From: Candidatus Limnocylindria bacterium
Lineage (GTDB): Bacteria > Chloroflexota > Limnocylindria > P2-11E
Assembly: GCA_038207785.1 (NCBI GenBank)
Contig: JBBQZK010000005.1
Location: 318-64,317 of the forward strand
Length of the DNA: 64,000 bases
Reading direction: 5' to 3'
The notes under the pieces were generated by a model that saw only the letters and a list, made by a program, of their open reading frames with translations, was not told the origin of the DNA and searched no databases. Below are positions 1-64,000 of the stretch, in pieces. Positions within the stretch are counted from its first letter, which is position 1, and each line of letters starts with the position of its first letter. A program made the position numbers and the translations under genes.

Positions 1-5
1 CCGCC

Positions 6-863
6 GTGCCGGTCCGCCTCGCGATCCCGCTCCGGGACGACGCGGTCGCGCTCGCGATGCCGGCGGCCCTCGCCGGCGCCTCCTGTTATTCCGTCAAAGT
101 CGTGAGCGTCGCTCCCCGGAACGCCGCCGCCGGCCTCCCGGTCCTGTCCGCGACCGTGCTCCTGGGTGACGCGGTCACCGGGGAGCTCCTGGCGCTGATC
201 GACGGGGCCGCCCTCACCGCGCTCCGGACGGGCGCGGCCGGAGGGGTCGCGGCCCGTGAGCTCAGCCGGCGCGGCGCCCGACGGCTGGCCCTGTTCGGCG
301 CCGGGGCCCAGGCCCGGACCCAGCTCCTTTCCGTCGCTACCGTCCGGCCGGTCACCGAGGCCCGCGTCGTCACGCGCGACCCGGCCCACGTCGCCGCGTT
401 CCGGGCGTGGGCCGGCGCGCAGCCGGAGCTCGCAGGCGTGGCCGTGCGGTCGGCGACGGCGCGGGAGGCGGTGGCGGACGCCGACATCGTCGTCACCGCT
501 ACGACGAGCCACACCCCGGTCTTCGAGGGAGCCTGGCTCGCTGAAGGCGCGCACCTCACCGCAGTCGGCTCGTTCACCCACGCGATGCGCGAGCTCGACG
601 AGGAAGCCCTGCGTGACGCACGGATCGTCGTCGACCAGCGCGCTGCCGCGCTCGCCGAAGCGGGAGAGCTGCGCGGCCGCCGGGCGGAAGACCTCATCGA
701 GCTGGGCGAGATCCTGGCCGGCCGGTCGCCCGGACGCGAAACGGATGGCCAGCGCACCGTCTTCAAGAGCGTGGGCAGCGCCATCCAGGATCTGGTCGTC
801 GCGGCGCGCGCGTACGAGCATGCCCAGGTCCTGGGCATCGGTCTGGAGCTCGCCTTCCCATGA
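6..863 (+). CDS. Ornithine cyclodeaminase/mu-crystallin family protein (probably 5'-truncated by window edge)
   Basis: Motifs LTALRTGAAG, FGAGAQA (NAD-binding), DIVVTAT, HLTAVGS and FKSVGSAIQD. Confidence 0.9.
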   Translation: MPVRLAIPLRDDAVALAMPAALAGASCYSVKVVSVAPRNAAAGLPVLSATVLLGDAVTGELLALIDGAALTALRTGAAGGVAARELSRRGARRLALFGAGAQARTQLLSVATVRPVTEARVVTRDPAHVAAFRAWAGAQPELAGVAVRSATAREAVADADIVVTATTSHTPVFEGAWLAEGAHLTAVGSFTHAMRELDEEALRDARIVVDQRAAALAEAGELRGRRAEDLIELGEILAGRSPGRETDGQRTVFKSVGSAIQDLVVAARAYEHAQVLGIGLELAFP

Positions 864-1366
864 CCCTCCGCCGGCTTGGCGTCGCGGGGATCGTCGCGTG
901 CGTCGTCGCGCTCGCCTGGTATCTCGGCTCGCCCCTCTTCATCCGCACAACCGTGAACGAGGCGTTCCCGACGGGCCGGCCGACCATCGCCGCCGGGAGC
1001 GCGAGCGTCTCGGTGACGGCCCCGCCGCCGTCGCCACCGGTCACGCTCGCATCGGGGGAGCTCGGTCGCGTCGACGCGCTGCACAACGGGACGGGCACCG
1101 TGCTGCTCGTCCGCACTGGGGACGCCGTCGTCCTCCGGTTCGAGAACGTCTCGATCACCAATGCACCGGACGTCCACGTGTATCTGTCGCGCGAGCAGGG
1201 CGGCCAGTGGAACGAGGCCACGAGCGTGTACCTCGGCCCGCTCAAAGCGACGAACGGCTCCTTTAACTACATCGTGCCCCCGGACCAGAACATCTCGCTC
1301 GATCGGAGCGTGGTGGTGTGGTGCCGGCAGTTCTCGGTGCTCGTCACCTGGGCCGACCTGCATTGA
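860..1366 (+). CDS. DM13 domain secreted/membrane-anchored protein
   Basis: N-terminal TM segment and Pro-rich linker, then PDVHVYLS, LGPLKATNGSFNY and VVVWCRQFSV. ATGA overlap with the upstream stop. Confidence 0.8.
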   Translation: MTLRRLGVAGIVACVVALAWYLGSPLFIRTTVNEAFPTGRPTIAAGSASVSVTAPPPSPPVTLASGELGRVDALHNGTGTVLLVRTGDAVVLRFENVSITNAPDVHVYLSREQGGQWNEATSVYLGPLKATNGSFNYIVPPDQNISLDRSVVVWCRQFSVLVTWADLH

Positions 1367-1383
1367 CGCCCGCCGCCACGCAG

Positions 1384-2139
1384 ATGCGCGGCGCGAAGAA
1401 GCGGGTCGCGAAGAAGAAGCCCTACGCCGCGAAGGCGACCCCTGAGCAGAGAGCCCGCGCCCGCGCGATCCTCGGCCGGCTCGTGCACGCGTACCCGGAC
1501 TGGGGCCCGACGCTCGAGTTCGCCGACCCGCTCCAGCTCCTGGTCGCGACGATCCTCGCCGCGCAGGCCCAGGACGAGCGGGTCAACCAGCTGACCCGCA
1601 CGGTCGTATTCCGGAAGTACCGGACCGCTGCCGACTACGTCTCGGCTCGGACCTCCGTCCTCGAGCGCGAGCTGCGGCCCACCGGATTCTTCCGGCAGAA
1701 GACGAAGGCGGTCCAAGGAGCGGCCCTCGGCATCGTCGAACGGTTCGGCGGGGAGGTCCCCGGCGATATGGAAGGCCTCACCTCGCTGCACGGGGTCGGC
1801 CGGAAGACCGCCTCGATCGTCCTGGCGAACGCGTTCGGCGTCCCCTCGATCGCTGTCGACCGGCATGTCGCCCGGGTCGCCGGGCGGCTCCGCTTCACCC
1901 GCCGAGCGGACCCCGACGACATCGAGCAGGACCTCCGAGCGATCTACCCGGAGAAAGATTGGGTCAAGGCGACCTGGAATTTGATCCTGCATGGACGCCG
2001 GATCTGCAATCCGACCCCCAAGTGCCCCGTCTGCCCGGTCATCGATCTCTGTCCCTACCCGCACAAGACGAAGGCGGTCAGCTCCGCGTCGACACCCATC
2101 CGCCGGCCGATCCGCACAGCAACATCAACACGTCGCTGA
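1384..2139 (+). CDS. nth: Endonuclease III (HhH-GPD, 4Fe-4S)
   Basis: LLVATILAAQAQD, HhH LHGVGRKTA, VDRHV, HGRRIC...CPVC...C. ATG at 1384 chosen within ORF 1318..2139. Confidence 0.9.
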   Translation: MRGAKKRVAKKKPYAAKATPEQRARARAILGRLVHAYPDWGPTLEFADPLQLLVATILAAQAQDERVNQLTRTVVFRKYRTAADYVSARTSVLERELRPTGFFRQKTKAVQGAALGIVERFGGEVPGDMEGLTSLHGVGRKTASIVLANAFGVPSIAVDRHVARVAGRLRFTRRADPDDIEQDLRAIYPEKDWVKATWNLILHGRRICNPTPKCPVCPVIDLCPYPHKTKAVSSASTPIRRPIRTATSTRR

Positions 2140-2422
2140 GCACGATGGTCAGCGTGTCAGCGAGGATGTTCGTGACGTTCGCATTGCCCGCGCTCGCCGC
2201 GATAGAGGCGATCACGATCGCGAGCACCGCGACCATGGCGCCGTGATACAGGCCGTGGCGGCCGGCCATGCGCCCCGCGATGTATCCGCCCGCGACGATG
2301 GCCACGAGCGTCCCGATCGCCGGAAACCCCAGGAAAAACGAGAGGATCGCTACCACAACTGATAGCGCCAGGCCGGCGGCCAGCGCGCGGACGTCGAGCT
2401 CGGGCATCGATCGTGTGGCCAT
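2078..2422 (-). CDS. Small multi-pass membrane protein
   Basis: About four hydrophobic segments including GGYIAGRMAG. TACGCT -10-like box 8 nt before the ATG at 2422. Confidence 0.7.
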   Translation of the reverse strand: MATRSMPELDVRALAAGLALSVVVAILSFFLGFPAIGTLVAIVAGGYIAGRMAGRHGLYHGAMVAVLAIVIASIAASAGNANVTNILADTLTIVLSDVLMLLCGSAGGWVSTRS

Positions 2423-2444
2423 CGCGCGACAGCGTACGTGGCCC

Positions 2445-2482
2445 AAAAAGAAACCGATCCGCTCAGGCCTAGAGCGGATCGG
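2445..2482 (-). terminator. Intrinsic terminator
   Basis: 11-bp stem CCGATCCGCTC/GAGCGGATCGG followed on the minus strand by TTTCTTTTT. Confidence 0.85.
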
Positions 2483-2555
2483 CGAGATCGCGAAAGGTGC
2501 CGGATCGAAGCTATGAATGAGCGACGACTTTCGTCGTCGCTAATGCTTCAAAGAG

Positions 2556-2618
2556 CTACTTCTTCTTCGAGGACTTCTTCTTGGCCGTCTTCTTGGCGGC
2601 CTTCTTCTTCGCTGGCAT
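2556..2618 (-). CDS. 20-aa lysine-rich peptide MPAKKKAAKKTAKKKSSKKK (below the ORF-track cutoff)
   Basis: ATG..TAG of 63 nt. SD AAGGGGGTGA 6 nt upstream. All 11 Lys are AAG. Followed by a hairpin and a terminator. Confidence 0.8.
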   Translation of the reverse strand: MPAKKKAAKKTAKKKSSKKK

Positions 2619-2650
2619 TGGAGATCACCCCCTTCTGGCCACGATTGTTC

Positions 2651-2687
2651 GCTATCTAGACATATCCGTACGCAATATGTCAATAGC
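2651..2687 (-). promoter_or_regulatory. Promoter -35 (TTGACA, 2683-2678) inside an inverted repeat
   Basis: GACATAT-N9-ATATGTC with outer GCTAT/ATAGC arms. The -10 box is not clear. Confidence 0.45.
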
Positions 2688-2926
2688 TACTGCGGTGCGT
2701 CGAGCTCCATCCGGAGGCGGGCGACGATGCGGCTTCGCAGCGCTCCAGGTGCGACATCCTCGTGGCAGCAGTCACGGACCCGGGCCAGGAAGCGCTCTTC
2801 GACGACGAACTCGTCCTCGCAGCCCCCGCAGTCGTCGAGGTGCACGCGCACTTCCGCGACCTCGGTGGACGAGAGCTCCCGGTCGAGGTACGGGTACAGG
2901 CGCTCGAGGCAGTCGGTGCAGTCCAT
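2687..2926 (-). CDS. rsrA: Zinc-binding anti-sigma factor (RsrA/RshA-like)
   Basis: MDC..C, HLDDCGGC (HxxxCxxC ZAS motif) and RDCC. Lies directly after the sigma gene. Confidence 0.85.
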   Translation of the reverse strand: MDCTDCLERLYPYLDRELSSTEVAEVRVHLDDCGGCEDEFVVEERFLARVRDCCHEDVAPGALRSRIVARLRMELDAPQ

Positions 2927-2935
2927 CGCGTACCC

Positions 2936-3517
2936 CTAGTCCGCCGGCCGCGGCATCGACCGCGCGGCAACGATCCCGCGGTCGCGGGCGACGTCGTACA
3001 GGCGCTTCTGGAGGAACTTCCGGCCGCGGTGGAGCCGGCTCATGACCGTCCCGATCGGGATCTCCAGCATCTCGGCGATCTCCTTATAGGAGAACCCCTC
3101 GACGTCCAGGAGGAGGGTCGTCCGGAACTTCTCGGGCAGCGCCTCGAGCGCCTCCTTCACCTCGCTCGAGAGGGTGCTGTCGATGAGCTCCGCCTCCGGG
3201 TCCGGCGACGCCGACCCCGGGCTCACGTTGCGCATGTGCCGGTAGAGGATCGACTCCTCGACGTCGTCGAGCTCGGTCGTCTCCGGCCGCGCCGCCTTGC
3301 GGCGGTACTGGTTGATGAAGGTGTTGGTCAGGATCCGGAACAGCCAGGCCTTCAGGTTGGTCCCGGGCGTGAACTGCTCCTTGAAGCGGAAGGCACGGAT
3401 GTAGGTCTCCTGCACGAGATCCTCGGCTTCGGCTTCCGAGCGGGTCATACGCAGTGCAGTCCGGTACAGCGCGTCAAGGAAGGAGAGCGCCTCGCTCTCG
3501 AAGGGGTCGGCCGCCAT
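2936..3517 (-). CDS. sigR: ECF sigma factor, SigR/SigH-like
   Basis: [56 protein letters not shown]. Confidence 0.88.
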
Positions 3518-3523
3518 CGGCTC

Positions 3524-3560
3524 ACTCTACGCGAACACATCCGCTACCCCCGCGCATTCC
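3524..3560 (-). promoter_or_regulatory. Tandem promoters of the sigma gene: GGAAT-N19-GTT (SigR-type) and TAGAGT -10 box 6 nt before the ATG
   Basis: Read directly: GGAAT at 3560-3556, GTT at 3536-3534, TAGAGT at 3529-3524. Confidence 0.55.
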
Positions 3561-3580
3561 GGGGCTAGCATCGCGCGGTC

Positions 3581-5434
3581 ATGAGCAGCGTCGACGAGGA
3601 ACGGAGCCGGAGACTTCGGAGCGTCGATCTGACGTCCGGCCTCGACCGCGTCGCGCTCGCCCGGCTCGCCGCGTACATGGATCCGGTGACCGTGAACGCA
3701 GGCGACGTCCTCTTCAGCGAAGGGGACAGTGGCGACGCGCTGTTCATCGTCGTGCAGGGCACGTTCGGGGTATTCGCCGGACCCGACGGCCAGCGGCTCA
3801 ACACCATTGGCCCGGGTCATTACGTGGGCGAGCTCGCGCTGCTGATCGACGAGCCGCGGACCGCGACGATCCGCGCCGACAGCGACGGCGAGGTGCTGCG
3901 TCTGGAGCGCCAGCAGTTCGTCGAGCTGCTCGATCGCGACGCGGGCGCGGCGAAAGCGGTCGCGACGACGTTGGCCCGACGGCTTCGGCGCCGCGACGGA
4001 GCGTTGCCCGATGAGAGCGCGGCCGTCGTCATTGGGCCGCTCCGCGCCGTGAAGCCCTCCCGCCGTCCGGTGACAAAGGCTGTCGGTCTCATCCTCGCGG
4101 CCGGTCTCGTGAGCCTGACGCTCTCACCGCTCATCGACCTCGCTCAATGGCGCTTCTCGCTGCTCCTCCTCGCGGCGGTCGTGCTCTGGATGACCGAGCC
4201 GGTGCCGAACGTCGTGGTATCGCTCGGGTTGGTCGCGGCCTTGATCGTGAGCGGCATCGTGCCGCCCTACGCCACCGTGCACGGCTTCGCGTCGGTGAAC
4301 TGGGTCTTCGTGCTCTCGGTGCTCGGTGTCGCAGCCGCCGTCGCGCGATCGGGTCTGCTGCTGCGCCTCGGGCTCCTCCTCATCGAGCGCGTGCCCGCAC
4401 GGATCGGGTGGCAATCCGCGGCGTTCCTCATCACCGGCATCGTGCTGACGCCGATGCTGCCACTGGCCATGGCCCGCGCGGCGATCACCGCGCCGCTCGC
4501 GGAAGGGGTCGCCGACACGATGAAGCTGCCCGAGCGCTCGCCGGCGAGCGCGACGCTCGGGCTCTCGGCCTGGATCGGCTCGGGACCGTTCATCTTCCTG
4601 TTCCTCAACGGCTCTCCGGTCTGCCTACTGGCCTGGAGCCTCATGCCCCTGAAGGACCAGGCGCAGTTCACGTGGCTGCAGTGGCTCATCTCGGCCGCTC
4701 CGCTCGCGGCGATCATCGCCATCGGCTCATTCTTCGCGATGCGGGTGCTGATGCCGAGCGGGCACGTCGCCCCACGGTCGCGCGGGCCGCTGCGCCTGCA
4801 GCGGGCGATCCTCGGGCCTCCGTCCCGACGCGAGCTCGCGATCCTTGTGATCGTCCTCCTCATGCTCGCGGGCTGGATCGTGGCGCCGACGTTCCTGTGG
4901 TCGCCGGGACTGGTCGCGCTCGTCGCATTCATCGCCGTGATGATCGCGACGGGTGTATCGGACCTTCGGAACCTGGACTGGGAGTACCTCGTGTTCTTCG
5001 GCGTCGCGCTTTCGGTCGCCGATGTCGCGGAGGGTCTGCGCCTGGACAAGATCGTCGGCGAGAGCGCGGCCTCATTCCTGGCGCAGCTTGGCCTCGGCGG
5101 TCCGGCCTTCGTCATCCTCGCGGGCGTGCTCACTGTCGTCGTGAAGTCGGTGCTTCCCGCGGATCAGGCGATCCTGCTGCTGTCGCTCGCGCTCATTCCG
5201 GTCGCGACAGCGGTCGGCGTCAGCCCGTGGCTGGCCGCGGTCGCGATCCTCGCGCTGGGCCTCAGCTGGCACGTGCCGGCGCAGTCGCCCGAGTACCTCG
5301 TCGCGTATGGCGCGGGCCACGAACGCCTCTGGTCGCACGCGCAGGCACGTCGCATCGCGTTCGCCTATGCGGCGGTCGCGCTCGCCGGCCTCGCACTCTC
5401 GCTCCCGTACTGGCATCTGCTCGGCTACCTCTAG
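3581..5434 (+). CDS. cNMP-binding domain fused to a DASS/SLC13-family transporter
   Basis: LFSEGDSGD..GELALL..PRTATIRA, then about 12-14 TM segments with WMTEPVP, SGLLLRLGL and TPMLP..MAR. Confidence 0.8.
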   Translation: MSSVDEERSRRLRSVDLTSGLDRVALARLAAYMDPVTVNAGDVLFSEGDSGDALFIVVQGTFGVFAGPDGQRLNTIGPGHYVGELALLIDEPRTATIRADSDGEVLRLERQQFVELLDRDAGAAKAVATTLARRLRRRDGALPDESAAVVIGPLRAVKPSRRPVTKAVGLILAAGLVSLTLSPLIDLAQWRFSLLLLAAVVLWMTEPVPNVVVSLGLVAALIVSGIVPPYATVHGFASVNWVFVLSVLGVAAAVARSGLLLRLGLLLIERVPARIGWQSAAFLITGIVLTPMLPLAMARAAITAPLAEGVADTMKLPERSPASATLGLSAWIGSGPFIFLFLNGSPVCLLAWSLMPLKDQAQFTWLQWLISAAPLAAIIAIGSFFAMRVLMPSGHVAPRSRGPLRLQRAILGPPSRRELAILVIVLLMLAGWIVAPTFLWSPGLVALVAFIAVMIATGVSDLRNLDWEYLVFFGVALSVADVAEGLRLDKIVGESAASFLAQLGLGGPAFVILAGVLTVVVKSVLPADQAILLLSLALIPVATAVGVSPWLAAVAILALGLSWHVPAQSPEYLVAYGAGHERLWSHAQARRIAFAYAAVALAGLALSLPYWHLLGYL

Positions 5435-5437
5435 CCC

Positions 5438-6112
5438 GTGGCCGCCACCCTTCGCGCCAGGATCCGCCAGATCGCAGCGCGCCTCCGGCGCGCGTACGGT
5501 CCGCCGCCCGCGCCCCGGCGGCTGCCCCCGCTCGATGAGCTCGTGCTCACCATCCTGTCGCAGAACACGAACGACACGAACCGCGATCGGGCGTACGCGG
5601 ATCTGCGCGGCAGGCTGCCGGCGTGGGACGACGTCGCCGATGCGCCCCTGCCGGTGATCGAGCGGGCCATCCGGCGTGGCGGCCTGGCGCCGACGAAGGC
5701 GCCGCGCATCCGCGCCGTGCTGCGCGCCCTCCGCGATCGTGGCATCGCGCTCGACGATCGCGCGCTCCGCCGCATCCGGCACGACCGGCTGTTCGCCTTG
5801 CTGATCGGCCTGCCCGGTGTCGGCCCGAAGACGGCGGCGTGCGTCCTGTTGTTCTCGCTCGACCGGCCGTATTTCCCGGTCGACACGCACGTGCACCGTG
5901 TGGCGATACGCCTCGGGCTCGTCCCACCGAAGGCGACGGCCGTGCGGACGCAGGAAACGCTGCAGGCCGCGCTCGCAGCCGAGCAGATGTACGAGGTGCA
6001 CATGAACCTGATCCGCCACGGGCGGCACGTGTGCGTCGCGCTGCGCCCGATCTGCTCGCAGTGCGTGGTCAATGAACTCTGCCCGAAGATCGGGGTCGTC
6101 CGCTCGCGCTGA
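5438..6112 (+). CDS. Second endonuclease III-like HhH-GPD glycosylase
   Basis: TILSQNTND, LPGVGPKTA, VDTHV, HGRHVC-X6-C-X2-C-X5-C. Confidence 0.85.
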   Translation: MAATLRARIRQIAARLRRAYGPPPAPRRLPPLDELVLTILSQNTNDTNRDRAYADLRGRLPAWDDVADAPLPVIERAIRRGGLAPTKAPRIRAVLRALRDRGIALDDRALRRIRHDRLFALLIGLPGVGPKTAACVLLFSLDRPYFPVDTHVHRVAIRLGLVPPKATAVRTQETLQAALAAEQMYEVHMNLIRHGRHVCVALRPICSQCVVNELCPKIGVVRSR

Positions 6113-6251
6113 GAGCAAGCGGTGGCGCGCTTGCCTGCGTTACGCGATCGCTGCCACCACGACGTCATCTACGACCGCGTTACACGCCGTCCCGGCAACG
6201 AACCTGCTTGCTACAGGGACGGCGCACGTTCGCGCCCAGGAGAGACATCAG

Positions 6252-6812
6252 ATGAAGCAGCCCCAGGAAAAGATGACCACGCGTTCGCATTACGTCGGTG
6301 TGTTCGACGACCGCAACGACGCCGAGCTCGCGGCGCGCGACCTTCGCGACGGTGGATTCAAGGACGACCAGATTGGGTACGCCTGGAAGGACGACTCCGG
6401 CAAGACCCGCACGGAAGGCAACAAGTCCGGTGAGCTCGCAGCCTCGGGCGCGGGCACGGGCGTCGTGCTCGGTGGCCTCATCGGCGCCGGCGCCGCGCTC
6501 CTCATCCCGGGCATCGGGCCCGTCATCTCCGGCGGCATCCTCGCCACCGCCCTCGCGGGTGGCGTGACCGGCGCGGTGACCGGTGCCGTGGCCGGCGGCG
6601 TCAGCGGTGCCCTCCTCGGCCTTGGGATCCCCAAGGAAGAGGCGGACTACTACGACCAGCAGTTCCGCGATGGCCGCACGCTCATGACCGTGAAGGCCGA
6701 TGACAAGTACAGCAATGCGAGTGACATCGTTCGTCGCCGCAACGGGTACGACTACGAGACCCGCAACGACCGTCCGGTCAAGGGCACCAAGACCACCGAA
6801 GTCAACCGGTAG
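6252..6812 (+). CDS. General stress protein (YflT/17M-like with Gly-rich hydrophobic hairpin)
   Basis: SD AGGAG before the ATG at 6252. VGVFDD..AE.A..DL, GGLIGAGAALLIPGIGPV, LGIPKEEA.YY. Confidence 0.75.
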   Translation: MKQPQEKMTTRSHYVGVFDDRNDAELAARDLRDGGFKDDQIGYAWKDDSGKTRTEGNKSGELAASGAGTGVVLGGLIGAGAALLIPGIGPVISGGILATALAGGVTGAVTGAVAGGVSGALLGLGIPKEEADYYDQQFRDGRTLMTVKADDKYSNASDIVRRRNGYDYETRNDRPVKGTKTTEVNR

Positions 6813-6835
6813 ATCCAGCAGTACGCGCGTTCCAG

Positions 6836-6863
6836 AGGAGGCCCGCCGATCGGCGGGCCTCCT
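6836..6863. terminator. Probable bidirectional terminator
   Basis: Perfect 28-bp palindrome AGGAGGCCCGCCGATCGGCGGGCCTCCT between convergent genes, followed by GTTCGTTC. Confidence 0.75.
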
Positions 6864-6870
6864 GTTCGTT

Positions 6871-8319
6871 CTACGTGCGGAGGACCTCTGGCTCGAACCG
6901 CGGGCCGGCCATCTCCCGGTCGAGCGGGAATATCGGCCGGTCGAGTCCCTGGTACGGGAGTCGCACGATGTGCTGGTCGACCCCGCCGGGCGTGAGCGCG
7001 ATGACCCAGCCCTTCGCCGCGTCGAACAGCTCCGGCACGAGATAGCCGACCTTCACCACAGTGAGATCGTGGTCGACCGGATCGAGCCCGAGCTCCGTGA
7101 AGTCCGCGATGCGGTGGTACGGCTTGCGCCGCGTCGTGAGGATGGCCCGCACTCCGCCCGCGGCGACGACCACGATGTCCCCTCCCACCGGATCCGAGGG
7201 TCGTACGTGGTGCACCGTGCCGCGGAGCGGCACCGACCATTGGGAGCCGAAGGTGCCGCCGACCCGAACCGAAACGGCACCACCCAGGCCGGCCCGGACG
7301 CATGCGGCCACCCCGGCCGGATCGACGCAGCTCGCCCAGATCGCGGTCGCCTGTCCACCACAGATCCGCGGCTCGTCGAGGAGCTGACCGAGCATGTACG
7401 CGGCGTCGCCGGCACCGCCGGCCGTCGGGTTATCGCCCGAGTCACTGATGAAGAACGGACGCTCCGGCCGCGAGAGACCGTTCGCGATGCAGGACGCCGC
7501 ATCGGCCGCAGGTGCGCTGAAGTCGAATCGCGCGCGCGCGTCCCAGTAGCGCTGCGCCAGCTCCCGTGCGGCATCCGTGACCACGGCCGGGTCGGTGCCC
7601 GTCACGACCACCGCGGCGCCGCACCGCGGCTCGTCCGCCCACGCGTAGCCGATCCAGACCGCGGCGTCGATGACGCCGTCGCGGGCTGCGATCGCCGGCA
7701 ACGACCCGTAGATGCCACGAGCCGGCTCGTCCCGTGTGCAGGCGCGCTCGCCGGGCAGCAGCACGGGCACGCGGACCCACGCGCGCAGCGGACGGGTGCC
7801 ACGGTCCAAACAGGCGACCAGGTTCGCCACTGCTCGGGTCTTCGTCTGCGCGGCGTCCTCATGCGGCGACATGCGATGGGAGGTCGCGAGATCGAGGGCG
7901 CCCGCGAGCCGGCGCGACATGTTCCCGTGCGGGTCCATTGACGCTGAGATGAGGCATCGCGATCCGGCGGCATCGCGGACCGCGGACGCGAGGTCACCTT
8001 CCGCGTCGGTCATGCCGGTCACGGTCATCGCGCCGTGGATGTCGAGGAAGATCCCGTCCAACGGCATCGCGCGCCGCAGACCGTCCAGGAGCTCGGCCTT
8101 GATCTCCTCGTAGAAGGGGCGCTCGACGACGCCACCCGGCAGAGCGCGCGCGTGCACGAGCGGCAGCCAGTCGATGTGCGCCGGCAGGTGGTCGTACCTG
8201 GCGAGCAGCTCGGAGCCGCGAACGACGGTGAAGTCCGCGGCGCCGCTGCGATGCGGGCTGAAGGTGCTCGATTCGATCGCCATGCCGCCGATGGCGACGC
8301 GCATCCGCGCTCCGGTCAT
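6871..8319 (-). CDS. M81 family (MlrC-like) metallopeptidase
   Basis: ESSTFSP, LDIHGAM, DAEGD, SMDPHGN, PHED, SDSGDNPTAGGAGD. Confidence 0.85.
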   Translation of the reverse strand: MTGARMRVAIGGMAIESSTFSPHRSGAADFTVVRGSELLARYDHLPAHIDWLPLVHARALPGGVVERPFYEEIKAELLDGLRRAMPLDGIFLDIHGAMTVTGMTDAEGDLASAVRDAAGSRCLISASMDPHGNMSRRLAGALDLATSHRMSPHEDAAQTKTRAVANLVACLDRGTRPLRAWVRVPVLLPGERACTRDEPARGIYGSLPAIAARDGVIDAAVWIGYAWADEPRCGAAVVVTGTDPAVVTDAARELAQRYWDARARFDFSAPAADAASCIANGLSRPERPFFISDSGDNPTAGGAGDAAYMLGQLLDEPRICGGQATAIWASCVDPAGVAACVRAGLGGAVSVRVGGTFGSQWSVPLRGTVHHVRPSDPVGGDIVVVAAGGVRAILTTRRKPYHRIADFTELGLDPVDHDLTVVKVGYLVPELFDAAKGWVIALTPGGVDQHIVRLPYQGLDRPIFPLDREMAGPRFEPEVLRT

Positions 8320-8356
8320 GCGGTGCGACTCTAGTCGGCGCACCGGGCGTGGCGGG

Positions 8357-10498
8357 CTAGAACGGGATCGTGCGGACCAGCGTGCTCTTCATCCCCAGCG
8401 TCGTGCGCAGGAACCGATCGCCCTTGAGGTCGACATGCGCGTCCGTACCGCGCACGCGGACCGAGATCGGCCTGCCGCCGGGGCTCATGTTGAACTCCAG
8501 CGAGACGAAGTCGCCGATATCGATGCCGTAGTCCTCGATGATCTGCTCGCGGATCACGGCGCCGCTGAACGAACGCGACCATAGCGTGTGGGGCATCGGT
8601 CCGCGTGCGTCGGACGCGGCGGTCTCGGCCGGGTCGGTCGCGACCGCGAGGTAGGGCCAGCCGTCCTGGCACTGCCACGTCGTGCCCACGCGCTCCGCCT
8701 CAAGGACGCAGCCGACGTTCTCGGTGATCCCGCCATCCGCGGATGAGTAGAGGGCGCGGATCGGAGCGCCGCTGTAGGTGAGGATCAGGCCGGCGGTCGA
8801 GGCCACCGCACCGGTCGTGCGCGGGCTCTCGGCCGTGCGCCCGCCATAGCACTGGTCTGCCGTGTCATCGCGCACGTCCCACGTCCGGTCGCCCGCGGTC
8901 GCCTGCCGCCACGCCGCGTACGTGCGCGCGGTGATGGCCTGCGCGCGGAGGGCTTCGATCTCCCACTGGCTCGGCATCTCGCTCGGCAGCGAGCCCTGCA
9001 TGTAGTCGTCGGACGACACGTAGTTCACGACGCGCAGAGCCGACCCATCGCGTACCGCGAACATGAAGCTGCCGCGGTAGGCGAGTCCCTTCTGGTCGAT
9101 CGCGATCGGGTCCCAGGCCTGCTTCGGCATGAGCGTGAACGACTCGTCGGCGTTGAGGCGGGACGTGCGCCCGGTGTCGTCGCGCGCGTACAGAGCGTCG
9201 CCGTCGGTCCACACGCGGAGCGATTGGTCAGGCCCAAGGTCGAAGTACACGACGCTCGGATCGAGCGTGTACACGAGGCGCATCCCGCCGGCCGAGCGCA
9301 TCCCGGCAACGTCGTTGATCGACCGGCCCACGCAGCCGGTGGACGGCGCCGAGAGCAGCACCCGGAACGGCTTCGTGATCGGCTGCTTGGCAAGCTGCGC
9401 GCCCGGGAAGTACCGCGCGACGATCTGCTCGCCCGTCAGCCGCACGCCTGTTGCGCCCTGGGCCCAGCCCTGCGCGCCCCACTGCGAGAGGCCGATGCCG
9501 TGACCCCAGCCCTTCCCGTAGAACGTGATGCCGTCCTGCACGCGCACGAGCTCATGCTTCGTGGGGACGGCGTGGCCGGAGAACCACCCGACGCCTTCCT
9601 GGACCATGTCCCAGGCGAGGATGAACGTCCCCTCGGCCCGCGGCGCTCGGACCGACACGGTGAGCGTGACCTCGTCACCCGGCTGGATGTTGTGGGGAAG
9701 CAGCGCCCGCGATCCGTCCCATTGCACCGCGACGGGCGTCCCATCGAGCCAGTGATAGCCAAGGCGGACCGGCGCCGGGCCACCTGCGGGCCACGTCTGC
9801 AGACCGGTGTTGCGCACGCGTACCTCGATCGGCGCGTTGCCGCCCGGCACGATCGTCGCCGGCACGGTGCTCGCGCCGTACCCGGCGTCGAACTCCGTGG
9901 TGACGCGGAGCGCGAAGGTGCCCGCCGCGGCATCGCTCGCGGAGAACCAGGCCTGACCTTCGCGGATGAGATCGGGCCGGACCGTGTAGACACCGGTCAG
10001 TGCGGGCGCGGTGAGCTGCATCGCGACGGTCACATCGCCGCCCGGCGCGACATCGGAGGGGATCGTCGATCGCGGTCCGTCCCAGACGACCAGGGTCCCG
10101 GCGGCGTCATACAGGTGGTAGGCAAGGCGCACGGCGTGGTCGCCTGACCGGTCCCACGCATCGTTGCCCTGATTGCGCACGGTGACCGGGATCGCGCGCG
10201 TCTCGCCGGGGGCCATCGGCGCGGGCGCCGCGGCGTAGATGGCGGTCTGCCGGACGACCTTGGGATTCAGCGCTTCGGTGGTCCGGCCGTCGGTGCGCGG
10301 CTCCCCCCGGGCATAAGCGACGGCCCGGGTCGCGACGTCGGTGACGGCGACCGCGGCCTGGCCGGCGACGCTATCGGGGTGCGTGGCGGTGAGCGATGCG
10401 ACGACAGCGAGCAAGAGAGCTGCGGTCCCGAGCCGGAGGAGGAGCAGCGGTCGCCTTCCCATCGTTGATGGGAACGCGGTGCCGCCCGCCGTCGACAC
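8357..10498 (-). CDS. SpoIID/LytB-domain lytic transglycosylase-like protein with two N-terminal Ig-like (NBR1-like) repeats; start uncertain (10462 alternative)
   Basis: Two RNxG..W..RL.YH..D...WDG repeats, GWGHGIGLSQWGA, VNYV..DY..G...EM..W..EAL.AQAITARTYA. Confidence 0.8.
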   Translation of the reverse strand: MSTAGGTAFPSTMGRRPLLLLRLGTAALLLAVVASLTATHPDSVAGQAAVAVTDVATRAVAYARGEPRTDGRTTEALNPKVVRQTAIYAAAPAPMAPGETRAIPVTVRNQGNDAWDRSGDHAVRLAYHLYDAAGTLVVWDGPRSTIPSDVAPGGDVTVAMQLTAPALTGVYTVRPDLIREGQAWFSASDAAAGTFALRVTTEFDAGYGASTVPATIVPGGNAPIEVRVRNTGLQTWPAGGPAPVRLGYHWLDGTPVAVQWDGSRALLPHNIQPGDEVTLTVSVRAPRAEGTFILAWDMVQEGVGWFSGHAVPTKHELVRVQDGITFYGKGWGHGIGLSQWGAQGWAQGATGVRLTGEQIVARYFPGAQLAKQPITKPFRVLLSAPSTGCVGRSINDVAGMRSAGGMRLVYTLDPSVVYFDLGPDQSLRVWTDGDALYARDDTGRTSRLNADESFTLMPKQAWDPIAIDQKGLAYRGSFMFAVRDGSALRVVNYVSSDDYMQGSLPSEMPSQWEIEALRAQAITARTYAAWRQATAGDRTWDVRDDTADQCYGGRTAESPRTTGAVASTAGLILTYSGAPIRALYSSADGGITENVGCVLEAERVGTTWQCQDGWPYLAVATDPAETAASDARGPMPHTLWSRSFSGAVIREQIIEDYGIDIGDFVSLEFNMSPGGRPISVRVRGTDAHVDLKGDRFLRTTLGMKSTLVRTIPF

Positions 10499-10653
10499 GC
10501 GTTTCCCCGCCCGCTGATCCGGTCATGATCCAACTGGTGTGTGATCACCGACCGATCGAGGCTCTGCTTGAACGGCGACCCAACCGACGAGCAGGCAGAC
10601 CCATGGGCCTGCGACATGCTCTCCATACCTACCGGCATCACAAGGAGGATCAC

Positions 10654-11067
10654 GTGAAAGTCAATGAGCTCATGACCCGCGACCCTGCGACGTTGCGGCC
10701 CGGCTCCACGGCGACCGAGGCGGCCGCGCTCATGAAGAGCAAAGATTGCGGTTCCCTGCCGATCGTGGAGGGCGGCAAGCTCGTCGGGATCGTCACCGAT
10801 CGCGACATCGTCCTGCGCGTGGTCGCAGCGAAGAAGGACCCGGCCACGGTCAAGATCTCCGAGATCATGACCAAGGATCCGGCCACCGTCGGTCCCGAGG
10901 CGACCGCATCCGAGGCGTCGAAGCTGATGTCCGACAAGCAGGTCCGGCGGCTGCCCGTGGTCGAGAACGCAAAGCTCGTCGGGATGCTGGTCATCGGCCA
11001 GCTGGCGCGCCATGAATCGAACAGTGCCGCGGGCGACACGTTGAAGGATGTAAGCCAGAAGCGTTAG
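10654..11067 (+). CDS. Tandem CBS-domain protein
   Basis: SD AAGGAGG before the GTG at 10654. Contains LPIVEGGKLVGIVTDRDI and RRLPVVENAKLVG. Confidence 0.9.
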   Translation: MKVNELMTRDPATLRPGSTATEAAALMKSKDCGSLPIVEGGKLVGIVTDRDIVLRVVAAKKDPATVKISEIMTKDPATVGPEATASEASKLMSDKQVRRLPVVENAKLVGMLVIGQLARHESNSAAGDTLKDVSQKR

Positions 11068-11917
11068 TGCCCTCGCGCTCCCGGCACGCGCAGCTTCGGG
11101 AACTTCGCTCGCAGATCCGTCGCACCGACCTGTGAGATCGCCTCGGGCTCGGCGAGCCCCGCGAGGGTGTAGCGCCCGAGCGCTTTGAAGGTGATCCCGT
11201 CCGCGCGCGGGAGTCGAGCGCGTCGCGGGCCGCGGTCGAGAGGAGGATCTGGCCGCCGTGCCCCGCGGAACAGACGCGCGAGGCGGTGTGCACGCCGATC
11301 CCGACGTAGCCGGTCTCGGACAGGGCCGTCCGTCCGGTGTGGATGCCGATGCGGACGCAGACCTCGACACCGTCCGGCCAGGCCCGCGACTGCAGCCCGC
11401 GCTGGATGGCCAGCGCGGCATCCAGCGCCTGAGTCGGCTTCCGGAATGCGGCGAAAAACTCGTCTGCCCGCGCATCGACCTCGTGGCCACCCGCCTTCCG
11501 CACCCCGGCGCGGATGAGCGTGCGCACCTCGCGAAGCAGCTTCGCGTACCGGTCGCCGAGCGCGCGGAGCAGCGTGGTCGATCCCTCCATGTCGGTCATC
11601 AGGAAGGTCACGGTGCCACGCGGGAGGCCTGCGACATCCGTTGCGCGGCCCCGGGTTTCGGCTTGCAGCCGCTCCTTCCGCAGCTGCCCGTCGAAGAAGC
11701 CGATCGGCACGATGCCGTAGCGCTTTGCCGCCGCGAGGAGCCGCTGGCGGGCTTTCTCTCTCGCGGCATCGTCTTCGAAGACCGTCTGATCGAAGCGCGA
11801 CAGCGCATTCCGGACGTGCGAGGCGTCGTGGATCGGCAGGCGCCGACGGCCCGCCGCGTCGACGTACGCGAACGCCGTCGCCGGGAGCTTCGCGCGGTCG
11901 GTGGAGCTAAGTGGCAT
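11064..11917 (-). pseudogene. DUF6582-like domain fused to a class III nucleotide cyclase domain; frameshift at about 11202-11209 (real or assembly error)
   Basis: TFLMTDMEGST, RIGIHTG, VHTASRV, GGQILLS. The family-like tail DGITFKALGRYTLAGLAEPE..FPKLR continues in another frame to TAA at 11064. Confidence 0.7.
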
Positions 11918-12000
11918 CTCTCGATTATTGGCCGTTCCGCCGGCCGTGGGGTCGTATGCTCGCGCCGCCCGGCGCCGCGCCGAGGCCGACGGAGGATGCC

Positions 12001-12396
12001 GTGAACTGGGTTGCGATCATCGTCGCGATGGTGGTGAACATGATCATCGGCTCATTGTGGTTCTCACCGCTGCTGTTCCAGAAGCCCTGGACGGCCATGC
12101 GGGTCGACAAGACCCCGATGAGCGGCGTGGCGAGCCCGATGCTCTATGTGATCACGGCCGTCGGGGCGCTCGTGAGCGCGATCACGCTCGACTGGATCAT
12201 CGGCCTGGCCGGCGCGCGCTCGCTCCTGGGTGGCGCGATCATCGGCCTGTACGCGGGCCTCGGGTTCGTCGCTCCGGCGATCCTGTCGGACAACCTGTTC
12301 AACGAGCGCCCGTTCAAGCTGTACCTGATCGTCGCCGGATTCCCGGTGGTCGGGCTCCTGATAATGGGCGCGATCATCGGCGCCCTCGGGGCGTAG
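12001..12396 (+). CDS. DUF1761-family membrane protein
   Basis: NWVAIIVA...IGSLWFSPLLFQKPW with four TM segments. Confidence 0.75.
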   Translation: MNWVAIIVAMVVNMIIGSLWFSPLLFQKPWTAMRVDKTPMSGVASPMLYVITAVGALVSAITLDWIIGLAGARSLLGGAIIGLYAGLGFVAPAILSDNLFNERPFKLYLIVAGFPVVGLLIMGAIIGALGA

Positions 12397-12431
12397 CCCA
12401 GCGACACCGCCGCGCGGCTACGCTGCCGGCG

Positions 12432-13682
12432 GTGTCAGGTCCGTCGCTCTGGCGCCACGCCGATTTCCTCAAGCTCTGGGTCGGGCAGACCATCTCGGAG
12501 CTCGGCTCCGGCGTCACCCGTACGGCGTTGCGACTCGTCGCGCTCCTGACGCTGGGCGCGGGCGCGGCCCAGATGGCGTACCTCGTGGTCGCCGCGTCCA
12601 CCGGTGTGCTGCTCGTCGGCCTTGTCGCGGGCGCGTGGGTCGACCGCCTCCCACGCCGGTCGATCCTCATCTGGACGGATGTGATCCGGGCGGGGCTGCT
12701 CTTCTCGATCCCCGTTGCAGCGGCCGCCGGCGCTCTGCGTATCGAGCACCTCTACGTCGTCGCGTTCGTCGAGGCGTGTCTCGGCACGCTGTTCGACTCC
12801 GCGTATCACTCGTACCTGCCGTCCCTTGTGGGGGTGGACCGCCTGGTGGAGGGGAACGCGAAGCTTTCGCTGAGCTCGTCCGTGGCCGAGGTCGGCGGCC
12901 CGGGCCTCGCCGGAGCGCTCGTGCAGGTGGTGAGCGCGCCGTTCGCCATCCTTGTCGATGCGGTCTCGTACGTCGTGTCGGCGGTCTCCCTCATCTTCGT
13001 CCGCGCACGCGAGGCACCGCGTACGCGTGCGCTACGACAGGGCATCGGCCGGGAGATCGCGGAGGGCCTGCGGTTCGTCCGGCGCCATACCCTGGTCTTC
13101 CCGATCGCAGCGAGCTCGGTGTCCGAGCACTTCTTCGGCTCGTTCTACGCCGCGCTCTATGGCCTCTATCTTCTGGACGTCCTCCGCCTGACGCCACTGC
13201 TGCTCGGCCTCGTGATCTCGGCTGGCGGTGTCGGTGCGTTCATCGGCGCCTCGTTCGCGGGCAGGGTCATCCGGCGGCTCGGCATCGGACGTTCGATCCT
13301 CGTCATGATGCTGGCGAACTCGGCCATCGGCGTGCTCACGCCGCTGGCCGCCGGACCGATCGCGGTCGCGACGCTCATGGTCTTTCTGCCGCAGCTCATC
13401 GGCGACGGCATGAACACGATCCAATGGATCGCCCAGGACAGCGTGGTCCAGAGCGCGGTGCCCGATCGTGTGCTCGGTCGCGTCAGCGCCACGCTCGACG
13501 TGCTGTCACATGGTGCTGCACCGCTCGGCGCGCTGGTGGCCGCGGCGATCGCTGAGACGTACGGCGTGCGCTCGGCGATCGGTGTCGCCTGGATCGGTGG
13601 CCTCGCCTCGGTGCTGTTCATCGTCTTCTCGCCGCTCCCGCGGCTGCGATCGATCGACGCCGACGCCGGGACCGCCGTTTAG
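12432..13682 (+). CDS. MFS transporter
   Basis: LWRHADFLKLWVGQTISELG, GAWVDRLPRR, 12 TM segments. GTG at 12432 with TACGCT 7 nt upstream. Confidence 0.9.
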   Translation: MSGPSLWRHADFLKLWVGQTISELGSGVTRTALRLVALLTLGAGAAQMAYLVVAASTGVLLVGLVAGAWVDRLPRRSILIWTDVIRAGLLFSIPVAAAAGALRIEHLYVVAFVEACLGTLFDSAYHSYLPSLVGVDRLVEGNAKLSLSSSVAEVGGPGLAGALVQVVSAPFAILVDAVSYVVSAVSLIFVRAREAPRTRALRQGIGREIAEGLRFVRRHTLVFPIAASSVSEHFFGSFYAALYGLYLLDVLRLTPLLLGLVISAGGVGAFIGASFAGRVIRRLGIGRSILVMMLANSAIGVLTPLAAGPIAVATLMVFLPQLIGDGMNTIQWIAQDSVVQSAVPDRVLGRVSATLDVLSHGAAPLGALVAAAIAETYGVRSAIGVAWIGGLASVLFIVFSPLPRLRSIDADAGTAV

Positions 13683-13900
13683 CTTGCGGGCGCGACGAAC
13701 CGGATGCTGAGCATCGTGCGGCAGCGGGGGCAGTTGAGCGTGGCGAGGGACGATTCCCGCTGGCCGAGAGCCGGGACGAACTTCAGGCCGTCGGCGTCCG
13801 AGACGTGCCGGTTGCATTCCGGACAGCGAAGCTCGCCGCGGTCCAGCTCCGCGTGGGTCGCCTGCAGATCAGCAAAGCCAACTCGTTTCTTGCGCCCCAT
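13679..13900 (-). CDS. Small zinc-ribbon protein (CPEC...CPRC)
   Basis: SD GAGG before the ATG at 13900. Two CxxC motifs in 73 aa. Confidence 0.7.
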   Translation of the reverse strand: MGRKKRVGFADLQATHAELDRGELRCPECNRHVSDADGLKFVPALGQRESSLATLNCPRCRTMLSIRFVAPAS

Positions 13901-14154
13901 GTCCTCGCTCCGATCACGTTCCGATTCGCGTGGATGATGCGACCACCTGGAGGCTGGCCGATGACGAATTCCACCCGTAGCCACCGCGCGCATGCCAGGT
14001 GACGTTTCGCGCGCACGCGACCGCGTGTAGGTAATGCTACCGCGTGTCCTGACGTTAGTTTGGCGTCGGCACGCCAATGGGGGCGGGGTCGTTCAATAGG
14101 CCGCTCCTCACGCCGCGAGGAGCCCCAGCGGGGCAGACCCGATGACGCTTTCGG

Positions 14155-15048
14155 CTAGCGGCGCATCTCCTCCAGGTATCGCAGGCTGCGCATTGCGTCA
14201 TCACGCGCGGTCCCAGGCGGGTCATCGGCACGGGACACGCGATCCTGTTCGACGACGAACCATCCGTCGTATTGCGGGCCTATGGCTGCGAAGACACCAC
14301 TGAAGTCGATATCTCCGGCGCCAAGCGGGGCGAAGGCGCCCTGGGCGACGGCAGCGGCGAACGAGCTGCGGGACGCGCGCGTTCGCTCGAGCACAGCTTG
14401 TCGCGCGTCCTTCAGATGCACGTGAGCGATGCGCGCCGCGTGCCGCCGCGCTACGTCGGCGGGATCGCCGCCGCCATACGCCACGTGACCTGTATCGAGG
14501 CACAGCCGGACCAGTGACGGATCGGTCCGCCCGAGCATGGTGTCGATCTCCCCTGGGGTTTCGACGTACGTCGCTCCGTGCGGATGGAACGCCGTCACGA
14601 GACCCCGGGCGAGCGCCCGGCGGGCGACCTCGTTCGCGCCCTCCGCGAAGACGCTCCACTGATCCTGCGTGAGGCCGGCGCTCCCGTCCTGCGGCACGCG
14701 TCCGGCGGTGGCCTGGCGCCGCTGGTCGCCGGCATCCGCGAGGACCAGGATCGTGGCCCCGCTGTTCGCGAGCAGATCGATCAGCGTGTCGGCCGCGGCG
14801 ATCGCGCTTCCGCGCAGGGCCGGATCGTGAAGCGTGAGCGGACAGAAGGCGCCGACGAGCTCGAGGTCGTGCCGAGCGAGCGAGCGGCGCAGTTCGGCGG
14901 GATCCTCAGGGAGATACCCGAGGGGACCGAGCTCGACGCCGCGGTATCCACAGGTGGCGACTTGGGTGAGAAATGTTTCGGGGGCCGGCTGCAGACCGCC
15001 GGTCGCCTCGCTGACGCCCCAGCTGACCGGCGCGTTCGCGATCCTCAC
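14155..15048 (-). CDS. Sugar-phosphate isomerase/epimerase TIM barrel, IolE (inosose dehydratase)-like
   Basis: ANAPVSWG, GVELGPLG, FHPHGATYVET, CLDTGH, HVHLKD, VVEQD. GTGA-coupled to the upstream gene. Confidence 0.8.
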   Translation of the reverse strand: MRIANAPVSWGVSEATGGLQPAPETFLTQVATCGYRGVELGPLGYLPEDPAELRRSLARHDLELVGAFCPLTLHDPALRGSAIAAADTLIDLLANSGATILVLADAGDQRRQATAGRVPQDGSAGLTQDQWSVFAEGANEVARRALARGLVTAFHPHGATYVETPGEIDTMLGRTDPSLVRLCLDTGHVAYGGGDPADVARRHAARIAHVHLKDARQAVLERTRASRSSFAAAVAQGAFAPLGAGDIDFSGVFAAIGPQYDGWFVVEQDRVSRADDPPGTARDDAMRSLRYLEEMRR

Positions 15049-16250
15049 GCGCCCGCAGTCGTGGGGACCGCGGCATCGGGATCGATCGCGGCAGCCACCT
15101 CGGACACGGCCGCGTCGTAGGCAAAGGCCCGTGCCAAGCCCGGAGGAACGCGCAATGTGACGCGCGCTCCCACGGCGAGCCGGTGATCGTGCTCGAGGCG
15201 CAGCCTCCACTGGGTGTGGTCGTCCAGCTCGACGTTGTATTCGGTCCGATCGCCGAGGAAGGCCGCGCGCACGACCCGCGCTTCGATCACACCAGGATCC
15301 TCTGCAGTCGTGCCCTCCGCGATCCGGATGTCCTCGGGCCGGACGAACACGATGGCCTCTGCGCCTGCCGTCGGCGGGTTCGTGCCGATGGAGCAGACGA
15401 GCCGACCGCGGCCGCTTTGCACGCTCGCGCGCCCATCCTCAAGTGACACACACTGGCCGACGAGGCGGTTCGGGTTTCCAACGAACGCCGCCACGAATGC
15501 GGTCCGCGGCGTCGCGTAGACCTCGGTCGGCGTGCCGATCTGATGGACGACACCACCCTCCATGACCGCGATGCGGTCCGACAGACTGAGCGCCTCCTCT
15601 TGGTCATGGGTGACGTAGATGGCGGTGAATCCGAGGCGCGCCTTCAAAGACGCGATCTCCTCGCGCATCTCCAGGCGCAGCTTGGCGTCGAGATTGGAGA
15701 GTGGCTCGTCGAAGAGGACCACTGCCGGCTGATAGACCACCGCGCGCGCGAGGCCGACCCGCTGCTGCTGGCCGCCGGAGAGCTCGCGAGGGAAGCGATC
15801 CTGCAGACCCTTCAGCCCGACCATCGTCACGGTCTCCATCGCGCGGCGATTGCGCTCGGCGCGAGCAATGCCGCGGACGCGCAACGGATAGGCCACGTTG
15901 TCCAACACGCTGAGATGTGGAAACAGCGCGAAGTTCTGGAACACCAGGCCGATGTTGCGCTTGTGGGTCGGCACGTCCGTCACGTTCTGTCCGCCGATCC
16001 AGACCTCGCCCGCGTCCGGTCGCAGGCCGCCGGTGATACAGCGGAGGGCGGTGGTCTTGCCGCAGCCGCTCGGGCCGAGGAGGGTGACGAGCTCTCCGCG
16101 CCGGACGACGAGGTCGATGCCTCGGCACGCCACGAAGGTGCCGAACCGCTTGACCAAGCCGCGGAGCTCGATCATCGCGGCCGCTGCGGGCTCATCCGTC
16201 GAATGCGCCGTTGTGACTGGTCGGCTCGGCAGGCCGGCGTCGCGGGTCAC
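15045..16250 (-). CDS. ABC transporter ATP-binding subunit (PotA-like, TOBE)
   Basis: GPSGCGKTT, LSGGQQQR, LFDEPLSNLD, YVTHDQEEA. Confidence 0.92.
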   Translation of the reverse strand: MTRDAGLPSRPVTTAHSTDEPAAAAMIELRGLVKRFGTFVACRGIDLVVRRGELVTLLGPSGCGKTTALRCITGGLRPDAGEVWIGGQNVTDVPTHKRNIGLVFQNFALFPHLSVLDNVAYPLRVRGIARAERNRRAMETVTMVGLKGLQDRFPRELSGGQQQRVGLARAVVYQPAVVLFDEPLSNLDAKLRLEMREEIASLKARLGFTAIYVTHDQEEALSLSDRIAVMEGGVVHQIGTPTEVYATPRTAFVAAFVGNPNRLVGQCVSLEDGRASVQSGRGRLVCSIGTNPPTAGAEAIVFVRPEDIRIAEGTTAEDPGVIEARVVRAAFLGDRTEYNVELDDHTQWRLRLEHDHRLAVGARVTLRVPPGLARAFAYDAAVSEVAAAIDPDAAVPTTAGA

Positions 16251-17260
16251 TTCGCACCCACTTTCACGGTGCGCAGGTCGCGGCGTGACGCGGTGGCTGC
16301 CTCGCAGAGGACCAGGGCGGCCAATGCGTCCGCGCCTGTGACGGCCACCGGCCGGTCGTCCCGGACCGCGCTCGCAAAGTCGTCCAGCTCGAGTGCATAC
16401 GCGAGCGGGTAGCGCTCGGTGAAGTCCGTGACGTAATCGACGGCGGCCTGTCCGGGCGTCAACCACTCCACGTGAGCGCGACGGTGGTTACCGATCCGAG
16501 CGGTGGCGAGCGAGCCCATGACCTCGGTCGAGCATTCGTAGCCGTAGCCGGCTGCTCGGCTGTTATCGATGACGCCGACGGCCCCAGCGGCGAAGCGCAC
16601 GGTGACGACTGCCGTGTCGATGTCGCCGATCGACCGCGCCGCCTCGGAGACAGCCGCGCCGACCGCGGTCACCTCGGTGATCTCCCCGACCATCCATCGT
16701 GCCGTATCGAAGTCATGGATCGTCACGTCGGAGAAGAAGCCACCCGACGTCCTCATGTACTCGACACTGGGCGGGCGCTTGTCGCGCAACGAGGTCCTGA
16801 AGAGGTAGACCTCGCCGAGCTCACCAGCGCGGATCCGGTCGTTGGCGGCCTTCCAGTCCGGATCGAACCGGCGGTGGAAACCGACCTGCAGCTTGACGCC
16901 CGCGGTGCTCGCGGCCTCGATCGCCGCGCGCGTCGCAGCTTGATCGAATGCGATCGGCTTTTCGCAGAAGATGTGCTTCCCGGCCGCGGCGGCCTGGATG
17001 ACCATCGGTGCGTGCATCGGGGTGGGGGTCACGATCGCCACGGCGTCTACGTCCGCGCGCCCCAGTGCATCCTCGAACGAGGTCGACCACGGCACGCCCA
17101 GCTCGTCACCCACCTGCCGGGCGACGTCTCCGATCGCGTCGACGACCATCACGAGCTCCGCTGATCGTGTTCGGTACGCGAGGTTCTGCGCATCGAACCG
17201 CCCCATCCGGCCCAAGCCGGCGACGGCGATACGGGTCCGGCCCTTCTTGGTGTCAGTCAT
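16247..17260 (-). CDS. iolG: Inositol 2-dehydrogenase-like Gfo/Idh/MocA oxidoreductase
   Basis: GLGRMG, FCEKP, GFHRRFDP, DVTIHDFDTARW. Confidence 0.75.
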   Translation of the reverse strand: MTDTKKGRTRIAVAGLGRMGRFDAQNLAYRTRSAELVMVVDAIGDVARQVGDELGVPWSTSFEDALGRADVDAVAIVTPTPMHAPMVIQAAAAGKHIFCEKPIAFDQAATRAAIEAASTAGVKLQVGFHRRFDPDWKAANDRIRAGELGEVYLFRTSLRDKRPPSVEYMRTSGGFFSDVTIHDFDTARWMVGEITEVTAVGAAVSEAARSIGDIDTAVVTVRFAAGAVGVIDNSRAAGYGYECSTEVMGSLATARIGNHRRAHVEWLTPGQAAVDYVTDFTERYPLAYALELDDFASAVRDDRPVAVTGADALAALVLCEAATASRRDLRTVKVGAK

Positions 17261-17272
17261 CGCGTCCTCCCC

Positions 17273-18442
17273 CTACACAGCGCGCATCGAGCTGCGCTCT
17301 GACGCTGAAATGCTCGTCGCACGTCCCGTCGCGGCCGCCGACAGGATCGCATCGCAGATGACCGCCGCGCGGTACCCATCGTCGAAGCTCGCTTGATCGT
17401 CACTCAGAGCTCGCTCGTGGATGAAGGCATCCAGAAAGTCGCGCCATTGGTGCGCGAATGTGTGCTCCCAGCCGAGGATATGTCCCGGGTTCCACCAGAT
17501 CCCGAGGAACGGGTGGTCGCGTTCGGTCACCAGCACGTCGCGAAAGCCGCCCAGGCCACCGATGTCATCCTGCGCCAGATACACGTGCAGCCGGTTGAGG
17601 TCCTCCAGGTCCCACCAGAGCGATCCCGCCGAACCGTTGAGCTCGATGCGTTGACGGCCCTTCCAGCCGGTCGCGCATCGCGAGGCTTCGAGGGTCGCGA
17701 GCGCCCCGCCGGCGAGCTCGAGGACCGCGGCGTACGCGTCCTCATTTTCGACGGGGAGCATGCGGTCGCTGTGGTCCGGGTCGGGGCGCTCATCGATGAA
17801 GCGGCTCACCACCGCCGAGACCGACACCGGCTCGCCTGCGAGGTAGCGCATGAGGTCGAGGAGGTGTGAGTAGTCACCGACTGCCCCATTCGACGGGCGC
17901 GACGCCGTGAACCGCCAGCTTCGAGCCACCTCGGGCGAGCGGGCCCAGTCCTGTAGGTACGTAGCCCGCACGTGGTGCACGTCGCCAAGCCGGCCCCTCG
18001 CGACGAGCTGGCGAGCCAGCCGGATCGCAGGAACAAATCGATAGTTGAAGCCGCACGCGTGAAGGGCACCCGACGCACGCGCGCAGCGCAGCATTCGGCC
18101 GGCCTCTGCGGAGTCGCCGCCGAGTGGCTTTTCGCAGAGCACCGCCTTGCCGGCCTCTAAGGCGGCCGTCGCGGCGACCTCGTGGTTCTCGGTCGGGCTC
18201 AGCACAGCGACCACGTCCACGTCAGGGTCGGCGACGACCTGCCGCCAGTCCGTCGACCACCGTGCGAACCCAAGGTCGCGGGCGCTCCGTTCGACCGCGT
18301 CGGGATCGCGGCCGGCCACGCTCACGAGCCGGAGCGCCCGGGGGAGGGGGGCGACGTGGCCGATCGTGAGGATCGCGTGCGCATGTACGCGCGCCATCCA
18401 GCTGTGCCCAATGAAGCCGATGCCGATCGGCGATCCGGCCAC
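17273..18442 (-). CDS. Gfo/Idh/MocA oxidoreductase
   Basis: CEKPLG, GFNYRFVPA, YLQDW, GDYSHLLD, GWEHTF. Confidence 0.88.
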   Translation of the reverse strand: MAGSPIGIGFIGHSWMARVHAHAILTIGHVAPLPRALRLVSVAGRDPDAVERSARDLGFARWSTDWRQVVADPDVDVVAVLSPTENHEVAATAALEAGKAVLCEKPLGGDSAEAGRMLRCARASGALHACGFNYRFVPAIRLARQLVARGRLGDVHHVRATYLQDWARSPEVARSWRFTASRPSNGAVGDYSHLLDLMRYLAGEPVSVSAVVSRFIDERPDPDHSDRMLPVENEDAYAAVLELAGGALATLEASRCATGWKGRQRIELNGSAGSLWWDLEDLNRLHVYLAQDDIGGLGGFRDVLVTERDHPFLGIWWNPGHILGWEHTFAHQWRDFLDAFIHERALSDDQASFDDGYRAAVICDAILSAAATGRATSISASERSSMRAV

Positions 18443-18443
18443 G

Positions 18444-19355
18444 CTAGATCGGACGCGCCACGGGATTGGACCAGGCCCGGCGCCCGTCGCGATCTACGAC
18501 AGTCACGCGGAACCATGGCGCATCCAAGCCGGAGGCATCGAGTACGACCTCGACGAGGTTCGCGCCCTTCACCTGGACGACCGCGGATCCGTTCCCCCGG
18601 GCGAAGACCCAGGCCGCGGGGGAGCAGCTGACAACGAGCCGTCCGGAGCGGTCGATCGAGATGTCTCGGATCTCCGGTCCGATGCTCGAGTAGTACGCCC
18701 CTGCCTTGAGCGCCGCGACGATCTGAACGGCCGACCGCTCTTCGGTCTTCACCCAGACCCACCCAGCGAGCGCGTCCTCGCGATCGTCCGTGAAGTGGGC
18801 GTCGTCTGTGGCGCATGCGGTGTACTGCCCGCCCTTGAGCAACAGTCGATCGAAGACGTGCCAGCTGTCGGCGCGGTCGTTCAGCCCTGCCGCCGTCGCA
18901 TTCCAGGCCTCGATGGCATGGATGGGTCCGAGGGTCCGGATCTCGTCCTCGCCGAGGTTGTACCAGGCCGGATGATTCGCGACCACGAATGCGCCGGCGT
19001 CGAGCGCGCGCCGCGCGATCCCTGGACCGGTCTCATCCGGCGAGGGCGGGGCGAAGTCCGCGGGTAGACCGATCCCGAGCATGTGCCAGTGCTCGCCGGA
19101 CTCCACCCGTCCGGCATGCAGCTCCGCCCCGCGAACGGTCACGAAGCCGTCGCGGTCGAAGGGCGTCGCGTCAGTGATCGGATAGCCGAACCGATCGAGG
19201 AAGTGATCGGAGAGACACAGGAAGTCGTAGCCGGCCTTCGCGTAGATGTCGCAGATGGCCTCCGGCGTCAGGCGACCGTCGGAGCGTGTCGAATGGCAGT
19301 GCAGATTCCCACGCCGGAAGCGCCCAGGCAGCGCGAACGGGTTGCTCCAGCTCAC
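18444..19355 (-). CDS. PHP-domain (CehA/McbA-like) metallohydrolase
   Basis: RGNLHCHSTRSDG, LSDH, GAELH, NHP, ATDDAH. Confidence 0.85.
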   Translation of the reverse strand: MSWSNPFALPGRFRRGNLHCHSTRSDGRLTPEAICDIYAKAGYDFLCLSDHFLDRFGYPITDATPFDRDGFVTVRGAELHAGRVESGEHWHMLGIGLPADFAPPSPDETGPGIARRALDAGAFVVANHPAWYNLGEDEIRTLGPIHAIEAWNATAAGLNDRADSWHVFDRLLLKGGQYTACATDDAHFTDDREDALAGWVWVKTEERSAVQIVAALKAGAYYSSIGPEIRDISIDRSGRLVVSCSPAAWVFARGNGSAVVQVKGANLVEVVLDASGLDAPWFRVTVVDRDGRRAWSNPVARPI

Positions 19356-20212
19356 AGACCCTTCACTCCTCCGAGGATCGCTTCCGGCCGGATCTGGCGC
19401 TGGATCAGCACCAGCAGCGCGAGCGACGGCAGCAGCAGGATGACGGAGATGGCGCTTGCCACCTCTTGGAAGCCGTCGCCGATCGCAAGATACGTCTGGA
19501 CCGTCAAGGTGAGCGTGCCGGGGCCGTAGGTCACCAGCGTCAAGGTGAATTCGTTCAACGAGGTGATGAGCGCGAATAACGTCGCGGCCATGAGGCCCGG
19601 GAGCGCCATCGGCATCGCCAGGTGCACGGTGTTCCGTAGCCAGCTGCCACCGCAGACCCGGCCGGCCTCGAACACCCGCTCGTCAAGGGATTCGAAGGTC
19701 GCGGTCATGATCAGCACGACGAACGGCATCGCCAGCACCGCGTGCGCCAGCGCGACGCCGATGTGGGTGTTCACCAGACCGAGGGCGTAGAACTCGCGTG
19801 ACGCTCCGAGGGCGAAGGTGATCGGCGGGATCGTCTTCGGGAGCAAGACGAGGGTGAGCAGCAGGCTCTTCGCCGGAATGCGACGTCGCGCGATCGCCCA
19901 CGCGGTGGGCACACCGATGATCAGGCTGATCAACACGCACAGCGCCGCGATGAGGAACGAGTTGCCGAGGACCTGCGGAATGTGGGTGACGTTCAGGGCC
20001 CACTCGAACCAGCGGAGGGTGACGGATTCGGGGAACAACCGGCCGCCGAACCAGCCTTGGCCGAACGCCATCGTCAGGATCGCGATGAACGGGCTGACCA
20101 CGTAGAGCAGAAAGGCGAACAACAAGGTGTACGCGAGGATCCGGCCGAGGTGCGGGACCGCCGGCATCCCCCGGGTCCTGGCCGGCGTCATCGGAAGCGC
20201 GATCTGGCTCAT
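19352..20212 (-). CDS. ABC transporter permease
   Basis: TM segments and EAA-like motif FEAGRVCGGS. Confidence 0.88.
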   Translation of the reverse strand: MSQIALPMTPARTRGMPAVPHLGRILAYTLLFAFLLYVVSPFIAILTMAFGQGWFGGRLFPESVTLRWFEWALNVTHIPQVLGNSFLIAALCVLISLIIGVPTAWAIARRRIPAKSLLLTLVLLPKTIPPITFALGASREFYALGLVNTHIGVALAHAVLAMPFVVLIMTATFESLDERVFEAGRVCGGSWLRNTVHLAMPMALPGLMAATLFALITSLNEFTLTLVTYGPGTLTLTVQTYLAIGDGFQEVASAISVILLLPSLALLVLIQRQIRPEAILGGVKGL

Positions 20213-21108
20213 GCCCGGACCCGTCGCCGAGGCGGGCTGGACAGCCGCAGGTACACGGTGATCACCACGAGCGAGACGACCGCCATCAGCATCGCAAGCG
20301 CGCTGCCGCGCGCGAAGTGCTGGAACGTCGATGCCTCGGTATAGATGACGACGGCGAGCGGTCGCAGATCACCGCCGGCGATGATCGGCACGTTGAATGC
20401 GCCGAAGGCCAGGAGGAACGTGAGGATCGATCCGGAGCGGATGCCCGGCCAGCTCAGGGGGAATGTCACGCTCCCGAATACCTGCCAGGGGCTGCCGCCG
20501 GAGACTCGTGCAGCCTCTTCGACGTTCGTGTCGAGGCCTTCGATCGCCGAGAGCGTCGTCAGGATCGTGTACGGCGCGTAGAGCCAGGTGTAGAAAAGGA
20601 GCAGTCCCGGCACCGTGTAATCGATCGACAAGGGCCCTCCGCCCGGGGCCAGGTGGCTGAAGAGCCGGTTCAGCCAGCCATTCTTGTCCCAGATGATCAG
20701 GAGTCCGAGCGCGCTGATGAGCGCGAGCACCATGAGCGGCGTCAGGATCAAGAGCCGGATGAGTCGATGGCCACGCATCTTCTGTCGGAGGGTCAGCGCC
20801 AGCGGTACGGCGAGCAACACGGACAGGATGGTCGTACCGACCGCGAGCAGGGTGGTCAGGGCCAGGGCGCCGAGGTACTTCTCCGAGGTGAGGATGTTCT
20901 GATACTGCGCGAGCGTTGGGCCGACGCCCGCGTCGGTCTCGAGGCTCGTGAGGAACGTGACCCCGAGCGGGTAGGCGAAGAACGCCAGGATGTAGGCGAT
21001 CGCGGGGCCGAGCATGAGCACCGTGAGGGCGCGACCTTCGCCCCCGTTGCCACGGCGGGGTGCCGCGGCAACGGGGGCGGACGCAACGGCGATCTGCTCA
21101 GCCGCCAT
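20209..21108 (-). CDS. ABC transporter permease
   Basis: TM segments and EEAARVSGGS motif. Confidence 0.88.
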   Translation of the reverse strand: MAAEQIAVASAPVAAAPRRGNGGEGRALTVLMLGPAIAYILAFFAYPLGVTFLTSLETDAGVGPTLAQYQNILTSEKYLGALALTTLLAVGTTILSVLLAVPLALTLRQKMRGHRLIRLLILTPLMVLALISALGLLIIWDKNGWLNRLFSHLAPGGGPLSIDYTVPGLLLFYTWLYAPYTILTTLSAIEGLDTNVEEAARVSGGSPWQVFGSVTFPLSWPGIRSGSILTFLLAFGAFNVPIIAGGDLRPLAVVIYTEASTFQHFARGSALAMLMAVVSLVVITVYLRLSSPPRRRVRA

Positions 21109-21111
21109 CGG

Positions 21112-22281
21112 TCAGGGCTTGCCTACGTACGTCCCGCCATTCTCCTTCAGCCAGTTGTAGGACGGGAGATTGCCGAGCGGGATGCGCCTGGCCTTCACGG
21201 TGTCCCACGCTGGGATCCGGTCATTGATCTTCGCAGGCACCGCGTCGAACTTGTTGATCGCCATGTACTGATACATCTCGGTCAGCATGCGGAGCTGCGT
21301 CTTCTCCGAGATGAGCCAGTTGATCAGCGCATTCGCATTCTTCTTCTGATCAGCGGAGGCATTGGCGGGAGCTGCCAGGTAGGCCGCCCCGCCGTACATG
21401 CCCGTCGGGAACACCGATGCCTTCACGGACTGTTGGAGCAACCCCTGGTCCGCGGACCAGAGCGTGAAGTCGATCGCATACTCGGTGATCCACACATCAC
21501 CGCTCTTGAACTGCTGGAACAGCGTGTTGGGCTCACCCGCGAGCGGTTGGTAGAAGTTCGACGAGAACTCCTTGAACTTCGCGAGGCCCGCGGCCCATTC
21601 CGGCGTGGTCTGCAGTGGATCGGGGAATGTCTTCGAGAAGTCCACGCCTGCGCCGATAAGGAAGTCCCGCATCATGAGTCGCCCGCCGCCCGAGGCGGCA
21701 TCCGGTCGGATCATGCCGATGTGGCCCTTCCACTCGGCCCGGCGCGCATAGAAGTCGTCCCACGACGTCGGCGGTTTCGAGATCTTTGCCGAGTCGTAGA
21801 CGATGCCGAACTGGTCGCGCCAGAACGGTGTTGCCCGACCCGTCGTCGCTACGCCGAACGCTTCTTTCAGATCGTTGGCGTCGATGAGCGACAGGTTCGG
21901 GATCTCCGCTTTCGCATCCGTCAGCGTGCTGAACGGGATCTTCGCGTCGATCATGTTGCCGAGGACGTCTGGCTTGAGCAGCGTGAGACCCACGTCGCCC
22001 TGGCCGGCGCTCTGCGCCTTGAGGCGCGTGAGGAGATCGGCACCCGACCCCGGTAGGTAGGAGATCTTGATCCCCAGCTCCTTCTCCGCGTCAGGAAGGA
22101 TCTTCGCGAAGAACGCCTGGAAGTTCGCGCCACCCGCCGAATCCAGGAATGTGATCGACCCGTTGCTTCCCGGAGCCGGCAGCGCGGAAGCTCCAGTAGC
22201 CGCAGGGGAACCCGCCCCGGCACCGCCACACGCACCAACGACCAGCATGGCCACGATCCCGACGATGAACGATGTACGCAT
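21112..22281 (-). CDS. ABC substrate-binding lipoprotein (PotD/AfuA-like fold)
   Basis: SD GGGAGG before the ATG at 22281. Lipobox LVVGAC, GIVYDS..PPTSWDD. Confidence 0.85.
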   Translation of the reverse strand: MRTSFIVGIVAMLVVGACGGAGAGSPAATGASALPAPGSNGSITFLDSAGGANFQAFFAKILPDAEKELGIKISYLPGSGADLLTRLKAQSAGQGDVGLTLLKPDVLGNMIDAKIPFSTLTDAKAEIPNLSLIDANDLKEAFGVATTGRATPFWRDQFGIVYDSAKISKPPTSWDDFYARRAEWKGHIGMIRPDAASGGGRLMMRDFLIGAGVDFSKTFPDPLQTTPEWAAGLAKFKEFSSNFYQPLAGEPNTLFQQFKSGDVWITEYAIDFTLWSADQGLLQQSVKASVFPTGMYGGAAYLAAPANASADQKKNANALINWLISEKTQLRMLTEMYQYMAINKFDAVPAKINDRIPAWDTVKARRIPLGNLPSYNWLKENGGTYVGKP

Positions 22282-22317
22282 TTTCAACCTCCCGCGTTGC
22301 ACGGCACTATGCTCGCC

Positions 22318-22330
22318 GGAATGATATTCC
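22318..22330. promoter_or_regulatory. Candidate RpiR/IolR operator GGAA-N5-TTCC in the divergent promoter region
   Basis: GGAATGATATTCC flanked by an ACTATGC/GCATAGT inverted repeat. Confidence 0.5.
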
Positions 22331-22336
22331 TCAGTC

Positions 22337-23023
22337 GTGCATAGTTTGGCAATGGCCTTCCAATCACCTGTCACGGTTGCCTTCGACTGGAATGGAACGC
22401 TCGTCGCCGATGCCGCGCGCGCCTGCGCGGCCATGTGCGTGGTGCTTGAGCGCCGGGGACTTCCGCAGCTGGAGCGGGACCGATTTCATGAGGGATTTCG
22501 CCTGCCGCTCGGGGCCTGGGTGGCCGATCTTGGTGTGTCGGTAGCGGATGTCGGCGGCGCTGTCACGGAGTGGAACTCCGAGATGGGCCTGCGGCCAGCC
22601 GAGCTCTCCGCCGGAGCAGCGGACGCCATAGCGGCGATCCGCTCGCTGGGCATCCGTTGCGGGGTCGTGAGCGCAGCGGCCCGTGACGCGGTCCAGCGCG
22701 ATCTCGACCGACCTGCGTTGCGTGGCTTCGCCGATCAGCTCGACTTCGTCATCGGCGACGCGGAACCGAAGCGGGCTGCGTTCGCCAAGCTTGCGGGTGT
22801 CCGACCGCGTGACTTCGTGTACGTCGGCGATACCGAATACGACATGCTGGAGGCTCGCGCAGCCGGCGTTCGCTCGATCGGATTCGCCGGGGGATACCGT
22901 CCCCGCGGCGCGCTGGCGGTGGCCGGGGCCGAGTGGATCATCGATCAGCTCACCGAGCTGCCCTCCGTGCTGGACCGGATCTGGGCCGACGTTCTTCCTG
23001 TGGGTTCCGGTGGCTCGCGATGA
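22337..23023 (+). CDS. HAD-superfamily phosphatase (start may be 22352)
   Basis: FDWNGTL (DxN variant of motif I), VVS, YVGDTEYD. Confidence 0.85.
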   Translation: MHSLAMAFQSPVTVAFDWNGTLVADAARACAAMCVVLERRGLPQLERDRFHEGFRLPLGAWVADLGVSVADVGGAVTEWNSEMGLRPAELSAGAADAIAAIRSLGIRCGVVSAAARDAVQRDLDRPALRGFADQLDFVIGDAEPKRAAFAKLAGVRPRDFVYVGDTEYDMLEARAAGVRSIGFAGGYRPRGALAVAGAEWIIDQLTELPSVLDRIWADVLPVGSGGSR

Positions 23024-23909
23024 CCTCAGCGGACGCGTTCAGTGCGCGACGGGCCGCGGCCTGCGATCGCATCGCCACGGCCACGTAGAGCGCGTCCAAC
23101 AGGCAGAGGTGGGCGAGACGGCTTGCCATCGCCTCATGCCGGAAGGATTGCTCCGGCCCGCCACTCACGAGCACGATGTCAGCGAACCGTGAGATCTCGG
23201 ACCGCGCAAAGCTTGTGACCGCGACCGTCGTCGCGCCGACGTCCCGGGCCGCGCGCAGGGTCATCACTGTTTCGCGCGTCGCCCCGGTGTGCGTGATTGC
23301 GACGCAGACATCGCCGCGGCGCAGCAGTCGCGAGGCCACGTGCTGGACGTGCACATCGGGTGGCGCATCAGCCTGGACGCCGATCGTCCGGAATCGATAT
23401 GCGGCATCTTGTGCGAGCGGGGCCGAGGTACCCACACCGACGAATAGGACTTGGTGCGCGCGAGCGATGGCCTTCACTGCCTCCTCGAACCGATCGGGAT
23501 CGACGGTCCGCACACCTTCCGCCACGGTGTGAGCTGCGGCTGCGAACACCTTGAGCAGCACCGTGCCCGAACCGTCTCCGTTCGCGATATCTCCGTGGTG
23601 AAGCGGCTGTGCCCGAACCTCACCGGCGAGACTGACCTGCAGATCGCGAAAGCCGAGGAACCCCATGCGTTGGCACGAGCGGATGACCGTCGACGGTGAT
23701 GTCTTCGCACGTCGGGCGAGCGCCTCCGCGGTCGCGGTGACCGCGGAGGCCGGATCGTCGAGGATCGCGCGAGCCACGCGCGTGTCGCTGGGCGACAGCG
23801 AGGGCATAAGGCTCCTGATCCGCGGGACGACACTGCCCTGGAAGGTCGGCGCCGATCGACGACGGTTCGGCAGACCGCCGGCGGCCACCTTGCTTCGCTG
23901 CCGCGTCAC
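22950..23909 (-). CDS. RpiR/MurR-family transcriptional regulator (HTH plus SIS); start uncertain
   Basis: LSPSD.RVA, TSPSTVIRSCQRMGF.GF, GVGTSA, ITHTGAT, AVTS. Confidence 0.9.
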   Translation of the reverse strand: MTRQRSKVAAGGLPNRRRSAPTFQGSVVPRIRSLMPSLSPSDTRVARAILDDPASAVTATAEALARRAKTSPSTVIRSCQRMGFLGFRDLQVSLAGEVRAQPLHHGDIANGDGSGTVLLKVFAAAAHTVAEGVRTVDPDRFEEAVKAIARAHQVLFVGVGTSAPLAQDAAYRFRTIGVQADAPPDVHVQHVASRLLRRGDVCVAITHTGATRETVMTLRAARDVGATTVAVTSFARSEISRFADIVLVSGGPEQSFRHEAMASRLAHLCLLDALYVAVAMRSQAAARRALNASAEVIASHRNPQEERRPRSGPARRAAR

Positions 23910-24015
23910 ACGCAGGCCTGCACGAACCGCAGACTAACGACATCCTCGTCTCGTCAGGGGCGTCCGACTGGTCTATGAGTAGTTCTGAGCGCTGACGCAA
24001 TCGCGTTAGCCCACA

Positions 24016-24057
24016 GAGCCGGCGCTCGGACTCGAACCGCCGGCCGACGGCGTACGG
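24016..24057 (-). repeat. Degenerate tRNA-Thr 3'-half copy (att-like scar A)
   Basis: 28/42 ungapped identity (hand count) to 27193-27234. Confidence 0.55.
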
Positions 24058-24290
24058 TCCATCCATACGTCGCGACTGTTCGCCAGCGTTCGCCCGTTCG
24101 GGTCTGTACGTCGGTGGCAGCTCGTCGCCGTCCGCCGGCGTTGTGGCCGGAAACTATCGTCAGCTCGACGCGCGGGGATCGCGAAGAGGTGCTTGCGTTG
24201 TTACCGATACGTGCATTCGGCTCTTCTCGAAAATTGGGCACCCGACGCGGGCGACCGAATTGTCCTGGACTGTGCGACGACGACGAACTA

Positions 24291-24341
24291 AGCCGACGGG
24301 CAGACTCGAACTGACGACCGGCGGCTCCGGCGGTTTACGAA
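24291..24341 (-). repeat. Degenerate tRNA-Thr(CGT) 3'-half copy (att-like scar B)
   Basis: 32/42 identity to the tRNA 3' half, plus a 9-nt insertion. Retains TTCGAG and the anticodon loop TTCGTAA. Confidence 0.7.
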
Positions 24342-24477
24342 TCGCAATGAGGCACGCTCGGCTCGCGAGTGTTCCGCACATGTAGACCCGCGCCGTACCG
24401 CGGTTTACGGCCCTGTTTCGCCCCAACTGCTGCGCGGATTGCTGCACACAGACTGGCTCACCGGTGGACGCGAGAGA

Positions 24478-26886
<2,409 letters not shown>

Positions 26887-26890
26887 CTAC

Positions 26891-27109
26891 CTAGGATGCC
26901 GACCGTGTGCTGCGCTCGTCAGCTGCCTTGTTGGCGAGGACTAGCTCCGACGGAGTGGGCTGACGGTGAGCACAGGCGAAGCGCATTCCACCCTGCGTGA
27001 CGGTCGCGGCTTCTGCGTGGTGCTCAATGCAGAGTCCTACCCCGCAGAAGCGGCACGTGGCGACGGCTTCCCTCGCCGTGCCTTTCTTGATGCATTCGTA
27101 GCAGTTCAA
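26891..27109 (-). CDS. Small Cys/His-rich protein (DUF2180-like)
   Basis: MNCYEC...CRFCG.GLC.EHH. TTG start with SD AAGGGG. Confidence 0.65.
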   Translation of the reverse strand: MNCYECIKKGTAREAVATCRFCGVGLCIEHHAEAATVTQGGMRFACAHRQPTPSELVLANKAADERSTRSAS

Positions 27110-27193
27110 CGCATCCCCTTTCTTCGTTTATCTTTTTTCAGCGTCCTCAGCATTTTACCAAGCGCAATGCGCAGATTCCCCCACAAATCGCGG

Positions 27194-27266
27194 AGCCGAC
27201 GAAGGGGCTCGAACCCTTGACCTGCGGTTTACGAAACCGCTGCTCTACCAACTGAGCTACGTCGGC
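27194..27266 (-). tRNA. tRNA-Thr(CGT); full CCA not encoded
   Basis: GCCGACG/CGTCGGC acceptor stem, AGCTCAGTTGGTAGAGC D arm, GCGGT-TTCGTAA-ACCGC anticodon arm, AAGGG-TTCGAGC-CCCTT T arm. Confidence 0.97.
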
Positions 27267-27282
27267 ACGAAGGCCGAAGTCC

Positions 27283-27288
27283 ATTTTA
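27283..27288 (-). promoter_or_regulatory. -10 box (TAAAAT) of the tRNA promoter
   Basis: Located 16 nt upstream of the tRNA 5' end. Confidence 0.55.
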
Positions 27289-27310
27289 GACCGCGTCGGC
27301 GTCCAGCCCG

Positions 27311-27760
27311 TCAGAAGAAGCGGTGGTAGTGCACGAATTCTTCGTCGAGAGTCCAGCCGCATGCTTCGTACAGGCGCTGGGCGCTGAGATTCGTGATCTG
27401 CGTGCTGAGGGTCAGGCCCTTCGCGCCGGTCTCGGTGGCCCAGCGCTCCGCGCGGAGGACGAGCGCCCGCCCGGCGCCCGACTGCCGGGAGTCAGGTTCG
27501 ACGTACAGGTCGTTCAACACCCAGAGGCGCTTCATCGATACGGATGAGAACGACGGATAGAGCTGCGTGAATCCGACGATCTCGCCCTCGGCGACCGCGA
27601 GGAAGATCACGGACTCACCGCGCTTCAGGCGATCGGCGAGGAACGCCCGTGCTCCATCGAGGTCGGACGGCTGCCCGTAGAACACGCGATACCCATCGAA
27701 GAGCGGCACGAGCGCGTCGAGGTCATCTAGCTCCGCGCGCACGGTGCGGACCTCACGCAC
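27311..27760 (-). CDS. GNAT N-acetyltransferase
   Basis: LFDGYRVFYGQ, GFTQLYPSFSS, LNDLYV..SR..GAG, AQRLYE. Confidence 0.88.
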   Translation of the reverse strand: MREVRTVRAELDDLDALVPLFDGYRVFYGQPSDLDGARAFLADRLKRGESVIFLAVAEGEIVGFTQLYPSFSSVSMKRLWVLNDLYVEPDSRQSGAGRALVLRAERWATETGAKGLTLSTQITNLSAQRLYEACGWTLDEEFVHYHRFF

Positions 27761-28844
27761 GCATGAACTCCGCGAGCAGCCGGTGGAAGTGGCGCACGCC
27801 GCCCTCGCGCGCCGGCGAGTACCGGCCGCGGTCGTAGAGGCGCGAGCGCACGCCACGCTGCACGGCTTCGACGATCGCCTCGTCCTCCCGCTCGACGCGG
27901 TCGAGGCCCGACCCCGCGCCATCGCCGCGCGCGCTCTCGTCCCACACGAACGGAAGGAACGACACGCGCGTCCGGTCGACCGCGAGCGGCGTCACGACGT
28001 TCACCGACACGCCCCACGGGTACACGTTGAACATCGTCGTCGGAAAGAGCCAGAAGTAGTACGCAGCGATGGAGCGATCCGCGTCCCGGTGTTCGGGCGG
28101 CAGCGCGAAGGCGCGTTCGCCGGGCTTCGCGACGCCCAGCTGCAGCACCGCGTAACGCTCGAGCTCGACGGCGTACGCGCCGTAGTCAGGCGTCGTCGCG
28201 AGGCTCGAGTGCACGTACGGGATGTGGAACCCCTCCAGGTAGTTGTCGATGTACAGCGCCCAGTTCGCGTCCACGAGATAGTCCCGGGCCGCTGACGCGT
28301 CGTACACGAGGTCGGCGAACGGGAGACCGGCCAGGCGCGAGCGCACGGGCGCGGCGACGTCGTCGAACGGCATCGCCGGCGCGAGCGCCACCATGACGAA
28401 GCGCTCGAGCTGCGCGAGCGATACACGCGGCAGATCTTCGGCTGGCGACGGGAAGTCCGCGGTGCCTTCGAACTCCGGCATCGAATGGAACCGGCCGTCG
28501 AGCGCGAATCGGCGGCCGTGGTATCGGCAGCGCAGCTGGTGCAGATGCCCGGCGCCTTCGACGACGAGCGTGCCGCGATGCGTGCACACATTGGAGAGGC
28601 TATGCAGGCCGTCATCGGCGTCCCGCGTGAGCACGAGCGGCTCGTCGAGCGCGCCCGGAAGCAGGGTGAACGGAAAGACCTGGCCCGCGACGCGCACGAG
28701 ATCGTCGTGCCCCGCGTACTGCCAGGTTCGGGAGAAGACGCGGTCCCGCTGTTGGTCGAAGAGCGCGGGATCCGAGTACACGCGAGCGGGCAATGTGGCT
28801 GCGAACCGGATGTCGGCATCGATCTCGAACGGTCGCTCGCTCAC
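27753..28844 (-). CDS. Rieske non-heme oxygenase alpha subunit (choline/carnitine monooxygenase-like)
   Basis: NVCTHRG...CRYHG, NWALYIDNYLEGFHIPYVH, EDEAIVEAVQRG. Confidence 0.88.
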   Translation of the reverse strand: MSERPFEIDADIRFAATLPARVYSDPALFDQQRDRVFSRTWQYAGHDDLVRVAGQVFPFTLLPGALDEPLVLTRDADDGLHSLSNVCTHRGTLVVEGAGHLHQLRCRYHGRRFALDGRFHSMPEFEGTADFPSPAEDLPRVSLAQLERFVMVALAPAMPFDDVAAPVRSRLAGLPFADLVYDASAARDYLVDANWALYIDNYLEGFHIPYVHSSLATTPDYGAYAVELERYAVLQLGVAKPGERAFALPPEHRDADRSIAAYYFWLFPTTMFNVYPWGVSVNVVTPLAVDRTRVSFLPFVWDESARGDGAGSGLDRVEREDEAIVEAVQRGVRSRLYDRGRYSPAREGGVRHFHRLLAEFMRA

Positions 28845-28878
28845 CGCGGCGATGCTAAGCACAGGTAGTCTGGGTCGC

Positions 28879-30495
28879 ATGCCCGATGCCTTCGCGCTCG
28901 TCCTGCATTCCCACCTGCCTTATGTGCGGGGCGCGGGTCGCTGGCCGCACGGCGAGGAGTGGGTGCACGAGGCGATCCTTGGAACGTATCTGCCGCTGCT
29001 CGTGCTGCTCCACGATCTGCGCGCGGATGGCGTCCGCTACCGGATCAGCATCGGCCTCACTCCGACGCTCATCGAGCAGCTCGCCGATCCGGATATCTGC
29101 ACGCGGTTCCTCGCGTACGCGGATGACCAGATCCGGCGCGCGGAGCTCGACGCGTGGGACTTCGGCGTCGCCGGCGCGCGGGCCAAGCAGGCCGTGGCGG
29201 AGTTCTATCGCGGGTCCTACGCCCGCTTGAAGCAGGCCTTCACCCAGCGGTTCGGCTCGGACATCGTCGGCGCCTTCGCCGATCTCGCCCGCACCGGCGA
29301 AGTGGAGATCCTCACGTCGGCGGCCACGCACGGCTACCTCCCGCTGCTCGACGAGCGCTCGGTCGAGGCGCAGCTGCGCGTCGGACTCCGCTCGACGAGG
29401 CGCCTCACGGGCATCGAGCCGACGGGCATCTGGCTTCCGGAATGCGCGTACAGACCCGGGCTCGAGCGGGCCCTCGAACGTCATGGCGTCACCCACTTCT
29501 TCACCGACGCCGCGCTGATGCTCGGCCGCGAGGTCGGCCGCGCCGCCAAGCCGTTCCGCTCCGAGCGGACCGAGCGCCATTCGGGCGGCGGCACCGATGC
29601 GGCGGTCGCCGTCGACAACGAGCCGCTGATCGACGCCACGGTGGATCTCTTCCGCCCGTACCTCGTGGGAGATTCCCGCGTCGCCGCGATGTCGCGCCAT
29701 CCGGAGATCTCGGGTCAGGTGTGGTCGGCGTCGCAGGGCTATCCCGGCGACCCGTTCTATCGCGAGTTCCACCGGAAGGACGAGCGGTCCGGGCTGCGGT
29801 ACTGGCGGGTGACCGGCACCACCGATCTCGGCGACAAGGCCGAGTACGACGTCGCGCGCGCGGCCGAGCGCGTGCGCTCGCACGCCGACCACTTCTGCAC
29901 GTCGGTGCGGGCGGAGCTCGCGGCGCACCGCGACGCCACCGCCCGCGATGGCCTGGTCGTCACGACGTTCGACAGCGAGCTGTTCGGGCACTGGTGGTTC
30001 GAGGGGATCGACTGGCTCGGGCTCGTGCTTCGCGATCTGGGGCCGATGGCGACCACCGCCGCCGGAAGCCTGGACGCGGAGCCACCGCGCGAGCGCATCG
30101 CGCTCGCCGAGGGGTCATGGGGGAAGAACAACGACCACACCACGTGGCTCGCTCCGCAGACGCAGTGGATGTGGGACGGCATCACCGAGGCCGCGTCGCG
30201 CGTGCGCGCCGTCGCCGATGCGCCGCCACGCGACGCGCTCCGCAAGCGCGCCGCGGATCACGCGCTACGCGAGCTCTTGCTCCTCGAGTCGAGCGACTGG
30301 CCGTTCCTCGTGACGACCGGACAGGCCGGCGACTACGCATCGGAGCGCTTCCGGTCGCACGCGCAGCGGCTGCAGCGCGCGCTGGACATCGCCGCGCGAG
30401 GGACCGTCGATGATCAGGTCGAGCTGCGCAGCCTCGAGCACGCCGACAATCCGTTCCCCGACGCGCGGATCGAGGACTTCGCCAGGACTCGCTAG
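28879..30495 (+). CDS. GH57 1,4-alpha-glucan branching enzyme
   Basis: LVLHSHLPYV, SAATHGYLP, GIWLPECAY (nucleophile), FDSELFGHWWFEG (acid/base), SSDWPF. Confidence 0.9.
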   Translation: MPDAFALVLHSHLPYVRGAGRWPHGEEWVHEAILGTYLPLLVLLHDLRADGVRYRISIGLTPTLIEQLADPDICTRFLAYADDQIRRAELDAWDFGVAGARAKQAVAEFYRGSYARLKQAFTQRFGSDIVGAFADLARTGEVEILTSAATHGYLPLLDERSVEAQLRVGLRSTRRLTGIEPTGIWLPECAYRPGLERALERHGVTHFFTDAALMLGREVGRAAKPFRSERTERHSGGGTDAAVAVDNEPLIDATVDLFRPYLVGDSRVAAMSRHPEISGQVWSASQGYPGDPFYREFHRKDERSGLRYWRVTGTTDLGDKAEYDVARAAERVRSHADHFCTSVRAELAAHRDATARDGLVVTTFDSELFGHWWFEGIDWLGLVLRDLGPMATTAAGSLDAEPPRERIALAEGSWGKNNDHTTWLAPQTQWMWDGITEAASRVRAVADAPPRDALRKRAADHALRELLLLESSDWPFLVTTGQAGDYASERFRSHAQRLQRALDIAARGTVDDQVELRSLEHADNPFPDARIEDFARTR

Positions 30496-31265
30496 CCCTT
30501 CTTGCCTTTCGGCGTGTCGGCTGCGGGCGCGCCCTTGGCGGCCGGCGCGCCACCCTTTGCAGCCGGTGCGCCGCCCTTCGCTGGGGCGGCACCCGTGGCC
30601 GGCGCAGCGCCGGCGGCGGCCGGCGCGGCACCCTCTTCGGTTTCCTCGCCCTCGGCGACGGCGCCTTCGGCGGCGACCGCCGCGGGCTTGACCTCTTCCT
30701 CGGCGCGCGGAGCGACCGCCTTCGCGATGACCTGCTCGCCGTCATTGAGGATCTCGATCTTCGAGGCGTCGACCACGAGGTCGCGCACGTAGATGGTGTC
30801 CTCGATCTGTTCGATCTTGGACAGGTCCACGTCGATCTGATGCGGGATGTCCTGCGGGAAGGCTTCGATCCGCACCTCGCTCAGCGTGTGGACCATGACG
30901 CCACCGTGCGTGCGGACGGCCGGAGACTCGCCGATGAAGTGCAGCGGCACTTCCGCGTGCGTCTTCTCGGTCAGCGACACGCGGGCGAAGTCGACATGGA
31001 GGAGCGATCCGGTCCGGGGCTCGCGAGAGACGTCGTGCACCAGCACCGGCACCTCACCACCGTCCAGTCCGGTGAGCGAGAGGAGCGTGGTCTGGCCCCA
31101 GCGGCGGTAGCCCTTCTGGAAAATGCTCGTGTCGGTCTCGACCGGGGTCGAGTCGGCGTGCCCGCCGAAGATCACGCCGGGCAAGCGGCCTTCGCGGCGG
31201 ATCGCCCCGACCTTCTTGCCGAGCACGGTGCGCGGACGGACCTCGAGCTTGGGTGCCTCAGCCAA
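30492..31265 (-). CDS. rplY: 50S ribosomal protein L25/Ctc
   Basis: IRREGRLPGVIFG, LLHVDF, EVPLHFIG, IPHQIDVD. TTG start. Confidence 0.92.
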   Translation of the reverse strand: MAEAPKLEVRPRTVLGKKVGAIRREGRLPGVIFGGHADSTPVETDTSIFQKGYRRWGQTTLLSLTGLDGGEVPVLVHDVSREPRTGSLLHVDFARVSLTEKTHAEVPLHFIGESPAVRTHGGVMVHTLSEVRIEAFPQDIPHQIDVDLSKIEQIEDTIYVRDLVVDASKIEILNDGEQVIAKAVAPRAEEEVKPAAVAAEGAVAEGEETEEGAAPAAAGAAPATGAAPAKGGAPAAKGGAPAAKGAPAADTPKGKKG

Positions 31266-31309
31266 ATGGAGTCGCTCCCCTGATCGCGTTCTTCGGAGAC
31301 CTGATTATC

Positions 31310-31975
31310 TCAGGGCGGGGTCGGGAGGTCCACCACGACCCGGATCGGGCCCGATAGCTCGCTCACTTTCGCGCACACCAGGCGCTCGAGACCGAGGCCC
31401 CAGACCATGACCCGCTCGAAGTCGTCGATCAGCTTCACGTGCCGGACGACGGGCAGGGCGGGATGGATGTCGGTCTGGGTGAAGGTCTGCGTCCCGGTGG
31501 CCGGATCGACCGTGGACGCGTTGCCAAAGCGGACCTGCAGGAATGCGTTGCCGTCGACGGGCACCTGCTTGCCGCTCGTCCCGACGAAGCCGTTGGCCAC
31601 CGCGAGGGTCCACGGCGGCACTCCGTATGGGCCCACCGGCGAGGGGCCGAACTCGAAGACCACCCGGTCGAAGCCGGGGTTGTGCGCCGTCCGGATCGTG
31701 GTGAGCTGCGCCTGATTGCGGTCGCTGCCGCCGCTCGCCGCCGGGCAGGCGACCGGCGTCGCGCCGGCCGTCTGGCTCTGGCTCGGTGCCGGGCTCGGCG
31801 TCGGTGACGCGGTCGGCGCTTGCGTCGGGCTCGGGGCTGGCCGCGCGAGCGTGGCCGTCGGGGCAGCCCTCGAGGGAGTGACGGTGGTCGTTACGGCCGG
31901 TGTCGCGAGCGGCGCGCAGCCGCTTATCAGAAGCACGGCGGTGAGCCAGTAATACGGGAGCCGTCGAGCCGTCAT
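31310..31975 (-). CDS. AMIN-like domain lipoprotein
   Basis: Lipobox LISGC, Pro/Thr linker, GFDRVVFEF, DFE..M.WGLGL, VVVDL. Confidence 0.7.
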   Translation of the reverse strand: MTARRLPYYWLTAVLLISGCAPLATPAVTTTVTPSRAAPTATLARPAPSPTQAPTASPTPSPAPSQSQTAGATPVACPAASGGSDRNQAQLTTIRTAHNPGFDRVVFEFGPSPVGPYGVPPWTLAVANGFVGTSGKQVPVDGNAFLQVRFGNASTVDPATGTQTFTQTDIHPALPVVRHVKLIDDFERVMVWGLGLERLVCAKVSELSGPIRVVVDLPTPP

Positions 31976-32085
31976 CGGCGTTCAGTGTGACGCAAAAACG
32001 GCCCTGCGGCGACATTCATGACATCTTTTGGGGCGTTTTGTACGAAGACCGTACGGCGAAATGCAATTTGGTAGAATGCCCCCAA

Positions 32086-34257
32086 GTGGCCGATCGGCTG
32101 CGTTTGGCGCTGGTGTTTCACCAGCACCAGCCAGCGGGGAACTTCCCACATGTGTTCGCTGACGTAGCCGAGCGCGCGTATGCGCCGCTCGTGGCTGCGC
32201 TCTATCGGCACCCCGAAGTGAAAGCGACCCTCCACTTCTCCGGTCCGCTCCTCGACTGGCTCGAAGGCAACCGCCCCGACGTGATCGGTGACCTCGCCGA
32301 CCTGGTGAAGCGGGGCCAGATCGAGCTGCTCTCGGGTGGCTACCACGAACCCATCCTCGTGGGCGTGCCCCGGCGGGACGCCGTCGGGCAGATCCGAGCG
32401 CTCACTGACCGCGTGGCGGCGATCTTCGGACGCCGCCCGCTGGGCGCGTGGCTCACCGAACGGGTGTGGGAGCCGCACCTGCCGTCGATCCTGGCCGAGG
32501 CCGGCGTCGCGTACACGATCCTCGACGAGGAGCACTTCCTGCAGGCCGGGCTGCGGCGCGACGAGCTCGGCGAATCCTTCATCACCGAGGACCAGGGATT
32601 CCCGCTCGTGCTGTATCCGGCGAACTCGCGCCTGCGGTACCTCATCCCGTTCCGCGATGTCGGCCAGACGATGAGGGAGCTGCGCGAACGGCAGGCCGCG
32701 GGGGCGAAGCTCGTGGTGTACGCGGATGACGGTGAGAAGTTCGGGGCCTGGCCCGGCACCTTCCAGCGGGTCCACAAGGATGGATGGCTCGAGGACTTCT
32801 TCACGCAGATCTCGCAGGCCGACTTCATCGAGACCACCACGCTCGAGGATGCGTGGATCTTCCAGAAGCCGTCGCGCCGCGTGTATCTCCCCGGCGGCAC
32901 GTATCACGAGATGGGCGAGTGGTCGCTCGACGCGGGCGCCGCGCGGCGGTTCACGCAAGCGCGCAATGCCTTGAAGGACGACCTCGCGTCGCTGGTGGCC
33001 CTGCCGCCGTGGCGGAACTTCCTCGCGAAGTACCCGGAAGCGAACGCGCTCCATAAGCGGATGCTCATCGTCTCCGAGGAGCTCGCGCGCCGCAGCATCC
33101 TCGATGCGTCCCCCGAGGTCCGGCAGGCCCAGCAGAACCTGTGGCGTGCGCAGACGAACGACGTGTACTGGCACGGCGTGTTCGGTGGGCTGTACCTGCC
33201 GCATCTGCGCGCCGACGCGTACGGCGCGCTGCTGCGTGCGGAGCGGCTTCTGGCCGAGCGCCGCGTCGCCGCGGGCGAGCAGCGCGACTACGACGTCGAC
33301 GGCCTGGACGAATACCTGTTCCGCGGGAACGCGGGCGCGGTATTCGTGCACATCCACGGCGGCTCGATCATCGAGTGGGACATCTACGCCTCCGCGACGA
33401 ACCTCATCGACACGCTCGCGCGCCGGCCGGAGAACGAGCACGAGCAGCTCCGCCGCGCGGAGAAGGCCGGCAAGGTCAAGATCGGGAAGGCGACGGATAA
33501 GGACAGCAAGTCGATCCACGAGGTCGTGCGCGCGAAGGAGCGCGGTCTCGTGAAGCTGCTCGAGTACGACGACGCGCGCCGCGCCTTCTTCCAGGACAGC
33601 TTCAAGGTCGGACGCGATGACGCGGTCAGCCTGCACGCGCTCCCGTATCAGCTCACCCCACAGCGCGAGGCCCGCACGGTGAGCCTGATCCTCGAGCCGC
33701 CGGCCAAGTCGCTGGCGAGCGTTCCGGGGTTCGGCATTCGCAAGGACATCCGGATCGCGGACGAGGGGCTCGCCGCGGGCGTGCGCTACCGCCTGCGCAA
33801 CGAAGGCGAAGAGGCGATCGCGCTCGCCTTCACGAGCACCTCGAACGTGGCGTTCGTCGGCGAAGCGAACGTCGGCGATCTGATCACGCTCGGCACCCGC
33901 AAGACCACACCAGGCAAGGCGCTCGAAGGCGTACGGAACGTCACGGAGATCGCGGTCCACTCCGAGGCCCGCCACTTCGACATCACGTTCGCGATCGATC
34001 CGCCCGCGGAGACCTCCGTCCGGCCGATCTACGCGATCGCGAACTCCGAGGAGGGCTTCGAGCGCCTGTACGAGCAGACCGAGATCACCTGCTCGTGGAA
34101 CGTCACGATCGAGCCGGACTCGCATGTCGATCTCGAGATCCGGGCGACCGCCGTCGGGCAGCTCGTGGAGCCGGAGCTCATCAAGCCTGCCGCGCGGCGC
34201 AAGCGCACCGCGCCCGCGGCCGCCGGCGCTGATACGGCGGTCCGCGCGAAGCGGTAA
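32086..34257 (+). CDS. GH57 alpha-amylase/4-alpha-glucanotransferase
   Basis: HQHQP.GNF, GGYHEPIL, GAWLTERVWEP, DDGEKFG.WP, NDVYWHGVFGGLY. GTG at 32086. Confidence 0.9.
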   Translation: MADRLRLALVFHQHQPAGNFPHVFADVAERAYAPLVAALYRHPEVKATLHFSGPLLDWLEGNRPDVIGDLADLVKRGQIELLSGGYHEPILVGVPRRDAVGQIRALTDRVAAIFGRRPLGAWLTERVWEPHLPSILAEAGVAYTILDEEHFLQAGLRRDELGESFITEDQGFPLVLYPANSRLRYLIPFRDVGQTMRELRERQAAGAKLVVYADDGEKFGAWPGTFQRVHKDGWLEDFFTQISQADFIETTTLEDAWIFQKPSRRVYLPGGTYHEMGEWSLDAGAARRFTQARNALKDDLASLVALPPWRNFLAKYPEANALHKRMLIVSEELARRSILDASPEVRQAQQNLWRAQTNDVYWHGVFGGLYLPHLRADAYGALLRAERLLAERRVAAGEQRDYDVDGLDEYLFRGNAGAVFVHIHGGSIIEWDIYASATNLIDTLARRPENEHEQLRRAEKAGKVKIGKATDKDSKSIHEVVRAKERGLVKLLEYDDARRAFFQDSFKVGRDDAVSLHALPYQLTPQREARTVSLILEPPAKSLASVPGFGIRKDIRIADEGLAAGVRYRLRNEGEEAIALAFTSTSNVAFVGEANVGDLITLGTRKTTPGKALEGVRNVTEIAVHSEARHFDITFAIDPPAETSVRPIYAIANSEEGFERLYEQTEITCSWNVTIEPDSHVDLEIRATAVGQLVEPELIKPAARRKRTAPAAAGADTAVRAKR

Positions 34258-34266
34258 CGTCCGCCG

Positions 34267-35442
34267 ATGAGCGATACCCCGTTCTGGGCCACGCCCCCCG
34301 CATCACCTCCACCCCCACGCGGTCCGAGCACCGTCGCGATCGCGCTCTTGGCGCTCGTCGTCGGGGCGGTCGGCGGCGGTGCTGCCGGGGGCTTCGTGGC
34401 CGCCCAGCGCGACGCTCCAGTCACGGATGCGACGCGCATCGCGACCTCCACCTCCGCGCCGGGTCCGCTCCCGAGCGCGCCCCCGGTCAACGCGCCGTCA
34501 GGCGGGACCAGCGATGTCGTCGCGGTGGTGAACGAGCTGCTGCCCAGTGTCGTGACGGTGATCAACCGGCTGCCGAACGGACAGGAGCAGTCGCGCGGGT
34601 CCGGCTTCGTGATCGACGCGGTCCGCGGCTACGTCGTCACCAACAACCACGTCATCGAGAACGTCCGCGACACCGACCCCGGCGCGTCGTTCGACGTCAT
34701 CTTCGCCGATAACCGCGTCGCGAAGAACGCGAAGCTCGTCGGTCGCGATGACAAGACCGACGTCGCGGTGCTGCAGGTTCCCGCGCAAGGGCTCAAAGCC
34801 GCTGCGCTCGCCAATAGCGACGACGTGCCCGTCGGCGCGACGGTCGTGGCGATAGGGAGCGCGCTCGGCGAGCTGCAGAACACCGTGACGACCGGCATCG
34901 TCTCCGCGAAGGGGCGGCGCGTCCCTGAGACCGACGTCGTGGTCCTCGAGGACCTCATCCAGACGGACGCCGCGATCAACAGCGGCAACTCGGGTGGGCC
35001 GCTCATCTGGGCCGCTACGAAACAGGTCGTGGGGATGAACACGCTCGTCAACCGGCAGGCCGGGGCGGAGGGCCTCGGATTCAGCATCGCGAGCAACACC
35101 GTGCGCGAGATCGCGAACGAGCTCATCACGAACGGGAAGATCGATCGGGGTGCGATGGGCATCAGCTACAACCTGCTCACGCCGCGTCTGGCCGCGTCAC
35201 TGTCGCTGCCGGCGCAGACCCAGGGCATCATCGTTACCCAGATCCTCACCGGCTCTCCGGCATCGCAGGCCGGGCTGAAGGTGAGCGACGTCATCACCAA
35301 GGTCAACGACGCGGCGATCGACGGTACGCATCCGATCAGCTCGATCCTGCTGCACACGCGACCGGGCGATAAGGTGAAGCTCACGATCATCCGGGATGGG
35401 AAGCAGCAGACCCTCGATCTCACCCTCGGCCGGCAGAGCTGA
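34267..35442 (+). CDS. htrA: HtrA/DegP-family serine protease with PDZ domain
   Basis: N-terminal TM, GSGF, TNNHV, D.AVL, QTDAAINSGNSGGPL, C-terminal PDZ. Confidence 0.92.
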   Translation: MSDTPFWATPPASPPPPRGPSTVAIALLALVVGAVGGGAAGGFVAAQRDAPVTDATRIATSTSAPGPLPSAPPVNAPSGGTSDVVAVVNELLPSVVTVINRLPNGQEQSRGSGFVIDAVRGYVVTNNHVIENVRDTDPGASFDVIFADNRVAKNAKLVGRDDKTDVAVLQVPAQGLKAAALANSDDVPVGATVVAIGSALGELQNTVTTGIVSAKGRRVPETDVVVLEDLIQTDAAINSGNSGGPLIWAATKQVVGMNTLVNRQAGAEGLGFSIASNTVREIANELITNGKIDRGAMGISYNLLTPRLAASLSLPAQTQGIIVTQILTGSPASQAGLKVSDVITKVNDAAIDGTHPISSILLHTRPGDKVKLTIIRDGKQQTLDLTLGRQS

Positions 35443-36676
35443 CGCGCGGCCGGCGCTCCGCCGGCACGATGCGTCGCTGTACATCGTCGCGAGCGCCCTC
35501 GGCGGCCTCGGCCTGGGCATCGCGCTCTTCTACCTGAACTTCCTGTATCGCGCGCTCGGGTTCGACGCGCGGGCCATCGGCGTCCTTGGCGGCGCGCAGG
35601 CCCTGGGCGGTCTCGCCGGCGCCGTGCCCGCCGCGCTGCTGCCGCGCCGCATGCCACGGCGGAACGCGATCTTCATCGGTGGATGCGTCACCGGCATCGG
35701 GGTCGTCATGATCCTCACCCAGACGGCGCTGCCCCTGCTGTTCGCGGGCGCCGCGCTCTCAGGCTTCGGCGGCATCATCGTCGCCTCATCCGGGAGCGCC
35801 CTCGTTGCGGACGCGACGACGGGCCTCGACCGGCCGCGCATGTTCGGCCAGCAGATCGCGCTCGGCGCGCTCGCGAGCTTCGCGGCGATCGCGATCGCCG
35901 GCGCGCTCGCGGCGCCCGTCGGTGCCGCACTTGGGCGTGGGGAGACGGACCCGCTGACCATACGCACGGTCATCGGCATCGGTGGCGCGTTTGCGATCGC
36001 CTCTGCCATCCCGATCCTGTTCGTCCGTCCGGCCGCCGTGGCCGCGGGAGCGCTCGACGCGCCACACCGCCGCAGCCTGCTCCTGCGATTCGTCGCGATC
36101 GAGATGGCGTTCGGCTTCGGCGCGGGCAGCTTCCTCCCGTTCGCGAACCTGTTCTTCGCCGACCGGTTCGGCCTGCCGATCGCCGGCGTCGGACTCGCCA
36201 TCGGCGCACTGTCCGTCGCGGGCAGCGTCGGCGCGATCGTGAACGGCCGGTTCATCGTGCCGCGCCTGCCGCCATTGCTGGCGATCGTCCTCCCGGTGTT
36301 CGCGTCGCTTCCGTTCGCGCTGCTCGCGGCCGTCGCCGGACAGCCACTGCTTGCGTGGGCCGCCCTCGCCCTCCGGGCGGCGCTCATGTACGGCTCGACC
36401 CCGAACTTCACGACGCTCGAGCTGTCCTCGTTCGCGCCGGTCGAGCGCGCGGGCGCGGTCGCGGTGTTCGCGATCAGCTGGAACGGCGCCTCGGCCGCCG
36501 GCGCGGCCCTATCCGGCGTCGTGCGTGCGGAGCTCGGGACCACCGGGTACACCGCGAACCTCATCACGCTGGTCGGCTCGTACTTGCTCGCGGCGATCCT
36601 CCTCGTGGTGTTCTTCCGGGCGCACGAGCCACGCGGTGACGCCGCGGCGACGCATCCGGCAGACTCGCGCGGATGA
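35396..36676 (+). CDS. MFS transporter (start uncertain)
   Basis: 12 hydrophobic segments with MFS-like loops. Confidence 0.8.
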   Translation: MGSSRPSISPSAGRADARPALRRHDASLYIVASALGGLGLGIALFYLNFLYRALGFDARAIGVLGGAQALGGLAGAVPAALLPRRMPRRNAIFIGGCVTGIGVVMILTQTALPLLFAGAALSGFGGIIVASSGSALVADATTGLDRPRMFGQQIALGALASFAAIAIAGALAAPVGAALGRGETDPLTIRTVIGIGGAFAIASAIPILFVRPAAVAAGALDAPHRRSLLLRFVAIEMAFGFGAGSFLPFANLFFADRFGLPIAGVGLAIGALSVAGSVGAIVNGRFIVPRLPPLLAIVLPVFASLPFALLAAVAGQPLLAWAALALRAALMYGSTPNFTTLELSSFAPVERAGAVAVFAISWNGASAAGAALSGVVRAELGTTGYTANLITLVGSYLLAAILLVVFFRAHEPRGDAAATHPADSRG

Positions 36677-38343
36677 TCCCTAATGCCCGCGACCTCGTTC
36701 GTGACGCCGTGGCGGCCGGGGTGCTCGCGGCCAGCGATGCGCAGGGCTGGGGCGACCCTGCGCGCGCGATCGCGGTCGAGATCGAGCGGCCGGCCGACAA
36801 GGCCCACGGCGACTACGCCGCGAACATCGCGATGCGCCTCGCGAAGCCCCTCAAGCGGCCGCCGCTCGACATCGCCAAGGCGATCGCCGAACGTGTACCG
36901 GCGCGGGACGGCATCGGGTCCGTGACAGTCGCACCGCCGGGATTCATCAACGTCCGGCTCGACCCCGCGTGGCTCGCGAGGCAGGTGGATCTCATCGCGA
37001 GCGCGGGCGATCGCTTCGGACGGAACGACGCGCTGAAAGGCCAGACGCTGCAGGTCGAGTTCGTTTCGGCGAATCCGACCGGGCCGGTCACCGTCGCGAA
37101 CGCGCGCGGTGGACCGATCGGCGACGTGCTCGCGAACGTGCTCGCGTTCTCGGGCGCCGATGTGGAGCGCGAGTACTACATCAACGATGCGGGCACCCAG
37201 CTCGACGTCTTTGGCCGAAGCGTCGCCGTGCGCTACCTCGAGCTCGGCGGCACGACCGGGCTCACCGTGCCCGATGACGGCTATCCGGCGGAGTACGTCG
37301 TCGATATCGCGCGGGCGATCCGCGAGAAGGTAGGTGGCGCGTTCGACGGCCGGACGCCGGACGAGCTGGCCCCGCAGCTGGCCGGAGCGGCACTCGATAT
37401 CGTCGTCGAGTGGCACAAGGCCACCATGCGCAACTTCCACATCGACTTCGACAGCTTCTACCGCGAGACGGAGCTCATGGAGTCGGGGTACTTCATGAAG
37501 ACCATCGAGGCGCTGCGCGCCGCGGGCCACATCGAGGAGCGCGACGGCGCCGTGTGGCTGAAGTCCCGCGAGCTTGGCGAGGACATCGACAGCGTCCTCA
37601 TCCGGAGCACCGGCATGCCGACCTACTTCGGCGTGGACGTCGCGTATCACCGCGAGGCGCTCGTCGAGCGGGGCTTCGACCGCAAGATCGACATCTGGGG
37701 CGCGAATACGCACGGGCACGCCCGGCGGATGCGCACGGCGACGGCCGCGCTCGGGCTCGAGGGCCGGTGGCAGGTCGTCCTGTACCAGTTCGTCCGCTTC
37801 ATCCACGAGGGCGTCCTCACGAAGATGGGGAAGCGGACCGGGCAGTTCGTCCTGCTCGACGACGTCATCGGCGCGGTCGGCGTCGACGTCGCCCGCTGGT
37901 TCTTCCTCATGGTGAGCGCGGATCGCACGCTGGACTTCGACCTCGAGCTCGCGGTGCAGCAGTCGAACGAGAACCCCGCGTACTACGTGCAGTACGCCCA
38001 TGCGCGGATCGCGAGCATCTTCCGGACAGCGGCCGAGCGCGGGCTCACGGACGACGGCGCGGACGTCGCGCTGCTGACCGACGACGCCGAGCTTTATCTC
38101 GTTCGGCTCATGCTCCGGTTCCCCGAGCTGGTCGAGGAGATCCGCGACAAGCACAACGTCCACCTGCTCACCGGCTACGGCCTCGAGCTCGCGGGCGCGT
38201 TCCACGCGTTCTACAAGGGCAACCGCGTCGTCGGCGAGGACGAGGCCAGGTCCAAGGCCCGCCTGCGGTTCGTCGAGGCGGTCGGCCTGACCCTGCGCCA
38301 GACGCTCAGCCTGCTGGGGGTCAGCGCGCCCGAGTCGATGTAG
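36673..38343 (+). CDS. argS: Arginine-tRNA ligase
   Basis: HGDYAANIAM, PPGFIN, VEFVSANPTGP, DIWGA.THGH, KMGKRTG, NPAYYVQYAHARI. Confidence 0.95.
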   Translation: MIPNARDLVRDAVAAGVLAASDAQGWGDPARAIAVEIERPADKAHGDYAANIAMRLAKPLKRPPLDIAKAIAERVPARDGIGSVTVAPPGFINVRLDPAWLARQVDLIASAGDRFGRNDALKGQTLQVEFVSANPTGPVTVANARGGPIGDVLANVLAFSGADVEREYYINDAGTQLDVFGRSVAVRYLELGGTTGLTVPDDGYPAEYVVDIARAIREKVGGAFDGRTPDELAPQLAGAALDIVVEWHKATMRNFHIDFDSFYRETELMESGYFMKTIEALRAAGHIEERDGAVWLKSRELGEDIDSVLIRSTGMPTYFGVDVAYHREALVERGFDRKIDIWGANTHGHARRMRTATAALGLEGRWQVVLYQFVRFIHEGVLTKMGKRTGQFVLLDDVIGAVGVDVARWFFLMVSADRTLDFDLELAVQQSNENPAYYVQYAHARIASIFRTAAERGLTDDGADVALLTDDAELYLVRLMLRFPELVEEIRDKHNVHLLTGYGLELAGAFHAFYKGNRVVGEDEARSKARLRFVEAVGLTLRQTLSLLGVSAPESM

Positions 38344-38421
38344 GGCGGATCACCATCCGGTAGCAGTTAGCAACAGCGCAACTCGGACGTGCGACGGCGA
38401 CGCGGATGGAACACTAGAGGC

Positions 38422-39042
38422 ATGCGACTGATGGCGATCGCTCTCTTCGCGGCGCTGGTCAGCGGATGCGGCGGGCCCGCGGCGACCGGAGTCTCATCTC
38501 CGACCCCGACCGACGCGCCCCTCCGCTCGACCGCCGAGCCTAGTCCGACCATGCGGGCCATCGATGCGTTCATCTACTGGGCCATCGACCGCGGACCGAT
38601 CGGCTCCCCGGACGGACAGCGGCTGGTCTACCTCTTCGGCGTGGGCGACGTCCGCGGTCCGGTGAAGCTGATCGCGCCAGACGGCACGATCGCCGGCGAG
38701 GCCGCGATGATGGGCTCCGGCATCTTCGACGCTTCGTCATGCCTCTCGCGGTTCGGCGGCAAGCAGAGCGGCGTGGCTGTGATCGGGCTCCTCGTGATGA
38801 CCGCCTCTGCACAGGCGGCGTTCCTTTCCGATCCGGCGGCGTACCGGGCGCAAGTCGAGATCGTCCCGCCCGTCGCGCTGGCCGCACCGGTCATCGTCCG
38901 GCTGCAGGACTCTGGCTGCCGCCCGATCCGATCTAGCGGGTCGGGCTTGGCCTCGGGCTCCCGCTCGCGCCCGCGCCGCCGCGGCCACCCGGGAACTGCG
39001 CGCCTCCAAGGATGTCTCCGAGGATGTTCGTGCCGCCGATGA
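38422..39042 (+). CDS. Hypothetical lipoprotein; ancestral stop probably at 38936
   Basis: Lipobox LVSGC. A 5-bp CCGAT duplication just before CTAG extends the frame into the convergent gene. Confidence 0.6.
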   Translation: MRLMAIALFAALVSGCGGPAATGVSSPTPTDAPLRSTAEPSPTMRAIDAFIYWAIDRGPIGSPDGQRLVYLFGVGDVRGPVKLIAPDGTIAGEAAMMGSGIFDASSCLSRFGGKQSGVAVIGLLVMTASAQAAFLSDPAAYRAQVEIVPPVALAAPVIVRLQDSGCRPIRSSGSGLASGSRSRPRRRGHPGTARLQGCLRGCSCRR

Positions 39043-39487
39043 CGATCGCCTGCGCGGACACCGTGCCACTCGCCGTATCCGGCATCCCCGCGACGGTCAC
39101 CGTGTCGCCGACCTTGAGGTCGGTGAGCTTCAGGTCGGTTTCGGCGGTCTTCACGACGCGCGTGCCGGTGCCGACCAAGACGAGTTGCGTGGTGGTCGTC
39201 GGGCTCGCGCCGTTTCCGCCGCCAGCGCGGACCGAGATGGTGATCGAGTCGCTGTTCACCGCGAGGATCTGGCCGTTCGTGATGCCGCGGTTCGCAGCCG
39301 CCCCCCCGGCGGCACCCGCGCCGCCGCGGATCGTTTGCGTGCCGGTAGAGCCGGTGGCGCCGCCGCCGCCCGTCACGGTCGCCGCGGGTGCACGCGAAGA
39401 GCCGAACGCGAAGCCGCCACCGAAGAGTGCCAGGGCCACGACGACCCCGACGACGATCTGGACCGGACGCCGTGCAAGCGGGTTCAT
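38933..39487 (-). CDS. DUF5666-like membrane-anchored protein
   Basis: N-terminal TM, G.I.AVNSDSIT, T.V.K....DLKVGDTVTV.G, VSAQAIVI. Confidence 0.65.
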   Translation of the reverse strand: MNPLARRPVQIVVGVVVALALFGGGFAFGSSRAPAATVTGGGGATGSTGTQTIRGGAGAAGGAAANRGITNGQILAVNSDSITISVRAGGGNGASPTTTTQLVLVGTGTRVVKTAETDLKLTDLKVGDTVTVAGMPDTASGTVSAQAIVIGGTNILGDILGGAQFPGGRGGAGASGSPRPSPTR

Positions 39488-39502
39488 CGCTGTTCTCCCT
39501 TA

Positions 39503-40789
39503 TTACTCGTAGCGCAATGCCTGGATCGGGTGCAGGCGCGCCGCCCGCATCGCGGGGTAGAGACCGAAGACGATGCCGATCGCGACCGACACCCCGACGG
39601 CGATCGCCACCGTGCCGGCGGTGATGAGGATCGGGATCTGCGCCGCCGCCGGGATCTGGTGCACGACCACGGTGATGCCCCAGCCGAGCAGGATGCCGAG
39701 CACCCCCCCGATGCCGGTGAGGCCGATGGCTTCGATGAGGAACTGGCTGAGGATGTCGCGGCGCCGCGCGCCGACGGCCTTGCGGATGCCGATCTCCCGA
39801 GTGCGCTCGTTCACCGAGACCAGCATGATGTTCATGATCCCGATCCCGCCGACGAGGAGCGAGATGCCGCCGATCGCGGCGAGCAGGATCGTGAACGTGC
39901 CGGTCACCTGGTTCAGTGCCGCGAGCGTGTCGTTCTGGTTCGTGACCGTGAAGTCCGCGCTCGCCGGGTCGGTGATCTTGTGCCGCTGCAACAGCACGTC
40001 GGTAACGTCAGCGGTCGTATTCGCCATCTGATCGCTACTGGCAGCCTTCACGATGATCGAGCTCACCGAGTTGGTGCGCCCGGTCAGGACCCGCTGCGCG
40101 GTGGTCGTCGGCACGAGGATCTGGTCGTCGCGTGAGAAGCCGAAGGTCGTGCCCTTCGCATCGAGCATCCCGATGATCTTGAAGTTCAGGATGCGGGCCC
40201 GCTGCGCGCCACCCGGGCCGCCACCCCCGCCGAACACCTGACGCAGCTGGATCGTCTGGCCGGTGGGATCGACACCCTCGCCGAAGAGGTTCGTCGCGGT
40301 CGTGGAGCCGATGACCGCGACCTGAGCATTCAGGCGGACGTCCTCGTCGGTGAAGAAGCCGCCGGCTGCGAGCCCCCAATCGCGGACCTGCGGGTAGCCC
40401 GTGGTAACGCCGACGACGTTCGAGTTCCAGTTCTGGCCGGCCGCGGTGACCTGCCACCTGCCGGCGCTCTGCTCCGCCTCGACCGCACCGATGGTCGGGC
40501 CGAGCTGGGCGGCGATCGCGTTCATATCGTCGAGCGTCAGGTTCTGGCTCTGGACGCCGGCCCCGCGCAGTCCGTTGTCCCCGGTCTGGGCGCCGGGGGT
40601 GACGGTCACGAGATTCGATCCGAGTGACAACACTTGCTGCTGGACCGTCTGCGACGCGCCATTGCCCACCGCGACCATCGCGATCACCGACGCCACGCCG
40701 ATGATCACCCCGAGCATCGTCAGCGCCGAACGCAGCTTGTTCACGATGATCGACTGGAGTGCCGAGCGGAACGAGTCGAACAGCTTCAT
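39503..40789 (-). CDS. MacB/FtsX-like ABC permease
   Basis: NKLRSALTMLGVIIGVASVI, LLVGGIGIMNIM.VSV.ERTREIGIRKAVGA. Confidence 0.92.
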   Translation of the reverse strand: MKLFDSFRSALQSIIVNKLRSALTMLGVIIGVASVIAMVAVGNGASQTVQQQVLSLGSNLVTVTPGAQTGDNGLRGAGVQSQNLTLDDMNAIAAQLGPTIGAVEAEQSAGRWQVTAAGQNWNSNVVGVTTGYPQVRDWGLAAGGFFTDEDVRLNAQVAVIGSTTATNLFGEGVDPTGQTIQLRQVFGGGGGPGGAQRARILNFKIIGMLDAKGTTFGFSRDDQILVPTTTAQRVLTGRTNSVSSIIVKAASSDQMANTTADVTDVLLQRHKITDPASADFTVTNQNDTLAALNQVTGTFTILLAAIGGISLLVGGIGIMNIMLVSVNERTREIGIRKAVGARRRDILSQFLIEAIGLTGIGGVLGILLGWGITVVVHQIPAAAQIPILITAGTVAIAVGVSVAIGIVFGLYPAMRAARLHPIQALRYE

Positions 40790-41592
40790 CGCGTCGCCGG
40801 TACGGTCGTGACGGCCCCGGTGTGCAGATCGACCGAGTGGCCGGTCCCCGCCTTGCGTAGCTCGTCGTCGGCGCGGCGCGGATGGGGGACGACCTCGTCG
40901 CCGGAGACGACACCGTCGCGCATCCGGACGATGCGCTTGCAGTGCTCCGCCACGTCGGGCTCGTGCGTGACCATCAAGACCGTCTTCCCCTCGTGGTTGA
41001 GCCGCTGGAAGATCGCGAGGATCTCGGCCGTGGACCGCGAGTCGAGGTTGCCGGTCGGCTCGTCCGCGAGGATGATCGACGGGTCGTTGAGCAGCGCGCG
41101 CGCGATCGCGACGCGCTGCTGCTGACCACCGCTCAATTCATTCGGCTTGTGGTGCATCCGCTCGCCCAAGCCGACCGCCGCGAGCGCGTCCTTGGCCCGC
41201 TGCGTGCGCCCGCGCGCGCTGCCGCCATACACGAGTGGCAGCTCGACGTTCTCGATGGCGTTGAGCCGCGGCAGCAGATTGAACGTCTGGAACACGAAGC
41301 CAATGTGCCTGTTGCGGATCGCTGCCAGCTGGTCGTCGTTGAGCTGGCGGACCTGTTCGCCGGCGAGGACGTAGGTCCCGGCGTCCGGCACGTCGAGGCA
41401 GCCAAGGACGTTCATCATCGTGGACTTTCCCGATCCGGATGGGCCCATGAGTGCGACGAACTCGCCCGGGTACACGTCGAGGTCCGCGCCCTGTAGTGCG
41501 TTGACGATGTTGTCCTTGCCCATTCGGTACGTCTTCGTCACTCCGCGAAGACGAATGACTGGGTCCGCGCGGGTCGGGGCGTACGAGCTCAT
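40786..41592 (-). CDS. ABC ATP-binding protein (MacB/LolD-like)
   Basis: GPSGSGKST, GFVFQTFNL, LSGGQQQRVAIARAL, ADEPTGNLD. Confidence 0.93.
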   Translation of the reverse strand: MSSYAPTRADPVIRLRGVTKTYRMGKDNIVNALQGADLDVYPGEFVALMGPSGSGKSTMMNVLGCLDVPDAGTYVLAGEQVRQLNDDQLAAIRNRHIGFVFQTFNLLPRLNAIENVELPLVYGGSARGRTQRAKDALAAVGLGERMHHKPNELSGGQQQRVAIARALLNDPSIILADEPTGNLDSRSTAEILAIFQRLNHEGKTVLMVTHEPDVAEHCKRIVRMRDGVVSGDEVVPHPRRADDELRKAGTGHSVDLHTGAVTTVPATR

Positions 41593-43430
41593 CGGCCGGG
41601 CACCGGTTGGCCACCACCACCGCCGATTTGGATGCCACGGTTGGCGCCTCCGCTCCCAGCCGCGCGCGGCTGCGGCAGGACGACGACGTCGCCTTCCTGC
41701 ACCCCCGTGAGCACCTCGGTGACGGTGTCATTGCTGATGCCGAACGTCGCATCGGTATCGACGGCCTGGCCATCCGTCATCACGGTGAGGTAGCGGCGTC
41801 CGCTCGCGGCCTTCACCGCAAGGTTCGGCACGACGAGCGTATTCGGGCGACTCGCGAGGATGACCTGCGCGGTCCCGCTCATACCGGGCTTCACCGATTG
41901 GCTCGGCAGATCGATCGTCACGTCGATCCCGTACACCGGGACGCCCGACGCGATCGTCGCCACCGGATCGAGCGAGGTCACCTTCCCGGTCATCTTCGCG
42001 GTGCCGACCGCATCCACCGTGACGGTCGCGACCTGGCCGAGCTTGAGCTTCACGACGTCGCCTTCGCCGATCGTTCCATGGAGGGCCATCGACCCGGTGT
42101 TCGCGAGCACGATGAAGCCGGCGTTGGCGTTCGTCGTGACGTTCTCGCCGACCTGCGCGCTGATCGCCGTCACGACGCCCGCGACCGTCGCTTTGATGAG
42201 CGCGTTTTCGAGGTTGTTCTGCGCCGTCGCGACCGTCGTCTCCGCATTGGCCAACGAGTTCTGGGCGCTCTGCACGTTCGCTGGCTGGTTGTTCAGCGAG
42301 GTCTGCGCGCTCTGCAGGCTTTGCGCCGCGCGGATCTGCGCGGACGTGACGTTCTGCACGGCGTTCACGTAGCTGCCGGTTACCACGTCGTTGATCGTCG
42401 AGACGCTGCTGCCTGCCTGGGTGAGCTTGTTCTTCGCGAAGATCGCCCCCTGTTGCTCGCCGGTGAGGGTGACGAGGAGCACGCCGATGTCGGCGCGGGC
42501 CGCGTCGAGCGTCGTGTCGGACTTCGCGTTGACCGTGTTCAAGGAGTTCTGCGCTGCGGTGGTCGACGTGAGCGCGCTACCGATCTGAGCGTTCGGGGCG
42601 TCGATGGCGCTCGTGAGCCGGGAGCCGGCGGTGCTGTAGGCGACCTGGGCCGTCGCCATCTGCTGGCTCGCGGCCGCCGTATCGCCACTCGCGGCGACCG
42701 CGGCGTCGAACGCGCTCACCGCGTTCAGGATCATGTTCGCCGCGGCGATGTAGTCGCCCTCGGCGGGGCTGAAGACGCTCTGGACGTAGCTCTGCGCATT
42801 GCCGAGGGCCGCGCTGGCCTGGTTCATCGACGTCTGCGCCGACTTGTTGTCGCTGATCTGGTTCGCGGTCGCCAGATCGTTCTGGACCTTCTGCACTTGC
42901 TGCTGGGCGACGCTGATCTGCGACACATAGGTCGCCAGATCATTGATGAGCGAACCGTACAGGCTCGAGAAGTTCACCTTCGCGGCCGCGTAATTCGACT
43001 TCAGCTTCGAGAAAGCCGACTGTGCGGTGGCGATGTCATTGGCCGTCGACTGTTGCGTCTGGGCATACGAATTCTGCGCGTCGTTCACACCCGAGAGGGC
43101 CTTGTCGTAGTTCGTCTGCGCTCCGGCGAGATTGTTCTGCGCGGTCGTGAGCGCGGCCTGGAGATCGGCCGTGTCGAGCTTCGCGAGCGGCTGCCCGGCG
43201 GTGACCGCCTGGCCCACGCTGACGAGCAACTGCGCGACCTTCCCGTTGGTGGCGGGGTTGAGCTTCACGGTGCCCGCCGAGCTCACCGAACCGGACACGG
43301 CGACCGTCTGCGTCACCGCGCCACGCGAGACCTGTGCCGTGCGCACGGTCGTGTCCGCGGGCGCGGCGCTGCACGCTGCGGCGAAGATGCCCGCCGCCGC
43401 TGCGGCGGCGACGCCCTTTGCGATCGACAT
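41589..43430 (-). CDS. Periplasmic adaptor (MacA/HlyD-like) with a very long helical insert
   Basis: ATG at 43430 with SD. Lipobox-like FAAAC, split lipoyl halves V.QLLVSVGQ.V / IKATVAGVV, E.DV.KLKLGQ, VKPGMS. Confidence 0.85.
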   Translation of the reverse strand: MSIAKGVAAAAAAGIFAAACSAAPADTTVRTAQVSRGAVTQTVAVSGSVSSAGTVKLNPATNGKVAQLLVSVGQAVTAGQPLAKLDTADLQAALTTAQNNLAGAQTNYDKALSGVNDAQNSYAQTQQSTANDIATAQSAFSKLKSNYAAAKVNFSSLYGSLINDLATYVSQISVAQQQVQKVQNDLATANQISDNKSAQTSMNQASAALGNAQSYVQSVFSPAEGDYIAAANMILNAVSAFDAAVAASGDTAAASQQMATAQVAYSTAGSRLTSAIDAPNAQIGSALTSTTAAQNSLNTVNAKSDTTLDAARADIGVLLVTLTGEQQGAIFAKNKLTQAGSSVSTINDVVTGSYVNAVQNVTSAQIRAAQSLQSAQTSLNNQPANVQSAQNSLANAETTVATAQNNLENALIKATVAGVVTAISAQVGENVTTNANAGFIVLANTGSMALHGTIGEGDVVKLKLGQVATVTVDAVGTAKMTGKVTSLDPVATIASGVPVYGIDVTIDLPSQSVKPGMSGTAQVILASRPNTLVVPNLAVKAASGRRYLTVMTDGQAVDTDATFGISNDTVTEVLTGVQEGDVVVLPQPRAAGSGGANRGIQIGGGGGQPVPGR

Positions 43431-43467
43431 TGACCCTCTCCCCTTCTCCACGCGAGTCCGGACTGCT

Positions 43468-44259
43468 TTACGGGTTGGCAGCGATCGGTGGGGACGCGGC
43501 CGGCCCGAGCCGAGCGACCACGACCGCGCCGAGCGCGTACGCGACGACGACGAACGCGACGATCCCGCCGACGGCGGGCAGCTGCATGAGGATGTACAGG
43601 ATGGTGGCGCCGATGAGCGCGACGAGCGGCGCGGGGACGCCACCCGACCAGCGGCTCATCGCGGGCACGGCGAAGAGGGCGTCTCCGAGGCGCCACGACG
43701 CCGCGGCGAAGCCGACGAGCGCGATGAGCAGGGCGCCGGCTCCGAATACGGCCATCGTCATGAGCCCGACCTGGAGGCCCATCTGGATCCCGGCCGGAGC
43801 GTCGCGGAATCCCGCGGCCAGCCCTCCGAGGAGGACCACCCCGCCGAGGAACATCGCGGACGCGAGCAGGAGCAGCACGGCGATGCCCGTGCCGAGGACC
43901 CGAACCTGATCGCGCCACGTCCCGCGCGCCGCGCGGTACGCGCCCAGGACCTGTTCGCGCCCGAGCACCAGCACTGCGGACACGGCGATGACGACAAGCA
44001 GATAGCCGGCGGCGTCGCGCGCGGTGTCGGACACGCTGCGCTGGAATGGCACGACGGCTCGGAGCGGCCCCGGGACATCACCGTTCGCGACGGCTGTCCG
44101 GACCGGCTGCCCGGCGCGGCCGCCGAAGTTGACGAAGAAGAACCGCTGAGGCCCGCCCTGGTCCGCACCGGCGGCCATCGACCCGACCAGCAGGACCGTC
44201 GCGATCGCGATCGCGATCACGATGGCTCCGAGCGCGAAGGCCGTGTCGCGTCCGCTCAA
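43468..44259 (-). CDS. Multi-pass membrane protein
   Basis: TTGA-coupled start at 44259. About six TM segments. Confidence 0.7.
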   Translation of the reverse strand: MSGRDTAFALGAIVIAIAIATVLLVGSMAAGADQGGPQRFFFVNFGGRAGQPVRTAVANGDVPGPLRAVVPFQRSVSDTARDAAGYLLVVIAVSAVLVLGREQVLGAYRAARGTWRDQVRVLGTGIAVLLLLASAMFLGGVVLLGGLAAGFRDAPAGIQMGLQVGLMTMAVFGAGALLIALVGFAAASWRLGDALFAVPAMSRWSGGVPAPLVALIGATILYILMQLPAVGGIVAFVVVAYALGAVVVARLGPAASPPIAANP

Positions 44260-44645
44260 CGGGCGATCATCCGGTGCTGGTCGCCGCCGCGGAGCATCGC
44301 GTGGGCGGCCACCACGCTCCCGATACCAAGCAGAGCGAGCGAGACGATCGCGAGGCCATCGATGACGATGTCGGCCTCGCTCGTCTGGTCCAGACCCTGG
44401 GCCGCGAGGAGGATCGCGCTGATCGACGCTCCGAGCTCGGCGCCGTGCGCGGCCATGCCCCAGGCAAGGTACGCGAGGCTCGGCAGCGCGAGCACCGCGG
44501 CCAGGATCCATTCCCGTCGCGTCGGCGCGCCGTCGCCGCGGACCCGGAGCATCACTGAATCCCGGAAACCGAGCGGCAACGACGCGGGCTTCACCGCGCT
44601 GAGCAGCGCGTGGAGCGCGAGCTCGTCGTGATCGAGGTCGTTCAT
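44256..44645 (-). CDS. Probable membrane anti-sigma factor
   Basis: Follows the ECF sigma (ATGA overlap). P.GFRDSVMLRV helix, then two TM segments. No ZAS motif. Confidence 0.65.
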   Translation of the reverse strand: MNDLDHDELALHALLSAVKPASLPLGFRDSVMLRVRGDGAPTRREWILAAVLALPSLAYLAWGMAAHGAELGASISAILLAAQGLDQTSEADIVIDGLAIVSLALLGIGSVVAAHAMLRGGDQHRMIAR

Positions 44646-45196
44646 GACCGCGCGCTCCGACGTTGCGCCAAGGTCGTCTTGAGCGCGGCGCGGGCCCGAT
44701 GCAGGTGCGTCTTTACGGTGCCGAGCGGGAGCCCAAGCGCGTCCGCGACTTCCTGATAGGAGAGCTGCTGCATGTGTCTGAGCGTGAGGGCGGCCCGGTA
44801 TGCCGGGGGAAGCAGGGCCATCGCGTCCAGCACCTCCTGGACGTCCTCTTTGCGGACGGCCGACAGCTCGGGCCCGGCCTCCGGAGGCTCCGGGTCGTCA
44901 GGCAGCTCCTCGACCGTGATCTCCCGGCCGCTGCCCCGCTGGATGAAGTTCAGGCTCGCGTTCGTCGTGATCTTGAACAGCCACGGGCCGAACGGGTACA
45001 TCGGGTCGTACTGGTGGAGCGCGCGATACGCTCGGATGAAGGCGTCCTGGGCGCAGTCGCGCGCGGAGTCGGGGTCATGCGTGATGCGCAGCGCGACGTT
45101 GTACACCCGCCCTCCATAGCGTTCGACCAGCGCCGCATAGGCATCGGCGTCACCGGACAGACACCGCTGCACGATGTCCTGGTCAGTCCGCGTCAG
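44642..45196 (-). CDS. ECF sigma factor (SigW-like); probable CTG start at 45196 (first canonical start is GTG at 45172)
   Basis: GD.DAYAALVERY, QDAFIRAY, F.PWL.KI..N, SYQEVA, GTVKTHLHRAR. AGGAGG lies 6 nt before the CTG. Confidence 0.88.
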   Translation of the reverse strand: MTRTDQDIVQRCLSGDADAYAALVERYGGRVYNVALRITHDPDSARDCAQDAFIRAYRALHQYDPMYPFGPWLFKITTNASLNFIQRGSGREITVEELPDDPEPPEAGPELSAVRKEDVQEVLDAMALLPPAYRAALTLRHMQQLSYQEVADALGLPLGTVKTHLHRARAALKTTLAQRRSARS

Positions 45197-45236
45197 CGGG
45201 GGCCTCCTGGCCGGCGGCCTTCGCGGTCACAGGTCG

Positions 45237-45264
45237 ATACCCGCGCCGTCGCCGCCGTGTTTCG
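45237..45264 (-). promoter_or_regulatory. Possible ECF-type autoregulatory promoter CGAAAC-N17-GGTAT
   Basis: Resembles the SigW-type TGAAAC-N16-CGTA, with a one-base offset. Confidence 0.3.
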
Positions 45265-45283
45265 GCGTATTCTCAACTCCTCC

Positions 45284-45925
45284 ATGGACCTGACCTGGCT
45301 CGGCCACGCGTGCTTCCGGCTGCGTGGCCGCGAAGGTGTCGTGCTGACCGACCCGCCGGACCCCAAGTCCGGCGCCGCGATCCCCAAGACCGCCGCCGAC
45401 CTGGTGACCATCTCCAACGAAGATCCCCGTCACAGCAGCCTCCGCTCGGTCGGCGGAGAGCCGGTGGTCCTCCGGGGGCCCGGCGAGTACGAGGTGAAAG
45501 AGATCCTCGTGACCGGTATCGGGACGTTCCGGGACGACGATCGGGGCGCCAAGCGCGGGCGCAACACCATCTACGCCATCCGGCTCGACGACCTGGTCGT
45601 CTGCCACCTCGGCGGGCTCGGGCACGTCCTGCCGACCGCCGACCTGGAGCGCCTCGGGGACATCGACGTGGTCCTCGTACCCATCGGCGGCCACGACACC
45701 GACCTCTCGGCGACCCAGGCCGCTGAGGTCATCCACCAGCTCGAGCCCAAGGTGGTCGTGCCGATGTCCTACGAGCCGGACGCCGCGAAGAAGGACAGTC
45801 CCTTCGAGCGGCTCCTGCACGAGCTCGGCGTCAAGGACATCGCGCCGACCGCCAAGCTGTCGCTCTCGCGGAGCTCCCTGCCGGACAACGTCCAGGTGGT
45901 AACGCTGGACTCCCGCGCCCGATAG
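45284..45925 (+). CDS. MBL-fold metallo-hydrolase (Lactamase_B_3-like)
   Basis: TWLGHACFRL, LTDP, PGEYEV, CHLGGLGH, PK.VVPMSY. Several metal ligands look degenerate (ISNEDPRH). Confidence 0.8.
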   Translation: MDLTWLGHACFRLRGREGVVLTDPPDPKSGAAIPKTAADLVTISNEDPRHSSLRSVGGEPVVLRGPGEYEVKEILVTGIGTFRDDDRGAKRGRNTIYAIRLDDLVVCHLGGLGHVLPTADLERLGDIDVVLVPIGGHDTDLSATQAAEVIHQLEPKVVVPMSYEPDAAKKDSPFERLLHELGVKDIAPTAKLSLSRSSLPDNVQVVTLDSRAR

Positions 45926-45958
45926 TGGCAGCCTGCTCGCTTAGCGAGAGGGAAGCTC

Positions 45959-47176
45959 ATGAGACCCATGCGGTTCGCCAGCGAGATCGGCTGGCTGCTT
46001 CAGACCGGACTCATCGTGTTCATCGCGACGCCCACGATCGGCATCCTCAACGGGACCAAGGTCTTCGGCGTGCTCAGCAGCGACGTCATCCTCACGCACG
46101 TGCATTCGGGAACCCTCGGCTGGATCACCCTCGGCGCGATGGCGATGGTCCTCTGGCTGTTCGGACCGGCTGTCCCCGCGTCAAAGGACCGCAACACCCG
46201 CACGCTCGCGCTCCTATCGGCCGGTGCGATCCCGCTGTACGTGCTCGCGTTCTTCAGTGGCAACCTGCCGGCCCGCGCCATCACGGGCACGCTGCTGCTC
46301 CTGGTCATCCTCATGTGGGCCGTCTTCGCGATCGGCGCTGCGTCCGGCGTCGGCTGGAAGAACCTCAGCGTCGCGCAGCTCGCAGCGGTGCTCTCACTCG
46401 TGTCGCTCGTCATCGGCTCGACGCTCGGCGTGCTCATCCAGATCCAGCTCGCGACCGGCGCGATCTTCGCCAATGACGCGACCGGCGCGCACGCCACCGC
46501 GCAGGTGAGCGGCGACCTCGTGCTCATGTCGGTCGGGCTCATCGACTGGCGGATCCTCGGCGAGCGATCGCGCCGCACGGTCGCGGCAAACATCATGATC
46601 GGCGCGCTCTTCCTTGGCGGTCTCTGCGTCGCCGGCGGGCTGCTGCTGGGCCTGCTGCCGCTCACCGGACTGGCCACGCCGCTCGAGATCCTCGCCGTGG
46701 TCATCCTGATCGTGCGGGTCGGTCCATCCGCGCTGCGGACGCCCTTCGGCGCCGGGAGCGCCCGATTCTTCGCCATCGCCGTCCCGTTCCTCGTCACGAA
46801 CATCGTCTTGACGGTCTACCTGATCGTCACGATCGTGAGCTCGGGCAAGCCCTTCGACCAGATCGACATCCCGTTCAACCTGATCATCGCCCTCGACCAC
46901 GCGATCTTCGTTGGCGCGATGACCAACATCCTGTTCGGCGTGCTGTCGCAGCTGACGGCCGACCGCGCGCGGGTATGGCCGTGGGCCGACCAGGTCGTCT
47001 TCTGGTTCCTCAACGTCGGCGTCGCTGCCTTCATCGTCGTGCTGCTGCTGAAAGCGACCGAGCTCGAGCGGTTCACCGCGCCGGCAATGGGCCTCGCGGT
47101 GTATCTCGGCATCGCGGCGTTCACGCTCCGGCTGCGGACGCGACCGGAGCCACAGGCAGCGGCTATGCCCGCGTAA
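45959..47176 (+). CDS. Polytopic membrane protein of unknown function (about 12 TM)
   Basis: Hydrophobic pattern with His-bearing helices (THVH..GW, GAHA, LDHA). Confidence 0.75.
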   Translation: MRPMRFASEIGWLLQTGLIVFIATPTIGILNGTKVFGVLSSDVILTHVHSGTLGWITLGAMAMVLWLFGPAVPASKDRNTRTLALLSAGAIPLYVLAFFSGNLPARAITGTLLLLVILMWAVFAIGAASGVGWKNLSVAQLAAVLSLVSLVIGSTLGVLIQIQLATGAIFANDATGAHATAQVSGDLVLMSVGLIDWRILGERSRRTVAANIMIGALFLGGLCVAGGLLLGLLPLTGLATPLEILAVVILIVRVGPSALRTPFGAGSARFFAIAVPFLVTNIVLTVYLIVTIVSSGKPFDQIDIPFNLIIALDHAIFVGAMTNILFGVLSQLTADRARVWPWADQVVFWFLNVGVAAFIVVLLLKATELERFTAPAMGLAVYLGIAAFTLRLRTRPEPQAAAMPA

Positions 47177-47185
47177 CGATGGCCC

Positions 47186-47216
47186 GCGGACGGCCGGAGC
47201 GGGTCCGGCCGTCCGC
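47186..47216 (+). terminator. 13-bp perfect hairpin after the membrane-protein gene
   Basis: GCGGACGGCCGGA/TCCGGCCGTCCGC followed by TATACTTT. Confidence 0.6.
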
Positions 47217-47260
47217 TATACTTTGGCTACGTCGTGTCGGGCGGACACGGCGATTTTTTC
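47217..47260 (+). promoter_or_regulatory. rplU -10 box (TATACT) and a terminator-like leader hairpin
   Basis: CGTCGTGTC-GGGCG-GACACGGCG then ATTTTTT, upstream of the GTG at 47281. Confidence 0.5.
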
Positions 47261-47280
47261 TGCAACGGATGGTCCTGACC

Positions 47281-47580
47281 GTGTACGCAGTCGTCCGCAC
47301 CGGTGGCAAGCAATACCGCGTCGAAGAGGGAGCGATCCTGACCGTGGCGACCCTCGAGGGTGAGCCCGGGAAGGAAGTCACCTTCGGCGACGTTCTGCTC
47401 CTGGCGGACGGCGACAGCGTCAAGGACGCGGGGTCGGCCAAGGTCACCGGCGAGATCGTGGCGCATGGGAAGGGCGAGAAGATCATCGTGTTCCGTTACA
47501 AGAACAAGACCCGCTCCCGTAAGCGCACCGGACACCGCTCCAAGACGACGACCATCCGCATCACGAAGATCGAGGCATAA
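47281..47580 (+). CDS. rplU: 50S ribosomal protein L21
   Basis: YAVVRTGGKQYRV, KIIVFRYKNK, GHRS..T.I.I.KI. Confidence 0.96.
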   Translation: MYAVVRTGGKQYRVEEGAILTVATLEGEPGKEVTFGDVLLLADGDSVKDAGSAKVTGEIVAHGKGEKIIVFRYKNKTRSRKRTGHRSKTTTIRITKIEA

Positions 47581-47583
47581 GCG

Positions 47584-47844
47584 ATGGCACACAAAAAAGG
47601 CGGCGGCTCGACCCGCAACGGACGCGACTCTGCCGGGCAGCGGCTCGGCGTGAAGGAGTACGCGGGGAGCGTCGTCGACGCTGGCGCGGTCCTCGTGCGC
47701 CAGCGCGGCACCAAGCTGATCGCCGGCGAGAACGTCGGTATCGGCAAGGACCACACCCTGTTCGCGCTCGTCGCGGGCACGGTCAAATACAGCCCGGCCC
47801 GGGACGATCGCCGCAAGGTGAACGTCACACCGGACGCGAACTAG
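47584..47844 (+). CDS. rpmA: 50S ribosomal protein L27
   Basis: [31 protein letters not shown]. Confidence 0.98.
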
Positions 47845-47860
47845 CTAAGGAGACCCGGCG

Positions 47861-48115
47861 ATGAAAGCGAAGATCCACCCCCAGTACGTCGAGGCCACGG
47901 TGACGTGTGCCTGCGGCAATCAGTTCAAGACGGTCAGCATGAAGCCGGACCTCCACGTCGAGGTCTGCGCGAAGTGCCACCCGTTCTTCACCGGCAAGCA
48001 GCACCTCATGGACATCCAGGGCCGAGTTGAGCGCTTCAACAAGCGCTACGGCCAGGGGAAGGCGGAGCAGCCGGCCGCGTCCGAGGCCGCGTCCGAGGCC
48101 GCTCCCACGCGTTAG
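47861..48115 (+). CDS. rpmE: 50S ribosomal protein L31 (zinc-binding type)
   Basis: [30 protein letters not shown]. Confidence 0.97.
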
Positions 48116-48122
48116 CGCCCGT

Positions 48123-48716
48123 CTGGGCTCCGGCCACCACGCCGGTGGCCTCGAGGTCGTCGTCGGCAGCATGTTCAGCGGCAAGAGCGAAGAGCTCATC
48201 CGGCGCGTGAAGCGTGCCGTGATCGCGCGCCGCACGGTCCAGGTCTTCAAGCCGATCGTCGATGATCGGTTCGGCACGGAGGTCGTGCGATCGCACGACG
48301 GCGGCTCGTTCCTCGCCCGACCGGTACGGACGAGCGCGGAGATCCTCACGCTGCTCTCGCCGGACGCGAGCGTCGTCGGCGTCGACGAGGTCCAGTTCTT
48401 CGACCTCGGGATCGTGGACGTGGTCCGCGCGCTCGTGGCGGACGGCCGCCGGGTCATCTGCGCTGGTCTCGACCTCGACTTCCGCGGCGAGCCGTTCGGA
48501 CCCGTGCCCACGCTCCTGGCGCTCGCCGAGCGCGTCGACAAGCTCGAGGCCATCTGCGTCGTGTGCGGCGAGTCCGCGACGCGCACGCAGCGCATCGTGA
48601 ACGGCGTGCCCGCGGACTTCGACGACCCGATCATCGTCATCGGCGCCCAGGAGGCATACGAGGCGCGCTGCAGGACATGTCACACGGTCCCGCGCCGTGC
48701 GGCGGCACGCGCATGA
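48123..48716 (+). CDS. tdk: Thymidine kinase; start unresolved (CTG at 48123 proposed)
   Basis: [48 protein letters not shown]. Confidence 0.92.
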
Positions 48717-49591
48717 GCGTCCGCCCCACGACATACGGCGGCCAGGCGGTCATCGAGGGCGTGATGATCCGCGGCCGGCGCACGATCGCGCTCGCGTGCC
48801 GGAAGCCCGATGGCGGCATCTACCGCTACCGCGAGGCGCTCGACTCTCCGATGCTGACCTCGCCGGTCGCGCGCGCGCCGTTCGTGCGCGGCGTGCTCGT
48901 GCTGTGGGAATCGTTGCGCTACGGCATGCGGATGCTCATGCGCTCCGCCGACGTGCAGCTCGCCGCCGAGGATGAACAGCTCAAGACCGGCGGCTCGTCG
49001 GCATTCATGGCCGGAGGGCTCGTCGTCGCGCTCGTCCTCTTCATCGGCATCCCATACATCGCGACCGGCCTCTTGCGCGGCGCCATCCCGTCGACCCTCT
49101 GGCTGAATATCGCGGAGGGCATCCTCCGCCTCGGCCTCCTGCTCGGGTACCTTGGCGCGATCTCATTCCTTCCGGACATCCGGCGGGTCTTCGCGTATCA
49201 CGGCGCCGAGCACATGACGATCCACGCCTTCGAGCACGGCGATCCGCTGGACGCCGCGCACGTCGCGCCGTATCCGACGGCGCATCCGCGATGCGGGACG
49301 GCGTTCCTGCTGTTCGTCGTCGTCATCGCGATCGCGGTGTTCGCCTTCGTGCCCCGGGTCAATCTCGTCGTGGACCTGCTGGTACGGCTCCTTCTGATCA
49401 TTCCGGTCGCGTCGATCTCGTACGAGGTCTTGCGCTTTGGTGCGGGTCACGAGGACCATCCGCTCATGCGCCTCGCGGTCGCGCCAGGCCTGCTCCTCCA
49501 AGCCATCACGACACGGCGTCCGGACGAGCCGATGATCGAGATCGCGATCGCCTCGCTCGAGGAAGCGATCGCCGGGGACGCCGCCGCTTGA
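48713..49591 (+). CDS. DUF1385 family membrane protein
   Basis: [38 protein letters not shown]. Confidence 0.88.
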
Positions 49592-50685
49592 CGGAGCTGT
49601 CTCCGAAGCTGCGCGGCCGCCTGCAGCAGATCGAATCACGGCACGAGGAGCTTGGGCGATCGATGAGCGACCCGGCGGTGACGGGCGACCGCGACAGGCT
49701 GCGCGCGGCGGGTCAGGAGTACGCGCAGCTCGAGGCGATCGTCGACACGATCCGCCGGCTTCGCGACGCCGAGCAGCGCGTCCGGGAGGCGCGCGAGCTG
49801 CAGCTCGGCGACGATGCGGACCTTCGCGACCTCGCCCGGGAGGAGGAAGGGACGGCGTCCCTCGAGACGGACCGGCTCACCGAGAAGCTGCGGACGCAGC
49901 TCATCCCGCGCGACCCGTTGGACGAGAAGAACGTCATCGTCGAGATCCGGGCCGGCGAGGGTGGCGAAGAGGCGGCGCTCTTCGCGGGCGAGCTCTACAA
50001 GATGTACCTGCGCTACGCCGAGCGGCATCGCTGGAAGGCCGAGGAGCTGTCGGCGAGCCGGTCCGAAAAGGGTGGCTACAAGGAAGTGATCTTCCGGATC
50101 GCGGGGCAGGGGGCGTACAGCCGGCTCAAGTTCGAATCGGGCGTGCACCGGGTGCAGCGCGTACCCGCGACCGAGGCCCAGGGCCGGATCCATACGTCCA
50201 CAGCGACGGTCGCCGTCCTGCCCGAGGCAGAGGAGGTCGACCTGCAGATCTCGGACGACGATCTGAAGATCGACGTGTATCGCGCCGGCGGTAAGGGTGG
50301 CCAGGGCGTCAACACGACCGACTCGGCGGTCCGCATCACGCACCTGCCTACGGGTGAGGTCGTCATCCAGCAGGACGAGCGGTCCCAGCTCAAGAACCGT
50401 GCGAAGGCCATGACCGTTCTGCGCGCCCGGCTGCTCGCTCGTGCGCAGGAAGAGAAAGATGCGAAGGCTGGCGCGCTGCGCAACGCGCAGATCGGCCGCG
50501 GCGAGCGCTCGGAGAAGATGCGCACCTATAACTTCCCGCAGGACCGTCTCACCGACAAGCGGCTCGGCCACAATCTCTCGAACCTGCCGCGCCGGATGGA
50601 CGGAGAGCTCGATGACCTGGTCGAAGCGCTCATGCAGGCCGACGAGGCCGACCGCCTGGCGTCGCTCGAGGAGGGTGAGGAATGA
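49588..50685 (+). CDS. prfA: Peptide chain release factor 1
   Basis: EIRAGEGGEEAALFA, SGVHRVQRVPAT, GGKGGQGVNTTDSAVR, RTYNFPQ.R. Confidence 0.97.
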   Translation: MTELSPKLRGRLQQIESRHEELGRSMSDPAVTGDRDRLRAAGQEYAQLEAIVDTIRRLRDAEQRVREARELQLGDDADLRDLAREEEGTASLETDRLTEKLRTQLIPRDPLDEKNVIVEIRAGEGGEEAALFAGELYKMYLRYAERHRWKAEELSASRSEKGGYKEVIFRIAGQGAYSRLKFESGVHRVQRVPATEAQGRIHTSTATVAVLPEAEEVDLQISDDDLKIDVYRAGGKGGQGVNTTDSAVRITHLPTGEVVIQQDERSQLKNRAKAMTVLRARLLARAQEEKDAKAGALRNAQIGRGERSEKMRTYNFPQDRLTDKRLGHNLSNLPRRMDGELDDLVEALMQADEADRLASLEEGEE

Positions 50686-51152
50686 AGACCGACGACCTGC
50701 GGTACGACGAGGACACCGCGTTCACCCTTGCCGACGACGCCGCGACGATCTCCGCGATCGTGCGGCGTACGCCCGACGAGCAGCTCCGCTCGGTGCGGAT
50801 CGGTGAGTGGACGGCGAAAGAGGTCATCGGCCACATCGCCGACATGGCGGACGTGTTCGCGGAGCGCGTGCGGCGGTGCGCCGCACTGGACCGGCCCGCC
50901 CTCGCGAGCGTCGATCAGGACGCGATCAACGCGGAGCGAAAGAACAATGACGCCGACCCGATGACGCTCTCGAAGCGCCTACAGGCCGCCCACGGAGAGA
51001 TCGTCGGCCTTCTGCAGCAGCCTGGAGTCCGCGACCGGCTCGGGATCCACGCGGAGCGCGGACCGGTCAGCGCCGGCTGGCTCGGCGCGTACCAGTCGCG
51101 CCATGCCCACGAACACGTCACGGAGCTCCAGCCGCACTTCCCGCCGCGCTAG
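50682..51152 (+). CDS. DinB/YfiT-like protein
   Basis: W..KEVIGHIAD, C-terminal H.HEH. Confidence 0.75.
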   Translation: MKTDDLRYDEDTAFTLADDAATISAIVRRTPDEQLRSVRIGEWTAKEVIGHIADMADVFAERVRRCAALDRPALASVDQDAINAERKNNDADPMTLSKRLQAAHGEIVGLLQQPGVRDRLGIHAERGPVSAGWLGAYQSRHAHEHVTELQPHFPPR

Positions 51153-51198
51153 AACGCCAGGAGCCGCACCAGCTCAAGTCGTAGCCTTGGCGTAGAAC

Positions 51199-52716
51199 TT
51201 GGGTATGCCCACTGTGCGAGACCGGGCCCTGGCGCCGCTCTCTCGGGCCGAAGCCGAGCGCCTCCTGCCGACGCTGAGCGTGGGGAGGCAATCCCTCGAG
51301 CGGCGGATCCTCCGGGCGCGCTGCCTGCGGTACGTCGAGTCCTTCGACGTCGCCTGGGCGGAGCTCGGCGCACTGCACACGCAGACGAAGGATCCCCTCC
51401 TGGCCGCGCGCATCGCGGTGGACCTCGTCCATCTCGCGTACTACCTCGTGCGCGGGGACGAGGTCCCGCGACTCGCCCGACAGGCCGAACGACAGGCCGC
51501 GACGGAGCCGTTGATGCTCGCCGAGCTGCGGCTCGGCACATCGGTCAACCACACAGCCGCGAACGACGTCACCCACGCCCTCACGGACGCGCGATGGGCG
51601 GAGGACGCGCTCGCGGCTGCGCCCGCCGGGCGCTCGAGGGACCTGGTCGTCGCCCGGGTGCAGCGACAGCTCGCGCATCTGCTCTCGCACACCGGCGACT
51701 ACATGGGCGCAGCCTCCGCTGCGGACGCCACCGCGCGGGCGGCCGCGAAGCTCGCGGACCCGTGGGAGGCCGCGTGGGCGATGTATACGAACGGGTTCGC
51801 CCACTGGTACGCCGGCAAGAACGATCCCGCGGTCGATGCATTCACCCGCGCCGAGGAGGGCCTCCGCGTGTACGGCACGTCGGCGTGGCGGTACACGCTG
51901 CTGTGCCTCGCTCGCGCGCGCATGGAGCGCGGTGAGATCGCGACCGGCGATCGCCTCGGCCGGCAGAGCGGTGCCGGCGCTCCGGAGGATCTCGCGCATA
52001 TCGCGCTCCTGCGAGGCGAGGCCGAGGTCGCCGAGCGGATCCTCGGGCGCGCACCGAAGGGGTATCCGGCCGACGAGCACTTCCGTGACTTCGCGCGCGG
52101 GATCGTGAAGGGCAAGCGTGGTGACCCGCGCGGGGCGGTACGGCTGCTCGATGACGTGGCCAAGGAGTTCGAGTCGCGGGGGATGGGCCATTGGTCGCTG
52201 GGCGCAGCGGTGCATGCGGCCTTCAATCGCGAGGCGCTCGTGCGTGGCGGGGGCACGGCGCGCGCGGTCCAGCTCGTCCGAGACATCGCGGTCCGCGGTG
52301 GCGAGGGCTTCGCGTACTACCTGCCGGATGTCGCCTCGTGGCTCGGCCGGTCGGCGGAGCGCGATCCGGACGCGCAACAGCTTGCCCGCGTTCTCGTCGC
52401 GCGTGGCGATCTCGCGGTGCGGCGCGCGAAGAGCGACTCGGCGTCGGCGGTGGCGGCATCCGCATTGGACGAAGCGACCTTCTACCTGCGCGCGGTGGGC
52501 TTGACGTGGCGCGAGATCGGCGTGCTCCACGAGATGGAGAAGCTGCAGACCGCCGGTGCGCGCGTCGAGCGTGCCGAGCTCGCGAAGGCCCTCGAGCTCT
52601 CGCCCGAGACGCTGCGCGTTCACATCACTCGGATCCGCGCGAAGCTCGACGTACGCGACCGGCGCGGCGATTCCGTCCTGCTCGAGGCCGCGCTGGCGAG
52701 GCGGCCGATGGTCTAG
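51199..52716 (+). CDS. TPR-like helical repeats plus a C-terminal LuxR-like HTH; putative regulator (start 51199 or 51205)
   Basis: Ala-rich helical repeats, LTWRE, ELAKALELSPETLRVHITRIRAKL. Confidence 0.65.
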   Translation: MGMPTVRDRALAPLSRAEAERLLPTLSVGRQSLERRILRARCLRYVESFDVAWAELGALHTQTKDPLLAARIAVDLVHLAYYLVRGDEVPRLARQAERQAATEPLMLAELRLGTSVNHTAANDVTHALTDARWAEDALAAAPAGRSRDLVVARVQRQLAHLLSHTGDYMGAASAADATARAAAKLADPWEAAWAMYTNGFAHWYAGKNDPAVDAFTRAEEGLRVYGTSAWRYTLLCLARARMERGEIATGDRLGRQSGAGAPEDLAHIALLRGEAEVAERILGRAPKGYPADEHFRDFARGIVKGKRGDPRGAVRLLDDVAKEFESRGMGHWSLGAAVHAAFNREALVRGGGTARAVQLVRDIAVRGGEGFAYYLPDVASWLGRSAERDPDAQQLARVLVARGDLAVRRAKSDSASAVAASALDEATFYLRAVGLTWREIGVLHEMEKLQTAGARVERAELAKALELSPETLRVHITRIRAKLDVRDRRGDSVLLEAALARRPMV

Positions 52717-53357
52717 GGAACGAGGGTGAGCACGCGTTCGAGCCCGCGCGGCTGTCCGGGTCCGACCCGTGGCAGCAGGAGCACCACACACCCTGCCGCG
52801 ACGGCGCCGCCATCGACGGGGTGATCCCCCACGACGAGCGTTTCGCTCGGGTCGGTGCCCATCGCCGTGCACGCCGCCGCGAAGATGCGCGCGTCCGGCT
52901 TCTCCATGCGGTGCTCGTACGAATGCGTGTACCCATCGATGAGGTCGGCCCAGCCCCGTGCGACGAAGACCGGCCGGAGATCCTCGGCCACGTTGCTCAC
53001 CACCCCGATCCGTGACCCGCGCGCGCGTAGCGCCCGAAGGACCGGCTCGGTGTCCGGATACGGAGACCACTTCTGGTGATCCATCACGCGCTCGTACAGC
53101 ACCTTCGACAGGCCCGGCTGGTGCACATCGGCTTGCTCGAAGAGGGCGGTCCAGCCTGACCGATGCGCCTCCGGCGAGAGATCTCGCTGCACGGCGATGG
53201 CCTCGGGCGTCTTTGAGTCGCGCCAGATCTTGTCCCAGAGGTCACGCGCGATCTGGGGCGCCACGCCGGCCTCCGCGATGACCGCTGCTCCGTCGGGGCT
53301 GTGGAACAGCGTGTCGCCGAAGTCGAAGCACACGCCCTTGATGCGCGGTGGGCTCAC
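52713..53357 (-). CDS. HAD-superfamily hydrolase
   Basis: FDFGDTL, VVSN, KPD..IF, VGD...DGGA. GTGA-coupled. Confidence 0.88.
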   Translation of the reverse strand: MSPPRIKGVCFDFGDTLFHSPDGAAVIAEAGVAPQIARDLWDKIWRDSKTPEAIAVQRDLSPEAHRSGWTALFEQADVHQPGLSKVLYERVMDHQKWSPYPDTEPVLRALRARGSRIGVVSNVAEDLRPVFVARGWADLIDGYTHSYEHRMEKPDARIFAAACTAMGTDPSETLVVGDHPVDGGAVAAGCVVLLLPRVGPGQPRGLERVLTLVP

Positions 53358-54850
53358 GTGAGCTCGACCGTCTCGCGCCACGCGGGCACCTTCGTCGCGA
53401 ACCCCAGGGCCTTCACCTTGGGCTCGAACGCGGTCTGTGCCGCCGGATCCCCGTGCACGATGAAGGTGAGCTTCGGCGCGACGCTGAAGTTCTTGAGCCA
53501 CGCCAGGAGCTCCGGCTCGTCCGCATGCGCGGAGAACCCGCTGATCGACCGCACCTGGCAGGCGACGTCGAGGTTCTGCCCGTCGATGCGGACCTGCTTC
53601 GCGCCCTGCTGCAGCTGCGCGCCAAGTGTGCCGACGCCCTGGTAGCCGACGAAGAGGAGGGTCATCCCCGGATCGCCGATGAAGGCCTTGACGTGCTGCA
53701 CGATGCGGCCACCGGTGATCATCCCGTTCGACGCGACGACCATGAACGGCCGGGCACCGCTCTGGTCGAGCGCAACGGATGCGTTCGCGTCCTTCACCAT
53801 GACCGCGTCGGGGTAGTCGAGCGGCGCCTCGGACTTCGCGAGGAGCGCCTTCGCGCCGTCGTCGAAGTACTCGGCGTACTTCCGATAGATGTCCGTCGCG
53901 CTGCTCGCCATCGGCGAGTCGAGATAGAGGGGCAGGTGCGGGATCGTGCCCGCGGCCAGCAGCCGGTCGAGCTCGTAGACGATCTCCTGGGTCCGGCCGA
54001 TCGCGAACGACGGCATGAGCAGGACGCCCTTCGCGCCGTTGGCGGAGGTGACGGCCTCGCCAAGCAGGCGGATCGCTTCCTCCTCGGGCTCGTGGGTGCG
54101 GCCACCGTACGTCGACTCGACGAGGAGGTAGTCGCCCTCGCGCACCGGTGTCGGATCGCGGATGATCGGCGTGTTCGGCCGTCCCAGGTCGCCGCTGAAC
54201 ACGATCGTGCGGTCGCCGCTGTTGTCTCGGGCGCGGACCCGGATGATCGCCGACCCGAGGATGTGGCCCGCGTCGAGGTACGTCGCCGTGACCCCGGGCG
54301 CGATCTCCGTCTCGGCGCCGTACTCGATCCCCTTGCACTGCGCGAGCGCCCCGTTCGCATGCACGCTCGTGTACAGCGGCTCGCGCAGGTACGTGAGCGC
54401 CTCAGGCGTCGCCTCACGCGTCGCGACCTCGGCATCCTCGTCGGTCGCCGCCGCGAGCTCGGCGGCCGCGGCGCGGTCCTCGACCGCCGCCCGGTCGGGG
54501 AACTTGCGGGCGAACCGCTGATGCTTCGCCGCGAACTCTTCCTGTAGCTTCGCCGAATCGAGGAGCACGAGGCGGGTGAGCTCGACCGTCCCCCGCGTCG
54601 CGTAGATCGGGCCACGGAACCCGAGCGCGGTCACGTGCGGGATCAGCCCGCAGTGATCGAGGTGCGCGTGCGTGAGGAGGATCGCGTCGATCTTCGTCGG
54701 GTCATACGCGAGCGACACGCGATTGCGCAGCACGTCGTGCGGGCTGCCCTGGAACATGCCGCAGTCGACCAGCACGCGCGCCCGATCGGTCTCCAGGAGG
54801 TACTGCGACCCGGTGACCGTCCGGGCCGCGCCCAGGAAATGCAGCCGCAT
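53354..54850 (-). CDS. MBL/beta-CASP ribonuclease (YSH1-like)
   Basis: FLGAA..VTGS, LTHAHLDHCG, AGHILGS, FSGDLG, ESTYG, FSAHAD, VHGD. Confidence 0.9.
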   Translation of the reverse strand: MRLHFLGAARTVTGSQYLLETDRARVLVDCGMFQGSPHDVLRNRVSLAYDPTKIDAILLTHAHLDHCGLIPHVTALGFRGPIYATRGTVELTRLVLLDSAKLQEEFAAKHQRFARKFPDRAAVEDRAAAAELAAATDEDAEVATREATPEALTYLREPLYTSVHANGALAQCKGIEYGAETEIAPGVTATYLDAGHILGSAIIRVRARDNSGDRTIVFSGDLGRPNTPIIRDPTPVREGDYLLVESTYGGRTHEPEEEAIRLLGEAVTSANGAKGVLLMPSFAIGRTQEIVYELDRLLAAGTIPHLPLYLDSPMASSATDIYRKYAEYFDDGAKALLAKSEAPLDYPDAVMVKDANASVALDQSGARPFMVVASNGMITGGRIVQHVKAFIGDPGMTLLFVGYQGVGTLGAQLQQGAKQVRIDGQNLDVACQVRSISGFSAHADEPELLAWLKNFSVAPKLTFIVHGDPAAQTAFEPKVKALGFATKVPAWRETVELT

Positions 54851-54885
54851 CGGCCAATGATGCCGCGCTAGCATCACGCGCGCAG

Positions 54886-55428
54886 ATGTATGGTCCCGTG
54901 CTGGTGGGCACGAAGGTGACCCTTCGCCCACCGGACGACTCCGACGCGGCCCGGTTCCTCGAGTGGTTCGGCGACCTCGAGGTGACGCGTTACCTGCTGC
55001 GCCGCTTCGCCGTCGGGCAGCTGCAGGAGGAGGGATTCCTCAAGAAGATCGGCGAATCGGCGACCGATGTGTTCTGGATGCTCGAGGCCGACGGAAGGCC
55101 GATCGGCGGGACGGGTATCCACCAGATCGACTGGCTCCACGCGCACGGGACGACCGGGATCGTGATCGGCGTGAAGTCGGAGTGGGGAAAGGGCCGCGCA
55201 TCGGAGGCGATGGCGCTTCGGACGGACTACGCGTTCCGTCAGCTCAACCTGCACAAGCTGATGTCCGGCGCATTCATGGAGAACGAGCCGAGCCGGCGCG
55301 CCCTCATGAGATCGGGGTATCGCGAGGTCGGCATCGAGCGCCAGCATTTCTTCCGGGAAGGGCGCTGGCACGACCACTGGGTCGGCGAGGTGCTTCGTGC
55401 CGACTGGGAGCGCAGCCGGGCCGTCTGA
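54886..55428 (+). CDS. RimJ/RimL-type GNAT acetyltransferase
   Basis: IG..GIHQIDW, WGKG.ASEA, N..S.R.L...GY..G..R. Confidence 0.88.
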   Translation: MYGPVLVGTKVTLRPPDDSDAARFLEWFGDLEVTRYLLRRFAVGQLQEEGFLKKIGESATDVFWMLEADGRPIGGTGIHQIDWLHAHGTTGIVIGVKSEWGKGRASEAMALRTDYAFRQLNLHKLMSGAFMENEPSRRALMRSGYREVGIERQHFFREGRWHDHWVGEVLRADWERSRAV

Positions 55429-55537
55429 GCCACGCCCTTCGTCAACGTTGATTAACCGGTCTGGCCCTTTCGTCCTGGCCCGGTCGGCCTGCCCGGTCAT
55501 CTACCCGGACGGCGGTCGACCATCGACCATCGACCGC

Positions 55538-56509
55538 ATGGACCTTCGACCCGCGGTCCTGATCGTCGACGACGACCAGGCGACCTGTGCCGCTATTGCC
55601 GAGCGCCTACAGGCCGACGGTCTGGGGACGGAGATCGTGCACGACGGCGTCACCGCCATCCAACGGGCCATCACCCTGCGCCCGCAGCTCATCGTCCTTG
55701 ACCTCGGCCTCCCGGAGCTCTCCGGGGATCAGGTGTTCGAGCGGCTGCAGGCGGACCATCGCACGCGCTACACGCCGGTCGTATTCCTCACCGGGTCGGC
55801 GCGACGGGACGATAAGGTCCGGCACCTGCGTGCGGGCGCCGACGATTACGTGACGAAGCCATTCGATCTCGAAGAGCTCGCCGCGCGCGTGCAGACCTCG
55901 CTTCGCCGCCTGCGCACCCTCGGCGGGTTGAACCCGCTGTCAGGACTGCCCGGCAACACCGCGATCTACGAGGAGATGACCGCGCGCCTGCGCGCGGGTG
56001 AACGTTTCGCGTGCGTGTACCTGGACATCGACCACTTCAAGAGCTTCAACGACCGTTATGGCTTCACGCGGGGCGACACGCTCATCGTCGAGCTCGCCGA
56101 GGCGATCTTCGGCGCCGTCGCGACGGCGGGCGAGGACACCTTCCTCGGCCACATCGGGGGCGATGACTTCGTCGTTCTGTGCTCGGCCGATGAGGCGGAG
56201 CCGCTGGCCGAGGACATCGTGACGCGCTTCGGCGTGCGATCCCGCCAGCTCCACGACGCCGGCGATATCGCGGCCGGCGGATATGAGGCTCCCGATCGAC
56301 GCGGGCTGCGCAGCCGCTGGCCATTCGCGTCCGTCTCGGCTGGGATCGCCATGTCCGACTCACGCGTGTTCCCGACCGCCGCAGCGCTCGCGCAGGCAGC
56401 CGCGGAGATGAAGACCGTCGCCAAGGGCCAGAGCGGGCACCGGGTGGCGCTGGATCGTCGCCACTCGAAACCGACGACGCAATCCGAGGGCAATTTCCGC
56501 CGGTCGTAG
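55538..56509 (+). CDS. Response regulator receiver plus GGDEF-like domain
   Basis: [49 protein letters not shown]. Confidence 0.9.
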
Positions 56510-56520
56510 ACTCGCCCTTC

Positions 56521-57471
56521 GTGGACACCCTCGAGCGGCCCGCGACCGTCACGCACGAGCAGCGGACCGAGATCGAGGCCCAGCGCCAAGCGACCCAGCA
56601 GACACGCCGCGCGACGGTGCCGGCGATGGAAGCGCTTCTCTACCAGCCGATCCCCGTCCTCGACCACGGCTTCGTCCGGGTCATCGATTACATGGGCGAC
56701 GACGCCGCCGTGGTGCAAGCCGCGCGCGTGTCGTACGGCGCCGGCACCAAGAAGGTCCGCGAGGACGCCGGCCTCATCAACTACCTGATGCGGCACCGGC
56801 ACACCTCACCGTTCGAGATGTGCGAGCTGAAGATCCACGTGAAGATGCCGATCTTCGTCGCGCGCCAGTGGATCAGGCATCGCGTCGCGAACTTGAATGA
56901 GGTTTCGGGACGCTATTCGATCCTCGACAACGAGTTCTACATGCCTGACAGCGCGAACATCGCGTCACAGGCGCGCACGAATCGGCAAGGTCGCGGCGAC
57001 GTCCTGAACGAGGCCGAAGCGTCGAGGGTCCTCGAGCTCCTCCGTGACGACGCGACGCGCAGCTACACGCACTACGAGGAAATGCTCAATGAGATCGATG
57101 GGCAGGTCGTCGATCCGGAACGCCAGGGCCTTGCGCGCGAGCTGGCCCGCATGAATCTCCCGGTAAGCCTCTACACACAGCTCTACTGGAAGATCGACTT
57201 GCACAACTTGTTGCACTTCCTGAACCTGCGCGGCGCACCCCACGCCCAGTACGAGATCCGCGTGTACGCCGAAGCATTGCTCGACGTCGTGAAGCAGTGG
57301 GTGCCCCTGACATACGCGGCGTTCACCGACTACCGCATGGGCGCATACGAGCTGTCGGCAAAGGGGCTCGCGGCGGTCAAACGGATGCTGCGGGGCGAAC
57401 AGGTCGAGCGCGAGTCGACCGGGATGTCGCCAGGGGAATGGCGTGAGCTCATGGAGACACTCGAGCGCTGA
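56521..57471 (+). CDS. thyX: FAD-dependent thymidylate synthase
   Basis: AARVSY, HTSPFE, RQWIRHR....NEVSGRY (ThyX motif), ARMNLP, AQYEIR. Confidence 0.96.
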
Positions 57472-58541
57472 AGACCGATCGTGCGGGGTTCATCTGGGAT
57501 CCCCGCCTCGCGTCCCATGTCTATCGATCCGATCACCCGCTGAAGCCACGACGCCTCATCGGCGTGCACGACACCCTCGAGCGCATCGGCGCATTCGCGC
57601 GTCCCAACGCCGTGGTCCTGGAGCCGCGCGAGGCCACGGTGGCCGAGCTCGAACGCATCCATTCGCCCGAGTACGTACGGGCCGTCGAGGCCGCGTCGGC
57701 GCATCCCGACGGCGACCACTCGCGCTGGGGACTCTCGGCGCACGGCGATACGCCGCCGTTCGCGGGCATGCATGAGGCTTCACTGCTCACCACGGGCGGC
57801 ACGCTACGCGGCATGGAGGAGGTCCTTGCGGGCGGGCTCCGCGTGTCGTTCAACGGCGCGGGCGGGCTGCATCACGCCAAGCGCAGCCGTGCGTCGGGCT
57901 TCTGCATCTACAACGATCCGGCGATCGCCTGTGGATTGCTGGCCGATCGCGGCATGAAGGTCGCGTACGTCGACATCGACGCGCATCACGGTGATGGCGT
58001 GCAGGCGGCGTTCTACGACAGCGACCAGGTGCTCACGATCTCGCTCCACGAGACCGGCCGATCGCTGTTCCCAGGCACCGGCTTCGCGGACGAGCGCGGT
58101 AGGGGCAGGGGCGCGGGGTACAGCATCAATGTCGCGCTGCCGCCCTACACCGATGACCGCGCCTACACGTATGCGTTCGATGCCGTCGTCCCGACGCTCC
58201 TGGCGCGCTTCAAGCCCGATGTGCTGGTCACGCAACAGGGCATCGATTCGCATTTCACCGACCCGCTGACGCACCTGCAGGTCTCGACGCGCGCGCGGGA
58301 GCACGTCGTGCGCGCGTTCCGCGACTTCGATCTGCCCTGGATCGCGATGGGCGGCGGTGGATACGACCTCGATGCGGTCGCGCGCGGCTGGTCGATCGAA
58401 TATCTGGTGATGCTCGGCGCGCCGATCCCGGAGGAGCTTCACGACCCCGACCCGCCGGCCTGGACCGGCGACGAGCGCGATGCCGTCGACGTGGAGACCG
58501 ACCTCGCGGTGCGCGATGCCCTCGGGGCCGCCTTCGCGTGA
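57468..58541 (+). CDS. Histone deacetylase family (AcuC-like) protein; probable CTG start at 57468
   Basis: DHPLKPRR (upstream of the first GTG), [39 protein letters not shown]. Confidence 0.9.
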
Positions 58542-59221
58542 GCGAAGCCCTCGCCCTGGTGCGCTCTCCCGCGCGCGGCGCGGCCCGCGTTCTGGCAACA
58601 GGCCGCCTGGCCATCGCGGTGGCGCTCGTGGTCATCGCGACCGCCGTCGCCGCCGTCAGCGCGGTCCGCTTCGCAGCCGATGTGCCGGTCAGCACCTTCC
58701 TCTACGGCGAGGGCCGCAGTCCGGCGATCGCCGCGCTGATCGAGACGCTCGGCCGCGATCGGGCGGCGGTGATCGGCTACCTCGTCGAACAGATCTGGAC
58801 CGCCGTCGTCGTCGTCACGGCGTTCTCGCCGCTTCTTGTGTGGATCCTGGGTGCGACGGCGGTGCACGCTGCGGCGCGCATCGATGGGACGCAGCGGCCG
58901 TTCGGGCCGATGTTCGTGCTCCTCGGGTACGCGACGGCGCTCACGCGCATCCCGGCCGATGGCGCCGCGGCGATCCTCGGGAGCGGCAGGACGGCCGCGG
59001 CGCAGGTCGCGCAGCTCATCGGTCTCGCGTGCCTGATCTGGCTCGGGACCATCACCTGGCGGGCGATCGAAGCGCACTACGGTCTTCCGCCCCGCCGCGC
59101 CGGCGTGGTGCTGCTCATCGCGGTGGTGCTCTTCTACGTCGTGCCGCTGGTCCTCATCGTCGCCGCATTCGTCGCGATCCTCGTCGCGGCGATCCTCCTG
59201 GACTACGTGCCCGGGCTCTAG
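58538..59221 (+). CDS. Membrane protein, Yip1-like
   Basis: About five TM segments. GTGA-coupled to the HDAC gene. Confidence 0.6.
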   Translation: MSEALALVRSPARGAARVLATGRLAIAVALVVIATAVAAVSAVRFAADVPVSTFLYGEGRSPAIAALIETLGRDRAAVIGYLVEQIWTAVVVVTAFSPLLVWILGATAVHAAARIDGTQRPFGPMFVLLGYATALTRIPADGAAAILGSGRTAAAQVAQLIGLACLIWLGTITWRAIEAHYGLPPRRAGVVLLIAVVLFYVVPLVLIVAAFVAILVAAILLDYVPGL

Positions 59222-60225
59222 CCCTCGTCCGAGCTCACCGCCGCGACGAGCGCGAGGTCACCGGCCCGGACCGACTTCGGATCGAACTTCCGGACGCTCG
59301 CGGCCATCTTGCCGAGGGCCTCCGCCATGGTCATCGGCGGCGGGGCGCCGCGCTTCTGCGGGATCCAGCGCACCGGGTTGCAGCGCGCCACGACCACGGC
59401 GCGCAGGTACGGGCTCTTGAAGCCCATCTCCTGCAGCGTCTTCACGTGCGCCGCGACGCGGTCGTCGATGTCGAGGAGGCGCCGCCCCCACTGATCGCGC
59501 TGTCGCAGCGCCGCGGGCAGCGTGCCGTCCAGGAACACGTCCACCCGGCGGAGCATCGACTGGTACGAGGACCCAGCGAACCGGCCGCGCTCCTCATACG
59601 CCGTGCCGAGCGTGAGGAAGTGCGCTGCCTCGAATGCGACCGCGTGATCCGTCTCTTTCGATCGCGGCCGCTCTTTGGCGAGCGAGCGGGCCATCCGAAT
59701 GACCTCCATGCTCCGGTCGCGAAGGTTGTGCGCCTTCTCGGTGTTGAGCGGGAGGATCCGATATGCGATCTGCGGGTCCGCGACCAGCAGCGCGCTCACC
59801 GTGCGCAGCCCGAGCTTCTTCGCCGCCGCCAGGCGGTGCCGTCCGTTCGGCGAGCTGAAGCCCTCCCGGCCCGCGACCGCGATGACCGGGTCGAGGAACA
59901 CGCCCACGGCGCCGATCGCGTCGGACAGACGATCGGCGTGCACCTTCGAGAGGTCGCGCTGGAACTCGGTCGCCTCGATCGATCGCAGCGGGAGGCTGAC
60001 GAACAGGATGGGGGAGCTGCCGTAGGGATCGCGGTACGCGGCCAGCGTGGCGCCTCCGGCCTTCGTGACGAGCCGTGCGAGCTCCGCGACGCTGTCGTCG
60101 GTCAGGTCGATCGCGCTCTCCTGCGCCTCGGGGCCGCGCGGGGCAGCCGGTCCCCGCTTCTTCGTGGTCTTGCGAGTGGTCTTCTTTCCGGTCACCTTCG
60201 CGGCGGTCGTCTTCTTCGCGGGCAT
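59218..60225 (-). CDS. ParB/Srx N-terminal-domain protein with a Lys-rich N-tail
   Basis: FQRDLS..H..RL, LDPVIAV, PNGRHRL.A, LNTEKAHNL. Confidence 0.7.
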   Translation of the reverse strand: MPAKKTTAAKVTGKKTTRKTTKKRGPAAPRGPEAQESAIDLTDDSVAELARLVTKAGGATLAAYRDPYGSSPILFVSLPLRSIEATEFQRDLSKVHADRLSDAIGAVGVFLDPVIAVAGREGFSSPNGRHRLAAAKKLGLRTVSALLVADPQIAYRILPLNTEKAHNLRDRSMEVIRMARSLAKERPRSKETDHAVAFEAAHFLTLGTAYEERGRFAGSSYQSMLRRVDVFLDGTLPAALRQRDQWGRRLLDIDDRVAAHVKTLQEMGFKSPYLRAVVVARCNPVRWIPQKRGAPPPMTMAEALGKMAASVRKFDPKSVRAGDLALVAAVSSDEG

Positions 60226-60320
60226 TGCGGAACGATAGGCCGACCGGTCCTGCTCACGCGCGCGCGATGGTCGCGGAGCGCCTGACGGAGCACGCCGCCG
60301 GCGCTGGCTAGAGTCAGTGC

Positions 60321-62252
60321 GTGCCTGCGGCCTGGTCCCCGACGGAGCGCTACCTCGAGCGCAGCCGCCTCAAGCGGTTCGCGAACAGCCATGGCGTCAA
60401 CAGCTACGACGCGCTGCTGCGCTGGTCGACCGACGACCTCGAGCGGTTCTGGCGAGCGGTCGATCGCGACCTCGATCTCGTCTGGACCGCCCCGTACGCG
60501 CAGGCCATGGATACATCCAAGGGGCTGCCGTGGACGACGTGGTGGAGCCGCGGACGGATGAACTACGTCGGCACGGCGCTGCGGGACGATCGCGATCCGG
60601 AGCGCGTTGCCCTCATCGCCGAGCGCGAAGCAGGCGGGATCGAGCAACGGACCTACGGCGAGCTTCGCGTCGAGGTCGGCCGTTTCGCCGCGGGCCTTCG
60701 GGCGATCGGCGTGCGCAAGGGTGATCGGGTGGCGGTATTCCTGCCGATGGGGATCGAATGCGTCGTCGCGGTGCTCGCGCTCGGCGCGCTCGGAGCGATC
60801 TACACGCCGATCTTCTCGGGCTACGGCGCCGAGGCCATCGCCGGCCGGCTTCGCGACTGCGACGCGTCGGTGTTGATCTGCGCGGACGGGTTCCATCGAC
60901 GCGGCGCGATCGTGCCGATGAAGGAGACCGCCGACGCCGCGGCCGACGGCGCGCCAAGCGTCCGCACGGTGATCGTCGCGGAACGCCTCGGCCGCGCGTA
61001 TCCGAAGCGAGACCGCGACGTGACGTGGGCCGCTGTCTTGAGCCGCGGGGTCGCGCCGCTGGTCGCCTGGGAGGATACGAGCGCCGAGGATCCGTTCTTG
61101 ATCATCTACACGTCCGGTACCACCGGACGTCCGAAGGGCGCGGTGCACGTGCACGGTGGCTTCCCCGTGAAGGCCGCGCAGGACATGGCCCATTGCTTCG
61201 ACGTGCACGAGCGTGACGTCGTGTTCTGGTTTACCGACATCGGCTGGATGATGGGTCCGTGGCTCATCGCGGGTGGGCTCATGCTCGGCGCCACGATCGT
61301 GTTGTACGACGGCACGCCCGACTTCCCTGACCCGTCACGCGTGTGGTCCATGGTCGAGCGCCACCGGGTGACGCATCTCGGCATCTCGCCGACGGCGATC
61401 CGCGGGCTCATGCGGGCGGGCGAAGAGCCGGTGCGCGCGCACGATCGCTCGAGCCTGCTCGTCCTCGGCAGTACCGGCGAGCCGTGGAATCCAGAGTCCT
61501 GGTGGTGGTACTTCCGGGCCGTCGGCGACGCGCGATGCCCGGTCATCAATTACTCCGGCGGCACCGAGATCTCAGGCGGCATCCTCGGGTGCACCACCTG
61601 GAGCGACATCCAGCCCGGCTCGTTCCGCGGACCCATTCCGGGGATGGCCGCGGACGTGGTCGACGATCGTGGGCGACCCGTGCGCGGCACCGTCGGCGAG
61701 CTGGTCATCCGCGCGCCGTGGCCCGGAATGACGCGAGGATTCTGGAAGGACCGCGAGCGCTACCTCGAAACGTATTGGAAGCGGCTCGACGACCTCTGGG
61801 TCCACGGCGACTGGGCGCGCGTGGACGACGAGGGCTTTTGGTACATCCTCGGTCGGAGCGACGACACCCTCAAGGTCGCTGGCAAGCGTGTCGGCCCGGC
61901 CGAGGTCGAGTCGGCGGCTGTCGCGAACGCCGCGGTGGGTGAGGCCGCCGCCATCGGCGTGCCGGACGAGCTGAAGGGCGAGGCGATCGTCGTGTTCGCG
62001 GTCGCCCGTCCGGGCATCACCGTGGACGCCGCGCTCGAACGATCGGTGTCGGACACAATCGCGGAGCAGCTGGGAAAGCCGCTGCGGCCGAAGGCCGTGC
62101 GGTTCATTCGCCAAATGCCGAAGACCCGCAATGGGAAGATCCTTCGCCGGCTCATCCGCGGCGCGTACCTCGGGATCGCGGATCTGGGCGACACGTCGTC
62201 GCTCGAGGATCCGGCGACCCTTGACGAGGTGCGCGCCGCCGCGCAGCGCTAG
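60321..62252 (+). CDS. Acetyl-CoA synthetase-like AMP-binding ligase
   Basis: YTSGTTGRPKG, TDIGWMMG, STGEP, SGGTE, GRSDD..KVAGKR.G..EVE, PKTRNGKILRR. Confidence 0.9.
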   Translation: MPAAWSPTERYLERSRLKRFANSHGVNSYDALLRWSTDDLERFWRAVDRDLDLVWTAPYAQAMDTSKGLPWTTWWSRGRMNYVGTALRDDRDPERVALIAEREAGGIEQRTYGELRVEVGRFAAGLRAIGVRKGDRVAVFLPMGIECVVAVLALGALGAIYTPIFSGYGAEAIAGRLRDCDASVLICADGFHRRGAIVPMKETADAAADGAPSVRTVIVAERLGRAYPKRDRDVTWAAVLSRGVAPLVAWEDTSAEDPFLIIYTSGTTGRPKGAVHVHGGFPVKAAQDMAHCFDVHERDVVFWFTDIGWMMGPWLIAGGLMLGATIVLYDGTPDFPDPSRVWSMVERHRVTHLGISPTAIRGLMRAGEEPVRAHDRSSLLVLGSTGEPWNPESWWWYFRAVGDARCPVINYSGGTEISGGILGCTTWSDIQPGSFRGPIPGMAADVVDDRGRPVRGTVGELVIRAPWPGMTRGFWKDRERYLETYWKRLDDLWVHGDWARVDDEGFWYILGRSDDTLKVAGKRVGPAEVESAAVANAAVGEAAAIGVPDELKGEAIVVFAVARPGITVDAALERSVSDTIAEQLGKPLRPKAVRFIRQMPKTRNGKILRRLIRGAYLGIADLGDTSSLEDPATLDEVRAAAQR

Positions 62253-62716
62253 GCGGTGCGGTTGCCCGAGATCGCCCGCACCAGCGCGACGACGAGCGCC
62301 GCGATGAGGAACAGGAACACGATCGCGAGCAAGGCCGGTACGTCGATCACCGTCGGCGTATTGGTCTGCGGCCAGATCCCTTGGAACGGCCGGACCAGTG
62401 GCTCGGTGATCGCGTAGAGGCCCGAGACGAGGGCCTGCTGGGGATTCGCGCCGAGCAGCTTCAGGATGAAGCGGATCAGCAGCACGATCTCGAGGACCGT
62501 GAAGAGGAGCGTGACGACCCGGGTCACGGTCCACACCGGGGCGTAGGGGCTCGCGTTCACGTTCACTTGGCCGGCTGGCGCGACGTACGCGGGCTCGCGC
62601 ACCCGCTCGACACGCTCGACACGGTCGACGCGCTGCTCGACAACGGGTCGGTCGATGATCTCGGTGTCGCCGGGTTGTCCAGGATCTCTGGGGTCTGGTG
62701 GCTGTCGTGTACTCAT
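62249..62716 (-). CDS. yggT: YggT-family membrane protein
   Basis: LLIRFILKLLGANP, LYAITEPLVRPFQGI. Confidence 0.8.
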   Translation of the reverse strand: MSTRQPPDPRDPGQPGDTEIIDRPVVEQRVDRVERVERVREPAYVAPAGQVNVNASPYAPVWTVTRVVTLLFTVLEIVLLIRFILKLLGANPQQALVSGLYAITEPLVRPFQGIWPQTNTPTVIDVPALLAIVFLFLIAALVVALVRAISGNRTA

Positions 62717-63182
62717 GTCTGCTGAACGAGCAGGCCGCGTGCCAAGGCCGTTACAGGCGCTAGGGGCAGTGGAATTGGTCCGCGGTCATGAAGCTCTGAC
62801 CGACGTACAGGAGGGCGACCGTCCCGATGATCGCAGCGGGCATCAGCACCAGCGCGCGGATCCGTGCCGCCCGCGCGCGTGGAGACCGGAACGCTCCGGC
62901 GATCGCGACAGGCGCGAACAGCACCGGGATCGAGGCGGTGAACAGGAACAGCATCGCGGCGCTCACCGATGCCGCGACGCCGAGCGTCTTGTGGGTGTCG
63001 CTGTCCCCCGACGCGGCACCGAGGAGCAGGATCGCGTCGACCGTCCCGACGGCCAACATCGCGATGACATCGCCGCGCTGGAAGTACGTGGGCGCACAGC
63101 CCAGGTTCGCCGCGACGATGAGCCCGACGAGCCCGAGGCACAGCACGCCGGCGACCTGCTGCACGACCGCGAGCCGCCGCAT
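62713..63182 (-). CDS. Hypothetical membrane protein
   Basis: About five TM segments. ATGA-coupled to yggT. TAGCGT 6 nt upstream. Confidence 0.6.
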
Positions 63183-63211
63183 CGCGCCACGCTAGCGGCT
63201 AGCCTCGCTCC

Positions 63212-63643
63212 GTGAACGCCTCGCCTGACGAGTACCCGTTCGCGTTCCGGCAACGCGTGCGGTTCGGAGAGACGGACCTGCAGGGCGTCGTGTACTACGC
63301 GAACTACCTCCTCTTCGCCGAGGTCGGCCGCGTGGCCTACCTGCGCGCGCTCGGCATCGATTACCGGCGGGACCTCCTCGAGAAGGGCGTGGACTTCACC
63401 ATCGGCGAGGCCGCCGTCCGGTATCGCGCGCCGCTGCGCTTCGATGACGAATACGACATCCGCGTGCGCGTCGGTGAGGTCCGCAGCTCCTCGTGGACCT
63501 TCGAGTACGCGTTCGACCGAGCGGATGGGCAGCGCTGCGCGGTCGGGTCGACCGTGCAGGTCATCCTGGATCACGGAACGGGGAAGGCCACGCGCATCCC
63601 GGCCGAGATCCGCGACGTCCTGGAGCGCGCGAAGGCGGCGTGA
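63212..63643 (+). CDS. YbgC/FadM-family acyl-CoA thioesterase
   Basis: RVRFGETDLQGVVYYANYL, YRAPLRFDD. Confidence 0.9.
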   Translation: MNASPDEYPFAFRQRVRFGETDLQGVVYYANYLLFAEVGRVAYLRALGIDYRRDLLEKGVDFTIGEAAVRYRAPLRFDDEYDIRVRVGEVRSSSWTFEYAFDRADGQRCAVGSTVQVILDHGTGKATRIPAEIRDVLERAKAA

Positions 63644-64000
63644 TGGAGACGGCGCTCCCTGAAGATCTCGATCTCCTGCGCCGCAGCGTGCGCGCGTTCG
63701 TCGAGGAGCAGCTCGTGCCGCGGGGCGAGGAGATCGAGACCTCGGATCGCATCCCTGAAGACGTCATCGACGCGATGGCCGGCATGGGGCTGTTCGGGAT
63801 CGGCTTCCGCGAGGAGGTCGGCGGGCAGGGCTTCGGGAAGCTTGGGTACTGCGTGGCGGTCGAGCAGCTCGCGCGCGCGAACGCGTCGCTGTGGAACGTG
63901 ATCGGTGGGTCCGCGGGACTCTGCGGCACGGCGATCGACATCGGCGGGCCGGACGAGCTGCGGTCGCGCTATCTGCCGGACCTGCTCGGCGGGAAGCGCA
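63643..64000 (+). CDS. Acyl-CoA dehydrogenase (5' part, runs off the window)
   Basis: LRRSVRAFV, MGLFGI...EE.GG.G, EQLAR, G.DE.R.RYLP.L..G. Confidence 0.85.
   Translation, partial: METALPEDLDLLRRSVRAFVEEQLVPRGEEIETSDRIPEDVIDAMAGMGLFGIGFREEVGGQGFGKLGYCVAVEQLARANASLWNVIGGSAGLCGTAIDIGGPDELRSRYLPDLLGGKR

Follow-up and report, generated by a model that had tools for sequence, protein, structure and literature searches.

A probable lysine-rich micropeptide gene with a conserved, structured 3′ end behind a SigR/RsrA-type gene pair in Limnocylindria

A minus-strand ORF of 20 codons was located directly behind a gene pair for a SigR-type sigma factor and an RsrA-type anti-sigma factor in the window (the whole stretch of DNA analysed, 64 kb in length), and the locus raises the question of whether so short an ORF is a gene and, if it is, whether its function lies in the peptide, in the RNA or in both. 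The first-pass annotation had described the ORF (MPAKKKAAKKTAKKKSSKKK, with 11 Lys among 20 residues), a Shine-Dalgarno (SD) sequence 6 nt upstream, a 9-bp hairpin closed by a GAAA loop and an intrinsic terminator, and the coordinates of all of these checked out when read from the strand (Table 1). The terminator, a 12-bp G+C-rich hairpin followed by TTTCTTTTT, was also called independently by a terminator scan. The micro-gene begins with the promoter-like block at 2683, ends with the terminator at 2445 and measures about 200 nt in all.

Table 1. Coordinates of the micropeptide unit and of the surrounding genes and motifs in the window
Feature	Position	Strand	Description
Micropeptide ORF MPAKKKAAKKTAKKKSSKKK	2618–2556	minus	ATG 2618–2616, TAG 2558–2556; read from the strand
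Extended SD AAGGGGGTGA	2634–2625	minus	6 nt 5′ of the ATG
Promoter-like block	2683–2653	minus	TTGACA 2683–2678, about 19 nt, then TGTCTAGATA to 2653
5′ UTR GTGGCCAG and SD AAGGGGGTGA	2642–2625	minus	Invariant alignment columns
Hairpin 1	2541–2520	minus	A-GCGACGAC-GAAA-GTCGTCGC-T; 9-bp stem, GAAA tetraloop
Single-stranded element GGCACCTTTCGCGA	2501–2488	minus	14 nt, invariant across loci
Intrinsic terminator T2	2483–2445	minus	Stem GCCGATCCGCTC/GAGCGGATCGGT (2483–2472/2464–2453), TTTCTTTTT to 2445
RsrA-type ZAS anti-sigma factor	2687–2926	minus	TIGR03988 above cut-off, PF13490 zf-HC2, HLDDCGGC motif
SigR/SigH-like ECF sigma factor	2936–3517	minus	Best model TIGR02947 SigH_actino, below its cut-off
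GGAAT...GTT promoter-like motif	GGAAT 3560–3556, GTT 3536–3534	minus	Upstream of the sigma gene
Small membrane protein gene	2078–2422	minus	Weak DUF3792/TIGR04086 match; downstream of the micropeptide unit
–10-like TACGCT	2436–2431	minus	8 nt 5′ of the membrane-protein ATG
nth (endonuclease III)	1318–2139	convergent to the membrane-protein gene	Beyond the membrane-protein gene

The position of the unit directly after a SigR/RsrA pair was borne out by model searches, in which the anti-sigma protein scored 68.9 bits against the RsrA model TIGR03988 (cut-off 62.5) and the sigma protein matched SigH_actino best, at a score below the cut-off of that model. The HxxxCxxC signature of ZAS factors was present in the anti-sigma protein as HLDDCGGC, and a GGAAT-N19-GTT motif of the SigR/SigH type was found just upstream of the sigma ATG.

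By its sigma protein the window is assigned to Candidatus Limnocylindria (Chloroflexota): thirty related loci were recovered with a sigma protein identity of 73–95%, the next-best matches being those of Acidimicrobiia at 55–62%. Behind rsrA, a Lys-rich small ORF with a strong SD was present in 29/30 Limnocylindria loci, a truncated contig lacking it, and in none of the 50 Acidimicrobiia loci. The pattern of the invariant stretch described below was present on 75 contigs among species-representative genomes, in a single copy each; nearly all of these contigs were labelled Limnocylindria or Chloroflexota, and the few others look mis-binned. The same pattern was found on at least 120 soil metagenome contigs, in a scan for transcript-like short contigs whose matches were DNA contigs of at least 1 kb. 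Conservation of frame, start codon and SD in relatives, to which the first-pass annotation had tied its reading, was seen upstream of the pattern in 72/72 untruncated genome loci and in 109/110 untruncated metagenome loci, where the one exception has a deletion. The gene order sigma, rsrA, unit and nth was kept throughout the approximately 75 species genomes, and the fast-diverging membrane protein gene that separates the unit from nth was found in most loci.

Across the Limnocylindria loci, the peptide was 13–23 codons long and was composed of M, P, A, K, S, T and H, with G or V very rare and Lys making up about 55% of the residues. Acidic and hydrophobic residues were absent, and no Arg occurred in the 31 Limnocylindria peptides despite a G+C content of about 70%. 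The ORF was intact in 102 genome-contig loci (a number in which some contigs are counted twice) and in 109 metagenome loci, and the 102 genome loci contained 48 distinct ORF DNA sequences that encode 31 peptides. DNA variants of the same peptide differed almost only at third codon positions, with one Ser switch between TCN and AGC; length changes were made up of whole codons, and the stop codons TAG and TAA interchanged. The ORF was the sole Lys-rich small ORF within the window. SD-preceded Lys-rich small ORFs were likewise absent from 361 kb of sequence surrounding the homologous sigma genes in Acidimicrobiia, and the unit was the only one in 1.13 Mb of Limnocylindria flanks.

Similar ORFs were found outside the class with a wider pattern, defined as GGAGG, a gap of 4–12 nt and M-[A/P]-A-K-K-K-x-x-K-K, which had at least 120 genome matches against about 0.005 expected by our own estimate under uniform composition. 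Seventy-eight of these matches were ORFs of 11–28 codons that are Lys-rich up to the stop, carried by Dormibacterota, Eisenbacteria, Binatia, Acidobacteriota, Nitrospirota and Verrucomicrobiota, and further by Myxococcota-like MAGs, CPR and DPANN archaea; in the other matches, which are longer proteins, M[AP]AKKKAAKK formed an N-terminal tail of HU, SWIB or long H1-like proteins. The flanks of the short ORFs were conserved inside each lineage, and several genomes had two or tandem copies (L159, L219, L220). A second Limnocylindria locus consists of a UDG-family glycosylase, HTH_17, the small ORF and a CAP-domain protein, and shares a MAG with the first locus in at least two cases. In Terriglobales, the exact 13-residue peptide MPAKKKAAKKKKH was encoded on 83 contigs of species-representative genomes, with two copies in two genomes. 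Eighty of these copies were read, and they comprised 31 codings that vary solely at third positions or in the stop codon. An SD was present in 80/80 copies, a T-run followed within 110 nt in 69/80, and a hairpin of variable sequence was seen in the copies inspected. This architecture of SD, 13-codon ORF, hairpin and terminator is that of the unit in the window. A similar architecture was found in Dormibacterota, Eisenbacteria, Binatia and the second Limnocylindria locus.

Tentatively, and with less than even confidence, we suggest that the locus may be a member of a widespread and unrecognised class of ultra-short (11–28 aa) polylysine micropeptide genes. Each member would combine a very strong SD with a lineage-conserved terminator and a hairpin whose sequence varies, compensatory changes having been measured in Limnocylindria only. 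The carriers belong to many phyla that are mostly uncultured and stem largely from soil and sediment, and they include some CPR and DPANN lineages. At times of stress the peptides would serve as free ‘histone tails’, polycations giving order or protection to nucleic acids or polyphosphate, some of the RNAs possibly having a second, RNA-level function. The possible membership of the locus in a much wider class, found in many phyla, had been missed in the first-pass annotation.

In the wider carrier set, the choice of Lys codon tracked genome GC across phyla (r = –0.76), with AAA accounting for about half of the Lys codons in low-GC carriers and being almost absent in high-GC carriers. Together with the synonymous substitutions, this indicates that the amino acid is conserved and not an AAG-rich RNA string. 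Residues past the part fixed by the search pattern were 60% K and 21% A, the remainder being T, S, P and G, with no acidic or aromatic residue among them. The spacers observed between Lys residues (A, T, S, P and G) thus differ from the expected mutational neighbours of AAG, which are E, Q, R, N and M. This make-up argues for selection on properties of the peptide over the mere reading of Lys codons, two effects that are not fully separable.

The ORF is very short and of low complexity, as a functionless chance ORF in a purine-rich spacer would be. Against such an origin stand the start codon, SD, frame and composition, which are kept in more than 200 loci, as well as the synonymous pattern and the negative controls; judged by the retention of start, SD and frame across a bacterial class, this is not a chance ORF, and we consider that explanation scarcely credible. 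The suspicion voiced in the first-pass annotation, that a genuine small gene had been missed by ORF callers, agrees with conservation, synonymous change and negative controls alike, and the micropeptide gene is with high probability real.

The promoter-like block starts 4 nt past the rsrA stop codon. In an alignment of 29 loci TTGACAT and TG.TCTA.AT were invariant or almost so, the aligned relatives having an invariant TTGACAT, about 15 nt and then TGTGTCTA(T/G)ATA. A simple sigma-70 scan did not call the block at 2683–2653, because the second hexamer is without the final T, and the assignment of the –10 is uncertain. Further downstream, the locus alignment showed an invariant GTGGCCAG and then GG(A/G)GGTGAT in the relatives, with the ATG 5–8 nt further on. 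The SD was GGAGGTGATC in most relatives, fully complementary to the 16S 3′ tail, and GG[AG]GGTGAT occurred only twice in the window. In our best reading of the locus the micropeptide would be strongly expressed.

The unit’s own promoter-like block is of the TTGACA type, unlike the SigR type. A SigR-type promoter (GGAAT-N18-GTT) was also looked for before the small ORF and before the membrane protein gene, and was not visible at either; the sigma gene alone has one. Read-through from the sigR-rsrA operon into the unit is only possible, since no terminator lies between rsrA and the unit, and stress induction of the unit is to be seen as a possibility in the same way.

The transcript predicted from this unit folded better than 200/200 shuffles (z = –3.1). 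Hairpin 1 formed in 72/72 unique transcripts, as 62 different sequences, with loops that were often GNRA or UNCG tetraloops. In a covariance-model alignment of 74 loci, compensatory changes were found in 8/9 pairs of hairpin 1 and 94% of cells were paired, a level reached by 0/500 shuffles and also far above that of slid controls. The comparative evidence therefore supports selection on the structured 3′ end, which the first-pass annotation had attributed to the gene. In a sister clade a T-run follows hairpin 1, and the hairpin starts 4–15 nt past the stop codon; hairpin 1 may be a first terminator there. No such T-run follows it in the clade of the window.

Beyond hairpin 1, a stretch of about 50 nt was invariant, with the form G(G/A)CACCTTTCGC.A.C.C.CCGATCCGC ... 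GCGGATCGGT plus a T-run. Within it CACCTTTCGC was invariant in every locus, and 9/10 pairs of the terminator stem never varied among 70 distinct sequences. Comparison of the loci indicates that the terminator and the 14-nt element are under a constraint on the sequence itself, beyond structure. The strongest conservation is thus that of an RNA or DNA sequence and not of the ORF, and therefore the primary function could lie in the RNA. The unit may be read as a dual-function or mainly RNA-level element, an sRNA whose element GGCACCUUUCGCGA pairs with or binds a conserved partner, the ORF being a second activity or a device that couples RNA production or stability to translation. Where sigma identity drops to about 67–75%, neither the 14-nt element nor the terminator stem varies, a tighter constraint than that on the ORF, and the element is predicted to be unpaired with a hairpin on either side, as is usual for a seed. 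The element was never found without the ORF, and in the sister clade the T-run of hairpin 1 is near the stop codon, so that a ribosome terminating there could control whether transcription proceeds into the 3′ domain. Against this reading, no Rfam family was matched by the window or by 18 loci of other phyla, and among exact complements in the 64-kb window no convincing target of the 14-nt element was found, the sole one being the element itself. Furthermore, the 3′ sequences are unrelated across phyla while the peptide type is common to them, the AAG string is not conserved, and pairing with the SD was at the level of shuffles. We hold this RNA-level explanation to be unlikely.

Four further roles were considered for the 3′ sequences and rejected. 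Anti-SD autoregulation through CACCUUUC, which resembles the 16S anti-SD and could form 7 bp with the SD, was set aside on duplex energies no better than those of shuffles (SD-to-3′UTR energies in 78 units: median z = –0.16; +0.69 for the unit of the window). Pairing of GUGGCCAG in the 5′ UTR with CUGGCAC in the 3′ element showed no covariation, and natural variants break the pairs. A sigma-54 promoter built on TGGCAC in the 3′ element would have a misspaced –12 GC in both Limnocylindria and Eisenbacteria. Finally, a second coding frame or antisense ORF in the invariant 3′ block was dismissed because the variable positions are not codon-spaced.

An attenuator-like role has to be weighed as well, in which the ORF would be a regulatory leader: translation through its Lys codons would respond to charged tRNA-Lys or to the capacity of the ribosomes, and would so control termination before the membrane protein gene. 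Polycysteine small ORFs act as attenuators in mycobacteria and offer a precedent. At the locus itself, a short ORF in which one amino acid predominates precedes hairpins and a terminator, a co-oriented gene lies 23 nt past the end of the T-tract, and the second Limnocylindria locus is without a clear T-run before its downstream gene. However, no conserved antiterminator pairing was found in single-sequence or alignment folds, and the arms of hairpin 1 vary without matching change in the ORF. The membrane protein gene has its own –10-like TACGCT (TANNNT type) at leaderless spacing, 7–8 nt 5′ of the ATG, with sequence and spacing kept in relatives; it is arranged like a leaderless gene with its own promoter, which would make a leader role of the unit unlikely. 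In addition, the downstream genes differ between lineages and none is linked to lysine, most units of other phyla end in strong terminators, and the spacers are limited to A, S, T, P and G, a restriction for which a pure codon sensor would have no need. Taken together, attenuation appears improbable.

In its size, extreme basicity and very strong translation signal the peptide is like a typical tiny ribosomal protein, and with class-wide conservation, usually in one or two copies, these traits would suit a lineage-specific ribosomal or ribosome-associated peptide like bL37, bS22, bTHX or eL41 that fills an rRNA pocket. No family was matched by the NCBIfam ribosomal models and no chain in the PDB. 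The 13–23 residues and 31 distinct peptides within one class differ from the fixed sequences of ribosomal proteins, and Arg and aromatic residues are lacking. Genes for ribosomal proteins were absent from 100 sampled neighbours, among which seryl-tRNA synthetase occurred in two. The absence of such neighbours and the variable length weigh against a ribosomal role, which we regard as quite improbable.

DNA glycosylases recurred as neighbours across lineages (nth and UDG, with Tag in two further lineages), as did the redox and stress genes SigR/RsrA, AhpC/TSA and MerR; the suggested repair and stress pattern was noticed after the fact and concerns few lineages. Blast clustering and Pfam analysis of the neighbours revealed no universal partner gene. 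Within the window, Nth and a 335-aa protein have Lys-rich N-terminal tails.

The best reading of the locus, to which we assign a probability of roughly 55%, is that of a free-standing, independently transcribed micro-gene for a 20-residue Lys/Ala/Ser/Thr polycation that is probably nucleic-acid-binding. The nucleoid-condensing or RNA-binding role suggested in the first-pass annotation is plausible. The case for nucleic-acid binding rests on the H1-tail-like composition, the occurrence of the motif as a tail on DNA-binding proteins and the repair and stress neighbourhoods. The mRNA would be transcribed constitutively from the unit’s own sigma-70-like promoter, to which SigR-dependent read-through from sigR-rsrA may add induction under thiol-oxidative stress, and the two 3′ hairpins would stabilise this very short mRNA and end it. 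The peptide is envisaged as a soluble, flexible, H1-tail-like counter-ion on a polyanion, most likely DNA or the nucleoid, with RNA, ribosomes or polyphosphate as alternative partners. It would in effect be a detached version of the Lys-rich tails on HU, SWIB and Nth-type proteins, and through the invariant 3′ element the RNA may have a further function of its own.

No family of Pfam or NCBIfam matched the peptide, whose 20 low-complexity residues are too few for such models, and a PDB search with the peptide returned no match at E ≤ 10; at 13–23 residues, with variable length and low complexity, no fold or homology was recognisable in these three resources. Ten peptide variants had no exact match in a collection of 15 billion proteins. 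Full-text literature searches found nothing that describes such peptides, and a small ORF of Sinorhizobium with many Thr and Lys codons was discarded as unrelated.

Tiny polylysine genes of this kind are common in uncultured phyla, largely of soil, and no earlier description was found in the literature searched. ORFs this short are dropped by gene callers and the peptide would be destroyed by trypsin in standard proteomics; given these blind spots and the absence from the 15-billion-protein collection, a whole class of probably abundant polycations may have been overlooked. Binding to DNA, RNA or polyphosphate, if it occurs, would make the peptides a new and very simple kind of factor organising nucleoids or condensates in dominant soil phyla, evolutionarily linked to the Lys-rich tails of HU, SWIB and repair enzymes. 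An unusually invariant RNA/terminator element of 50 nt is a further feature of the locus.

Among known systems, the peptide can be compared with the H1-like Lys/Ala-rich group, which includes Hc1 and Hc2 of Chlamydia, AlgP of Pseudomonas and the C-terminal tails of mycobacterial HupB and Streptomyces HupS. AlgP and Hc2 are Lys-rich H1-like proteins (PMC9239181, PMC2848022). The likeness to histone H1 tails proposed in the first-pass annotation holds for composition, with AKK/PAKK-type units, Lys in place of Arg and a lack of acidic and hydrophobic residues, and for the motif M[AP]AKKKAAKK, which is fused to HU and SWIB domains in other genomes. It does not extend to the long repeat array or to attachment to a folded domain: the peptide is free-standing and has 13–23 residues, whereas those proteins exceed 100 residues or sit on a folded domain, and it is encoded in a compact transcription unit of its own, whose structured 3′ end is conserved. 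The likeness is thus compositional, and homology is not demonstrable.

Like the tiny ribosomal proteins bL37, bS22 and bTHX and the eukaryotic eL41, the peptide has fewer than 40 residues, a very high positive charge and strong expression signals, but theirs are fixed, Arg-containing sequences recognised by models, while the peptide varies in length and is without linkage to ribosomal genes. With leader-peptide attenuators (the his, thr, leu and trp leaders and the mycobacterial polycysteine small ORFs) the unit shares a short ORF rich in one amino acid, a hairpin and a terminator; it differs from them in that an antiterminator was not found, a separate promoter-like element precedes the downstream gene, which is not lysine-related, and the unit stands alone in other lineages. 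The dual-function sRNAs SR1/SR1P of B. subtilis, RNAIII/hld of S. aureus and SgrS/SgrT and AzuCR/AzuC of E. coli (PMC12612679) resemble the unit in its predicted transcript of about 200 nt, which joins a small ORF to a conserved, structured non-coding part ending in a terminator. In contrast to them, the ORF of the unit is far shorter and lower in complexity, and it is the peptide type rather than the RNA part that is common across phyla.

At the 3' end of the unit, no variation was seen among 70 distinct sequences in the 14-nt element GGCACCTTTCGCGA or in 9 of the 10 pairs of the terminator stem, although the adjoining protein genes diverge to 30–75% identity. The sole untruncated copy without an intact ORF was L321 (metagenome contig WNFM01123120.1), where a deletion takes out the end of the ORF and joins it to hairpin 1, the hairpin lying 3' of the ORF; this deletion could be genuine or could stem from faulty assembly. 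The unit known from Limnocylindria, together with its syntenic genes, was also present on contigs labelled as Thermoanaerobaculia, Saccharimonadales, Acidiferrales and Bathyarchaeia MAGs (loci L081, L085, L086, L125, L148 and L151), labels that probably reflect mis-binning.

Features of the window within and outside the micropeptide unit
Feature	Position	Strand	Description
Invariant element and terminator	2445-2501	-	
TACGCT	2431-2436	-	conserved, 7-8 nt 5' of the small membrane gene ATG
GGAAT-N19-GTT	3534-3560	-	SigR/SigH-type autoregulatory promoter motif, just 5' of the sigma gene ATG (3517)
617-aa fusion protein	3581-5434	+	N-terminal cyclic-nucleotide-binding domain and DASS/Na-sulfate-symporter-type transporter
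Endonuclease III (Nth)	1318-2139	+	Lys-rich N-terminal extension (…MRGAKKRVAKKKPYAAKATPEQ…) before HhH-GPD domain
335-aa protein	59218-60225	-	N-terminus MPAKKTTAAKVTGKKTTRKTTKKRG…

Downstream of the unit, the spacing of TACGCT from the ATG suggests that the transcript of the small membrane gene is leaderless; in a sister clade, the position matching this start reads ATC and not ATG. On the upstream side, the gene of the 617-aa fusion protein is divergent from the sigma gene, and the protein is conserved in close relatives. Lys-rich N-termini were seen on two further proteins of the window, Nth and the 335-aa protein; the tail of the latter resembles the micropeptide, and the remainder of that protein was without a Pfam match.

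Polylysine ORFs of 11–28 aa preceded by a Shine-Dalgarno sequence were detected in Terriglobales, Dormibacterota, Eisenbacteria, Binatia, Nitrospirota, CPR, DPANN and others (L155-L273, L394-L468), with MPAKKKAAKKKKH encoded on 83 Terriglobales contigs and tandem small ORFs at L159, L219 and L220. At L207, a SWIB gene lies directly 3' of the small ORF, and an N-terminal sequence is common to both. In Eisenbacteria (L161, L163, L217, L248, L255, L261, L263, L269), and likewise at the Binatia-type loci L164, L195 and L244, the small ORF is situated approximately 320–470 nt 3' of an operon of a histidine kinase and an NtrC-type sigma-54 activator, and no sigma-54 promoter was recognisable 5' of the small ORF at these loci.

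Limnocylindria also carry a paralogous second locus with a Lys-rich small ORF (L168:809-868, L178, L192, L241, L247, L271 and also L209), encoding, for example, MPAKKKAAKKTAKKKAKKK. At least two MAGs, DATCOD01 and JBDTMY01, contain both loci. At the second locus, whose flanks differ from those of the rsrA-linked copy, genes for a UDG-family glycosylase and then an HTH_17 protein precede the small ORF, which is followed by a G+C-rich hairpin and then a gene for a CAP-domain secreted protein.

Follow-up and report, generated by a model that had tools for sequence, protein, structure and literature searches.

Several described systems bear a resemblance to the locus reported here. In the inositol regulon of Thermotoga maritima, the transporter InoEFGK is reportedly specific for myo-inositol phosphate, a compound that InoE is said to bind. 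This regulon (InoEFGK with IolG, IolM, IolN and IolO) encodes one substrate-binding protein (SBP), two permeases and one ATPase beside inositol dehydrogenase genes, as does the operon described below. T. maritima, which has this E-F-G-K transporter, fails to grow on free inositol (PMC3750489). Canonical myo-inositol catabolism (IolG, E, D, B, C, J and A) is supplied by RbsB-type or MFS transporters. In C–P lyase pathways, a PHP-family cyclic phosphate dihydrolase is reported as an alternative to the MBL enzyme PhnP. Finally, AfuABC (AfuA of Actinobacillus; VcA0625 of Vibrio), whose SBP has the type-II fold of the PotD/FbpA class, imports phosphorylated carbohydrate intact, and UgpBAEC with GlpQ or UgpQ couples ABC import of a phosphodiester headgroup to its subsequent cleavage.

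In a 64-kb window (the whole stretch of DNA analysed) from a soil Chloroflexota host, we found one tightly coupled operon in which a rare ABC importer is encoded together with two phosphoester-cleaving enzymes of the cytoplasm and the enzymes that begin inositol breakdown. We propose, with a probability of about 50%, that the operon would serve the import of an inositol phosphoester, its cleavage by the PHP and then the HAD enzyme, and the oxidation and dehydration of the inositol. The ten-gene arrangement described in an initial annotation was borne out, with every gene in place and the coupling seen:

22950..23909, minus strand: RpiR/MurR-family regulator with HTH_6 and SIS sugar-phosphate-binding domains (Pfam HTH_6 1.5e-14, SIS 3.5e-18; NCBIfam MurR/RpiR 1.5e-52)
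22352..23023, plus strand: HAD-IA hydrolase, divergent from the operon (Pfam HAD_2 4.6e-13; ORF opens at GTG 22337, ATG at 22352)
22318..22330, unstranded: palindrome GGAAT-GAT-ATTCC, candidate RpiR operator, in the 70-bp divergent intergenic region and nested in ACTATGC...GCATAGT
21112..22281, minus strand: lipoprotein SBP of 389 aa, SBP_bac_1/8 (Pfam SBP_bac_1)
20209..21108, minus strand: ABC permease 1 (BPD_transp_1 1.7e-14)
19352..20212, minus strand: ABC permease 2 (BPD_transp_1 9.6e-11), 4-nt overlap with permease 1
18444..19355, minus strand: cytoplasmic PHP-family metallohydrolase (NCBIfam NF038032, CehA/McbA metallohydrolase, 94 bits, cutoff 80; PHP fold predicted)
17273..18442, minus strand: Gfo/Idh/MocA dehydrogenase, levoglucosan-/scyllo-inositol-dehydrogenase type (best PDB match 4h3v, 1.6e-82)
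16247..17260, minus strand: IolG-like, probable myo-inositol 2-dehydrogenase (TIGR04380, 335 bits, cutoff 355)
15045..16250, minus strand: ABC ATPase with TOBE domain (ABC_tran 1.1e-34, TOBE_2 2.9e-14)
14155..15048, minus strand: IolE-like, divergent, probable scyllo-inosose dehydratase (TIGR04379, 203 bits, cutoff 290; PDB IolE 3cny, 4e-31)

The eight minus-strand genes, running from the lipoprotein SBP through the two permeases, the PHP metallohydrolase, the Gfo and IolG-like dehydrogenases and the ATPase to the IolE-like dehydratase, are joined by 4-nt overlaps or gaps of 1–12 nt (in this order, a 3-nt gap, two 4-nt overlaps, a 1-nt gap, a 12-nt gap and two 4-nt overlaps), transporter and inositol genes being interleaved and translationally coupled. 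Next to the operon lie the divergent HAD gene and the RpiR gene, which are convergent with each other and overlap by 74 nt at their 3' ends. Three listed ORFs had too early a start: the SBP begins at ATG 22281, with an RBS, and its 389 aa equal the length of the database protein P0001; the start codons of the ATPase gene, GTG 16250, and of the IolE-like gene, GTG 15048, run into the stops of the IolG-like gene (GTGA) and of the ATPase gene, respectively. For RpiR, later starts at 23888 or 23807 are possible. A crude scan of 13600–24300 returned no promoter-like site and, for the opposite strand, one weak match resembling a terminator.

Regarding the transporter, its SBP belongs to a rare and sharply bounded family, with 23 cluster representatives at E<=1e-30 among 1.84 billion. 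It carries the lipobox signal MRTSFIVGIVAMLVVGAC, and the PHP and HAD enzymes lack signal peptides, so that any phosphoester must enter the cell intact. No sequence relative was found in the PDB and no sequence-level match to AfuA, and the fold of its model (pLDDT 88.8) is equally far from MalE, PotD, FbpA, AfuA and PhnS. Several Arg, Lys and His positions are nearly invariant and would, together with two helix N-caps rich in Gly/Ser (GANFQ; GHIGMIRPDAxSGGGR), fit an anion-binding site. The automated naming of homologues as 'putative spermidine/putrescine transport system substrate-binding protein', together with the presence of PotD and FbpA among the fold matches, could suggest a polyamine (PotABCD) or ferric-iron (AfuABC/FbpABC) importer lying among unrelated genes. 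This explanation, already disfavoured, is extremely improbable, as the Pot and Fe models all score far below their cutoffs, the PDB holds no sequence match, the SBP-family profile misses control SBPs, and the family keeps phosphoesterases and inositol enzymes as syntenic neighbours across phyla.

The nearest specific outgroup of this SBP family is formed by SBP_bac_8-type SBPs encoded beside IolO in Thermotogota, which are not T. maritima InoE itself. These distant relatives (hhalign probability 99%) reach 56–70 bits on the family profile, whereas control SBPs give no match, and are the only outside-family SBPs tested to match it; their IolO locus also holds a HAD-IIB gene and an MBL. The Thermotoga system nevertheless differs by an SBP identity of only about 22%, by IolM/IolN/IolO where the window has IolE of the canonical dehydratase route, by a ROK regulator where the operon has RpiR, and by the PHP enzyme and the Asn-variant HAD that belong to the unit here. 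Contrary to the initial annotation, RbsB-type binding proteins are not the only ones in inositol ABC systems, since the Thermotoga inositol regulon uses InoEFGK (PMC3750489). With AfuABC, the operon shares the type-II SBP fold and, in its proposed role, intact import, but sequence similarity is undetectable and the gene neighbourhood is different. The common logic with UgpBAEC is import followed by cleavage, but the SBP family is unrelated and PHP or MBL replaces the GDPD-family diesterase.

The PHP protein has no Pfam match. Its model (pLDDT 88.5) predicts a PHP barrel with a C-terminal beta-sandwich, and all nine trinuclear metal-site positions are present in invariant columns (H19, H21, D26, H51, E78, H91, H128, D185 and H187). 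Foldseek matches include 3e38, RNase AM, TM0559 and Cv1693, and the nearest solved relatives are nucleotide-acting or uncharacterised, which counts against an inositol substrate. In three relatives (L002, L006 and L014), a PhnP-like MBL takes the position of PHP in the module, and the MBL of Gaiellaceae is closest to PhnP, a cyclic phosphodiesterase (143 bits, below cutoff), which suggests that the enzyme in this slot acts as a diesterase. MBL and PHP enzymes likewise alternate in one slot of C–P lyase pathways, but C–P lyase genes are absent here, and those pathways act on a phosphoribosyl cyclic phosphate whereas the substrate proposed for the operon is an inositol (cyclic) phosphate. In the HAD enzyme, motifs I–IV are present and motif I reads DWNGT, with Asn at the usual general acid/base Asp+2 position, a variant retained by every HAD that adjoins an SBP homologue with an identity of 50% or more, including HADs only 28% identical overall. 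Lacking the general-acid Asp, this protein could have weak or unusual phosphatase activity.

Weak matches of the HAD to phosphonatase models (NCBIfam) and the best match of the MBL, PhnP, bear on a different explanation, in which the core would scavenge phosphorus from phosphonate or a generic organophosphate with a PhnSTUV-like transporter, a PhnX-like HAD (DW.GT without Asp+2) and a PhnP-like MBL, the inositol genes being an unrelated addition. Models of 2-AEP transporters are indeed the top NCBIfam match of permease 1 (2-AEP permease, 106 bits, far under the cutoff of 247) and of the ATPase, and the second match of the SBP; moreover, PHO4 and PhoU lie just downstream in L006. However, every Phn match is far under cutoff, inspection of the translation revealed in the HAD cap region no lysine able to form the PhnX Schiff base, PhnW is missing (an Aminotran_5 gene in L253 has a PhnW score of only 26 bits), and inositol and transporter genes are interspersed and translationally coupled, making this explanation very unlikely.

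Among the carbon-skeleton enzymes, the IolG-like protein has inositol dehydrogenases as best structural relatives throughout (3ezy 8e-64, 4hkt 2e-58 and 3euw 5e-50) and shares 39% identity with IolG from a canonical iol cluster. The IolE-like protein nests within the IolE clade, with 100/99 support for its separation from other TIM-barrel enzymes, those of the IolO type included. Both fall under the NCBIfam equivalog cutoffs, which counts against the inositol reading. After 4h3v, the next PDB matches of the Gfo enzyme are levoglucosan dehydrogenase and scyllo-inositol dehydrogenase, and in Methylomirabilota the genes for its homologues (40–42% identity) directly precede those for SBP homologues, at loci that also have an IMPase gene. 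In NCBIfam, the Gfo enzyme scores best on levoglucosan dehydrogenase (247 bits, cutoff 650), and the SBP fold matches include AfuA and the G6P-binding VcA0625; with the low IolG-like and IolE-like scores, this could indicate that a non-cyclitol sugar or glycosyl phosphate is imported, as by AfuABC, the three enzymes forming a route of keto-sugar oxidation and elimination that resembles the pathways for levoglucosan or 3-keto-glycosides. Such a substrate is doubtful, given the position of the IolE-like protein far from other TIM-barrel sugar enzymes, the structural relatives of the IolG-like protein, the inositol-specific neighbourhoods of the SBP family (IolN, IolD) and the lack of a sequence-level AfuA match.

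Compared with canonical myo-inositol catabolism, the operon holds homologues of the first two enzymes, has a transporter of another class and incorporates two phosphoesterases; the window lacks the five later enzymes. When IolA, B, C, D and J of a canonical cluster were used as queries, tblastn gave no match in the 64-kb window at E<1e-3, which leaves the IolE product without an evident fate there; the absence of iolD/B/C/A previously noted for the window therefore holds.

In relatives, the conserved unit comprises RpiR, the DWNGT-type HAD, SBP–permease–permease–ATPase and one metallohydrolase (PHP or PhnP-like MBL), a core that spans Limnocylindria, other Chloroflexota and Gaiellaceae. In the closest relatives (87–90% SBP identity), this core stands alone, without inositol genes, and its substrate thus need not contain inositol; judging from gene content, this lineage has acquired the three inositol genes on top of the RpiR–HAD–ABC–PHP/MBL core. 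At an SBP identity of at least 50%, HAD lies beside the transporter at all eight loci and PHP or MBL at five of them. In Gaiellaceae, a LacI–IolG–Gfo–IolD–IolC cluster adjoins the core module. SBP homologues at 35–45% identity are found within IolG/IolM/IolN/IolO (Thermotoga-type inositol) clusters, often with HAD-IIB or IMPase adjacent, and those of Anaerolineae and related groups occur with IolN (312 bits, cutoff 245), IolM-like and IolO-like (best PDB match TM0416) proteins and IolG. More distant loci have HAD-IIB immediately after the ATPase, or an IMPase gene. Culturable bacteria with an SBP homologue include Paenibacillus rhizophilus 7197 and Paenibacillus sp. BR2-3. Across phyla, four phosphatase families (HAD-IA, HAD-IIA, HAD-IIB and IMPase) and PHP or PhnP-like MBL adjoin this transporter family; among 45 loci with full flanks, a phosphoesterase is present at 22, an inositol-type enzyme at 25 and both at 15.

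At about half of the distant homologue loci, a phosphatase was undetected, and some family members may therefore carry free inositol. That the operon itself imports free myo- or scyllo-inositol, with PHP and HAD doing other jobs (for example, removal of internal inositol phosphates or of phosphorylated pathway intermediates, or synthesis of the RpiR effector), is possible though unlikely. All carbon-skeleton enzymes resemble users of unphosphorylated inositol, and distant loci such as L024, L034, L038 and L043 hold full IolG/IolM/IolN/IolO sets with PfkB kinases and no detected phosphatase. Yet close loci consistently keep the HAD, and mostly PHP or MBL, even without inositol genes, the SBP is rich in conserved basic residues, the regulator has a sugar-phosphate-sensing SIS domain, and T. 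maritima, with a related system, does not grow on inositol (PMC3750489).

The RpiR gene is kept beside the SBP module in L002, L005, L006, L009 and L254. The relative L009 (89% identical) carries an identical GGAATATCATTCC, and in the Gaiellaceae loci L006 and L014, GGAACGAAATTCC lies upstream of the RpiR-led operon. A palindrome of the GGAA-N5-TTCC type is common to this RpiR locus and alphaproteobacterial IolR. The proposal of a single catabolic unit under the adjoining RpiR is supported by our analysis. The initial annotation had also suggested that a charged cyclitol is imported and stripped inside the cell: a phosphorylated cyclitol is best supported, by the lipoprotein SBP, the PHP and HAD enzymes without signal peptides and the recurring phosphatases and inositol enzymes. 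The aminocyclitol it had also considered is unsupported, neither the operon nor the core module of relatives containing an aminotransferase or deaminase.

If an inositol phosphoester is the substrate, this anionic compound would be captured outside by the lipoprotein SBP and imported intact via the two permeases and the ATPase. In the cytoplasm, the phosphodiester would be opened or cleaved by the PHP metallohydrolase (in relatives, by the PhnP-like MBL) and the remaining phosphate taken off by the HAD enzyme; the IolG-like and Gfo dehydrogenases would then oxidise the freed myo- or scyllo-inositol to scyllo-inosose, which the IolE-like enzyme would dehydrate. Both divergent promoters would be repressed by RpiR at the GGAAT-N3-ATTCC palindrome, with release upon phosphoester binding to the SIS domain. 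Candidate substrates are inositol monophosphate, inositol 1,2-cyclic phosphate or an inositol phosphodiester such as glycerophosphoinositol. That one operon brings together a rare ABC importer, a pair of enzymes cleaving phosphoesters and the initial inositol enzymes suggests that such a compound is probably imported whole and dephosphorylated inside the cell.

Judging from sequence comparisons, the substrate of this operon may well be an inositol phosphoester, a reading to which we assign a probability of about one half. The initial annotation had proposed that a charged cyclitol derivative is imported and stripped inside the cell; its observation is confirmed, while its interpretation is supported in part and is here sharpened to inositol phosphoesters. 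The gene identities it had given hold for the eight minus-strand ORFs at 14155-22434 as well as for the HAD and RpiR ORFs. The G+C content of the window is about 69%, and among public sequences the locus is closest to that of a Candidatus Limnocylindria (Chloroflexota) MAG, whose binding protein (SBP) is 89% identical. The listed starts of three ORFs (SBP, ATPase and IolE-like) had been placed too far upstream and are replaced by the following.

Corrected translation starts in the operon
ATG 22281, minus strand: SBP start (389 aa, as in the database protein; RBS GGGAGG; lipoprotein signal MRTSFIVGIVAMLVVGAC)
GTG 16250, minus strand: ATPase start (overlaps the preceding stop codon as GTGA)
GTG 15048, minus strand: IolE-like start (GTGA overlap with the preceding stop codon)

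With these starts, all operon junctions are 4-nt overlaps or gaps of 1-12 nt, and crude scans of the operon region returned no promoter-like sites and one weak terminator-like match, located on the opposite strand. The eight genes from SBP to IolE-like form one operon with translational coupling. HAD and RpiR converge, with a 74-nt overlap of their 3' ends (22950-23023); as the equivalent convergent overlap, of 86 nt, is found in the relative with an 87%-identical SBP (L254, 3810-3895), this arrangement is conserved. The regulator combines an N-terminal HTH_6 domain with a C-terminal SIS domain, which is the RpiR/MurR architecture, and its candidate operator is the palindrome GGAAT-N3-ATTCC, conserved in the Limnocylindria relative; a GGAA-N5-TTCC site is present upstream of the Gaiellaceae operon. 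The cluster is flanked by genes for an MFS_3 transporter (11901-13682, plus strand) and a KatG catalase-peroxidase (24478-26829, minus strand), and the wider neighborhood encodes an M81/MlrC peptidase, a SpoIID-domain protein, a nucleotide cyclase, a Rieske oxygenase and a GH57 branching enzyme, all of which appear unrelated to the operon.

Comparison with homologous loci delineates the part of this gene set that is conserved. In the closest relatives (SBP 87-90% identical), RpiR and HAD are followed by SBP, permease, permease, ATPase and PHP, with no further genes. At 50-66% SBP identity, HAD and PHP are kept in other Chloroflexota and in an unassigned JGI metagenome contig (L005), and Gaiellaceae have RpiR and HAD with an MBL metallohydrolase at the position of PHP. 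HAD is present in all eight loci whose SBP is at least 50% identical. Two cultured strains, Paenibacillus rhizophilus 7197 (L011) and Paenibacillus sp. BR2-3 (L012), carry an SBP-permease-permease-ATPase set of 54-56% identity with a HAD-IIA phosphatase gene directly upstream of the SBP gene; further upstream in the former are glycerate kinase, GntP permease, CdaR and alpha-glucosidase genes. From the gene sets kept in these relatives, the conserved unit comprises a regulator carrying a sugar-phosphate-sensing domain, an importer and two hydrolases of phosphoester type; for one of these hydrolases, either of two unrelated folds is used. In the window, two dehydrogenase genes are inserted between PHP and ATPase, and the IolE-like gene is added after the ATPase. 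The occurrence of the core module without inositol genes is a weak point of the inositol-phosphoester reading. Considering the inositol-type enzymes encoded here and beside more distant homologues, we regard a non-cyclitol sugar phosphate as a quite unlikely substrate.

Several relatives have additional genes at the borders of the module. Full-length MgtC genes follow MBL in two Gaiellaceae loci (L002 and L003), and at two loci with a 65%-identical PHP gene (L249, 7399-9383; L250, 1425-3409) this gene lies between a 201-aa TOBE-only fragment and a 102-aa MgtC fragment, which looks like the remnant of a decayed module. In L006, a Gaiellaceae-type locus, a PHO4 phosphate transporter gene and a PhoU-like gene directly follow the module (15171-16789), hinting at a link to phosphorus supply. 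In the relative with a 90%-identical SBP (L253, 7677-9768), PHP shares an overlap with a gene for a class-V aminotransferase-like protein that resembles cysteine desulfurases and is not PhnW; an SDR gene comes next, suggesting a different downstream chemistry in that strain.

Regarding the two hydrolases, the PHP protein exceeds the cutoff of NCBIfam NF038032 (CehA/McbA metallohydrolase; 94 bits, cutoff 80) and belongs to a very large, unnamed family (>3,700 matches). Its nine metal-site positions are all kept, with invariant H19, H21, D26, H51, E78, H91, H128, D185 and H187, presumed to be the ligands from their spacing relative to YcdX. The structural model comprises a PHP barrel and a beta-sandwich; every fold match is a PHP protein, the nearest structures being uncharacterized PHP proteins, RNase AM and a pAp phosphatase. 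The slot occupied by PHP in Limnocylindria and other Chloroflexota (window, 18444-19355) holds in Gaiellaceae an MBL protein whose best family match is PhnP (L002, 14193-15002; L006, 14109-14960), which is a non-orthologous replacement. The HAD protein has the nucleophilic Asp and motifs II-IV, and its motif I reads DWNGT: compared with the DxDx(T/V) consensus, the general acid/base Asp+2 is missing and Asn stands in its place throughout the subfamily. All HAD proteins from the Chloroflexota, Gaiellaceae and L005 loci share DWNGT, down to 28% overall identity. The lack of the acid catalyst is a further weak point for the proposed dephosphorylation. In the C-P lyase pathway, both PhnP and a PHP enzyme hydrolyze a 1,2-cyclic phosphate, and by analogy the PHP/MBL swap would make a cyclic or diester substrate attractive. 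The same resemblance could point to the scavenging of phosphonates or of generic organophosphates; as the HAD cap is devoid of the Schiff-base lysine and the aminotransferase of L253 is not PhnW, a phosphonate in particular is disfavored, and we consider this explanation as a whole to be very unlikely.

The transporter, composed of one SBP, two permeases and one ATPase, has the architecture of the Thermotoga-type InoEFGK. Its SBP belongs to a rare family with sharp boundaries: against 1.84 billion cluster representatives, the family profile gave 23 matches at E<=1e-30 and 121 at E<=1e-10. No relative of the SBP was found in the PDB by sequence search. The confident SBP model (pLDDT 88.8) is about equally similar, in Foldseek comparisons, to maltose, polyamine, iron, hexose-phosphate and 2-AEP binding proteins (12-19% identity), and the fold is thus uninformative about the ligand. 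Against models of the PotABCD polyamine, AfuABC/FbpABC iron and PhnSTUV 2-AEP systems, the best scores were 51.5 bits (cutoff 203) and 27.7 bits (cutoff 310) for the SBP and 106 and 87 bits (cutoffs 247 and 326) for the permeases. Polyamine or iron transport, to which the shared fold might have pointed, is extremely improbable given these scores.

Beside the importer, the operon encodes enzymes resembling those of the first steps of inositol catabolism. The IolG-like dehydrogenase scores 335 bits on TIGR04380, just under the equivalog cutoff of 355, and its PDB matches 3ezy (8e-64; which we take to be T. maritima TM0414), 4hkt (2e-58) and 3euw (5e-50) are all inositol dehydrogenases; the catalytic motifs EKP and D..H are present, FCEKP and IHDFD aligning with these three structures. 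The second dehydrogenase, of the Gfo family, resembles levoglucosan and scyllo-inositol dehydrogenases. The IolE-like protein reaches 203 bits on TIGR04379 (curated cutoff 290); in the tree, it is placed inside the IolE clade (support 100/99), well apart from IolO-type and other TIM barrels, in a subclade of 28 rows (100/93) of which 17 are IolD-adjacent, on a rather long branch (0.86). That these two key enzymes fall under their family cutoffs weighs against the inositol-phosphoester reading, as does the absence of the later iol enzymes from the window. On this last point the initial annotation, which had noted that iolD/B/C/A are missing, is borne out: IolD, IolB, IolC, IolJ and IolA are not encoded within the 64 kb, nor are IolM, IolN and IolO.

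The link to inositol extends to other phyla. Downstream of the Gaiellaceae module lie genes for LacI, two Gfo-family dehydrogenases, IolD and IolC. More distant SBPs (35-45% identity) are encoded in Anaerolineae, Methylomirabilota, Spirochaetota and Acetobacteraceae, and the neighbors of these homologues include IolN (which scores above its curated cutoff), an IolM-like dehydrogenase, an IolO-like epimerase (best PDB match, TM0416) and IolG, together with PfkB kinases, a HAD-IIB phosphatase immediately 3' of the ATPase and IMPase-family phosphatases. A phosphoesterase is present in 22 of the 45 loci for which full flanks were available, an inositol-type enzyme in 25, and the two together in 15; the neighborhood maps exclude spurious antisense ORFs (clusters 3, 8, 13 and 18) that arise from noisy ORF calling in high-GC loci. 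About half of the distant loci are devoid of a detectable phosphatase, a weak point of the inositol-phosphoester reading that would suit a transporter for free inositol. Of 80 loci retrieved with an IolG query of TM0414 type, the majority with canonical IolD/IolE clusters, not one encodes a member of the SBP family, which is hence not the usual inositol transporter but a specialized partner. Import of free inositol by this system is, in our opinion, rather unlikely.

A system comparable to the import of an inositol phosphoester might exist in Thermotoga, for which InoE reportedly binds myo-inositol phosphate in the original pathway paper. According to PMC3750489, InoEFGK is the transporter of the T. 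maritima inositol regulon, and free inositol does not support growth of this organism. In literature text, InoEFGK or TM0418 yielded a table entry only, and the published T. maritima IolR operator, used as an exact DNA pattern, gave 0 matches. In Pseudothermotoga and other Thermotogota, an SBP-permease-permease-ATPase set lies after IolO, with HAD-IIB upstream and MBL nearby. The SBPs of these sets score 56-70 bits on the profile of the window family, on which unrelated SBPs from the same set of loci give no score, and hhalign reports 99% probability at 22% identity; a PDB sequence search with the Thermotogota SBP returned no match. On these profile comparisons, the two groups appear to be specific but distant relatives belonging to different subfamilies. 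IolM, IolN and IolO, neighbors of the transporter in the Thermotoga-type system, are encoded beside the SBP homologues of 35-45% identity.

Under the inositol-phosphoester reading, a phosphorylated inositol compound would be bound outside the cell and imported intact, then cleaved by PHP, or by the PhnP-like MBL in relatives, and dephosphorylated by HAD. Both dehydrogenases would oxidize the freed inositol to scyllo-inosose, which the IolE-like enzyme would dehydrate, and the GGAAT-N3-ATTCC palindrome would be the site from which RpiR represses both promoters. A more specific and speculative version, which we hold to be rather improbable as a whole, is that the RpiR-HAD(DWNGT)-ABC-PHP/MBL module constitutes an undescribed bacterial route for the intact uptake of inositol 1,2-cyclic phosphate or inositol phosphodiesters, with a cyclic phosphodiesterase (PHP or PhnP-like MBL) and the unusual acid-less HAD acting in series, fused here to myo- and scyllo-inositol oxidation. 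Such compounds originate from PI-specific phospholipase C, lipid headgroup turnover and soil organic phosphorus. In the literature searched, no helpful publications were found on the transport of glycerophosphoinositol or on cyclic phosphate dihydrolases of the PHP family.

Of the organic phosphorus pools in soil, that of inositol phosphates is usually said to be the largest, and to reach it bacteria are generally thought to use secreted phytases and then to take up the free phosphate and inositol. If the inositol-phosphoester reading is true, ABC import of the whole phosphoester followed by cytoplasmic dephosphorylation would be a different strategy. It would moreover give a function to a rare SBP family without solved relative, to a very large unnamed PHP family and to a HAD subfamily devoid of the usual acid catalyst. 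As cultured Paenibacillus strains carry a transporter of about 55% identity, the predicted uptake is directly testable. Limnocylindria and Gaiellaceae are abundant, uncultured soil groups, and it is thus for abundant soil bacteria that the uptake of intact inositol phosphoesters is predicted.

Follow-up and report, generated by a model that had tools for sequence, protein, structure and literature searches.

The window, by which we mean the whole stretch of DNA analysed here (64,000 nucleotides), belongs to a Chloroflexota genome of high GC content, class Candidatus Limnocylindria, the genes flanking the locus of interest being 80-95% identical to those of metagenome-assembled genomes (MAGs) so labelled. 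The comparison sequences are MAG or metagenome contigs throughout, and their taxon labels are unreliable. Read along the minus strand, a Rieske oxygenase gene and a GNAT gene are followed by tRNA-Thr(CGT) (27192-27266), a Cys-rich DUF2180-like gene (26891-27109) and the catalase-peroxidase gene katG (24478-26829); past katG comes a 568-nt gap, and then an RpiR regulator heading a sugar-catabolism operon. Three fragments resembling the tRNA, here called copies A, B and C, all lie within this katG/RpiR gap. Among the assembled Logan contigs of four runs, those of the run that covers the locus best span 23700-24533 without a break; neither an empty site nor a circular junction of this genome turned up in any contig of that set, and the joints that it does contain belong to tRNA alleles of other organisms. 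A reading of the whole 13.5 kb as one island array was dropped as unsupported, 13.7-24 kb being the sugar-catabolism operon without an integrase.

The similarity of A (24016-24056), B (24291-24341) and C (24374-24437) to tRNA-Thr(CGT), and their location on the same strand as the gene, are as given in the original prediction. When the tRNA was aligned locally, with gaps allowed, to the 568-nt intergenic region and the scores were compared with those of 1000 dinucleotide shuffles, B was the best match (score 20, equalled in 3 of 1000 shuffles), followed by A (score 15, 8 of 1000) and C (score 14.5, 0 of 1000). An ungapped scan of the 41-nt 3′ half of the relatives' tRNA-Thr over the whole window, both strands included (128 kb), found 35/41 matching positions in B and 32/41 in A, where the background did not exceed 26/41, and A and B each start exactly at the anticodon CGT. 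Taken alone, C is at the background level of the whole window (score 19, with chance matches at 18-21), whereas inside its own arm of ~106 nt it is significant (0 of 500 shuffles). The similarity is therefore far above that of shuffled sequence and is not due to chance, and relatives without katG at the site (L010, L013 and L015) have kept no A-like or B-like fragments. The copies are too decayed for the usual tRNA detection tools: ARAGORN called none of the three, and Rfam at E<=10 returned no tRNA-like match for A, B or C.

The tRNA-Thr(CGT) gene is itself intact (ARAGORN; Rfam tRNA, 72.5 bits), and its alignment with the tRNAs of 10 relatives shows that it is chimeric. From its 5′ end to the anticodon stem (27224-27266) the gene agrees with the relatives at every position, whereas 27192-27223, which comprises the variable loop, the T arm and the 3′ strand of the acceptor stem, is of a differing allele, with a T stem AAGGG/CCCTT in place of GGCAG/CTGCC. 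One identical tRNA-Thr(CGT) is found in 8 of the 8 relatives L009-L016, which have in common the Rieske-GNAT-tRNA synteny upstream of the gene (the window flank upstream of the tRNA is syntenic with L009 at 91% identity), and the window tRNA agrees with their 3′-half allele at 31/41 positions, that is, 10/41 positions differ. Copy B, on the other hand, is 94.6-97% identical to the L009-L016 tRNA 3′ end, and without its 9-nt insertion it matches the relatives' 41-mer at 39/41 positions, one mismatch being a substitution inside the tRNA part and the second lying just past the discriminator. The insertion is real, as had been noticed earlier: AGCCGCCGG, at 24318-24326, is a near-duplicate of the adjacent CCGCCGG and is a slippage duplication. 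The T stem of B, GTCAG/CTGCC, had been described as still paired; it pairs at 4/5 positions only, and is the relatives' GGCAG/CTGCC with one substitution.

These comparisons reverse the original prediction that B is a foreign tRNA allele, because B matches the native allele and it is the 3′ half of the functional tRNA that is foreign. Judged by its allele, B is the lineage's own original tRNA-Thr 3′ half, displaced by 2.9 kb, and the 3′ half of the working tRNA is the foreign, element-borne part. Since B carries the relatives' allele and the 3′ half of the window tRNA differs from it, the tRNA-Thr gene is best read as a chimeric attL and B as the corresponding attR. The attL/attR core TTCGTAAACCGC, which spans the anticodon loop and the 3′ anticodon stem, is identical in the tRNA (27224-27235, minus strand) and in copy B (24330-24341, the remainder of B being the native 3′ half), and the crossover would fall somewhere within it. 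The islet between attL and attR measures 2.9 kb and contains only the DUF2180-like gene and katG; its GC content is 58-66% as against 67-72%, a slight drop which is not decisive.

In a search of one genome per species, the foreign allele was part of an intact tRNA-Thr(CGT) in several Chloroflexota, while others had it in fragments only, and in some Chloroflexota (L169) it is native. In Solirubrobacterales, the variable loop, T arm and acceptor strand of tRNA-Thr(GGT) match the foreign allele of the window without a difference over 29 nt (contigs L170, L172, L174, L176-L179, L182, L184 and L187), and L187 has an additional bare 3′ fragment of this tRNA that begins in the anticodon loop. We do not read Solirubrobacterales as the donor of the allele, given that the anticodon arm differs and that the allele is native in L169.

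Just upstream of B lies a conserved P arm of ~110 nt (24342-24452, minus strand), which contains C and is 86% identical to L171, the arms of L188 and L171 being 90% identical to each other. In L171, a fragment of the foreign allele directly adjoins 121 nt that share 86% identity with window 24327-24447. A 22-nt arm motif searched in metagenomes gave three further true cases (L188, L190 and L191), and another (L180) was found among genome contigs by flank comparison; L189, which also came out of the metagenome scan, was rejected as a chance match to the motif. Viral contigs contained neither the arm motif nor the foreign tRNA allele. A block of ~42 nt of the arm is common to the window, L180, L188, L190 and L191. 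In the six cases (the window and L171, L180, L188, L190 and L191) the arm lies about 85-125 nt upstream of TTCGTAAACCGC, and the core is followed by a tRNA-Thr 3′ half, with at least four allele types and one decayed copy among them. The five contigs that carry the arm besides the window differ in their host tRNA-Thr alleles, and one arm beside varied host alleles is the pattern expected of attR junctions made by a single element family in several hosts.

The arm also contains a tandem repeat, GTGCAGCAA-N3-GCGCAGCAG (24427-24447, minus strand), which the P′ arms of L173, L188 and L196 have as well and which is almost absent from ~1.9 Mb of other sequence; these TGCAGCA repeats are candidate arm-type integrase sites. 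In most members of the family the arm shows a loose collinearity with the entire tRNA-Thr, and for that reason it may be a very old tRNA relic. Copy C falls within the most conserved block of the arm and, as this arm is conserved at 86-90% in other genomes, C came in with the katG-bearing element.

On the attL side, a P′ arm remnant of ~27 nt (27165-27191, minus strand) is homologous to the post-tRNA sequence in L173, where an integrase gene follows. The match between window 27164-27266 and L173 412-512 is 91%, and the remnant ends at ~27165, before the arm repeats and the integrase of L173. The P′ arm of the window is thus without the repeats that are present in L173, L188 and L196, whereas its P arm, repeats included, is intact, as is the core at both ends. 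No integrase or remnant of one was detected in the window, either by Pfam on the genes between 11 and 29 kb or by tblastn of the whole window. Members of the family do carry one: L188 is a complete 4.3-kb islet, in which the tRNA is followed by a convergent Phage_integrase gene broken into two frames, then by a cyclase-AAA-TPR gene, the arm and a decayed attR, and in L173 the C-terminus of a tyrosine integrase lies immediately past the tRNA. The predicted loss of the integrase thus agrees with what is seen, and the window copy, having none, is a remnant and not an autonomous element.

The effect of such an integration could be followed in two contigs that share a flank. In L169 the flank follows an intact tRNA; in L180 it follows the arm, the core and a 3′ half. 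The two contigs match at 87% over 1017 nt, their homology extending no further than tRNA position 32, the base that opens the anticodon loop. This comparison sets an empty site against an occupied one, with the breakpoint inside the tRNA at position 32. Among the contigs of the relatives there was no empty site of the lineage to which the window belongs, the contig of the closest relative (L009) stopping at the tRNA.

Copy A is a more decayed tRNA-Thr 3′ half (32/41 to the relatives' allele, minus strand) with a broken T stem, separated from B by a 234-nt spacer (24057-24290, minus strand) that is probably a remnant of an older element. It shows 9/41 changes compared with 2/41 and an indel in B. 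Being further out and more decayed, A fits an older scar in serial integrations, from which we infer the order and timing of the two integration events: A would most likely be the attR that a previous element left when it integrated into this tRNA gene, the element itself having been nearly all lost, and it could otherwise be a relic brought in by other DNA. Just upstream of A there is a weak arm-like match, GAACAGTCGCGA, the score of which was reached in 8 of 300 shuffles with the L188 arm and in 21 of 300 with the L171 arm; a link of A to the same element family is tentative accordingly. Of the two or three successive elements originally proposed, at least two are retained, firmly for B and probably for A, and the third is not, C being part of the element arm.

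The DNA downstream of the tRNA is different in every relative. L014 and L016 have tRNA-Thr fragments of their own, at distances of 1.2 and 1.9 kb downstream; a single large ORF is enclosed in each case, coding in L016 for a histidine kinase, and no integrase-like match was found in these two segments. By comparison of these sequences, the tRNA-Thr(CGT) gene is an integration hotspot. The contigs of three relatives end at the tRNA; L009, L011 and L041 do so exactly at the tRNA-Thr(CGT) 3′ end, and such ends are what would be expected if assembly broke off at the hotspot because tRNA halves are repeated there or strains vary. Among Limnocylindria MAG contigs, further tRNA-Thr 3′ fragments are found at L183 5215-5243 and L186 1985-2013 (both in one 48-kb contig) and at L175 275-303, 893-921 and 6724-6798; contigs of this kind contain two or three fragments each, have either another arm type, unrelated to the first, or a TGCAGCCAA variant of the repeat, and suggest tandem arrays left by other element families. 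Next to tRNA-Thr(CGT) in L188 (4570-5722) and L196 (426-1579) there is an HhH-GPD endonuclease III gene, and its homologue in the window (5437-6066, 74% identity) is 21 kb from the tRNA, so that the neighbourhood of the tRNA varies among Limnocylindria lineages.

The islet's two genes form a module in which the DUF2180-like gene (72 aa, minus strand; Pfam PF09947, E=1e-10; conserved upstream region at ~27110-27164) comes first and katG (minus strand; Pfam peroxidase) second, preceded by a conserved upstream box, AATGCTGAGGACGCTGA. The longest katG ORF is 783 aa; it has a TTG start and is 38 codons longer than the 745-aa call of the collection, and the true start is probably near 26715. The DUF2180-katG module occurs in several unrelated contexts at 90-95% nucleotide identity (window 24478-27164, L192 7988-10513, L195 5635-8232, L196 3582-6264 and L197 5893-8227), and therefore seems to move as a unit. 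Homology to L192, L195 and L196 (92-95%) begins at window 27152-27167. In L192 and L195 there is no tRNA nearby; in L196 a tRNA-Thr with the foreign allele of the window and part of a P′ arm precedes the module by 1.8 kb; and in L197 it is near a duplicated tRNA-Gln. The two tRNA-Gln(CTG) genes of L197 (1137-1209 and 4676-4752) flank a PhdYeFM/ParE toxin-antitoxin pair at a distance of 3.5 kb from each other, and katG, ~1.1 kb past these tRNA genes, looks like part of another tRNA-linked katG island. In a tree of species representatives, the KatG clade is made of Actinomycetota in 22 of 26 cases, yet Chloroflexota-labelled MAGs have katG copies at 85-86%, and a firm actinobacterial origin of katG, once considered, was softened. 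As to the route of katG into the element, we infer that the module may have been cargo of the element or else a later replacement of its interior, which is possible because the module is also found away from any tRNA-Thr at 90-95% (L192, L195 and L197).

Taken together, the fragments are very probably integration scars of tyrosine-integrase elements at tRNA-Thr(CGT), B and the chimeric tRNA belonging to one islet and A to an earlier event. That they are att duplications left at a tRNA hotspot had been proposed from the outset, and the allele swap, the arm conserved beside differing host alleles, the position-32 breakpoint between L169 and L180, and the integrase genes of the family all bear this out. 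A tyrosine-integrase element of a family circulating in Limnocylindria and other Chloroflexota would have recombined at the anticodon loop of tRNA-Thr(CGT) in the chromosome. The 3′ half that it carried would have rebuilt a working gene, which is the present chimeric tRNA (attL), and the host's original 3′ half would have been pushed to the far end of the element, where it became copy B, fused to the P arm with copy C (attR). The integrase and most of the P′ arm would then have been deleted or replaced, so that the 2.9-kb islet has most likely become immobile. Copy A, at 234 nt outward from B, would be the attR of an earlier integration.

Alternatively, the block from attL through the islet to attR could have been acquired as one piece from a close relative, through homologous recombination in the genes on either side, which we consider unlikely. 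Such an import would agree with the recombination of soil MAG populations and with L196, in which the katG module is also downstream of a tRNA-Thr with the same foreign allele. However, the allele of B is that of the window's clade and the flank upstream is syntenic with L009 at 91%, so that the integration occurred at least in this clade, and in any case a whole import alters the place of the event and not the nature of the fragments. That C is a third scar formed in this genome, giving three stacked elements, is quite unlikely and already largely refuted, even though C is collinear with most of the tRNA-Thr (score 19, 0 of 500 shuffles) and has a perfect CGTAAACCGC. The C block is found at about the same distance from the core in L171, L188, L190 and L191 and hence predates the present integration, the anticodon-like string is degenerate in those other copies (GGTAAAGCGC and similar), and C is more decayed than B although nearer to the tRNA, against the stacking order; the third local scar of the original prediction is therefore not supported, C being inside an arm conserved in other genomes at 86-90%.

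A local tandem duplication that left decayed tRNA pseudogenes, with no mobile element involved, could be suspected from the loose alignment of B with the tRNA 5′ half as well (GCCGAGCGTGCCTCA). This explanation is extremely improbable and is already refuted, since the sequence 5′ of the B core is the element arm, which is conserved in other genomes and less tRNA-like there, since A and B start exactly at the anticodon loop, and since a duplication cannot explain the foreign 3′ half on the functional tRNA. The probability that the similarities are the product of chance in GC-rich DNA is close to nil, for only the whole-window score of C points that way and the alignment and scan scores of A and B (gapped shuffles; ungapped 35/41 and 32/41 vs 26/41) already refute it.

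The reading as integration scars places the locus among well-known systems. The anticodon-loop sublocation is one class of tRNA-gene integration site for tyrosine recombinases, and the restoration of a working gene by the element's own tRNA 3′ half is usual for such elements. Like islands and prophages integrated at the anticodon loop, the window has a direct repeat from the anticodon loop to the tRNA 3′ end, its tRNA is rebuilt with an element-borne 3′ half, one tRNA gene is reused, the integrase is next to attL in family members, and candidate arm-type repeats are found on both arms. Unlike them, the window copy has no integrase, a P′ arm of ~27 nt and a two-gene cargo, and the hosts are uncultured Limnocylindria.

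Integration into tRNA genes, with the partial tRNA copies that result, is described as pervasive where PMC9897764 cites Williams 2002 and Reiter 1989, and attR tRNA fragments get mis-annotated as tRNA genes (PMC9897764). The copies in the window resemble the latter in being partial tRNA copies from mobile-element integration, and differ in that they are too decayed to be called as tRNAs by ARAGORN or Rfam. Cis-mobilizable elements (CIMEs) have lost their integration and transfer genes and kept attL and attR (PMC6323972; review PMC5704250). The islet is likewise an integrase-less remnant between att sites, with no integration or transfer genes and only the DUF2180-like gene and katG, at a site that accumulates elements in tandem. 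However, both att sites are intact in a CIME, whereas the P′ arm of the window is truncated and B has an insertion, and a conjugative partner element for the window islet is not known; the islet is at best a degraded CIME.

There is a slim chance that the anticodon loop of tRNA-Thr(CGT) in Limnocylindria acts as a gene-capture platform, where an integrase encoded elsewhere would move islets in trans by means of the ~110-nt fossil-tRNA-Thr arm with its TGCAGCA repeats. The examples would be the islets of one or two genes without an integrase that recur at this tRNA (2.9 kb in the window, 1.2 kb in L014 and 1.9 kb in L016). If that were true, these islets would be functionally nearer to integron cassettes than to decayed islands, and genes such as katG would be traded between Chloroflexota and Actinomycetota.

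The integration mechanism proposed here is ordinary and belongs to the textbook, and it is documented in a little-studied, uncultured lineage of soil Chloroflexota, for which the locus provides a sequence-level record of the acquisition of a peroxide-defence gene. In this record, the swapped tRNA half marks the foreign DNA, and the decay of the two scars would order the two events. The element family, defined by the core TTCGTAAACCGC, the ~110-nt arm with TGCAGCA repeats and an integrase next to attL, is previously undescribed for the class, and its features could help to locate islands in Limnocylindria MAGs and to explain the assembly breaks at tRNA-Thr.
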